Virus record (IMG/VR): IMGVR_UViG_2728369553_000011
Reading direction: 5' to 3' (one strand)
Source: a virus
Lineage: Duplodnaviria; Heunggongvirae; Uroviricota; Caudoviricetes
Length of the DNA: 13,332 nucleotides
Part shown: positions 1-13,332 of the stretch, in pieces
Layout: the number at the start of each line of letters is the position of its first letter
How positions within the stretch are numbered: position 1 is the stretch's first letter
Program-made: the position numbers and the translations under genes
Notes under the pieces: generated by a model
What the model was told of the DNA's origin: nothing
Database searches by the model: none
What the model saw: the letters and a program-made list of their open reading frames with translations, nothing else

Positions 1-1224
1 ATGCTCCAGGAAATTAAACAGGGCAAGCGCAACATCCTGCTGAACGGTATTGGCGAGGTCAGTGGCGCCCTGGTTCATGATGAGATAGATGGCGCTGTTT
101 CCAAACACCGTCATCCACATGAGCGTAAAGCCGGCGGGAACAAACAACACGCCAGTCACGAACTCACGAATTGTCCTGCCGCGGGAAACGCGTGCAATGA
201 ACATACCTACAAACGGCGACCATGAAAGCCACCATCCCCAGTATAATAATGTCCAGCCCCCCAGCCAGTTGCTCGACTTGGGTTCATACGCGTAAAGGTT
301 GAACGTTTTACTCACCAGTTCCGACAGATAACCACCCGTATTTTCCACAAATGACTTCAGCAGAAGCACAGTGGGACCCAGGCACAAGACCAGCGCCAGG
401 AGCAACACCGCCAGGCCCAGATTAAGCTCAGACAGGATGCGTATTCCCTTGTCCAGGCCGGACACCACCGAAATCGTCGCTAACCCCGTGATGACCACGA
501 TCAAAATGACCTGTACCGTTTCATTGATGGGCACGCCGAAAAGATGGTTCAAACCGGCATTCACCTGCAATACACCGTAACCCAGCGATGTTGCAACGCC
601 AAAGACAGTGCCTATCACGGCGAAGATATCAACCGCGTGGCCTATAGGCCCGTAAATGCGATCGCCGATAATGGGATAGAGCGCAGAACGCAGCGTTAAA
701 GGCAGACCGTGACGGTAACTGAAAAAGGCCAGAATCAGCGCCACGATGGCATAAATTGCCCATGCGTGCAGACCCCAGTGGAAGAACGTCAGGCGCATGG
801 CTTCCTTCGCTGCCGCAACGGTCTCTGGAGTGCCGACAGGTGGCGAAAGATAATGCATCACAGGTTCGGCAACGCCAAAGAACATCAGGCCGATCCCCAT
901 CCCTGCCGAAAAAAGCATCGCGAACCAGGAGTGGTAGCTGAAATCAGGCTGCGCATGGTCTGGGCCCAGCTTTATATCACCGTAACGTGAGAGTCCAAGG
1001 AACGTGACGCTCAGTAAAATCAGGGCCACAGCAAGTATGTAGAACCAGCTGGCATTCGTGAAGATTTGTTGCTGAAGTAGTTTAAAATTTTTGTCGGCGA
1101 CATCCGGGAATACGGCGGCAAAGGCGACAAGAAGGAAAATTAGCAAAGCAGATGTAAAGAATACCGCTTTGTTAATCTGGCTTGTAGACTTCTTTGGGGT
1201 TGTATCATTTTCACTCATAATCAT
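1..1224 (-). CDS. BCCT-family (betaine/carnitine/choline) transporter, 5' portion only (N-terminal 408 aa); the gene continues past the left window edge
   Basis: Manual reverse-complement translation gives an unbroken frame from ATG at 1224 (MIMSENDTTPKKS...; alternative ATG at 1218) to position 1, which is why it is absent from the ORF track. Multiple hydrophobic helices and the BCCT signature WTLLYWGWWLSWSPFVGMFIARVSRGRTIREF (compare BetT [32 protein letters not shown]). Confidence 0.85.
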   Translation of the reverse strand, partial: MIMSENDTTPKKSTSQINKAVFFTSALLIFLLVAFAAVFPDVADKNFKLLQQQIFTNASWFYILAVALILLSVTFLGLSRYGDIKLGPDHAQPDFSYHSWFAMLFSAGMGIGLMFFGVAEPVMHYLSPPVGTPETVAAAKEAMRLTFFHWGLHAWAIYAIVALILAFFSYRHGLPLTLRSALYPIIGDRIYGPIGHAVDIFAVIGTVFGVATSLGYGVLQVNAGLNHLFGVPINETVQVILIVVITGLATISVVSGLDKGIRILSELNLGLAVLLLALVLCLGPTVLLLKSFVENTGGYLSELVSKTFNLYAYEPKSSNWLGGWTLLYWGWWLSWSPFVGMFIARVSRGRTIREFVTGVLFVPAGFTLMWMTVFGNSAIYLIMNQGATDLANTVQQDVALALFNFLEH

Positions 1225-1558
1225 TTATTCCATTAATTAAATCCGCACTGGATAGAAGGTACTACCTCTCACAGAGTAGCAAAGTTCAACTGGCTATGCG
1301 GGGTTAATCGGAATGCATGGTGGAATGAGTGCCGATACAAATCATCCTATATTCTAAGGAGTTTTAAGTTACTCAGCCTGCCAATTACTGGGGCATTTAA
1401 TTTGTATGATCTGTATCAAAGCTGGGATATAAGTTAAGTGAAGTATATTAGGCACGAATTACCAGCGTCTGCTCTTGGCACAAAGCGGACAACCACGCTA
1501 GCTCTACCCTGTGCCACAAAATGTCAATTTGCATCTGAACTAATGCACTTTAATCTCG

Positions 1559-1981
1559 TCACTTCAATAAATACCGAACATCCCCCTGATAAAACGACAA
1601 TATGCGCTGCATAACTTCGCTCTTCCGGCACTCGCGACAGATTATGTTTAGGCGACTGTCGTAGCGACGTATTTCTCCGTCAGGTAATGACCAGATAAGG
1701 TCCGGATCAACCACAACCGGTTTCTTCAGCTTTGCCCTAGATAGTTTTTTGCGGGCATTTTGCCAGTCCTTACGAGCCTGTTCAGACGGGAATAACCCGT
1801 AACCAGAGTTGTATACATCGCCACTGGCAACCAGCTCTCTGGCGAGAACGCTCATCAGATATCTTGTCGCACCTGTCTTGGCTTCCAGTTGCCGTAACGT
1901 CTCGCGCCCACTCCGGCGTACTAGTTCAACAACCTGCCCTTTAATTTTTTCCCGCTCTTCTTGTGTAAATACTTTTGCCAT
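1559..1981 (-). CDS. Hypothetical phage protein, 140 aa, basic, function unknown
   Basis: The track ORF 1559..1996 begins at a TTG. An internal ATG at 1981 (MAKVFTQEEREKIKGQ...) has a GGAGG Shine-Dalgarno 5 nt upstream and sits 15 nt after the TGA of the upstream ORF, suggesting co-transcription. No family recognised. Confidence 0.55.
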   Translation of the reverse strand: MAKVFTQEEREKIKGQVVELVRRSGRETLRQLEAKTGATRYLMSVLARELVASGDVYNSGYGLFPSEQARKDWQNARKKLSRAKLKKPVVVDPDLIWSLPDGEIRRYDSRLNIICRECRKSEVMQRILSFYQGDVRYLLK

Positions 1982-1996
1982 AAGCGCCTCCGGCAA

Positions 1997-2758
1997 TCAC
2001 TTTTCCGATACAACACGGCGGGAAGAATCAGTAATCTGTCGAACAATATCCCGGTGCTTGTTCAGCTCCCGCAGCGCGGCGCAGACTCGCTCCCACTTCT
2101 GGACATGATTTTTCGCCCGACGCAGTTCACGGTTTGCCATATGCAGCGATGGTAAAATCAGGTTATCCGCTTGCGTTTCAGTAAACGATGGCAACGACTG
2201 CACAATGTCCGCCACAGTTTCTGTTTTAATATCTTCCTGTGTTGCAGCTTCCTGTACTGGTAACGCAACACCGGCTAGCTGAGGAAAGGCTTTACCATCT
2301 GTTTCCGCTACCGATGCAGCTTTCGGCTCTGCTGGTAAATTACCGCCCGGCATGCAGTAACGAAATTTACCGTTCTGATTAACGCGAATCAGACGAGCTT
2401 TGCTGATTGCCATTGCCAGCGTTGAAGCCACTTTGCGGGATGTGGTACCGAACAACGTAGCCAGTTCATCCGCAGTTAGTGGACCACGTTGTTCAATCGT
2501 CGCAGTTAAATCGCTCTCTGAAATTTTCGCGACTGTTGCCGTGGTAGTTTCTTCCGGCAGTTCTGCCGGCGCTGGCTGTTCCTGCTGAACGTTGTTATCA
2601 GCCACACGCCAGGTGTACGCGCTTTTATCAACGAAACCAGCCTTTTTCAGTTCCCATAGTTCGTTCAGCACTTCTTCACGGCTGATATCAAGTCGCGCAG
2701 CAAGTTCTATGGATGTGGCTTTTCCCATTGCTTTCAGTGCGTCAAAAACAGTCTCCAT
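1997..2758 (-). CDS. Hypothetical phage protein with two winged-helix-like segments (253 aa from ATG 2758; 270 aa if the ATG at 2809 is used); sits at the position of ydaW in K-12 Rac
   Basis: Long - strand ORF. Two segments of similar character (…[29 protein letters not shown]… and …[31 protein letters not shown]…). ATG 2758 has GGGAGA 9 nt upstream and lies after the ydaV-like stop; ATG 2809 would overlap the ydaV-like 3' end by 29 nt. Confidence 0.6.
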
Positions 2759-2780
2759 TAAATTTTTCTCCCGGTAAAAA

Positions 2781-3549
2781 TTACTTCGCAATTCCTGGCT
2801 GGACGACATTCGGACGCCAGCTCTCCCAGTTAAAATTCACCCATCGCCCGCCGTTCATGGTCATGCGATCCATAATCCTCTCGCCGAGCAATGTTTTCAT
2901 GGCCTCATAATTCAGGTTTGTCAGCATCCCCACGCTGCGCATCGACGCTGTCCGGCGATCAACAATCTGGTGCAGCACCACCTGCTCGTTTTTTGTCTCG
3001 CGCTGAATGCCAATTTCATCAAGAACCAGCAGATCCACTTGGCACAGTTCCCGCAAAAATTTTTCGCCTGATTGCCCGTCGTCATAGCTGGCGTGTAGGG
3101 CACTCATGACATCAGCCACGGTAACCACAATCACTGTCTGGCCATCTTTCAGCAGGCGATTCCCGATAGCCGCCGCCAGATGGTTTTTTCCGGTACCAGG
3201 TTTTCCGCTGAACGCAAAATTTGTACACCCGGTCATCAGTTCATCAGCGATGGATTTCGCCTGACTCAACGCGTATCGCTGCCCTTCGTTCTGCACCTGG
3301 TAANNNNNNNNNNNNNNNNNNNNNNNNNNNNNNNNNNNCGAAAACGAGCATTTGCGGTGCAATGGCTGGATGCCAGAGCGATTCAGAATTTTTTCCACCC
3401 GCAACTGACGATTCTGACGGTTGATCTCCTCACAACGTTTCTGGCCTTCGGAAAGTTGCCACTCGCGCCACTCCGCTACCGTTTTGAATGGGGCGGTTAC
3501 ATGTGGCGGGGCCAGTCTGCGGATACGTTCAAGAATGCCNNNNNNNNNN
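2781..3549 (-). CDS. ydaV: DnaC/IstB-like AAA+ helicase loader (phage P-like replication protein), interrupted by N-masked gaps; true start falls in or next to the 10-N run
   Basis: Walker [18 protein letters not shown] and Walker B LLVLDEIG. Frame stays open in the same phase on both sides of the 35-N run. Length from the 10-N run to the stop is about 252-256 aa, close to the recalled 248-aa YdaV. Stop TAA at 2781-2783. Confidence 0.75.
3304..3338. other. Run of 35 N (masked or unsequenced bases) inside the DnaC-like gene
   Basis: Literal N characters. The frame is open and in phase on both sides. Confidence 0.99.
3540..3549. other. Run of 10 N at the ydaU-like stop / ydaV-like start junction
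   Basis: Literal N characters directly next to the TAA of the ydaU-like gene (3550-3552). Confidence 0.99.
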
Positions 3550-4338
3550 TTACCCCCTGAAGCCTGGCGGGATCGCACTATCCGGTAACGAGACGGTGTT
3601 AACCTGTCGGAGTAACGTCTCAGGTCGAACACCTTTTGGCGCGAACAAGCCCTGGTATTCATTGGCGATGCTGTGTCGAATCACCTGCTCAGGTGAAAAA
3701 CCCTGCTGGCGGAATTTTTCCAGCTCCCGTATCGCCCCGTTAGCGCCCTGCTCCGTTCGAATCGGTTTTCGCAATGCCTGCCTGAACTGAACCCACTCAT
3801 GCCAGAGTGTTTCCGGCAACCAGTCAGGCAGCTCGATAGCCTCCGGTTCGAATTTTTTAGACGCTCGTTTTTGGCGAGGGGGATTTAGGGGGAGATAAGT
3901 ATTTATATCTTCCTCTTTCTCTTCCTCTGGTAACGCTTTTTGATCCGTTTTTGTAACGCTGGCAGCGTTACCTTTTCGTTTCAGTTCTCGTATTTTTGTT
4001 ACTCTCTCGTTTGTAACCGCCCGTTTTTTAGAGCTTTTCCCGTTATGGCGCTCAAAGTTAGGAAGCGACAACACACCATTAGTTTCGACCAGCCATCCAA
4101 CCTGAATTAACGCATCAGCAAAACCAGCCATAAAAGTGATGCGATCTATTGCACTTTTTGTAACGCCGCGAGCGTTACACTCTGCGTTACCGTCTATCAT
4201 TTGTTGATCCGCCCATGCCCAGAAGCGAATGACTTTCCCTAATGCGGCATCTGGATCAATATTCAGAATCTCAGCAAGCCTGAATATTTCCGGCTTATCC
4301 GGCGTAATAACTTCGAGCTTTATCCAGTTTGAAGCCAT
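3550..4338 (-). CDS. ydaU: YdaU-like replication initiation / replisome organiser protein (lambda O analogue by position), 262 aa
   Basis: ATG at 4338 with AAGGTGA Shine-Dalgarno 6 nt upstream; stop TAA at 3550-3552. Acidic/basic linker (EEEKEEDINTYLPLNPPRQKRASKK). Sits between the cII-like ydaT and the DnaC-like loader. Contains palindromic repeats in its coding sequence. Confidence 0.7.
   Translation of the reverse strand: MASNWIKLEVITPDKPEIFRLAEILNIDPDAALGKVIRFWAWADQQMIDGNAECNARGVTKSAIDRITFMAGFADALIQVGWLVETNGVLSLPNFERHNGKSSKKRAVTNERVTKIRELKRKGNAASVTKTDQKALPEEEKEEDINTYLPLNPPRQKRASKKFEPEAIELPDWLPETLWHEWVQFRQALRKPIRTEQGANGAIRELEKFRQQGFSPEQVIRHSIANEYQGLFAPKGVRPETLLRQVNTVSLPDSAIPPGFRG
3953..3971. 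repeat. 19-bp palindrome GTAACGCT-GGC-AGCGTTAC, copy 1, inside the ydaU-like coding sequence
   Basis: Perfect 8-bp inverted arms read directly. Flanked by a GGTAACGCT half-site (3929-3937) and CGTTTTTGTAAC-like direct repeats up to about 4030. Confidence 0.75.
4160..4178. repeat. 19-bp palindrome GTAACGCC-GCG-AGCGTTAC, copy 2 (one arm mismatch), inside the ydaU-like coding sequence; extra GCGTTAC half-site at 4184-4190
   Basis: Read directly from sequence. Confidence 0.7.
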
Positions 4339-4351
4339 TTGTTTTCACCTT

Positions 4352-4370
4352 GTAACGCTCGCAGCGTTAC
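4352..4370. repeat. 19-bp palindrome GTAACGCT-CGC-AGCGTTAC, copy 3, non-coding, immediately upstream of the ydaU-like Shine-Dalgarno and ATG
   Basis: Read directly from sequence. On the - strand it reads GTAACGCTGCGAGCGTTAC followed directly by AAGGTGAAAACAAATG. Confidence 0.75.
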
Positions 4371-4380
4371 ATTTAACTGA

Positions 4381-4402
4381 TACCGAACAAAACAGTTCGG
4401 TA
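4381..4402 (-). promoter_or_regulatory. Hairpin (TACCGAAC / GTTCGGTA, 6-nt loop) in the ydaT to ydaU-like spacer; possible attenuator or processing site
   Basis: Perfect 8-bp stem seen in sequence. Only a modest T content follows on the - strand. Confidence 0.3.
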
Positions 4403-4415
4403 CGATTAATTTCAA

Positions 4416-4838
4416 TCAATGCACTACGACAGAATCGCTAGGAGAACCGCCGCCGCTGAAATGTGCTTTACGGTAAACGGCCTGGACTGCATCATCATGC
4501 GCATCAATTGCCGTACTCAGTGCATCCTGTGCCGCCAGTAATGCACGGCGTTCCAGGGTATCGAAGATGCAGAGTCGGTGACGCAGCTCGCGAGGAAGAA
4601 TTGCCAGAACCGCAGGGATCAGTTTCTGAATTTTTTCCCTTTGCGCATTCGTTTCACCTTTCAACCAACGATGATAGATATTCTGCTGATTGTTCCAGTC
4701 CTTGCCTGGTACCAGGGGCAATTCGCCGCCCCCCTGGCGCAGATATTCTTCAGTAATTGCGTTAGCGACCCACGCCTGCCCTTTTTCGGCTGCCAGGGCT
4801 AACAACACTGATTCGATGTGCTCATGCTTGATTTTCAT
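4416..4838 (-). CDS. ydaT: YdaT, CII-like regulator/toxic protein of the Rac immunity region, 140 aa
   Basis: 140-aa ORF MKIKHEHIESVLLALAAEKGQAWV... Its ATG (4838-4836) overlaps the ydaS TGA (ATGA-type coupling). Length and sequence match recalled K-12 YdaT. Confidence 0.8.
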   Translation of the reverse strand: MKIKHEHIESVLLALAAEKGQAWVANAITEEYLRQGGGELPLVPGKDWNNQQNIYHRWLKGETNAQREKIQKLIPAVLAILPRELRHRLCIFDTLERRALLAAQDALSTAIDAHDDAVQAVYRKAHFSGGGSPSDSVVVH

Positions 4839-5089
4839 GAATCAACTCCCATCAGCTTTTTCGTAGTAGTTTTATTTCTGCCAATAGTTAAAATTGCATC
4901 GGCAGAAAATAATCCGTTTGATGCATGAGCGATTTTTTCAGCGTAATTTGTTTCGCCGGTATATTCTGTGCGAGGCAATTTTCCGTTATCCATCCATTTG
5001 TAGATTGCTCTTTGGCTGACACCACAAACGTCGGCCACAACAGAAACGCGAACAGTTTTGATTACATCTTCAAGTGTTTTCTGGTTCAT
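4835..5089 (-). CDS. ydaS: YdaS, Cro-like XRE-family HTH protein (84 aa from ATG 5089; the ORF is open up to ATG 5161)
   Basis: HTH segment VADVCGVSQRAIYKWMDNGKLP. ATG 5089 is preceded by GAGGA 4 nt upstream. Divergent from racR. Start choice is uncertain. Confidence 0.75.
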   Translation of the reverse strand: MNQKTLEDVIKTVRVSVVADVCGVSQRAIYKWMDNGKLPRTEYTGETNYAEKIAHASNGLFSADAILTIGRNKTTTKKLMGVDS

Positions 5090-5113
5090 ATCATCCTCAC
5101 AATGTGAACTTTG

Positions 5114-5144
5114 AGTACATGCCATAACAGAACTGACAGTACAT
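5114..5144. promoter_or_regulatory. Two direct copies of AGTACAT (5114-5120 and 5138-5144), 24 bp apart, in the racR/ydaS divergent region; candidate repressor operator half-sites
   Basis: Seen in sequence. The second copy overlaps the putative racR -35 element. Confidence 0.3.
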
Positions 5145-5161
5145 TCAAGAGCGAATATCAT
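5133..5161 (+). promoter_or_regulatory. Candidate sigma70 promoter for racR: -35 CTGACA (5133-5138), 17-bp spacer, -10 TATCAT (5156-5161); predicts a leaderless or near-leaderless racR mRNA, as for lambda cI from PRM
   Basis: Hexamers read directly from the sequence. racR ATG at 5169 with no SD. Confidence 0.35.
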
Positions 5162-5168
5162 TGAACTT

Positions 5169-5588
5169 ATGGTTCATGAAGATAAAGCGCGTAAAGAGTT
5201 CGCCAGTAGGCTTGCGCTAGCCTGTGAAAACGCTGGTTATGAACAACATGGAAGGCAGGCAGAAATTGCCCGTCGAATGAAATTAACACCAAAAGCGGTT
5301 AGCAAATGGTTTAATGGTGAAACAATTCCTCGCCGAGAGAAATTAAGGGAATTAGCAACACTCATTGGAACAACACCAACCTATCTTTTGGGAGAGGATA
5401 CAGAAGAAAGTGGACAGATACGTTTCTATCAGGAGTTAAATCCAAGACAAAAAATCATCATTGACCTTCTGGACGAGCTCCCTGACAGTGAGACAGATGA
5501 ACTTTTAAAAACTCTTGAGGAGAAAAAACAGAAGTACAATGCAATTTACGAAGAGTTAGCACGAAAGAAAAAACAAAAAGCCTCTTAA
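5169..5588 (+). CDS. racR: RacR, CI-like prophage repressor (139 aa as read here)
   Basis: ORF MVHEDKARKEFASRLALACENAGYEQHGRQAEIARRMKLTPKAVSKWFNGE with an HTH segment. Divergent to ydaS/ydaT. No Shine-Dalgarno upstream, and a -10-like TATCAT ends 7 nt before the ATG. Confidence 0.8.
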   Translation: MVHEDKARKEFASRLALACENAGYEQHGRQAEIARRMKLTPKAVSKWFNGETIPRREKLRELATLIGTTPTYLLGEDTEESGQIRFYQELNPRQKIIIDLLDELPDSETDELLKTLEEKKQKYNAIYEELARKKKQKAS

Positions 5589-5663
5589 ATCAGCATAAAT
5601 CCGGTAGCGTCCCCCTCCGGGTTTGTGCTTCACTTTATCCCGTCTCATTTTTTTATACATAAA

Positions 5664-5704
5664 ATGTACTTAAAGTACTTTACAATGATGAACACAAAGT
5701 ACAT
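5664..5704. promoter_or_regulatory. Cluster of GTAC-core repeats downstream of racR: ATGTACT (5664-5670), perfect palindrome AAGTACTT (5673-5680), AGTACAT (5698-5704); candidate second operator and ydaG promoter region
   Basis: Seen in sequence. Same 7-mer family as at 5114-5144. AT-rich context with TTTACA and TTATAT hexamers nearby. Confidence 0.3.
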
Positions 5705-5875
5705 TATATACCTACCAACCCACCCCGCCCCACAGAACGCAGGGCAATACTTCGAGTTACCAGGCAGTGGTAAGGGGTTAAGTAGCCAGCCCGAGGCGTA
5801 TGAACATGACGGCGGGATTCAAATTTTGCAGTGCAGCAGTTAGTTCCGCCACCCGGCGTTAAGGGGAGAGATAAG

Positions 5876-6010
5876 ATGGTGCATTACGAAGTAGTTCAGT
5901 ATTTGATGGATTGTTGCGGTATCACTTACAACCAGGCTGTGCAGGCTTTACGCAGCAACGACTGGGATCTCTGGCAGGCAGAAGTCGCTATACGTAGCAA
6001 CAAGATGTGA
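5876..6010 (+). CDS. ydaG: YdaG, small Rac prophage protein (44 aa)
   Basis: ATG 5876 preceded by a strong SD AAGGGGAGAG. Translation MVHYEVVQYLMDCCGITYNQAVQALRSNDWDLWQAEVAIRSNKM. Below the ORF-track length cutoff. Confidence 0.65.
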   Translation: MVHYEVVQYLMDCCGITYNQAVQALRSNDWDLWQAEVAIRSNKM

Positions 6011-6020
6011 GATTCGCAAA

Positions 6021-6176
6021 ATGCAAAAAATCGACCTCGGCAACAACGAATCCCTGGTGTGCGGCGTGTTCCCCAACCAGGATGGAACGTTCACTGCCAT
6101 GACGTATACCAAAAGCAAAACATTTAAAACCGAAACTGGTGCGCGCCGATGGTTGGAGAAGCACACAGTAAGCTAA
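6021..6176 (+). CDS. ydaF: YdaF, small Rac prophage protein (51 aa)
   Basis: ATG 6021, 10 nt after the ydaG stop. Translation MQKIDLGNNESLVCGVFPNQDGTFTAMTYTKSKTFKTETGARRWLEKHTVS. Its 3' end overlaps the convergent sieB 3' end by 4 nt. Confidence 0.65.
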   Translation: MQKIDLGNNESLVCGVFPNQDGTFTAMTYTKSKTFKTETGARRWLEKHTVS

Positions 6177-6661
6177 CGATTAAAACGTCTACTCCTGCTG
6201 TTCCAGAATAACTTCATAAAATGGGAGTATTTTTCGGTGACGAGATAATAAGAACAGTTTGCGCTATCACTCTGATGTTGAATGATGCCCTTCCGTTCTA
6301 ATTTTTTCATAACCGGGTTACGGCAAGGAGAAGTGATAATAAGATTTCCTGTTTTAAGGAAATCTTTAAATACAGCGATTTCTTTCTCAGATAAACGAAG
6401 CAATACTCGTTGCTCTGGTAGTAATGAATAATGCTTTTGAATATGTGCTCGCAATCTTGAGAAGGAAATGGCGACCACGAAAGAAAAGGCAAAAACGATA
6501 ATCTGAAAGAGCCAAGGTATTTCAGTATAAGCATTGAATGCGACAGTAAACTCTTTCGGTATCAGCCAGAGAGTGAGACCAAAAATGATAATCGTATACA
6601 TAAGTCTTTCGAGTGGCTCGTTAGCAAAAAGTTTCAACAATGGAGTAAATACATCCAACAT
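6173..6661 (-). CDS. sieB: SieB, superinfection exclusion / abortive-infection membrane protein (162 aa)
   Basis: Track ORF 6173..6784; the internal ATG at 6661 (MLDVFTPLLKLFANEPLERLMYTIIIFGLTLWLIPKEF...) gives the recalled 162-aa length. Hydrophobic N-terminal half. Confidence 0.8.
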   Translation of the reverse strand: MLDVFTPLLKLFANEPLERLMYTIIIFGLTLWLIPKEFTVAFNAYTEIPWLFQIIVFAFSFVVAISFSRLRAHIQKHYSLLPEQRVLLRLSEKEIAVFKDFLKTGNLIITSPCRNPVMKKLERKGIIQHQSDSANCSYYLVTEKYSHFMKLFWNSRSRRFNR

Positions 6662-6879
6662 ATCAATAACTCTCAACTGTAAGGGTATTGAAATGTTAAC
6701 ACAAGCTCTCGCTGTAGGGGTATAGCCGAGACCACCGAAGCCCGGAGGTGGTGAAATAAAACCGGGCACAACACGAAGGCGCATTTCCGATATCCATAAA
6801 GAGTCGGTCTTGTCTGTTAAATTTAAATGGTGGGAGTGCGCCTCCGGTTGTAAATAACGACATTGCTGTGTGTAGTCCT

Positions 6880-6930
6880 GGCGGCATCAGTTTTTTTCTT
6901 GAAGTTCGGCTGATGTCCGCCCTTTTTAAA
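6880..6930 (+). terminator. Terminator-like hairpin: arms GGCGGCATCAG / CTGATGTCCGCC (one bulged T), 19-nt loop, followed by CTTTTTAAA; lies in the sieB-kilR divergent region
   Basis: Seen in sequence. The T-run follows the stem only on the + strand. The loop is long, so prediction is weak. Confidence 0.3.
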
Positions 6931-7102
6931 GTGAATTTTGTGATGCGGTGAATGCGGCTAAGCGCACGTGGCACAGTTAAAAGTCATGTTAGTCCTTATT
7001 GGTTTGGGTGGGAAAGCCGACTGTAATTGTTAACTGGTTGCAGTCACCTGGAGGCACCAGGCACCGCATCAACAAAGTTCATTTGTAAAAATGGAGATAA
7101 TT

Positions 7103-7324
7103 ATGATTGCACATCACTTCGGAACTGATGAAATACCACGTCAGTGTGTGACTCCTGGCGATTATGTTCTTCATGAAGGCCGGACATATATTGCCTCGGC
7201 AAACAATATTAAAAAGCGAAAACTATATATTCGTAACCTGACCACAAAAACATGCATTACTGACCGCATGATTAAAGTCTTCCTCGGTCGTGATGGTTTA
7301 CCTGTAAAGGCGGAGTCATGGTGA
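7103..7324 (+). CDS. kilR: KilR, Rac prophage cell-division inhibitor (73 aa)
   Basis: ATG 7103 with GGAGA 6 nt upstream. Translation [73 protein letters not shown]. Stop TGA overlaps the ydaE ATG by 1 nt. Confidence 0.85.
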
Positions 7325-7494
7325 TGACTAAGAAAATAAAATGTGCTTACCACCTTTGCAAAAAAGACGTTGAAGAAAGCAAAGCTATTGAAAAAATGCT
7401 TCACTTCATGCACGGGATTTTATCAAAAGACGAACCGAGAAAATATTGCAGTGAAGCTTGTGCCGAAAAAGACCAGATGGCACATGAACTTTAA
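7324..7494 (+). CDS. ydaE: YdaE, small Cys-rich (CxxC…CxxxC) Rac prophage protein (56 aa)
   Basis: ATG 7324 in a TGATG overlap with kilR. Translation [56 protein letters not shown]. Below the ORF-track cutoff. Confidence 0.7.
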   Translation: MTKKIKCAYHLCKKDVEESKAIEKMLHFMHGILSKDEPRKYCSEACAEKDQMAHEL

Positions 7495-7568
7495 TTAATT
7501 GACTATTCGAAACTGAATTTATGCCAGAAATGGCAGGTATTCGCTCAACCTTAATTAAGGAGAAAAAC

Positions 7569-7844
7569 ATGATTACCAATTATGAAGCCACTGTTGTAAC
7601 TACCGATGACATTGTTCACGAGGTGAATCTGGAAGGAAAGCGCATTGGCTACGTAATTAAAACAGAAAATAAAGAAACCCCATTCACTGTGGTTGATATC
7701 GATGGTCCATCAGGCAACGTAAAAACACTTGATGAAGGTGTCAAAAAAATGTGCCTGGTGCATATCGGAAAGAATCTGCCCGCAGAAAAAAAAGCCGAAT
7801 TTCTGGCAACTCTAATTGCAATGAAATTAAAAGGTGAAATCTGA
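7569..7844 (+). CDS. racC: RacC, Rac prophage protein (91 aa)
   Basis: ATG 7569 preceded by AAGGAG. Translation MITNYEATVVTTDDIVHEVNLEGKRIGYVIKTENKETPF… The track ORF 7521..7844 is an N-terminally extended version. Confidence 0.85.
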   Translation: MITNYEATVVTTDDIVHEVNLEGKRIGYVIKTENKETPFTVVDIDGPSGNVKTLDEGVKKMCLVHIGKNLPAEKKAEFLATLIAMKLKGEI

Positions 7845-7849
7845 AAGAA

Positions 7850-7874
7850 ATAGCCTGCGTATGGCGCAGGCTAT
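7850..7874. promoter_or_regulatory. Perfect 10-bp stem / 5-nt loop hairpin (ATAGCCTGCG tatgg CGCAGGCTAT) 6 nt after the racC stop, in the racC-recE spacer
   Basis: Seen in sequence. No U-tract follows on the + strand; a T-rich tract (TTCTTTCAGATTTC) follows on the - strand. Confidence 0.4.
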
Positions 7875-7945
7875 GAACAGTGTGTATCCGGCAAGATCAT
7901 TCACTGAACAAAACGAATTTTAATCTGAGTTGAGGTTAAAAAACA

Positions 7946-10546
7946 ATGAGCACAAAACCACTCTTCCTGTTACGGAAAGCGAAAAAATCATCCAGTGAAC
8001 CTGACGTCGTCCTGTGGGCAAGCAACGATTTTGAATCGACCTGTGCCACTCTGGACTACCTGATCGTTAAGTCAGGTAAAAAACTGAGCAGCTATTTTAA
8101 AGCTGTTGCCACGAATTTTCCTGTCGTTAATGACCTGCCCGCTGAAGGTGAGATCGATTTTACCTGGAGTGAACGCTATCAACTCAGCAAAGACTCCATG
8201 ACATGGGAACTAAAACCGGGAGCAGCACCAGACAACGCTCACTATCAAGGCAATACCAACGTCAACGGCGAAGACATGACTGAGATTGAGGAGAATATGC
8301 TACTCCCAATTTCTGGCCAGGAACTGCCCATTCGTTGGCTTGCTCAACACGGCAGCGAAAAACCGGTAACGCACGTTTCACGCGACGGACTCCAGGCATT
8401 ACACATTGCTCGGGCTGAAGAACTACCGGCTGTTACTGCCCTGGCTGTTTCCCACAAAACCAGCCTGCTCGACCCGCTGGAAATTCGCGAACTCCACAAA
8501 CTGGTTCGTGACACTGACAAAGTTTTCCCTAATCCTGGTAATTCAAACCTGGGACTGATAACTGCTTTTTTCGAAGCATACCTGAACGCTGACTACACCG
8601 ATCGAGGACTGCTGACAAAAGAGTGGATGAAGGGTAATCGTGTTTCACACATCACTCGCACGGCTTCCGGTGCTAATGCTGGCGGCGGAAACCTCACCGA
8701 TCGCGGCGAAGGTTTCGTACACGATCTGACGTCACTGGCGCGCGACGTAGCCACTGGCGTACTGGCCCGTTCAATGGATCTGGACATCTATAACCTTCAT
8801 CCGGCACACGCTAAACGCATTGAGGAAATTATCGCTGAAAATAAACCGCCCTTTTCTGTTTTCCGCGACAAATTCATCACCATGCCTGGCGGGCTGGATT
8901 ATTCCCGCGCCATCGTGGTTGCGTCCGTAAAAGAAGCACCAATTGGGATCGAGGTCATCCCCGCGCACGTCACTGAATATCTGAACAAAGTACTGACTGA
9001 AACCGATCATGCCAACCCTGATCCGGAAATCGTGGATATTGCCTGCGGTCGCTCCTCTGCCCCGATGCCGCAGCGAGTAACAGAAGAAGGAAAACAGGAT
9101 GATGAAGAAAAACCGCAACCATCTGGAACAACGGCAGTTGAACAGGGAGAGGCTGAAACAATGGAACCGGACGCAACTGAACATCATCAGGACACGCAGC
9201 CGCTGGATGCTCAGTCACAGGTAAATTCTGTTGATGCGAAATATCAGGAACTGCGGGCAGAACTCCATGAAGCCCGGAAAAACATTCCATCAAAAAATCC
9301 TGTCGATGACGATAAATTGCTTGCTGCATCACGTGGTGAATTTGTTGACGGAATTAGCGACCCGAACGATCCGAAATGGGTAAAGGGGATCCAGACTCGC
9401 GATTGTGTGTACCAGAACCAGCCAGAAACGGAAAAAACCAGCCCAGATATGAATCAACCTGAGCCAGTAGTGCAACAGGAACCGGAAATAGCCTGCAATG
9501 CCTGCGGCCAGACTGGCGGGGATAACTGCCCTGACTGTGGTGCGGTGATGGGCGACGCAACATACCAGGAAACATTCGATGAAGAGAGTCAGGTTGAAGC
9601 TAAGGAAAATGATCCGGAGGAAATGGAAGGCGCTGAACATCCGCACAATGAGAATGCTGGCAGCGATCCGCATCGCGATTGCAGTGATGAAACTGGCGAA
9701 GTCGCAGATCCCGTAATCGTAGAAGACATAGAGCCAGGTATTTATTACGGAATTTCGAATGAGAATTACCACGCGGGTCCCGGTATCAGTAAGTCTCAGC
9801 TCGATGACATTGCTGATACTCCGGCACTATATTTGTGGCGTAAAAATGCCCCCGTGGACACCACAAAGACAAAAACGCTCGATTTAGGAACTGCTTTCCA
9901 CTGCCGGGTACTTGAACCGGAAGAATTCAGTAACCGCTTTATCGTAGCACCTGAATTTAACCGCCGTACAAACGCCGGAAAAGAAGAAGAGAAAGCGTTT
10001 CTGATGGAATGCGCAAGCACAGGAAAAACGGTTATCACTGCGGAAGAAGGCCGGAAAATTGAACTCATGTATCAAAGCGTTATGGCTTTGCCGCTGGGGC
10101 AATGGCTTGTTGAAAGCGCCGGACACGCTGAATCATCAATTTACTGGGAAGATCCTGAAACAGGAATTTTGTGTCGGTGCCGTCCGGACAAAATTATCCC
10201 TGAATTTCACTGGATCATGGACGTGAAAACTACGGCGGATATTCAACGATTCAAAACCGCTTATTACGACTACCGCTATCACGTTCAGGATGCATTCTAC
10301 AGTGACGGTTATGAAGCACAGTTTGGAGTGCAGCCAACTTTCGTTTTTCTGGTTGCCAGCACAACTATTGAATGCGGACGTTATCCGGTTGAAATTTTCA
10401 TGATGGGCGAAGAAGCAAAACTGGCAGGTCAACAGGAATATCACCGCAATCTGCGAACCCTGTCTGACTGCCTGAATACCGATGAATGGCCAGCTATTAA
10501 GACATTATCACTGCCCCGCTGGGCTAAGGAATATGCAAATGACTAA
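7946..10546 (+). CDS. recE: RecE, exonuclease VIII (866 aa), 5'-3' dsDNA exonuclease of the RecET recombination pathway
   Basis: 866-aa [32 protein letters not shown]…, with an acidic central region and a C-terminal nuclease domain. GAGG upstream of the ATG. Followed by recT with an 8-nt overlap. Confidence 0.95.
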
Positions 10547-11348
10547 GCAACCACCAATCGCAAAAGCCGATCTGCAAAAAACTCAGGGAAACCGTGCACC
10601 AGCAGCAGTTAAAAATAGCGACGTGATTAGTTTTATTAACCAGCCATCAATGAAAGAGCAACTGGCAGCAGCTCTTCCACGCCATATGACGGCTGAACGT
10701 ATGATCCGTATCGCCACCACAGAAATTCGTAAAGTTCCGGCGTTAGGAAACTGTGACACTATGAGTTTTGTCAGTGCGATCGTACAGTGTTCACAGCTCG
10801 GACTTGAGCCAGGTAGCGCCCTCGGTCATGCATATTTACTGCCTTTTGGTAATAAAAACGAAAAGAGCGGTAAAAAGAACGTTCAGCTAATCATTGGCTA
10901 TCGCGGCATGATTGATCTGGCTCGCCGTTCTGGTCAAATCGCCAGCCTGTCAGCCCGTGTTGTCCGTGAAGGTGACGAGTTTAGCTTCGAATTTGGCCTT
11001 GATGAAAAGTTAATACACCGCCCGGGAGAAAACGAAGATGCCCCGGTTACCCACGTCTATGCTGTCGCAAGACTGAAAGACGGAGGTACTCAGTTTGAAG
11101 TTATGACGCGCAAACAGATTGAGCTGGTGCGCAGCCTGAGTAAAGCTGGTAATAACGGGCCGTGGGTAACTCACTGGGAAGAAATGGCAAAGAAAACGGC
11201 TATTCGTCGCCTGTTCAAATATCTGCCCGTATCAATTGAGATCCAGCGTGCAGTATCAATGGATGAAAAGGAACCACTGACAATCGATCCTGCAGATTCC
11301 TCTGTATTAACCGGGGAATACAGTGTAATCGATAATTCAGAGGAATAA
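10539..11348 (+). CDS. recT: RecT, single-strand annealing protein (269 aa)
   Basis: ATG 10539 ([24 protein letters not shown]…) overlapping the recE stop (10544-10546); the track ORF 10482..11348 is an N-terminally extended frame. 269 aa matches recalled RecT. Confidence 0.95.
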
Positions 11349-11355
11349 TTCAGCC

Positions 11356-11376
11356 TGGCGGTGTAATGCACCGCCA
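11356..11376 (+). terminator. Hairpin (TGGCGGTG taatg CACCGCCA) 8 nt after the recT stop, followed by AACTTGAAATATTTTTT; possible weak terminator or attenuator before ralR
   Basis: Seen in sequence. The T-tract is displaced about 11 nt from the stem. Confidence 0.3.
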
Positions 11377-11404
11377 ACTTGAAATATTTTTTATGAGAAA
11401 AATT

Positions 11405-11599
11405 ATGAGATATGACAATGTTAAACCATGTCCATTTTGTGGTTGTCCATCAGTAACGGTGAAAGCCATTTCAGGATATTACCGAGCGAAGTGTAACGGA
11501 TGCGAATCCCGAACCGGTTATGGTGGAAGTGAAAAAGAAGCACTCGAAAGATGGAATAAACGAACCACTGGAAATAATAATGGAGGTGTTCATGTATAA
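11405..11599 (+). CDS. ralR: RalR (Lar), restriction-alleviation protein / type I toxin DNase, 64 aa, zinc-ribbon-like
   Basis: ATG 11405. Translation MRYDNVKPCPFCGCPSVTVKAISGYYRAKCNGCESRTGYGGSEKEALERWNKRTTGNNNGGVHV, with CPFC…CNGC motifs. The track ORF 11366..11599 is an extended frame. Confidence 0.85.
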   Translation: MRYDNVKPCPFCGCPSVTVKAISGYYRAKCNGCESRTGYGGSEKEALERWNKRTTGNNNGGVHV

Positions 11600-11801
11600 A
11601 ATTACCGCCACTATTGAAAAGGAAGGTGGCACTCCTACTAACTGGACAAGATATTCAAAATCTAAACTAACGAAATCAGAATGCGAAAAAATGCTCTCAG
11701 GTAAAAAAGAAGCAGGCGTTTCCAGAGAGCAGAAAGTAAAATTGATAAATTTTAATTGCGAGAAACTTCAGTCCTCGAGAATTGCATTGTATTCAAATTA
11801 A
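11592..11801 (+). CDS. ydaC: YdaC, small Rac prophage protein (69 aa)
   Basis: ATG 11592 with GGAGG 5 nt upstream; overlaps the ralR 3' end by 8 nt. Translation MYKITATIEKEGGTPTNWTRYSKSKLTKSECEKMLSGKKEAGVSREQKVKLINFNCEKLQSSRIALYSN. Confidence 0.75.
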   Translation: MYKITATIEKEGGTPTNWTRYSKSKLTKSECEKMLSGKKEAGVSREQKVKLINFNCEKLQSSRIALYSN

Positions 11802-11879
11802 AACTTCATAGCTGATTATTAATAATCAACATCGGGCGTCAATTTCAGTCTAACATTGGCGCCTGCCAGAGGTGATGCG

Positions 11880-12095
11880 ATGGCACAAGTAATCTTTAAT
11901 GAAGAGTGGATGGTTGAATACGGCCTGATGCTTCGCACTGGTCTGGGGGCCAGACAAATTGAAGCATACCGCCAGAACTGTTGGGTGGAGGGCTTCCACT
12001 TCAAACGAGTATCTCCTTTAGGTAAGCCAGACAGCAAACGAGGGATTATCTGGTACAACTATCCAAAGATAAATCAGTTTATCAAAGACTCATGA
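11880..12095 (+). CDS. xisR: XisR (YdaQ), Rac excisionase (71 aa)
   Basis: ATG 11880 with AGGTGA upstream. Translation [71 protein letters not shown]. Stop is 1 nt before the intR ATG. The track ORF starts at an upstream TTG. Confidence 0.85.
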
Positions 12096-12096
12096 T

Positions 12097-13332
12097 ATGT
12101 CTAAATTACCAACAGGTGTCGAGATTAGAGGTAGATACATTCGCATCTGGTTCATGTTTCGAGGAAAACGATGTCGGGAAACATTAAAAGGCTGGGAGAT
12201 TACAAACAGTAATATTAAAAAGGCCGGAAATTTAAGAGCGCTGATAGTTCATGAAATAAACTCCGGTGAATTTGAGTATTTAAGACGTTTTCCCCAGTCC
12301 AGCACTGGGGCAAAAATGGTGACAACGAGAGTCATAAAAACGTTCGGAGAGCTTTGTGATATCTGGACAAAAATTAAAGAGACAGAGTTAACAACAAACA
12401 CAATGAAGAAAACGAAATCACAATTAAAAACACTCAGAATAATAATTTGTGAAAGTACCCCGATATCACATATTCGTTATAGCGATATCTTAAACTACCG
12501 GAATGAACTGCTGCATGGAGAAACGCTTTACCTGGATAATCCAAGATCCAACAAAAAAGGAAGAACCGTGCGCACAGTTGATAACTATATCGCCCTGCTC
12601 TGTTCGCTGTTGCGTTTTGCGTATCAGTCGGGATTTATATCAACCAAACCATTTGAAGGAGTAAAAAAATTACAGCGAAACAGAATAAAGCCTGATCCGT
12701 TATCTAAAACAGAATTCAATGCATTAATGGAAAGTGAAAAAGGACAGAGCCAGAACTTGTGGAAATTTGCCGTTTACTCAGGACTTCGTCACGGGGAACT
12801 GGCAGCTCTGGCGTGGGAGGATGTGGATCTCGAAAAGGGAATAGTGAATGTCAGAAGAAACCTGACGATACTTGATATGTTCGGTCCCCCAAAAACAAAT
12901 GCCGGGATCCGAACAGTAACACTACTGCAGCCTGCTCTTGAAGCACTGAAGGAGCAATACAAACTGACCGGGCATCATCGCAAAAGCGAAATCACCTTTT
13001 ATCATCGGGAGTACGGCAGAACCGAAAAGCAAAAACTGCATTTTGTTTTCATGCCCAGGGTGTGTAACGGAAAACAAAAACCTTATTACTCGGTAAGCAG
13101 TTTGGGGGCAAGGTGGAATGCAGCAGTAAAACGTGCTGGTATTCGCCGCCGTAATCCGTACCATACGCGGCATACTTTTGCCTGCTGGCTGTTGACGGCA
13201 GGAGCGAACCCGGCATTTATAGCCAGCCAAATGGGGCATGAAACTGCGCAGATGGTGTATAAAATTTACGGTATGTGGATTGATGACATGAACGACGAAC
13301 AGATAGCCATGTTGAATGCGCGGTTATCGTAG
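12097..13332 (+). CDS. intR: IntR, Rac prophage tyrosine integrase (411 aa)
   Basis: 411-aa ORF MSKLPTGVEIRGRYIRIWFMFRGKRCRETLKGWEITNS… with a C-terminal tyrosine-recombinase catalytic region (…HTRHTFACWLL…GHETAQMVYKIYGMWI…). The window ends exactly at its stop, so the adjacent attachment site is not visible. Confidence 0.93.
   Translation: MSKLPTGVEIRGRYIRIWFMFRGKRCRETLKGWEITNSNIKKAGNLRALIVHEINSGEFEYLRRFPQSSTGAKMVTTRVIKTFGELCDIWTKIKETELTTNTMKKTKSQLKTLRIIICESTPISHIRYSDILNYRNELLHGETLYLDNPRSNKKGRTVRTVDNYIALLCSLLRFAYQSGFISTKPFEGVKKLQRNRIKPDPLSKTEFNALMESEKGQSQNLWKFAVYSGLRHGELAALAWEDVDLEKGIVNVRRNLTILDMFGPPKTNAGIRTVTLLQPALEALKEQYKLTGHHRKSEITFYHREYGRTEKQKLHFVFMPRVCNGKQKPYYSVSSLGARWNAAVKRAGIRRRNPYHTRHTFACWLLTAGANPAFIASQMGHETAQMVYKIYGMWIDDMNDEQIAMLNARLS

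Follow-up and report, generated by a model that had tools for sequence, protein, structure and literature searches.

Known cargo systems of phages and mobile elements

In the open-access text, Rousset et al. 2022 (PMC9122126) describe temperate-phage hotspots that are defined by their conserved flanking genes, and the portion of that text which was searched mentions neither a boundary site nor a recombinase. Such moron and defence hotspots (P2 Z/fun, old/tin) share with the locus presented here a fixed slot for unrelated, often low-GC and often anti-phage cargo, and P2 fun(Z) is moreover bracketed by the same 24-bp sites, whereas the cargo of our locus is metabolic or osmotic (a BetT-like transporter), not defensive. 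Nilsson, Karlsson and Haggard-Ljungquist are said to have reported in 2004 that a repeated sequence flanks the foreign DNA at P2 Z/fun, and to have proposed site-specific recombination; reportedly they named no recombinase, and the lambdoid lygF-hokD slot, plasmids and arrays lay outside their scope. The sites around P2 fun(Z) are probably the repeat of these authors.

Other described systems resemble the present one in part. First, integron cassettes have in common with it the arrays of one or two genes, imperfectly palindromic junctions, an embedded tyrosine recombinase gene, hybrid sites with the crossover at a fixed point, and a double junction, here of 66 nt, that can fold as a long imperfect hairpin. 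However, the recombinase, with 200 aa, is not an integrase of the IntI type, which has about 320 aa and the IntI-specific insertion and lies next to attI; the arms read GTCCGCT/AGCGGAC, and not as attC cores, whose consensus is RYYYAAC...GTTRRRY; and in contrast to integrons the sites are of 24 bp with sequence-conserved arms, the cassette genes lie in either orientation without a Pc-type common promoter, and it is phages, islands and plasmids that carry them. Second, Xer recombination uses dif sites, the consensus of which spans 28 bp (11-6-11) with XerC and XerD arms. The pdif modules of Acinetobacter are accessory or resistance modules with XerC/XerD sites (PMC12907356, PMC10272872). They too are discrete modules with inversely oriented short core sites, chained into arrays and shared between replicons, but their sites are 11-6-11, dif-like and used by the host XerCD, whereas ours are 7-10-7, unrelated in sequence and without resemblance to the 28-bp dif, and come with a small recombinase candidate of their own. 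Third, the PeSLs of T4-type phages are likewise conserved stem-loop motifs beside variable ORFs in hyperplastic regions subject to modular shuffling (PMC2839356, PMC4122927); these are, however, promoter/terminator composites that act via homologous recombination, and the sites described below have no promoter or terminator features.

The transporter island of a truncated Rac-type prophage

The stretch analysed, hereafter the window, comprises 13,332 nucleotides of IMG/VR virus record IMGVR_UViG_2728369553_000011, and it is Escherichia coli DNA with 100% identity to strain ECONIH4. In that strain the order is uspF / IS1 / MFS, GGCT, LysR, DUF2254, BCCT / lygF, ydaW, ydaV, and past ydaV it continues through recET to intR / ttcA. 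Integration at ttcA and the early-left arm intR-xisR-ralR-recT-recE-racC-kilR-sieB, as seen in the ECONIH4 annotation and by comparison with K-12, identify the prophage as Rac-type. The left part of the window contains the following features.

1..1218, minus strand: BetT-like BCCT transporter, first 406 of 665 codons, continuing past base 1 (Pfam, NCBIfam, PGAP)
1219..1354, minus strand: conserved BCCT upstream region, presumed promoter/leader (homology to IS-bounded paralogues)
1355..1466, no strand: cassette-specific end segment, found in the prophage/qnrS1-plasmid lineage only (homology limits)
1467..1490, no strand: 24-bp palindromic boundary site, r class (homology switch; 23/24 consensus match)
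1491..1558, minus strand: phage backbone, lygF 3' flank (93-97% identity with L005, L006 and phage Tritos)
1559..1981, minus strand: lygF, DUF977, 'Ren-like exclusion protein', last gene of the replication module (PF06163, phrog_142)
1997..2758, minus strand: full-length ydaW, DUF1627 with an N-terminal winged helix-turn-helix (PF07789, phrog_630)
2781..3527, minus strand: ydaV, IstB/DnaC-like ATPase, given for context only (PF01695, E = 2.6e-18; PGAP 'ydaV')

As the first-pass annotation had noted, the window begins, at its left end, within a BCCT gene (Pfam BCCT, E = 4.6e-162; PF02028, 540 bits against a cut-off of 27), and it is followed by a spacer of about 340 bp, by two minus-strand ORFs (1559-1996 and 1997-2809) and by the DnaC/IstB-like ydaV. 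Two of its details need correction. First, the BCCT gene, which starts at ATG 1218 (PGAP) or 1224 and is cut off at base 1 by the end of the window, lies on the minus strand; it is therefore co-oriented with the phage ORFs, downstream of them, and not divergent. Second, the two ORFs called unrecognised belong to known phage families, namely, lygF (DUF977) and ydaW (DUF1627). LygF is the name used in at least 15 phage records (PF06163, E = 1.8e-28; phrog_142, E = 5.9e-45); the mechanical ORF reaches 1996 with a TTG start, and a GGAGG ribosome-binding site precedes the ATG at 1981. The second ORF (PF07789, E = 4e-97; phrog_630, E = 7e-128) is labelled ydaW in phage Rac-SA53; its mechanical extent reaches 2809, and K-12 ydaW aligns to window positions 2309-2758 only. 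The BCCT part has a GC content of 53%, compared with 40% for the spacer and 46% for the phage part.

The transporter has the BetT-type architecture, both in its length (that type has about 670 aa) and in its long, cytoplasmic extension at the C-terminus. It passes the cut-offs of TIGR00842 (543 bits; 407.55) and of NCBIfam NF007399, 'choline BCCT transporter BetT' (752 bits; 695; aligned over residues 8-665 of 665), and K-12 BetT is 42% identical to it over the full length, C-terminal domain included; it stays below the cut-off of the glycine-betaine equivalog (593 against 650). Its predicted substrate, from family membership only, is choline or betaine for osmoprotection. Upstream of the gene, positions 1219-1354 are shared at 94-97% with paralogues, to 1327 in the BL21 fec island and to 1354 in an IS1-bounded plasmid copy. 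No consensus sigma-70 promoter and no terminator-like site (GC-rich stem plus T-run) were found in window 1150-1650, a repeat scan of the spacer returned nothing, and an Rfam scan of window 1-3000 gave no match at E <= 1, because of which the promoter/leader role of this segment is presumed only.

Window 1-1466 makes up the right-hand portion of a cassette of two genes, BCCT-DUF2254, in which the BetT-like gene is followed by that of a DUF2254 membrane protein. Together with a second cassette (MFS / gamma-glutamylcyclotransferase-like / LysR), it forms a five-gene island of 6.7 kb, which in locus L002 occupies 14752-21466, with sites at 14728 (F class), 17794 (r class) and 21467 (r class, window position 1467). 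The place of the island is a variable slot between lygF and hokD in Rac-type and other lambdoid prophages: in L005 and L006 the cargo is another, yet the lygF 3' flank is conserved (93-97%), and in CP53 the same island sits within an almost complete Rac-type prophage, with hokD/nin/lysis/terminase on one side and lygF on the other.

Comparison with K-12 Rac shows how both prophages have been reduced. They share the ttcA integration site, the synteny of intR, xisR, ralR, recT, recE, racC, kilR, sieB and ydaV, and about 94% identity across ydaV-ydaW. However, a ydaW-to-rzpR deletion cost K-12 the 3' part of ydaW, lygF, the cargo slot, hokD, nin/Q and the holin/endolysin genes, and K-12 has no lygF-hokD slot because this deletion fuses codon ~150 of ydaW to rzpR. 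The window's prophage, in contrast, keeps ydaW, lygF and the slot, and has lost all beyond it. The end of the window had been taken for the left junction of the prophage; in the source genome, however, the island extends leftward for another 5.2 kb, as far as an IS1 that marks the new prophage end and adjoins a 13-bp ttcC/attR remnant beside uspF. In ECONIH4 this IS1 substitutes for everything between 91 bp inside the island and 13 bp inside ttcC/attR, no target duplication accompanies it at the attR remnant, and the partner of this same IS1 in other strains is ydaV, recE or abgT. In the lineage of the window, the IS1 at the attR remnant later removed hokD through the tail genes. The ECONIH4 prophage has neither an intact attL/attR pair nor late genes, and excision of the usual kind, by attL x attR, is impossible for it.

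The first-pass annotation was right that the transporter is cargo foreign to K-12 and that a deletion shaped the prophage. It also suggested that the BCCT gene had taken the place of trkG as transporter cargo, which would agree with K-12 Rac having trkG without BCCT and the window BCCT without trkG. In CP53, however, both genes occur together, trkG in its usual place after the lysis genes and the island in its own slot, and trkG is missing from the window's prophage because the IS1 deletion took the whole late region. These are separate slots, both filled in CP53, and replacement of one gene by the other has a negligible probability.

Its other suggestion, a deletion that fused the prophage to a host locus, holds for the deletion, which is that of IS1 and lies beyond the island, but not for the fusion, as there is no conserved BCCT locus. 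The prophage is truly truncated and has IS1 at its new end, as an ordinary host locus joined to a shortened prophage would have it. Against this, phage backbone lies on both sides of the island in CP53; K-12 and other Rac-free arrangements have ttcA/ttcC directly beside uspF, with no BCCT; and otherwise E. coli has only a 93% paralogue, which lies in the fec island, and plasmid copies. At an identity of at least 99%, the BCCT lineage is confined to plasmids and to Rac-type prophages, where it comes with the lygF junction (323 genomes); it does not occupy a conserved chromosomal locus without the prophage, nor is it an established core gene at the customary boundary of Rac. We regard a host-locus origin as extremely improbable. 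Of 5426 genomes, 311 have the MFS-GGCT-LysR part, with only two of them below 99% identity, and the island is present in about 6% of complete genomes of E. coli. A donor of this part was sought among 185,579 species representatives, where the best relative of GGCT had 62% identity (Serratia), and synteny with any other island gene was seen in none of the 80 loci examined. As judged from these sequence comparisons, the BCCT gene is exchangeable cargo inside a Rac-type prophage, not a host gene at its edge.

A 24-bp site at the cargo boundaries

The limit between cargo and phage backbone coincides with a short palindrome, at window 1467-1490, which reads GTCTGCT CTTGGCACAA AGCGGAC on the given strand and GTCCGCT T TGTGCCA AG AGCAGAC on the minus strand. 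It matches 23 of the 24 positions of the consensus GTCCGCT-N10-AGCGGAC, that is, 7-bp inverted arms around a 10-bp centre, or, more fully, GTCCGCT-N-TG[A/T]GC[G/C]A-NN-AGCGGAC. Two classes of centre exist, F with a TGAGCGA core and r with a TGTGCCA core, and the window site belongs to the latter. The half-site that faces the backbone is invariant, and the other half, 2 nt plus one arm, varies with the cassette. In the window the site lies exactly at the switch of homology, its invariant half toward the phage backbone: homology to the backbone begins at 1464-1467, and the 99.8% identity to qnrS1 plasmids extends through 1491.

The same cassette with the same sites is found in unrelated replicons. 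DUF2254-BCCT is present at an identity of at least 99% on 68 plasmids, and in the two inspected, an IncY and an IncFIA plasmid, both with qnrS1, the sites flank it at both ends, homology stops at the outer edge of both sites, and the crossover is visible inside the left one. An arrival as an IS-bounded composite transposon is suggested by the 93-94% paralogues, which are bounded by IS911/IS600 in BL21, within the IS-ridden fec/leuX island, or by IS1 on a plasmid. The homology to these paralogues ends at 1327 and 1354. In the prophage/qnrS1 lineage, however, neither end of the cassette has an IS or a remnant of one; the ends are instead 24-bp sites without flanking target duplication, and the cassette encodes no transposase. 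Thus transposition of this kind is a very improbable origin for the lineage in question.

Beyond this cassette, 12-14 unrelated ones, many of them anti-phage, are bounded by the same site in lambdoid phages, and 80 IMG/VR loci obey an F...r grammar. AbiH, PD-T7-1, PDC-S33 and DUF4365 are among the cargo of other cassettes. Different cargo flanks number 14 at F and 12 at r, and the change between conserved and variable sequence falls within the 10-nt centre. In P2, fun(Z) is bracketed by sites, and on a P2-like contig cassettes lie beside the sheath gene FI. The F...r rule is not universal, because BCCT-DUF2254 lies between two r sites and lacks an F site. At a locus of Pantoea, 13 sites within 16.6 kb part about nine small cassettes, with a recombinase gene within one junction. 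The anatomy of the cassettes, their distribution and their breakpoints are thus directly observed.

The structure of the site is less telling. No compensatory changes were seen in its arms, and the hairpin stability of the window's single site is not unusual (z = -0.8 and +0.5); only the 66-nt double-site junction stands out, with z about -3. Since the arms show no compensation and the single-site hairpin is unexceptional, a folded-DNA mechanism is not supported, and the case therefore rests on where the breakpoints fall and on the conservation of the sequence. A boxA-like CGCTCTT in the site was considered and discarded, given that the loop positions vary among cassettes and the motif is on the non-transcribed strand. 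The GTGCCAA core of the r centre may resemble the sfx core of the R64 shufflon, a likeness on which no conclusion here depends. Among the open-access papers found, none prints the site sequences and none ties Rac to BCCT.

A small tyrosine recombinase and the proposed exchange of cassettes

The candidate enzyme is a conserved tyrosine recombinase of 200 aa, which consists of the PF00589 catalytic domain only and has no core-binding domain; WP_023147793 and WP_001305361 are examples. It scores 54 bits against the XerA/integron-integrase model, for which the cut-off is 220, and among PDB entries shows only weak similarity to XerD. We examined 15 contexts of its gene, from Escherichia, Providencia, Pantoea, Idiomarina and marine metagenomes. 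On the 3' side, all 15 have ...CAGCCCTGTGCCA / NN AGCGGAC, and on the 5' side, wherever a full upstream site exists, the sequence is NN / TCGCTCAT AAGrGAC AACCATA. Thus, the boundaries of the recombinase unit fall inside the site centres, and half-sites bracket the gene, F on one side and r on the other; in marine ars/cop islands, the recombinase is present with its own r half-site only. The density of sites is 17.3 per 100 kb at recombinase loci and 0.07 per 100 kb in 1.41 Mb of control loci. The association of recombinase and site is likewise an observation.

We infer both the catalysis and the choice of this enzyme. Strand exchange within the centre of a tyrosine-recombinase core site would leave a fixed half and a changing half, and cassettes could in this manner be inserted, excised (between r...r direct repeats, as around BCCT-DUF2254) or swapped between F...r pairs, which would act as heterospecific lox sites do. 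The 200-aa recombinase, its own gene lying between F and r half-sites, would be the likely enzyme. No copy of it was found in the window or its 43-kb neighbourhood, and most cassettes have none, because of which action in trans must be assumed. Neither an excised circle nor an empty site came to light.

A different account is that the palindromes are kept for another purpose, such as protein binding or transcript insulation, that cassettes are swapped through short homology by RecET, Red or RecA, and that the recombinase is mere cargo. The window's prophage does encode RecE/RecT, the breakpoints sit in the sole sequence common to otherwise unrelated DNAs, and two IMG/VR pattern scans revealed no unoccupied slot, in which the hokD-side and lygF-side backbones would be joined via one or two sites. 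T4-type phages, moreover, shuffle modules at PeSLs without a dedicated recombinase (PMC2839356, PMC4122927). However, swapping by short homology leaves unexplained why the same arms are found on unrelated cargo of phages, islands and plasmids in several genera, why there are two distinct centre classes with fixed polarity, and why half-sites surround the recombinase gene in every context examined. The sites, moreover, have no T-run and are not terminator-like. Besides, 15 bp of identity per side is short even for Red/RecET. Therefore, we consider this account rather unlikely, although far from negligible, and we deem it likely that the Rac slot holds a cargo cassette bounded by 24-bp sites and subject to putative site-specific exchange by the small recombinase.

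It is tempting to go further, and to see in the F/r sites and the 200-aa recombinase an uncharacterised, integron-like system for cassette capture and exchange in Gammaproteobacteria, which would supply the accessory and defence hotspots of lambdoid and P2-like phages, genomic islands and resistance plasmids. This broader proposal, drawn from comparative sequence data, is a tentative one to which we give somewhat less than even chances. Under it, the BetT-like cassette, 99.8% identical between Rac prophages and qnrS1 plasmids, would be a recent passenger, and the two heterospecific site classes would permit natural recombinase-mediated cassette exchange.

Prophage cargo and truncation by an IS are in themselves routine, and the finding as it was initially stated is ordinary; it matters because the boundary of the cargo is a specific and widely reused DNA site. 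If the small recombinase acts on the site, this would account for the ever-changing defence and fitness genes in phage hotspots, and for the movement of one and the same cassette between prophages and antibiotic-resistance plasmids. As a sequence signature, the site would allow cargo to be delimited automatically in the annotation of phages and islands, and a compact recombinase with two orthogonal 24-bp sites might become a tool for cassette exchange.

The left end of the window and its prophage

The DNA of the window is Escherichia coli chromosomal, and bases 1-2810 show 100% identity with E. coli ECONIH4 (NZ_CP026399.1) and with 13 further complete genomes.

Genes and elements at and beyond the left end of the window. 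L001 and L002 are compared loci; L002 holds the cargo island with both junctions.
Start ATG 1218 (second ATG 1224) to past base 1, minus strand: BCCT transporter gene (six-frame translation; Pfam BCCT E = 4.6e-162)
1559-1981, minus strand: lygF (DUF977 E = 1.8e-28; phrog_142, 'Ren-like exclusion protein'; named lygF in many phage records)
1997-2758, minus strand: ydaW (DUF1627 with N-terminal winged helix-turn-helix; phrog_630; so labelled in the complete phage Rac-SA53)
2781-3527, minus strand: ydaV (IstB/DnaC-like; next gene after ydaW)
L001/L002 14968-17749: cassette of MFS, GGCT-like (gamma-glutamylcyclotransferase-like) and LysR genes
L001 14075-14842, that is, 5.2-5.9 kb left of the window start: IS1

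The first-pass annotation had rightly placed a BCCT gene and two ORFs here. However, the gene that it called divergent lies on the minus strand like the phage genes, and the ORFs that it called unrecognised both match known phage families, namely, lygF and ydaW. The early region is a mosaic. The full-length BCCT protein scores 752 bits, against an NCBIfam cut-off of 695, in the BetT choline-transporter subfamily, and is 42% identical to K-12 BetT over its whole length.

Gene order in ECONIH4 is uspF, IS1, the MFS, GGCT-like and LysR genes, DUF2254 and BCCT, then lygF, ydaW, ydaV ... sieB, kilR, racC, recE, recT, ralR, xisR, intR and ttcA. The same five cargo genes occur in CP53 within a far fuller Rac-type prophage, flanked on one side by lygF and on the other by hokD, DUF1367/DUF1364/DUF1133 genes (nin/Q region), lysis genes, trkG, ynaK and terminase genes. 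Two origins had been put forward for the BCCT gene. First, it might have replaced trkG; yet the two genes occupy separate slots, both filled in CP53, and BCCT is therefore no replacement of trkG. Second, a deletion might have fused the prophage to a host locus carrying BCCT; since the island in CP53 has phage backbone at both ends, BCCT is not a host locus. In K-12 Rac the slot is missing, lost to a deletion that fuses ydaW, after its first 450 bp, to rzpR. As originally worded, then, the finding is ordinary and already annotated: a Rac-type prophage that holds accessory cargo in one of its known variable regions and was later truncated by IS1. Elsewhere in the early region, window 4835-5588 (immunity region) holds a 139-aa HTH_3 repressor-like gene and an 84-aa HTH gene where K-12 has racR/ydaS, and CP53 has a different replication module again downstream of lygF.

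Truncation in the window's lineage involves a 768-bp IS1 that meets the island 91 bp in from the island's left edge and, at its other end, a 13-bp ttcC/attR remnant by uspF. The IS1 has no target duplication, since the 9-mers flanking it differ (CGCAAAATC vs TGCTGTGGG). Other strains have this IS1 at the identical uspF-side position (13 bp inside ttcC/attR) with ydaV, recE or abgT at its other end, which is the pattern expected of nested IS1 adjacent deletions entering Rac from its right end. The exact uspF-IS1-MFS junction is present in 13 genomes.

Of 5426 genomes, 311 carry the MFS-GGCT-LysR part, all but two of them at 99% identity or more, and the spacer between island and lygF is complete in 323 genomes. 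For the GGCT segment, no donor was found among 185,579 species representatives, the best relative having 62% amino-acid identity and no synteny. The BCCT fragment matches 407 records at 99% identity or more and 1574 at about 93%. In E. coli BL21 (locus L003 10818-13327) this 93% paralogue has IS911 on one side and IS600 on the other, within the fec/leuX island and next to fecABCDE, and a 94% copy on a plasmid (L004) has IS1 at its bounds; the 93-94% BCCT(-DUF2254) paralogue is named BetT in some PGAP records. DUF2254-BCCT at 99% identity or more is carried by 68 plasmids. In E. coli, Shigella and Klebsiella, qnrS1 plasmids hold several cassettes otherwise known from the lambdoid lygF-hokD slot, namely, the WP_000161640 gene, the small recombinase described below and DUF2254-BCCT (IncY and IncFIA plasmids L008/L009, about 4200-11700), adjoining ISKpn19/qnrS1 and IS26.

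A 24-bp site at the island boundaries

Local BLAST places the island at L002 14752-21466, and backbone homology to prophages with other cargo restarts at window 1464-1467. When the junctions are read, a 24-bp palindrome, with 7-bp arms and a 10-bp centre, is common to every island boundary.

Sites at the island boundaries.
L002 14728, hokD side: GTCCGCT TTGAGCGAGG AGCGGAC
L002 17794, between the two cassettes: GTCCGCT TCTGGCACAA AGCAGAC
Window 1467-1490, lygF side: GTCTGCT CTTGGCACAA AGCGGAC

Across sites the arms show no compensatory changes, and the hairpin of the single window site is not unusually stable; it is therefore the sequence that is conserved, not the fold. Junctions were examined in two of the 68 plasmids, one IncY and one IncFIA, both with qnrS1. 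Their 99.8% homology to the prophage spans site to site and ends at the outer edges, and the left site is a hybrid, reading GCCCGCT TTT before GGCACAAAGCAGAC in the plasmid vs GTCCGCT TCT before GGCACAAAGCAGAC in the prophage. Such breakpoints would also be explained by short-homology recombination through RecET, Red or RecA, the palindromes being kept for another reason; this is the main rival to a site-specific system, and T4-type phages offer a parallel in their PeSL motifs (PMC2839356).

Scanning IMG/VR for the exact pattern gave at least 120 stretches, and 80 loci were analysed. In about 58 of these the site lies 95-124 bp past lygF with hokD on the far side, and the DNA in between comes in a dozen or more classes, unrelated in length and sequence. 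The grammar is constant: an F site (centre nTGAGCGAnn) at one end and an r site (nTGTGCCAnn, other strand) at the opposite end, with F and r sites 15-18 bp apart in chained cassettes. In a profile in which each distinct cargo flank counts once (14 at F, 12 at r), there is no variation in the backbone flank, the outer arm or eight of the centre positions, and the inner arm and last two centre positions vary by cassette; past the site, the cargo sides of these flanks share no similarity. Cargo in other cassettes includes AbiH, PD-T7-1, PDC-S33 (candidate defence, RelA/SpoT-like), DUF7380/DUF4209, DUF4365 and a HAD-plus-NUDIX pair, so that the slot behaves as an accessory/defence hotspot, for which the metabolic cargo of the transporter island is atypical.

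The backbone around the sites is a different one in about 22 loci. Among them, a P2-like phage carries two cassettes just upstream of its sheath and tube genes, and in phage P2 itself fun(Z) lies between an r site, 60 bp past gene G, and a degenerate F site ahead of the FI promoter. In 2004 Nilsson et al. reportedly suggested that, in P2-like phages, site-specific recombination takes place at a repeat that borders foreign ORFs, and the site itself may therefore already be known there. The parts of the P2 hotspot literature available as open-access text do not mention 24-bp sites, and neither the site sequences nor a description of such a recombinase-cassette system was found in the open-access literature. 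At L002 9419-9442, between a Q-like antiterminator and lysis genes and by a TolA-C-terminal-domain gene, there is a further member of the site family, more degenerate in sequence, which recurs in five further loci (L118, L131, L136, L138 and L148) about 5.6 kb past the F site. A second slot bounded by such sites may thus exist here, where stx lies in Stx phages.

A small recombinase linked to the sites

Some cassette arrays encode a candidate enzyme for the sites, a 200-aa protein that consists of the catalytic domain of a tyrosine recombinase only. Its gene occurs in 912 of 5426 complete E. coli genomes, and none is encoded in the window's neighbourhood. Relatives at 77-95% identity, nearly all of 194-203 aa among the matches listed, come from Providencia, Proteus, Pantoea, Sodalis, Pectobacterium, Idiomarina, Pseudoalteromonas and marine metagenomes. 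The 3' flank reads CAGGGCTG-N7-CAGCCCTGTGCCA after the stop codon in 15 of 15 contexts, then variable NN-AGCGGAC, that is, an invariant r half joined to a neighbour-specific half. On the 5' side, a neighbour-specific arm and two bases precede the invariant F half, TCGCTCAT-AAGrGAC-AACCATA, past which an inverted repeat covers the ribosome-binding site. Flanked by F and r half-sites, the gene thus lies inside a junction, where it replaces the 15-18 bp linker. Short-homology recombination leaves unexplained both these gene boundaries within site centres and the persistence of two centre classes. The inverted repeat (e.g. CTCAAATCTCC ... GGAGATTTGAG) is conserved over the ribosome-binding site and start codon in loci L005, L009, L214, L225 and L229, and may control translation of the recombinase.

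The 22 recombinase loci have 17.3 sites per 100 kb; unrelated control loci, 1.41 Mb in all, have 0.07, and shuffled sequence, at a looser threshold, has about 0.5. A Pantoea agglomerans contig has 13 sites in 16.6 kb, with about nine small cassettes (acetyltransferases, an HNH protein, a dehydrogenase, a DUF2625 protein) around the recombinase gene, and in islands of Providencia a seven-gene module is enclosed by direct repeats, namely, an r site and the recombinase's own r half-site. In Idiomarina (L227/L228, 8001-13400), with an F site about 7 kb off, the gene lies between core gcvTHP genes and a module of a two-component system, EptA-type phosphoethanolamine transferase, PAP2 and DAGK, resembling polymyxin-resistance loci.

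Proposed cassette exchange

From these sequences we infer that the hybrid sites, the two polar centre classes and the linkage of recombinase and half-sites would fit a tyrosine-recombinase system. The system recalls integrons in its cassette arrays, its embedded tyrosine recombinase, its hybrid sites and a junction that can fold, but the defining IntI-type integrase and attC cores are absent. Similarly, Acinetobacter pdif modules lie between inverted core sites (PMC12907356); however, they depend on XerCD, and F/r sites are not dif-like 11-6-11. Strand exchange would occur within a 7-bp overlap of the site centre. Sites of one class in direct orientation, such as the r...r pair around BCCT-DUF2254, would let a cassette leave and re-enter as a circle, and an F...r pair would let two replicons exchange the intervening DNA without loss. 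Engineered cassette exchange with heterospecific lox or FRT sites works likewise. Pattern scans of IMG/VR found no empty site. We regard it as quite possible, if somewhat short of probable, that the sites and the recombinase constitute a real, essentially undescribed cassette-exchange mechanism. What this analysis adds is the 24-bp site at 1467-1490 and its connections.

Follow-up and report, generated by a model that had tools for sequence, protein, structure and literature searches.

A DUF977 gene at the end of a prophage replication module, most likely a longer member of the lambda Ren family

Introduction

What is the small, basic protein whose gene stands last on the phage side of a prophage remnant, just short of a transporter gene? 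The question is raised by a virus record of IMG/VR (IMGVR_UViG_2728369553_000011, Caudoviricetes), a stretch of 13,332 nucleotides to which we refer throughout as the window. As we describe below, the gene encodes a member of the DUF977 family that most likely belongs, by profile comparison, with the Ren proteins of lambdoid phages. This has little weight as a discovery, as Pfam, PHROGs and RefSeq already contain the gene, its family and the connection to lambda Ren. What interest remains lies in how Ren, an early lambda protein, works and in what triggers the classic RexAB exclusion system. The abundant DUF977 form, whose conserved motif and Cys pair lend themselves to mutation, could serve as a convenient way into this old question.

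The Gene and Its Start

The ORF lies on the minus strand, a point left unstated in the initial annotation. Its ATG occupies positions 1981–1979, and its stop codon ends at 1559. The ORF upstream, of the DUF1627 family, stops with a TGA at 1999–1997, after which come 15 nt (TTGCCGGAGGCGCTT) and then the ATG. The features first reported for this start, namely an ORF of 140 aa, a GGAGG 5 nt before its ATG and a 15-nt gap after the upstream stop, can all be read in the sequence (Table 1). The same is true of the composition. The protein had been called Lys/Arg-rich on the strength of the peptide ARKDWQNARKKLSRAKLKKP, which is present, and Lys and Arg indeed account for 29 of the 140 residues (21%), as against 18 Asp and Glu, giving a pI of 9.9. 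The CRECRK sequence reported near the C-terminus is there as well, with its C-R-E-C codons at 1639–1628. Cys occurs twice in the whole chain, and His is absent.

The ORF is a real gene under purifying selection, because its dN/dS is 0.06–0.29 against 15 homologous loci, with synonymous changes predominating, and because RefSeq calls the same 423-bp CDS (WP_016239946.1, "DUF977 family protein"). In 15 homologous loci a purine-rich Shine-Dalgarno sequence (GGAGG, AGGAGG, GGGGG or GGAGA) is found at equal distance from the start, despite differing upstream genes. A TTG at 1996 was considered as an alternative start and rejected, since every homologue begins at the aligned ATG or GTG behind the purine-rich Shine-Dalgarno sequence. 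Two shadow ORFs on the plus strand (1438–1614 and 1809–2108) were also rejected, in view of the strong codon constraint on the minus strand.

Table 1. Features at and around the DUF977 gene, in window coordinates
Feature	Position	Strand	Basis or remark
Conserved 3′ flank of ~90 nt accompanying the DUF977 gene	1466..1558	minus	far end is the mosaic boundary
DUF977/Ren-like CDS, 140 aa, 423 bp	1559..1981	minus	ORF list, Pfam, PHROG 142, RefSeq WP_016239946.1
C-terminal motif Y-x4-N-x-I-C-x-E-C-R-x-S-x2-M-x-R-[IV]-L-x-F-Y, residues 107–131	1589..1663	minus	shared with lambda Ren; CxxC codons 1628–1639
Basic helix (residues 67–85) and low-confidence linker (86–110)	1652..1783	minus	AF2, hhalign
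N-terminal winged helix-turn-helix, residues 7–63	1793..1963	minus	AF2, Foldseek, Kinch 2009
Shine-Dalgarno GGAGG	1987..1991	minus	5-nt spacer before the DUF977 ATG
DUF1627 tandem winged-helix gene	1997..2758	minus	RefSeq start; longest ORF to 2809
Replication module	2781..4338	minus	DnaC/IstB-like ydaV 2781–~3540 and initiator 3550–4338

Family Membership and Relation to Lambda Ren

The initial annotation had recognized no family, and had held that a confident assignment to a known one would count against its description. The protein is now confidently assigned to DUF977 and to PHROG 142. The Pfam DUF977 model (PF06163) scores 99.9 bits (E = 1.6e-28), well over its gathering cut-off of 22.1 bits, and pairs residues 1–135 with model positions 1–133 of 134. 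With this end-to-end match the protein is a typical member of the DUF977/LygF family, from which it shows no difference. PHROG 142, named "Ren-like exclusion protein," matches residues 1–137 (E = 5.9e-45), and RefSeq uses the DUF977 name, which the identical gene bears in E. coli ECONIH4 and 13 further genomes. GenBank phage records call the DUF977 proteins "LygF," "Ren-like exclusion protein" or "DUF977 family protein"; of these, "LygF" is a mere locus name, from the Sdr I region of Salmonella Enteritidis adjoining ydaO. Copies 66–95% identical are found in Rac-type, Stx and other lambdoid phages. NCBIfam has no family for the protein, a sequence search of the PDB gave only noise (best E = 0.34), and among the defense-system models of PADLOC-DB no family was matched at E ≤ 1.

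The connection to lambda Ren (NP_040633, 96 aa) comes from several comparisons. Lambda Ren, taken from NC_001416, matches the same PHROG (E = 1.6e-41, residues 1–95). When a 19-sequence DUF977 alignment was compared with a 14-sequence lambda-Ren alignment by hhalign, the profiles aligned over 83 columns at a probability of 96.8% (E = 2.8e-10), pairing residues 18–134 of our protein with residues 8–95 of Ren, that is, the winged helix and the C-terminal motif. Pairwise similarity is confined to the C-terminus: BLASTP aligns the last 20 residues alone, at 45% identity (E = 5e-6), and lambda Ren did not match the Pfam DUF977 model at E ≤ 10. Both proteins have an N-terminal winged helix, and both carry the motif N-x-[IV]-x-x-E-C-R-x-S-x-x-M-x-R-[VI]-L-x-x-Y at the C-terminal end. 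In gene order, too, the two agree: each gene stands between the replication genes and the variable or nin region.

The differences are also clear. Our protein is 44 aa longer, and a basic helix and a linker lie between the two shared parts. It has a Cys (C115) where lambda-type Ren has an invariant Phe, which creates the CxxC. In lambda, the end of P (40283) overlaps the start of ren (40280), whereas the DUF977 gene is set off by 15 nt and has its own GGAGG. In sum, the sequence and profile evidence places the protein, most likely, in the Ren family of lambdoid phages, as its longer DUF977/LygF form. Its function could differ from that of Ren, because the inserted residues and the second Cys are not found in Ren.

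Position at the End of the Replication Module

In its gene order, the window as a whole is that of a Rac-type prophage remnant sitting at ttcA; positions 1200–2850 are shared at 100% identity with E. coli ECONIH4 and with 13 further complete genomes. Starting from the integrase, one meets intR, xisR, rcbA, ralR, recT, recE, racC, ydaE, kilR, sieB and the repressor (5169–5588), after which the early operon runs leftward, with a Cro-like gene, ydaT, the replication initiator, the DnaC-like ydaV, DUF1627 and finally DUF977. The DUF977 gene shares its strand with the Cro-like, ydaT, initiator and ydaV genes. Its neighbors, which RefSeq also annotates, were assigned to families as follows: the DUF1627 gene matches Pfam DUF1627 (E = 4e-97), as well as PHROG 630 from residue 18, ydaV matches Pfam IstB_IS21 (E = 2.6e-18), and the initiator matches PHROG 2509, replication initiation protein (E = 4.7e-88). 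A promoter and terminator scan of 1150–2900 gave no promoter-like site and no minus-strand terminator, only two weak terminator-like matches on the plus strand.

The initial annotation had coupled the ORF to the one upstream. Locally this holds; elsewhere, the same gene with its Shine-Dalgarno sequence follows other neighbors. Among the loci we fetched, the upstream gene was DUF1627 (gap of 14–15 nt), an O-like replication initiator of PHROG 3729 or PHROG 391 (gap of 40 nt), a DnaC-like loader directly (gap of 14 nt) or, in PhiR46_1 (locus L018), a 3′-5′ exonuclease-like gene that overlaps the DUF977 start by 1 nt. Co-occurrence with the upstream gene, which had been put forward as a check, gave a divided answer: a contiguous DUF1627 and DUF977 pair was found in 2067 genomes, as against 4083 that carry DUF977, or about half. 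An obligate coupling to DUF1627 is therefore rejected, both by the other upstream genes in other prophages and by the absence of the pair in about half of the carriers. As the Shine-Dalgarno sequence is kept with the DUF977 gene in every context, what the gene is tied to is not DUF1627 but the close of the replication module, the place taken by ren in the O-P-ren order of lambda (NC_001416).

Several other observations were made in this neighborhood. The second winged helix of the DUF1627 protein (residues 100–151 of the 270-aa ORF, 1997–2809) weakly matches PHROG 142 (E = 7.4e-5), and also PHROG 16568, "Ren-like exclusion protein"; going by these matches, the adjacent DUF1627 and DUF977 genes may share a related winged-helix domain. 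The initiators of PHROGs 2509, 3729 and 391 share a C-terminal tail, ...(E/S)(I/A)IPPGFRG (window 3550–4338; L010, 4884–5960; L017, 2941–3960), which may be a common docking peptide, e.g., for helicase or loader. Masked runs of N at 3304–3338 (35 bases) and 3540–3549 (10 bases) fall within the ydaV region and produce artificial long ORFs with X residues, and coordinates beyond them are offset by 16 nt relative to the ECONIH4 record. The recE/recT, kilR, sieB and intR genes of the window are typical of Rac. The sole Rfam match in the window is the RalA antitoxin sRNA (RF02694, 219 bits), which lies at 11598–11776 on the minus strand, opposite ralR; the Rfam and tRNA scans gave nothing near the DUF977 gene.

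Proposed Function

From homology and position, we think it rather probable that the protein is the DUF977 form of Ren, closing the early-right operon, and that it is a replication accessory that protects against Rex-type exclusion. In this view, the early-right (pR-type) operon of a Rac-type prophage would end with the DUF977 gene. Its own Shine-Dalgarno sequence would drive its translation directly after the replication genes, in the slot that ren has after O and P, and the protein would thus be produced alongside the replication proteins after derepression. There it might serve as an accessory of phage replication initiation and keep Rex-type exclusion by resident prophages from aborting replication, the likely route being protein-protein or DNA contacts at the replication complex.

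The model for this proposal is lambda. Heteroimmune lambda that is mutant in ren grows poorly on Rex+ lysogens, a defect whose suppressors map in O and P (supplement, bioRxiv 10.1101/2021.04.19.439022). Ren interacts with RexA and RexB in two-hybrid assays (bioRxiv 10.1101/2021.04.19.439022 supplement; PMC3224144). More generally, ren goes with replication modules of the initiator and helicase-loader kind (supplement, bioRxiv 10.1101/2021.04.19.439022). The Rex-resistance phenotype and the two-hybrid contacts are those of lambda Ren alone; in the literature we found no functional studies of DUF977/LygF, only fold recognition. No rexAB-like genes were seen in the window. In the strain at hand the intact gene is probably kept silent by the prophage repressor and matters little at present, the prophage being a remnant truncated about 90 nt downstream.

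Four other readings, weighed here and in the sections that follow, are less well supported than the Ren-type one. The first is that the protein serves replication purely, for example by modulating the initiator, the loader of the helicase or the change from the theta to the rolling-circle mode, with no part in exclusion, the Rex phenotype of ren being a side effect. The invariable place of DUF977 after the last replication gene, across initiator types, agrees with such a role, and so does the statement that ren is "likely involved in DNA replication," with its suppressors in O and P (bioRxiv 10.1101/2021.04.19.439022). Lambda ren is, however, dispensable for replication and for plaques in Rex- hosts (bioRxiv 10.1101/2021.04.19.439022 supplement), and in PhiR46_1 the gene before DUF977 is not a replication gene at all. 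We consider this reading unlikely.

The Winged Helix and the Downstream Boundary

A winged helix in a basic protein also brings to mind a transcription factor. The AlphaFold2 model of the whole protein has a mean pLDDT of 75, which rises to about 90 in the winged helix, where helices at 7–24, 29–36 and 40–53 are followed by a β-hairpin. Kinch et al. (2009; PMC2686095) had arrived at the same fold for DUF977 by means of HHpred and COMPASS. In Foldseek searches of the PDB, the matches were the winged helices of MarR, GntR, ArsR/CadC, AraR and Zalpha proteins, all of them weak (E > 0.02, TM about 0.35); nothing reached E ≤ 0.001 in the PDB and BFVD, and no full-length analogue was found there. 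The basic helix follows the winged helix. Net charge is +7 over residues 71–90, and the Lys/Arg-rich stretch falls mostly within an insertion of about 30–45 aa that has no counterpart in lambda Ren by hhalign. This segment of basic helix and linker is strongly conserved among homologues of 66–98% identity. Short helices are predicted at residues 116–134, near the C-terminus.

The 3′ side of the gene bears on the same issue. The initial annotation had placed the gene last on the phage side, before a transporter junction, and so it proves: prophage homology ends at about 1466–1471, and the BCCT transporter gene begins at 1218, on the minus strand. In a blastn comparison of the junction with 13 loci, homology stopped at the same 1466–1471 in 8 independent ones. 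The junction thus falls on a general mosaic boundary, which lies about 90 nt past the DUF977 stop, and the DUF977 gene marks a sharp limit beyond which lies variable prophage cargo. In our window, the cargo consists of five non-phage genes, encoding a BCCT transporter, a DUF2254 protein, a LysR regulator, a gamma-glutamylcyclotransferase and an MFS transporter; this island ends at an IS1 adjoining uspF. The same DUF977/BCCT junction is common to 189 of 5426 E. coli genomes. In E. coli W, where the prophage is complete, DUF977 is followed by a trio of genes for a DUF262 protein, an AAA-ATPase and a hypothetical protein, then by hok, nin/Q-type genes, tRNAs and lysis genes.

A transcription factor of the MarR/ArsR/GntR type would bind phage DNA and regulate neighbors, e.g., the downstream cargo or the nin region. 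Besides the confidently modeled winged helix, its DNA-binding-domain matches and the adjoining basic helix, two annotations lean this way: truncated Ren homologues are labeled "MarR family transcriptional regulator," and PHROG 2391, "DNA binding protein," matches our protein (E = 1e-5). The structural likeness, however, is limited to the predicted fold of residues 7–63, i.e., a generic winged helix of 60–70 residues, with 10–20% identity to the MarR/ArsR/GntR regulators, whose dimerization and effector domains our protein does not have. No MarR, ArsR or GntR model of Pfam or NCBIfam was reached. Moreover, the downstream genes vary between prophages while the DUF977 protein stays conserved, and a fixed local target is therefore disfavored. 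The chance that the protein is such a regulator appears slim to us.

Some further features of the boundary may be recorded. The 3′ flank folds slightly better than shuffled sequence (z-score -2.3) and has no canonical intrinsic terminator on the minus strand; with folding so little above the shuffled level, an RNA element is not claimed. The non-phage island takes the place of the late half of a Rac-type prophage (window 1–1470; L001, 6891–14019). The lambda counterpart of the slot past the boundary is tR2 together with the beginning of the nin region. The cargo trio of E. coli W looks defense-like, and in strain GN06489 the cargo consists of two hypothetical proteins (L002, 7783–9100; L019, 1830–3909).

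The Cysteine Pair

In the 19-sequence DUF977 alignment, the invariant columns of the C-terminal region are Y107, N112, C115, C118, S121, M124, R126 and F130. Both Cys of the CxxC are thus conserved, down to 31% identity. The Phe that takes the place of C115 in lambda-type Ren is invariant in the 14-sequence alignment.

As judged from these alignments, the CxxC is a subfamily feature and not a zinc finger, because two Cys and no His cannot make a four-ligand site in one chain. No zinc-finger or zinc-ribbon model matched the protein. A nucleic-acid binder that acts through the C-terminal CxxC in a zinc- or redox-dependent manner is hence highly improbable, in spite of the invariance of the pair: the number of ligands falls short, no model is matched, and, as lambda-type Ren has Phe at the first Cys, the pair does not define the family fold.

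Distribution

Of 5426 complete E. coli genomes, 4205 (about 77%) carry the DUF977 gene. Its copies number 7785 in total, with a median of 2 per genome and no more than 7 in any. The gene also occurs in 24 sequenced phages. In database clusters, the DUF977 form outnumbers the lambda-type Ren by 867 to 155. The family is nonetheless narrow and enterobacterial, and sparse outside Escherichia and Shigella: a scan of 185,579 species genomes gave 12 loci, in Escherichia and Shigella and on MAG contigs resembling E. coli contamination, and phmmer against 1.84 billion representatives gave 101 matches, many of them fragments.

The abundance of intact copies also speaks to the idea, behind the earlier suggestion of a toxicity test, that induction of the prophage releases the protein as a small, basic toxin or killer of the host. 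Its size and pI would fit, and the nearby Rac genes ydaS, ydaT and kilR are annotated "toxin" or "killing"; yet we find the idea barely credible, as lambda Ren reportedly causes neither P-lethality nor replicative killing (PMC3640518), the intact gene persists in 77% of E. coli at up to 7 copies per genome, no defense or toxin model is matched, and no adjacent antitoxin-like partner travels with the DUF977 gene.

A bolder version of the Ren-type reading, to which we would give only a small chance, is that DUF977 represents an extended, Cys-pair branch of Ren that acts as a general antagonist or decoy of Rex-like abortive-infection sensors of replication initiation. It could act in trans from prophage copies, and a CxxC between subunits might form a zinc- or redox-sensitive dimer switch. 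If this were true, the intact copies in the prophages and prophage remnants of about 77% of E. coli genomes could shape which superinfecting lambdoid phages succeed.

Two aspects of the distribution deserve mention. DUF977 copies 88–95% identical occur on short contigs assigned to MAGs of Collinsella, Bacillota and Veillonella (loci L005, L006, L008 and L009); these copies are most likely mis-binned E. coli prophage DNA rather than a true occurrence. In Rac of K-12 MG1655, ydaW is a C-terminally truncated DUF1627 pseudogene, no DUF977 gene is present, and rzoD/trkG come next (L020, 2498–2950). The K-12 Rac deletion took the 3′ end of the DUF1627 gene, leaving the ydaW pseudogene, together with the DUF977 gene, and it may be because of this deletion that the DUF977 gene has no K-12 name.

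Follow-up and report, generated by a model that had tools for sequence, protein, structure and literature searches.

We propose that three perfect 19-bp palindromes, found in and just upstream of a phage replication-initiator gene, are recognition sites for the encoded protein, and that with an adjacent purine tract they probably form a replication origin inside that gene. The best reading of the sequence is an initiator-bound origin of the lambda/SPP1 kind, in what appears to be a new variant. The window analysed here comprises 13,332 nucleotides of a Caudoviricetes virus record (IMGVR_UViG_2728369553_000011). A first-pass annotation of it had suggested a lambda-like origin of initiator-binding repeats in the initiator gene, and this part of its interpretation stands; its alternative assignment of the sites to YdaT or RacR, its label "ydaU-like" and its T-tract iterons do not. 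The features of the locus are as follows.

2797–3543, minus strand: ydaV, DnaC-like helicase-loader gene (Pfam IstB_IS21 and Bac_DnaA ATPase domain; PHROG 50, "DnaC-like helicase loader")
3550–4338, minus strand: replication-initiator gene, 262 amino acids (PHROG 2509, "replication initiation protein", E-value=4.7e-88)
3878–3892: C-run pair, CCCCC-TAAAT-CCCCC on the gene strand (GGGGG-ATTTA-GGGGG on the plus strand), downstream flank of the putative origin
3893–3907: A/T-rich stretch, TATAAATACTTATCT on the gene strand, immediately following the purine tract and part of the low-stability DNA
3908–3928, minus strand (sense strand of the gene): purine tract AGAGGAAGAGAAAGAGGAAGA, a degenerate (GAAGA)n as read directly; candidate DNA-unwinding or strand-opening element
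3930–3936: terminal half-site R2, GCGTTAC on the gene strand, an exact heptamer starting 23 nt past the right arm of site B, with a single C between it and the purine tract
3953–3971: site B, GTAACGC-TGGCA-GCGTTAC, perfect palindrome at gene nt 368–386 (codons 123–129), linker-coding
4160–4178: site A, GTAACGC-CGCGA-GCGTTAC, perfect palindrome at gene nt 161–179, coding for the N-domain
4184–4190: extra left half-site of site A, GTAACGC on the gene strand, exact heptamer at gene nt 149–155
4352–4370: site U, GTAACGC-TCGCA-GCGTTAC, perfect palindrome, non-coding, abutting the Shine-Dalgarno sequence

The initiator aligned over its full length with the PHROG 2509 profile (residues 1–262 on positions 1–277 of 277), and its C-terminal half matched phrog_678, "replication initiation O-like". 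No Pfam family was found for the whole protein at E-values up to 0.01, or for its C-terminal part at E-values up to 0.1; since the N-domain has no Pfam match at all, it also has none to Phage_rep_O, which we take to be the Pfam model of the lambda O family. The protein is predicted to consist of a winged-helix-like N-domain (approximately residues 1–120), a disordered linker and an O-like C-terminal domain. Its AlphaFold model has helices and a beta-hairpin at residues 84–91 (pLDDT 72), and pLDDT falls below 50 at residues 123–144, the part encoded by the half-site array; site A falls in a low-confidence loop of the model, residues 50–56. Homology of the N-domain stops at about residue 120 and that of the C-domain begins at about residue 139, while site B and R2 occupy codons 123–137. 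Fold-level hits of the N-domain were weak, yet consistently to winged-helix, replisome-organiser or DUF1376 proteins; those from Foldseek included "replisome organizer" proteins and a Phage replisome organiser N-terminal domain protein. Kinship of the N-domain to DUF1376 was rejected for want of a sequence signal: the K-12-type protein of phage 683R6 has a DUF1376 match (E-value=8.7e-26) and the window protein has none, and hhalign gave a probability of 0.2% for the two N-domains. The gene is ydaU-like by position only.

The gene order (racR-like, cro-like, ydaT, initiator, ydaV, DUF1627, DUF977, with recE, recT, ralR, kilR and sieB near the module) is that of Rac-type synteny. The ydaV gene, whose coordinates were taken from the RefSeq annotation of an identical locus, lies directly downstream of the initiator gene, and the initiator/loader module is shared with phage vB_EcoS-673R7. 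There are no DnaA boxes near the region, which is neutral since the proposed origin model uses none. Only two plasmid records carry this initiator; one of them is the circular genome of a temperate phage with an integrase, and is thus not independent proof of autonomous replication. A hairpin at 4381–4402 was rejected as an intrinsic terminator on the gene strand, there being no T-run after it and the scan reporting the plus strand only.

Perfect GTAACGC-N5-GCGTTAC palindromes number three in the window against 0.01 expected, as the first-pass annotation had claimed, and none of 200 shuffles reached three; no further copies with up to two mismatches were found in the window. The heptamer GTAACGC occurs 10 times (1.45 expected), with eight of these falling in 3930–4370. 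In vB_EcoS-673R7 (37.8 kb), whose initiator protein is 100% identical, the whole genome holds only these three palindromes, and 8 of its 12 heptamers are at the initiator locus. Two of the half-sites reported earlier (3930–3936 and 4184–4190) are exact heptamers. The third, at 4012–4019, is merely GTAAC(C) and codes for a conserved R-A-V/L-T peptide; because the bases used for this peptide differ in relatives (CTTAC, TTGAC), the half-site is no element of the DNA as such. Direct repeats of the CGTTTTTGTAAC type are weak (74–79% identity) and not conserved as such, and the T-tract "iterons" gave way to GTAACG / CGTTAC half-sites as the conserved repeats. The period of these half-sites is 11–12 nt in the family and 23 nt here; two T5 runs, at 3937–3941 and 3948–3952, lie 11 nt apart.

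Both in-gene palindromes share a frame and encode N-A-x-x-V-T-K (C54-N-A-R-G-V-T-K61 and G123-N-A-A-S-V-T-K130), as had been noted; the third is indeed non-coding, lying 14–32 nt 5' of the ATG and abutting AAGGTGA. Site A is solitary and lies 207 nt upstream of site B in the direction of the gene. The extra half-site at 4184–4190, 12 nt before site A, occupies the site A position of relatives: the window protein carries a four-residue insertion (ECNA) relative to these, which has shifted its palindrome by 12 nt. This half-site is less conserved than the site A palindrome.

Comparison of approximately 200 distinct related loci, with G+C contents of 39–65%, revealed a recurring layout: a solitary palindrome early in the initiator gene, a half-site array some 200–290 nt downstream in linker-coding DNA, and then the purine tract. 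It is common to a large unnamed family of phage initiators. Site A is present in every cluster examined, SPN1S-type relatives having their own solitary palindrome at another codon position (nt 66), and site B lies at gene nt ~345–392 in essentially all relatives. The latter is read in frame 1 (GNAxxVT) in most relatives and in frame 0 (VTPxAL) in TL-2011b and L164; frame 2 is forbidden by a TAA, so only two frames are ever available to the sites. The arrays comprise 1–5 left and 1–3 right half-sites, mostly 2–3 left and two right, with a left-to-left spacing of 12 nt in 42 of 47 and a right-to-right spacing of 11, 12 or 23 nt (11–12 nt in most clusters, 23 nt in the Rac-type group). A junction of the form [half-site]-C(C/T)-AGAG... 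recurs across loci, and its sequence changes with the half-site type.

The palindrome arms are conserved as DNA: they are kept where codon choice is free, in either of two reading frames, and outside coding sequence as well. Among 35 clusters sharing less than 85% identity, the site A codons NGT, AAC and GTT were each present in 35/35 although the residues vary, the pattern being NGT-AAC-GCx...GTT with Gly/Cys/Ser and Ser/Gly/Arg/Cys/Thr; background codon use is 33% for GTT, 65% for AAC and 24% for GCT. In sites A and B, 25 of the 28 arm positions are invariant (100% of sequences), and the spacers vary. Site U was found with up to two mismatches in 63 of 68 distinct Rac-type loci, again with freely varying spacers, and is the sole conserved block in upstream non-coding regions that otherwise cannot be aligned. 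The earlier suggestion of conservation at the DNA level was thus upheld among the relatives. Members of the family outside the enterobacteria lack site U, but sites A and B, within the gene, occur throughout.

The sequence of the half-site switches with the clade of the N-domain, while the layout and the tract stay. Other clades possess GTCCGC-N7-GCGGAC (SPN1S type), GTCACGC-N5-GCGTGAC, GTAGACG-N6-CGTCTAC, GTTGCGC-N5-GCGCAAC or GTCACA-N7-TGTGAC; in the GTCACGC type His (CAC) replaces Asn, and the Val codon has gone from GTT to GTG to match, a synonymous change. The palindromes occur whether the C-domain is of the DnaT or the O type, and alongside regulators that carry other annotations, and are absent from K-12-type YdaU with its DUF1376 N-domain, despite a C-terminal part 80.6% identical to residues 139–262 of the window protein. 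The sites track the initiator N-domain, and not the neighbouring genes, through very different phage backgrounds. From the comparison of the window with the K-12 type, N-domain and origin repeats appear to be exchanged as one cassette.

The purine tract begins one or two bases after the last half-site, on the sense strand, in phages of hosts from Vibrio to Xanthomonas. The exact sequence AGAGAAGAGAAGAGAAGA was present in 31 of 55 clusters, and with three or fewer mismatches in 41 of 55. The tract is read in all three frames, its arginine codon is AGA in 100 of 101 cases against a background of 7%, and it is conserved at the DNA level in genomes of 39–65% G+C. In the window, the duplex free energy of the 40-mer at the tract is -45.3 kcal/mol, where the mean is -55.3 (sd 3.7), which places the 40-mer in the top 0.2% for low stability within the 3.2 kb examined. 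The least stable 40-mer of the approximately 3.4-kb locus starts at the tract in 21 of 35 clusters, and the tract is within the top 2% of windows for low stability in 28 of 35. Low-stability DNA, namely the purine tract and the TATAAATA stretch, therefore lies beside the repeats, and relatives have TAAA-rich sequence where the window has the stretch at 3893–3907. In 12 of 48 clusters a C-run pair follows the tract by no more than 70 nt and occurs nowhere else in those genes; CCCCC-TAAAT-CCCCC is also present at the corresponding place of the K-12-type YdaU gene. The tract, the most conserved part of the element, lies just outside the interval of the first-pass annotation (3929–4370). Since it also encodes a conserved acidic/basic peptide and always supplies AGA-AGA in frame, the tract may act in translation or through the protein.

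From these features we infer a sequence of binding, tract unwinding, loader recruitment and looping, with possible autoregulation. Dimers of the winged-helix-like N-terminal domain would bind each GTAACGC-N5-GCGTTAC with one arm per subunit, which fits the freedom of the 5-bp spacer to vary. The core origin would comprise site B and the terminal half-site R2, within DNA coding for the disordered linker, and strands would open at the purine tract and A/T-rich stretch (3893–3928), the least stable duplex. The O-like C-terminal domain would then recruit the DnaC-like loader, with host DnaB, onto the opened DNA. Sites A and U, some 200 and 400 bp off, are predicted to be auxiliary, looping or wrapping the DNA into a complex of higher order; site U, set against the ribosome-binding site, may be an auxiliary origin site and/or an autoregulatory one through which the initiator feeds back on its own expression. 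Against this model we count that the full sites are about 200 bp apart, not packed as in lambda, and that the window core is one palindrome and one half-site with a tract that is degenerate relative to the family consensus.

A bolder extension, that all members of a hitherto undescribed class of phage origin open, or are primed, at the (GAAGA)n tract, is put forward tentatively, and we think it rather unlikely. In that case the clade-specific half-sites would merely place the initiator beside the tract. In one version, a purine-rich transcript would form an RNA:DNA hybrid (R-loop) of unusual stability, opening or priming the origin as a bacterial equivalent of a polypurine-tract primer, and would give "transcriptional activation" of the origin a physical basis. 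In another, the initiator or the loader would land on the tract as single-stranded DNA, in a sequence-specific manner.

Perhaps the palindromes are nothing but autoregulatory operators, at which an initiator dimer represses its own synthesis, and the true origin is elsewhere. The sites are palindromic and hence of the dimer type, and site U, 14 nt from the ATG, adjoins the Shine-Dalgarno sequence and is phylogenetically footprinted. Rep dimers of iteron plasmids are autorepressors at inverted repeats of their own gene. These Rep proteins bind DNA as dimers and are active in replication as monomers (PMC4980987). However, most of the family lacks site U while sites A and B are universal, and a consensus scan found no sigma-70-like promoter upstream of the gene on its strand. 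Operators would also leave unexplained the 11–12 nt array, its fixed junction with a conserved tract and the match with the least stable DNA. We regard this explanation as improbable; autoregulation could nonetheless be one more task of site U within the origin model. Still less probable is a role in RNA, in which the palindromes would be hairpins of a polycistronic mRNA affecting processing, stability or translation, and the rare AGA-AGA pair in the tract would throttle translation of the initiator. Every palindrome would form a hairpin in the mRNA too, and the intergenic RNA folds as two hairpins, the second being site U before the Shine-Dalgarno sequence (MFE -28.7 kcal/mol, z -3.3). In relatives, nested L1-L2/R1-R2 arrays could pair into long hairpins, and by sequence logic a 5-nt repeat guarantees an in-frame AGA-AGA whatever the frame. 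Yet the stems do not vary inside a clade and are the same at every site of a locus, with no site-by-site compensatory drift, arrays of three left and two right or one left and three right half-sites are not hairpin-symmetric, a switch of DNA-binding domain brings a switch of half-site sequence, and no Rfam match was obtained.

We give very little credence to two further explanations. If the DNA likeness were the by-product of a G-N-A-x-x-V-T-K peptide needed twice, the common frame of both in-gene copies and the retention of the motif in most relatives would be accounted for, but not the synonymous positions of GTT, AAC and NGT, which are fixed though the residues change, nor the non-coding third copy, nor the V-T-P-x-A-L translation of site B in other lineages. 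A peptide-level repeat was accordingly rejected on codon statistics and frame change. Equally hard to credit is an array bound by some other immunity-region regulator, either YdaT (CII-like) or RacR, as had been suggested at first; its one recommendation is proximity, ydaT ending 77 bp upstream of the initiator gene. The box footprinted with YdaT homologues is (T/A)TGATT-N6-AATCAA (PMC9986795, PMC11879457). A perfect box of this type (TTGATT-CATGAA-AATCAA) is located at 4828–4845, over the ydaT start codon, with a 10/12 copy at 4402–4419, but neither resembles GTAACGC. As to RacR, the palindromes are kept in TL-2011b and in Xanthomonas and Ralstonia phages with differently annotated regulators. 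They persist in phages with no YdaT or RacR homologue annotated beside the initiator, and they co-vary with the initiator N-domain.

The proposed origin resembles that of lambda in its setting. The lambda origin, comprising iterons and an AT-rich tract, is located in the middle of gene O (PMC7466680). In both, the origin lies inside the initiator gene, between the parts coding for the DNA-binding N-domain and the loader-binding C-domain; dyad-symmetric repeats of about 19 bp, bound by the initiator (a prediction for the window), adjoin a low-stability tract; and, downstream of the cro and cII analogues within the early rightward operon, the initiator gene is followed by the helicase-loader gene (PMC7466680). 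The C-terminal half of the window protein is, moreover, related to O-like proteins. Unlike lambda, the N-domain is not of the O type, the loader is DnaC-like and not P-like, and the opening element is a sense-strand purine repeat and not merely an AT-rich tract. The core has one full palindrome with flanking half-sites as against four to six packed iterons; the lambdoid arrangement of at least four packed ~19-bp iterons is absent, the other palindromes being 207 and 399 nt away, and one or two extra full sites lie ~200 and ~400 bp upstream.

In phage SPP1, oriL (AB boxes and an AT-rich unwinding element) is embedded in gene 38, and the organiser G38P, which has no AAA+ domain, binds two discrete separated regions (PMC5737612). 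The window likewise has repeats and an adjoining low-stability element within the initiator's own gene, and the N-domain model gives weak Foldseek hits to organisers. It differs in that its protein shows no membership at the sequence level (no Pfam hit), its host range is Gram-negative, its other sites are only ~200–400 bp off and not genome-distant, and its repeats are arrays of palindromic half-sites. A syntenic counterpart is YdaU/YdaV of the K-12 Rac prophage, which shares the order racR-like, cro-like, ydaT, initiator, ydaV and the C-terminal part mentioned above (80.6% identity), but differs completely in N-domain and in repeat sequence. The K-12-type gene possesses its own repeats, (A/G)TGTTCAAACA in three to four copies, and an A-rich tract at the equivalent place. 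Since the N-domain of the window protein lacks DUF1376, the window element is oriJ-like by position and not the same origin; the position of oriJ at sequence level was not found in the open literature text searched.

Iteron plasmids (F RepE, pSC101 RepA, R6K pi) provide a further parallel in the possible dual use for initiation and autoregulation and in looping between separated site clusters (PMC4980987). They also combine a winged-helix initiator with a half-site present as both inverted and direct repeats beside an unwinding element. Bacterial oriC contains a DnaA box, a GC cluster and trinucleotide repeats (the DnaA-trio). Here too a short one-strand repeat starts after the last initiator box, with one or two G/C pairs between. 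Plasmid Rep proteins are reported to bind the AT-rich unwinding region strand-specifically (PMC4081077). The family tract differs from the DnaA-trio in its period of 5 nt as against 3 and its all-purine composition, in an initiator that has no AAA+ domain, and in that tract binding is only proposed.

In the literature searched we found no described origin for this initiator family, which also has no Pfam model, nothing usable on its origins or its purine tract, and no published binding, unwinding or replication assay for the window initiator or any family member. The present analysis offers a sequence-level prediction of the origin of a Rac-type replicon, which could serve in annotating origins in prophages, in designing mini-replicons and in reading the in-situ replication of prophages. 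Covariation of half-site and N-domain would amount to a natural specificity code, open to swaps of domains and sites. Conservation of the tract as DNA across 39–65% G+C is unusual and points to a common mechanism of opening. The initiator family comprises 6,390 representatives at 50% identity, and a 2.1-kb stretch over the module matches DNA in 2,222 of 5,426 complete E. coli genomes; in 450 of these the match covers 80% or more of the stretch.

The window is an E. coli prophage of Rac type. Several E. coli chromosomes are 100% identical to a 2.1-kb stretch around the palindromes at 3953–4370, and the initiator protein has 100% identity to that of phage vB_EcoS-673R7. The gene order is as follows.

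5169–5588, racR-like repressor gene, divergent from the minus-strand genes
4835–5089, minus strand, cro-like gene
4416–4838, minus strand, ydaT (CII-like) gene
3550–4338, minus strand, initiator gene (262 aa)
2797–3543, minus strand, ydaV, DnaC-like loader gene (RefSeq start position)
After ydaV, minus strand, genes for DUF1627 and DUF977 proteins

A mechanically called loader ORF (2781–3662) overlaps the initiator gene by 113 nt, its start at 3662 preceding the initiator stop (3550). RefSeq places the ydaV start at the equivalent of 3543, just past that stop codon, and use of the longer ORF is improbable.

The first-pass annotation had named the initiator gene ydaU-like. Its product has no Pfam match and is therefore not a DUF1376 YdaU; the K-12-type YdaU of phage 683R6 does match DUF1376, and profile comparison revealed no similarity between the N-domains of the two proteins. 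Instead, the full length matches PHROG 2509 "replication initiation protein" (E 4.7e-88), with O-like and primosomal PHROGs as further matches of the C-terminal half. TBLASTN analysis showed a mosaic protein: residues 1–145 recur beside other C-domains (DnaT-type in TL-2011b, SPN1S and VW-6S) and residues 139–262 beside other N-domains, the latter with 80.6% identity to K-12-type YdaU and ~35% to a Gifsy-2 protein that carries the annotation lambda gpO homologue. The AlphaFold model of residues 1–144 (mean pLDDT 72) contains four helices and a beta-hairpin at 84–91, with low confidence at residues 50–56 and 123–144. The N-domain family is a large one, of 6,390 representatives (50% identity; E up to 1e-3).

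The palindrome GTAACGC-N5-GCGTTAC occurs, as claimed, in three perfect copies, at 3953–3971 (site B), 4160–4178 (site A) and 4352–4370 (site U), far above the chance expectation of 0.01; none of 200 shuffles gave three. Of the window's ten GTAACGC heptamers, eight lie between 3930 and 4370, and the 37.8-kb vB_EcoS-673R7 genome holds no palindromes beyond these three. The two in-gene copies do encode N-A-x-x-V-T-K in the same frame, and site U is indeed non-coding and adjoins the Shine-Dalgarno sequence. Among the other repeats proposed, the half-sites at 3930–3936 and 4184–4190 are exact, whereas that at 4012–4019 reads only GTAAC(C) in DNA not conserved in relatives, and the CGTTTTTGTAAC direct repeats are weak. 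Codons 53–56 (4179–4190; residues E-C-N-A) are a 12-nt insertion in the window's group that other family members lack. The left arm is thereby duplicated, giving site A an L-L/R layout (L and R, left and right half-sites) with 12-nt spacing, resembling the arrays at B and, for some relatives, at U.

Alignment of relatives bore out the suggestion of conservation at the DNA level, with the synonymous positions of sites A and B fixed, and points to selection acting on the DNA of the sites. Among 68 distinct Rac-type loci (65–100% identity), sites A and B were essentially always present and site U was found in 63; the arms were nearly invariant and the 5-nt spacers free to vary. Upstream regions were unalignable except for one conserved block, which is site U. 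In 72 further distinct loci (G+C 39 to 64%) the in-gene sites again lay at gene nt ~149 and ~344–392, and site U was missing. Codons were examined in 35 clusters below 85% identity. Site A was NGT-AAC-GCx-xxx-xxx-GTT in all of them, NGT (35/35) encoding Gly, Cys or Ser, with AAC in 35/35 (background 65%), GCT in 31/35 (24%) and GTT in 35/35 (33%). Site B had the same codon pattern; its peptide is V-T-P-x-A-L in TL-2011b and locus L164 and G-N-A-x-x-V-T elsewhere. The third frame is impossible, since GTAACGC there would contain a TAA stop.

A half-site array, typically GTAACG-N6-GTAACGC-N5-GCGTTAC-N5-CGTTAC, occupies the linker-coding region (gene nt ~340–440) family-wide. L half-sites are spaced at 12 nt in 42 of 47 cases, and R half-sites at 11 nt (n=25), 12 nt (n=3) or 23 nt (n=9), the last being the Rac-type group, window included. 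One or two bases past the last half-site begins a purine tract, present as the exact 18-mer AGAGAAGAGAAGAGAAGA in 31 of 55 clusters, or 41 allowing 3 mismatches. It is translated in all three frames among relatives, and its Arg codons are AGA in 100 of 101 cases against a 7% background. By nearest-neighbour energies over a ~3.4-kb locus, the tract marks the start of the least stable 40-mer in 21 of 35 clusters; it ranks in the top 2% of windows for instability in 28/35 and in the top 0.2% here. The gene strand of the window reads as follows.

3908–3928, purine tract, a degenerate 21-nt purine run
3893–3907, TATAAATACTTATCT, directly after the purine tract
3878–3892, CCCCC-TAAAT-CCCCC (GGGGG-ATTTA-GGGGG on the plus strand), just downstream of the predicted origin

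A C-run pair follows the purine tract within 70 nt in 12 of 48 clusters, often with a G-run after it; the remainder of those genes has no such pair. The linker regions of loci L085, L164 and L119 contain three or four GTAACG copies at 12 nt, and gene nt 340–430 of L228 contain six GCGGAC-like half-sites at ~11 nt. Translation of such expanded arrays gives G-N-x-x peptide repeats, so that origin DNA shapes linker sequence.

In lambda the origin lies within the initiator gene, its repeats adjoining an unwinding element (PMC7466680), and SPP1 oriL has the same arrangement inside gene 38 (PMC5737612). Because the anatomy fits this known principle, we read 3893–3971 as the predicted core origin. 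Of the lambda-like or oriJ-like origin first proposed, the layout of repeats and tract inside the initiator gene fits, but "oriJ-like" holds by position only. Sites A and U would be auxiliary initiator sites, ~200 and ~400 bp from the core. All of the family has a solitary site 200–290 nt ahead of the array, an arrangement suggestive of looping or wrapping. Site U, which only the Rac-type group possesses, may have a further role in autoregulation. We infer the steps of binding, opening, loader recruitment and looping. A literature search found no description of this origin, its tract or the initiator family; the dispersed palindromes, nested half-site array and conserved sense-strand purine repeat are new here.

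The palindromes track the N-domain. In TL-2011b and ZX5, where the N-domain is ~65% identical and the C-domain and neighbours differ, the same palindrome lies at gene nt 149 and again at nt 358; it is absent from the K-12-type YdaU gene although the C-domain is shared. More distant N-domain clades keep the layout (early solitary palindrome, array, junction half-site-CC-AGAGAAGAG) with different half-sites.

Half-sites of further N-domain clades
SPN1S group: GTCCGC-N7-GCGGAC, solitary site at nt 66, another codon position
Further clade: GTCACGC-N5-GCGTGAC
Further clade: GTAGACG-N6-CGTCTAC
Further clade: GTTGCGC-N5-GCGCAAC
Further clade: GTCACA-N7-TGTGAC

In the GTCACGC clade the left arm changes Asn to His (CAC) and the right arm changes synonymously, Val GTT to GTG, in match. 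Recognition of the half-sites by the N-domain, together with a general function of the tract, would be expected to give such a pattern. Repeats of a different sequence, (A/G)TGTTCAAACA, occur in the K-12-type gene with an A-rich tract, and the C-run element is found there in the same place as in the window; thus N-domain and repeats appear to have been exchanged as one cassette. In ydaU of phage 683R6 (locus L005, 1870–1976, linker-coding region) these repeats lie at 1909 and 1943, with an inverted copy at 1966, weaker ones at 1872 and 1953 and the A-rich tract after the set, a candidate sequence of oriJ-type origins. The C-run element is at 2032–2055 there, with GGGGG behind it; in the window, this element (3878–3892) marks where homology to the K-12-type gene starts.

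Autoregulation alone leaves the array-plus-tract junction and the absence of site U from most of the family unexplained. The palindromes might possibly form RNA hairpins, a reading that explains neither the identical arms at all sites, nor the asymmetric arrays, nor the way in which the half-sites covary with the DNA-binding domain. The purine tract may have a translational role; it yields an in-frame AGA-AGA pair whatever the frame.

YdaT had also been proposed to bind the palindromes. Its homologues footprint on (T/A)TGATT-N6-AATCAA, located in K-12 Rac over the start of ydaT and in CP-933P at the ydaS end (PMC11879457, PMC9986795). A perfect box, TTGATT-CATGAA-AATCAA, lies at 4828–4845 on the minus strand, overlapping the ydaT start codon (ATG 4838–4836); it is the site footprinted in K-12 Rac. 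A second repeat, ACGATT-AATTTC-AATCAA (4402–4419; 10/12 consensus positions), overlaps the ydaT stop codon ~410 bp away, just upstream of the initiator gene. Neither resembles the GTAACGC palindromes, and YdaT was rejected as their binder; the boxes bracket ydaT, and a YdaT tetramer could bridge them. A promoter search upstream of the initiator gene was negative, no Rfam family matched, and no DnaA box lay near the palindromes. Between ydaT and site U, an inverted repeat with an 8-bp stem (4381–4402; TACCGAAC-N6-GTTCGGTA) folds stably as a hairpin in gene-strand RNA (z -3.3 jointly with the site U hairpin), with no T-run behind it, and is retained in close relatives only.

NC_015459.1 (loci L252 and L253), a 41-kb "plasmid" from Pusillimonas sp. 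T7-7 in PLSDB, is the circular genome of a temperate siphovirus with integrase, terminase, capsid and tail genes, and carries the initiator, a loader, site A, array and purine tract, complete.

Follow-up and report, generated by a model that had tools for sequence, protein, structure and literature searches.

The stretch of DNA analysed here (13,332 nucleotides, IMG/VR record IMGVR_UViG_2728369553_000011; hereafter the window) very probably carries, at positions 4845–5717, an exchangeable HK022-type immunity cassette inside a Rac-like defective prophage. The sequence anatomy of the region, its homology, its conservation and the boundaries of the cassette are established in the present study. 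Overall, the switch is a lambda-like OR/OL switch with a probably leaderless repressor mRNA and, as judged from the sequence comparisons, it is a further example of the already known HK022-like design and a close relative of the switch of HK022. The HK022 immunity region was reportedly described by Oberto et al. in 1989 and by Carlson and Little in 1993.

Boundaries of the cassette and the prophage backbone

The homology to the Rac prophage of E. coli K-12 stops at about position 4844, just past the start of ydaT, and picks up again at about 5718, close to position +1 of the predicted PL promoter, which delimits a swapped cassette of about 4845–5717. K-12 DNA covers 31% of the region 4800–6050, all of it in the flanks (ydaT and the part from the ydaG leader onward), and the flank segments that align with K-12 are about 99% identical. 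The RefSeq annotation of an identical locus, set against K-12, contains ydaT, ydaG, ydaF, sieB, kilR, racC, recET, ralR and xisR in the K-12 order. The prophage is truncated, with a host BCCT transporter gene adjoining the DUF977 gene, and this annotation lists neither lysis nor structural genes. The cassette occurs in about 1,000 of 5,426 complete E. coli genomes. Strain ECONIH4 carries this prophage, and a 99.4%-identical copy of the cassette is known from O157:H7.

The left edge of the cassette is marked by a YdaT-box, TTGATTTTCATGAATCAA (4828–4845), which spans the ydaT start codon and is alone in the window in matching exactly the YdaT site TTGATT-N6-AATCAA described in the literature (PMC9986795, PMC11879457). 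The right boundary is formed by a conserved non-coding PL leader (5718–5875, plus strand), which is also present in K-12 Rac and in other heteroimmune prophages and contains near-invariant blocks in seven heteroimmune phages. This leader was rejected as a structured RNA (MFE z = −0.58, an unfavourable RNAalifold covariation term, no Rfam match) and as a put-like RNA, there being no convincing alignment to the HK022 region past pL, the site of putL. An Rfam scan of 4800–6300 at E ≤ 1 returned 0 matches, and LexA boxes (CTGT-N8-ACAG, up to one mismatch) numbered 7 against 4.2 expected, with 0 at the switch, giving no evidence of SOS control.

The initial annotation had placed racR and ydaS on either side of a short spacer; the divergence holds (the spacer measures 79 bp, 5090–5168), but the gene names do not, the K-12 homologs being excluded by BLASTP comparisons that gave 12/33 identities to K-12 RacR and 6/18 to YdaS, in the helix-turn-helix (HTH) only. 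The leftward gene (4835–5089, minus strand; 84 aa, RefSeq CDS WP_001072342) encodes a homolog of HK022 Cro with 62% identity over 73 aa (45/73, E 1e-34), preceded by a Shine-Dalgarno sequence GAGGA at 5098–5094. Since K-12 DNA matches the flanks only, the argument that racR is essential in K-12, also drawn on in the initial annotation, carries over merely by analogy, via the conserved ydaT and kilR.

At the two equivalent positions, K-12 Rac has RacR-type sites of its own; a pattern search found six, four of them in the spacer and the other two ahead of ydaG. Other heteroimmune relatives show, by eye, type-specific repeats at both positions; a matrix of exact words shared between the spacers and the pre-leader regions of the heteroimmune loci could not separate matched from mismatched pairs. 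A scan of genome contigs for relatives of the repressor recovered one Shigella locus only, and the diversity considered below came from a protein search and contig look-ups.

Predicted operators and promoters of the switch

The heptamer AGTACAT is found at 5114, 5138 and 5698, its reverse complement ATGTACT at 5664, and AAGTACTT at 5673–5680; the downstream sites lie 76–116 nt past the repressor stop codon (5586–5588); the two copies in the spacer and the recurrence of the same family beyond the repressor gene are where the initial annotation had seen them. These four copies are all that exist on both strands of the 13.3-kb window, and all lie inside the two clusters; 1.0 copies are expected, and four copies anywhere were reached in 5 of 200 shuffles. 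The heptamers are half-sites of 17-bp dyads ATGWACT-N3-AGTWCAT. The predicted binding unit is the dyad, usually with GAAC in its other half, and not the GTAC-core heptamer proposed earlier, and the three downstream 7- and 8-mers are the halves of two dyads, not three sites.

A position-weight matrix built from only the five operator sites annotated in HK022 (X16093), and hence independent of the window, gave its five highest scores in the whole 13.3 kb to the five window sites described below (13.6–20.5 bits; next best 9.7), while dinucleotide-preserving shuffles contained on average 0.1 sites at ≥13.6 bits (maximum 2). A site at 7484–7500 (9.7 bits) was rejected as an operator, as it falls under the mean shuffle maximum of 10.8 bits. 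OR1 (5104–5120, GTGAACTTTGAGTACAT, 16.7 bits) is located directly downstream of the PR −10, spanning the predicted PR start, and aligns with the HK022 oR site at 3057–3071 of X16093. OR2 (5128–5144, CAGAACTGACAGTACAT, 14.5 bits), which aligns with HK022 oR 3033–3047 and keeps a distance of 24 bp to OR1 in each of the six lineages compared, fills the PR spacer and includes the PRM −35. OR3 (5161–5177, TTGAACTTATGGTTCAT) has the highest score in the window, 20.5 bits, and aligns with HK022 oR 3000–3014, a site that overlaps the HK022 cI start at 3007. Beyond the repressor gene, OL2 (5664–5680, ATGTACTTAAAGTACTT, 18.3 bits; HK022 oL 2225–2239) abuts and overlaps the PL −35, and OL1 (5688–5704, ATGAACACAAAGTACAT, 13.6 bits; HK022 oL 2201–2215) lies within the PL spacer, overlapping the PL −10, 24 bp from OL2 in all lineages. 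The initial inventory was right about the two clusters but had overlooked the one operator that covers the start codon, OR3.

The comparison of six lineages (the window, Shigella, phage Tritos, a metagenome contig, Salmonella and HK022) found the GWAC core (G3, A5 and C6 of the half-site being invariant) intact in 60/60 half-sites, with a variable central N3. The operator spacing of 24/33/24 bp is invariant in the five tabulated lineages, with which the annotated HK022 sites agree, and the repressor ATG occupies position 9 of OR3 in these five lineages, the HK022 cI start also being inside OR3. In the Salmonella relatives, the OL pair travels with the repressor despite a toxin-antitoxin pair inserted between them. 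Because of the homology to the annotated operators and promoters of HK022 and the geometry preserved in six lineages, the interpretation of the two clusters as predicted operator sets flanking the repressor gene in a lambda-like OR/OL arrangement, put forward in the initial annotation, is supported. Neither a third OL site (OL3) nor an OFR site was found, the HK022-derived matrix giving at most about 6 bits at the equivalent window positions; the same matrix detects HK022's own OL3 (11.3 bits) and OFR (18.1 bits). Neither cluster contains the RacR operator known from the literature, TAGGC-n3-GCCTA or, in its longer form, (T/A)TAGGC-n3-GCCTA(T/A), and its matches in the window are at chance level.

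The promoter scan predicted a repressor promoter (PRM) with a −35 CTGACA (5133–5138, plus strand) and a −10 TATCAT (5156–5161, plus strand); at these positions HK022 has CTGATA and TATAGT, and the Salmonella relatives have CTGATA and TATAAT. CTGACA-17-TATCAT matches the consensus at 10/12 positions and is the best promoter-like site in 4800–6050; its −10 ends 7 nt before the ATG at 5169, and the intervening TTGAACT contains no Shine-Dalgarno sequence. The hexamers, their spacing and the missing Shine-Dalgarno sequence thus agree with the initial annotation, which had, however, not seen that the predicted −35 lies inside OR2. Promoter-like matches by themselves are not above chance (2 against 2.5 expected), and the predictions gain weight because their position is conserved in HK022 and in the relatives from Salmonella; like the window, all of these have a −10 of the form TATnnT, always 7 nt before the ATG. 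Given this distance, the A of the AUG is the most likely start of the repressor transcript, which would be translated without a leader; the leaderless mRNA implied earlier by the promoter geometry is therefore backed by the homology to HK022 and the conserved geometry. Leaderless transcripts have been mapped experimentally for K-12 racR (PMC9638921) and for paaR2 of CP-933P, which also has OL/PL (PMC8630535). With the PRM −35 located inside OR2, its conservation is not cleanly separable from that of the operator.

The predicted PR promoter for cro and ydaT has a −35 TTGAAT (5143–5148, minus strand), which aligns with the annotated HK022 pR −35 TTGACT, and a −10 (5119–5126, minus strand) that reads TATGGC or TGGCAT, for a spacer of 16 or 18 bp, respectively, and was placed by positional homology to the annotated HK022 pR −10 CATAAT. 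This weak promoter (TTGAAT-16-TATGGC) was not recovered by the consensus scan. The −10 contains a rare C at 5123, an allele found in 38 genomes against 963 with the T allele, and PR may be crippled in the window strain by this substitution. On the opposite side, the predicted PL (5679–5707, plus strand; TTTACA-17-CATTAT) was detected by the scan, reads toward ydaG, ydaF, kilR and recET and aligns in both hexamers with the pL annotated in HK022, TTTACA-17-CATCAT. Transcripts would start at about 5112–5116 (minus strand) from PR and at about 5713–5716 from PL. Between the repressor gene and PL, a strong hairpin followed by UUCACUUUAU (5592–5629, plus strand; MFE −19.4 kcal/mol, z = −4.8, equally stable shuffles 0/200) has a stem conserved in Tritos and represents a candidate terminator of the repressor transcript; it did not pass the strict terminator scan.

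The short repressor and the predicted mechanism

The repressor gene (5169–5588, plus strand) encodes a protein of 139 aa composed of an HK022-CI-like HTH N-terminal domain and hinge, followed by a short helical tail. The similarity to residues 3–99 of HK022 CI amounts to 46% identity (46/99, E 9e-32), and the HTH is nearly identical, TPKAVSKWFNGE in the repressor and TPKAISKWFNGE in HK022 CI. Only HTH_3/HTH_31 reached Pfam's own cut-offs; no Pfam match to the S24 peptidase family was obtained for the 139-aa protein, and in the alignment with HK022 CI the SAGPG cleavage motif (the Ala-Gly site), GDSM and VKRL are missing. Structure modelling (mean pLDDT 83) predicted helices at 81–89, 92–103 and 106–138. 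A PDB fold search with the model matched the HTH domain only and returned nothing informative for the helical tail; the PDB sequence search found only the N-terminal domain of P22 C2 (E 0.006). A 100%-identical repressor is encoded by phages vB_EcoS-673R7, -613R10 and -666R9, whose deposited genomes are 38–46 kb long, and a 99% match in phage Tritos is annotated as 'CI repressor'. Full-length short homologs with 62–89% identity share the conserved tail, in which L113–K120, Y123 and Y127 are invariant.

The homology to HK022 suggests that the CI-like repressor binds as dimers to the 17-bp dyads. Bound at OR1 and OR2, with centres 24 bp apart, it would block leftward PR and keep cro, ydaT and the replication genes silent; bound at OL1 and OL2, again 24 bp apart, it would block rightward PL and silence ydaG, ydaF, kilR and recET. 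The repressor itself would be made from CTGACA-17-TATCAT by leaderless translation, and its synthesis is expected to be negatively autoregulated, since OR3 covers the start site and OR2 the −35; positive control of PRM from OR2, as in lambda, is unlikely because OR2 is centred near −33 and not −42. The Cro homolog presumably binds the same dyads, closing the repressor promoter in lytic development. Repressor binding, the transcription start sites and the direction of autoregulation are predicted here from homology and geometry, and so is the route of induction: RecA-stimulated self-cleavage, judging by the protein sequence, cannot be that route, because the Ala-Gly site and the Ser/Lys catalytic domain are absent, and inactivation of the repressor, if any, would have to proceed by another mechanism, e.g., through an antirepressor. 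For HK022 CI, cooperative binding to neighbouring operators and looping between OL and OR are described in PMC8053113; pairwise cooperative binding and OL–OR looping may not be transferable to the present repressor, since HK022 CI needs for them the C-terminal domain that is missing here.

Related switches, alternative readings and significance

The HK022 and window switches share a 79-bp cro–cI spacer that aligns without gaps, in which the three operators occupy identical positions, a homologous Cro (62%) and CI DNA-binding domain (46%), a 15–17-bp dyad TGWACT-N3-AGTWCA, a cI start codon within OR3, a pair of neighbouring OL sites that bracket TTTACA-17-CAT(C/T)AT at a spacing of 24 bp, and an OL–OR distance of only about 0.5–0.7 kb. 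From the near-identical recognition-helix residues and operators, we infer an immunity specificity shared with HK022 and lambda imm-HK022. The differences are the replacement of the S24/LexA-like C-terminal domain by a helical tail of about 40 aa, the lack of OL3 and of the OFR 'antivirulence' operator, YdaT in place of cII, the lack of a nun gene, the Rac-like backbone, a PL leader that does not align with the region downstream of HK022 pL, and a PR that is weaker by consensus.

With the K-12 Rac module RacR/YdaS/YdaT, the window has in common the chromosomal backbone, gene order, PL leader and downstream genes, the same YdaT and YdaT-box, a divergent repressor and cro with three inverted repeats with an n3 centre (PMC9638921, PMC11879457), a repressor ATG within the promoter-proximal operator, and a leaderless main transcript, predicted in the window; however, the repressor and Cro are non-orthologous and the modules heteroimmune, the K-12 operator (TAGGC-n3-GCCTA) is unrelated, and the K-12 spacer measures 123 bp instead of 79 bp. 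The PaaR2/YdaS/YdaT module of CP-933P from E. coli O157:H7 also has a short repressor without the S24 domain, with leaderless translation shown experimentally there and predicted in the window (PMC8630535), and operators both in the paaR2–ydaS spacer and at PL beyond the repressor operon, but it belongs to another repressor family, with GTTTAGTAA operator repeats, and contains a toxin-antitoxin pair inside the immunity operon, which the window lacks; the Salmonella relatives of the window carry a pair of the HigB type. Phage Evi has the same conserved leader after PL, and its repressor start (MQK...) and operator repeats are those of PaaR2. Lambda likewise has a tripartite OR between divergent PR and PRM, OL/PL beyond cI, a 24-bp spacing of cooperative pairs and a leaderless cI, but its PR and PRM starts are 82 bp apart (about 55 bp in the window), OR2 in the window is centred near −33 of PRM and covers the −35, the window has two OL sites and not three, and its repressor lacks the self-cleaving domain.

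The K-12-type switch proposed in the initial annotation, in which RacR acting on the GTAC repeats restrains the toxic ydaS and ydaT, draws on the Rac-like backbone with its nearly identical flanks and on the essentiality of RacR in K-12 (PMC5700373, PMC5700377). The proteins, however, resemble RacR and YdaS at the HTH level only, K-12 DNA is confined to the flanks, and the footprinted RacR operator (PMC9638921), present at both K-12 equivalents, is missing from both clusters; this reading is already refuted at the sequence level and is extremely unlikely. Chance or compositional features of AT-rich promoter DNA, devoid of operator function, would account for the four exact AGTACAT copies in 5/200 shuffles and for the lack of enrichment of promoter-like matches, but not for the fact that an independent HK022 matrix selects precisely these five sites and scores the next candidate 4 bits lower, for the invariance of core and spacing across lineages whose repressors are 46–99% identical and whose dyad centres and spacers vary, or for the OL pair that follows the repressor across the inserted toxin-antitoxin pair; such an explanation is exceedingly improbable.

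That the 139-aa protein is a truncated, non-functional CI and the sites are fossils in a dead prophage is a conjecture to which the missing S24 domain, the truncated prophage without lysis and structural genes, the rare PR −10 substitution and the lack of HK022's OL3 and OFR lend some colour. It is nonetheless improbable, given that the identical protein occurs in the deposited 38–46-kb phage genomes, that the short homologs retain the tail, that the cassette is so frequent in complete E. coli genomes, that all five dyads keep the invariant core, and that the toxic genes ydaT and kilR, being intact, leave the prophage in need of a repressor. The repressor might also be expressed mainly from an upstream, YdaT-activated PRE-like promoter, as a transcript with a leader, CTGACA-17-TATCAT not being the maintenance promoter: in K-12, YdaT bound to its box activates a reverse promoter within ydaS that drives racR (PMC11879457), the YdaT-box at 4828–4845 is perfect, and the −35 of the proposed PRM is buried in OR2. 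This proposal appears rather unlikely, since no rightward PRE-like promoter in the cro gene, downstream of the YdaT-box, passed the promoter scan, a transcript with a leader would still show an ATG without a Shine-Dalgarno sequence, the window, HK022 and the Salmonella relatives all keep a TATnnT −10 at 7 nt from the ATG, and K-12 racR and CP-933P paaR2 have leaderless maintenance transcripts beside any establishment promoter. The two routes are not mutually exclusive.

Taken as an HK022-type cassette, the locus provides an operator and promoter map of predicted sites for this cassette type and leads to a prediction of cross-immunity with HK022-type phages; the current understanding of lambdoid switches is not overturned. 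Rac-like prophages are mosaic, with interchangeable immunity cassettes, so the essentiality of K-12 racR and the RacR operator data are not transferable to carriers of this cassette, which make up roughly one-fifth of E. coli genomes. A tentative further suggestion, for which we claim less than even confidence, is that a common E. coli prophage lineage uses an HK022-operator-specific repressor in which the RecA-cleavable, cooperative C-terminal domain has been swapped for a short helical tail. If so, immunity against HK022-immunity phages would be insensitive to SOS, the autoregulation of the switch would be purely negative, as OR2 covers the PRM −35, an induction route other than RecA cleavage would be needed, and the rare PR −10 substitution would further lock the lytic promoter in the window strain. 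Such a repressor of HK022 specificity without S24 is a natural experiment that could reveal how cooperativity, looping and induction proceed when the S24 domain is lacking.

Immunity cassette exchange in a Rac-like prophage

A Rac-like defective prophage of E. coli ECONIH4 matches the window at 100% identity. Leftward from the switch lie a cro-like gene (5089-4835), ydaT (4838-4416), a hypothetical gene in the ydaU position, ydaV, and genes encoding DUF1627 and DUF977 proteins; within window 1-2000, the ECONIH4 locus annotation shows the prophage ending abruptly past the DUF977 gene, adjoining a host BCCT-family transporter gene. Rightward are the repressor gene (5169-5588), ydaG (5876-6010), ydaF, sieB, kilR, ydaE, racC, recE, recT, ralR, rcbA and xisR. 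Runs of N (35 bases at 3304-3338 and 10 bases at 3540-3549, near the DUF1627 and ydaV-like genes) are masked in the supplied sequence. The locus annotation contains no lysis or structural genes, i.e., the late-gene half of the prophage, and the ECONIH4 prophage is therefore regarded as a cryptic remnant; kilR, ydaT and recET are still carried by it.

The initial annotation named the genes of the switch racR and ydaS, which proved incorrect. The similarity of the 139-aa repressor to the 158-aa K-12 RacR (12/33 identities) and of the 84-aa Cro-like protein to the 98-aa K-12 YdaS (6/18 identities) is limited to the helix-turn-helix (HTH). Only 31% of the 4800-6050 region is matched by K-12 DNA; pairwise alignment indicates near-identity up to ~4844, just beyond the ydaT start codon, and again from ~5718, with unrelated sequences between. 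The RacR operator determined by footprinting, (T/A)TAGGC-n3-GCCTA(T/A) (PMC9638921), is absent from both repeat clusters of the window. The RacR/YdaS identity was rejected on these grounds and, since gene, DNA and operator all differ from K-12, the cro gene, spacer, repressor gene and downstream repeats are considered a swapped immunity cassette.

The left boundary of this cassette coincides exactly with a YdaT-box, TTGATTTTCATGAATCAA (4828-4845), which spans the ydaT start codon and is the only place in the window where the published YdaT site TTGATT-N6-AATCAA is matched exactly. The K-12 counterpart of this box activates a reverse promoter that serves racR (PMC11879457); a promoter scan identified no reverse promoter of this type within the cro gene of the window. 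On the right, a non-coding leader of ~160 nt (5718-5875) directly follows the predicted PL start, and its near-invariant blocks are found in K-12 Rac, Tritos, 606R7, the Evi/CP-933P type, 640R1, 204576 and pPE4, which are heteroimmune. The 4800-6050 query has matches in 3,801 of 5,426 E. coli genomes, the best match in most of them spanning little besides the leader. The leader has no match in Rfam and shows neither excess folding energy nor covariation; its 5' end, CCAACCCACCCCGCCCCACAGAAC, is C-rich and G-poor and resembles a Rho-utilisation site in sequence.

K-12 Rac, like the window, has type-specific operators at both positions, but with its own RacR sequence. Its racR-ydaS spacer contains four sites of the RacR consensus, and two further matches downstream of racR (4055-4067 and 4080-4092 of the K-12 Rac locus, 25 bp apart) bracket TTGACA-17-TATAGT, which faces ydaG just ahead of the same conserved leader. 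Judging from its sequence, this pair would form the OL/PL for K-12 RacR and is apparently undescribed; the footprinting paper covers the racR-ydaS spacer alone and never mentions ydaG (PMC9638921). Type-specific repeats are also present at both positions in other heteroimmune relatives (606R7, Evi/CP-933P type, 640R1 and pPE4).

Operators and relationship with phage HK022

In a translated search of phage genomes, vB_EcoS-673R7, -613R10 and -666R9 were found to encode the identical repressor, and phage Tritos a 99% match annotated as 'CI repressor'; the CI proteins of Klebsiella phages (63%), 933W-type phages (51%) and HK022 (46%) were homologous in the N-terminal domain. Direct comparisons with HK022 gave 46/99 identities for CI (E 9e-32) and 45/73 for Cro (E 1e-34). 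The 79-bp cro-repressor spacer aligns gap-free to that of HK022, and the region ahead of the conserved leader aligns to HK022 oL/pL; in X16093, the HK022 record, pR and pL are annotated together with three oR and two oL sites.

The repeats noticed initially are located as described: AGTACAT or its complement occurs at 5114, 5138, 5664 (minus strand) and 5698, with just four copies in 13.3 kb on both strands, and AAGTACTT lies at 5673-5680. They are present in both clusters, which do align to HK022 oR and oL/pL, but the AGTACAT 7-mers are the right-hand halves of 17-bp dyads, read from the HK022-aligned sites as ATGWACT-N3-AGTWCAT. The left half-sites had been overlooked because they are mostly GAAC, and OR3, containing the repressor start codon, had been missed entirely. 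The five operators are OR1 (5104-5120, GTGAACTTTGAGTACAT), OR2 (5128-5144, CAGAACTGACAGTACAT), OR3 (5161-5177, TTGAACTTATGGTTCAT), OL2 (5664-5680, ATGTACTTAAAGTACTT) and OL1 (5688-5704, ATGAACACAAAGTACAT). The window was scanned with a matrix built from the five annotated HK022 sites alone, a consensus derived from the window itself being circular. The dyads scored, in descending order, 20.5, 18.3, 16.7, 14.5 and 13.6 bits, and the sixth-best position in the window scored 9.7; dinucleotide-preserving shuffles gave a mean maximum of 10.8 bits, with an average of 0.1 sites reaching 13.6 bits or more.

Six lineages were compared: the window, a Shigella locus, phage Tritos, a metagenome contig (repressor 89% identical), Salmonella loci (repressors 62-65%) and HK022. 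Half-site positions 3-6 (G-W-A-C) are kept in all 60 of the 60 half-sites, the three bases at the centre and the spacers between operators vary in sequence, the spacing is constant (OR1-OR2 24 bp, OR2-OR3 33 bp, OL2-OL1 24 bp), and the repressor ATG sits at position 9 of OR3 in every lineage. In the Salmonella loci L006 (3053-3720) and L007 (3088-3755), genes for a HigB-family toxin and an HTH antitoxin-like protein lie between the short repressor gene and the OL pair, an insertion recalling rexAB of lambda and paaA2-parE2 of CP-933P. The distance from the OL pair to OR3 is about 1.3 kb there versus 0.5 kb, so the OL sites stay associated with the repressor without keeping a fixed distance. 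TACAT-AAA-ATGTA (5656-5668) is a perfect palindrome that runs into the left half of OL2 in a different register from the dyads and is kept in part in HK022 (ATAAAATGTACT); it could be a chance occurrence in AT-rich DNA or an additional site.

Promoters and the repressor transcript

The predicted PL (TTTACA 5679-5684, 17 bp, CATTAT 5702-5707), found by promoter scan, corresponds hexamer for hexamer to the annotated HK022 pL, TTTACA-17-CATCAT; OL2 adjoins its -35, and OL1 occupies the spacer and overlaps the -10. The predicted PR on the minus strand (TTGAAT 5148-5143, 16 bp, TATGGC 5126-5121) is assigned by homology to the annotated HK022 pR, TTGACT-16-CATAAT, and can alternatively be read with TGGCAT as the -10 and an 18-bp spacer. 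Its spacer is occupied by OR2, and OR1 lies over the start region. PR fails the consensus promoter scan and is weak by consensus.

The repressor promoter elements proposed initially, CTGACA (5133-5138) and TATCAT (5156-5161) with a 17-bp spacer, were confirmed as the best sigma-70-like match in 4800-6050 (10/12), and the repressor ATG (5169) indeed lies 7 nt past the -10, the intervening TTGAACT containing no Shine-Dalgarno sequence. The counterparts at identical positions are CTGATA-17-TATAGT in HK022 and CTGATA-17-TATAAT in the Salmonella loci, with the same 7-nt distance to the ATG. For K-12 racR, mapping has shown a leaderless transcript (strongest promoter PracR3, ATG inside O3; PMC9638921), and another was established for CP-933P paaR2 by 5' RACE and N-terminal sequencing (PMC8630535). 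Given the lack of a Shine-Dalgarno sequence, OR3 lying over the start and these precedents, the repressor mRNA is most likely leaderless. Unlike in lambda, OR2 is centred ~33 bp upstream of the presumed repressor start and contains the -35; OR2-bound repressor should therefore act negatively, not positively, on its own promoter.

The interval from the repressor stop codon to OL2 contains a strong hairpin (5592-5629; -19.4 kcal/mol, z = -4.8) whose 13-bp stem is kept in phage Tritos; the U-rich stretch UUCACUUUAU follows it. The hairpin is a terminator candidate for the repressor (immunity) transcript, although it failed a strict terminator scan.

Repressor architecture and the class of the switch

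In alignment with S24-containing relatives, the repressor is homologous through the hinge to IDLLD (residue 102). Beyond this point it lacks SAGPG, the Ala-Gly cleavage motif, as well as GDSM (Ser motif) and VKRL (Lys motif); about 37 residues conserved among short homologs stand in their place. In the Pfam search, HTH_3 and HTH_31 alone passed the family cut-offs, and no S24 peptidase family was matched. The AlphaFold model (mean pLDDT 83) contains a five-helix HTH domain followed by helices 81-89 and 92-103 and a long helix 106-138; a PDB fold search matched the HTH domain and nothing else. By what is known of the LexA/CI family, RecA-stimulated self-cleavage cannot inactivate the 139-aa repressor.

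HK022 CI binds adjacent sites cooperatively and mediates OL-OR looping (PMC8053113). HK022 CI has an S24 domain, whereas the window repressor lacks it, and the window has no counterpart of OL3 and OFR, the HK022 accessory operators, which the matrix does find in HK022. Lacking these two features, the switch is filed neither as 'HK022 immunity' in the strict sense nor as RacR/YdaS, but is classed as a short-repressor cassette of the HK022 type on a Rac backbone. The searchable literature apparently contains no experimental work on the cassette itself; OR and OL flanking the repressor gene, the ATG within the promoter-proximal operator and leaderless transcription are all already documented in HK022, K-12 Rac, CP-933P or lambda. 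The sequence evidence (Cro, the CI N-terminal domain, operator sequence and layout) places the switch by descent with the HK022 immunity region, and its function is predicted to be lambda-like and bistable.

Position 5123, between OR1 and OR2 in the predicted PR -10, is a single-base variant: 38 complete E. coli genomes have GCCATAA, the allele of the window (C; -10 TATGGC or TGGCAT), and 963 have GCTATAA (T; -10 TATAGC or TAGCAT). PR may be attenuated in this strain by C5123, a possible promoter-down change that would help to silence cro and ydaT in the prophage remnant.
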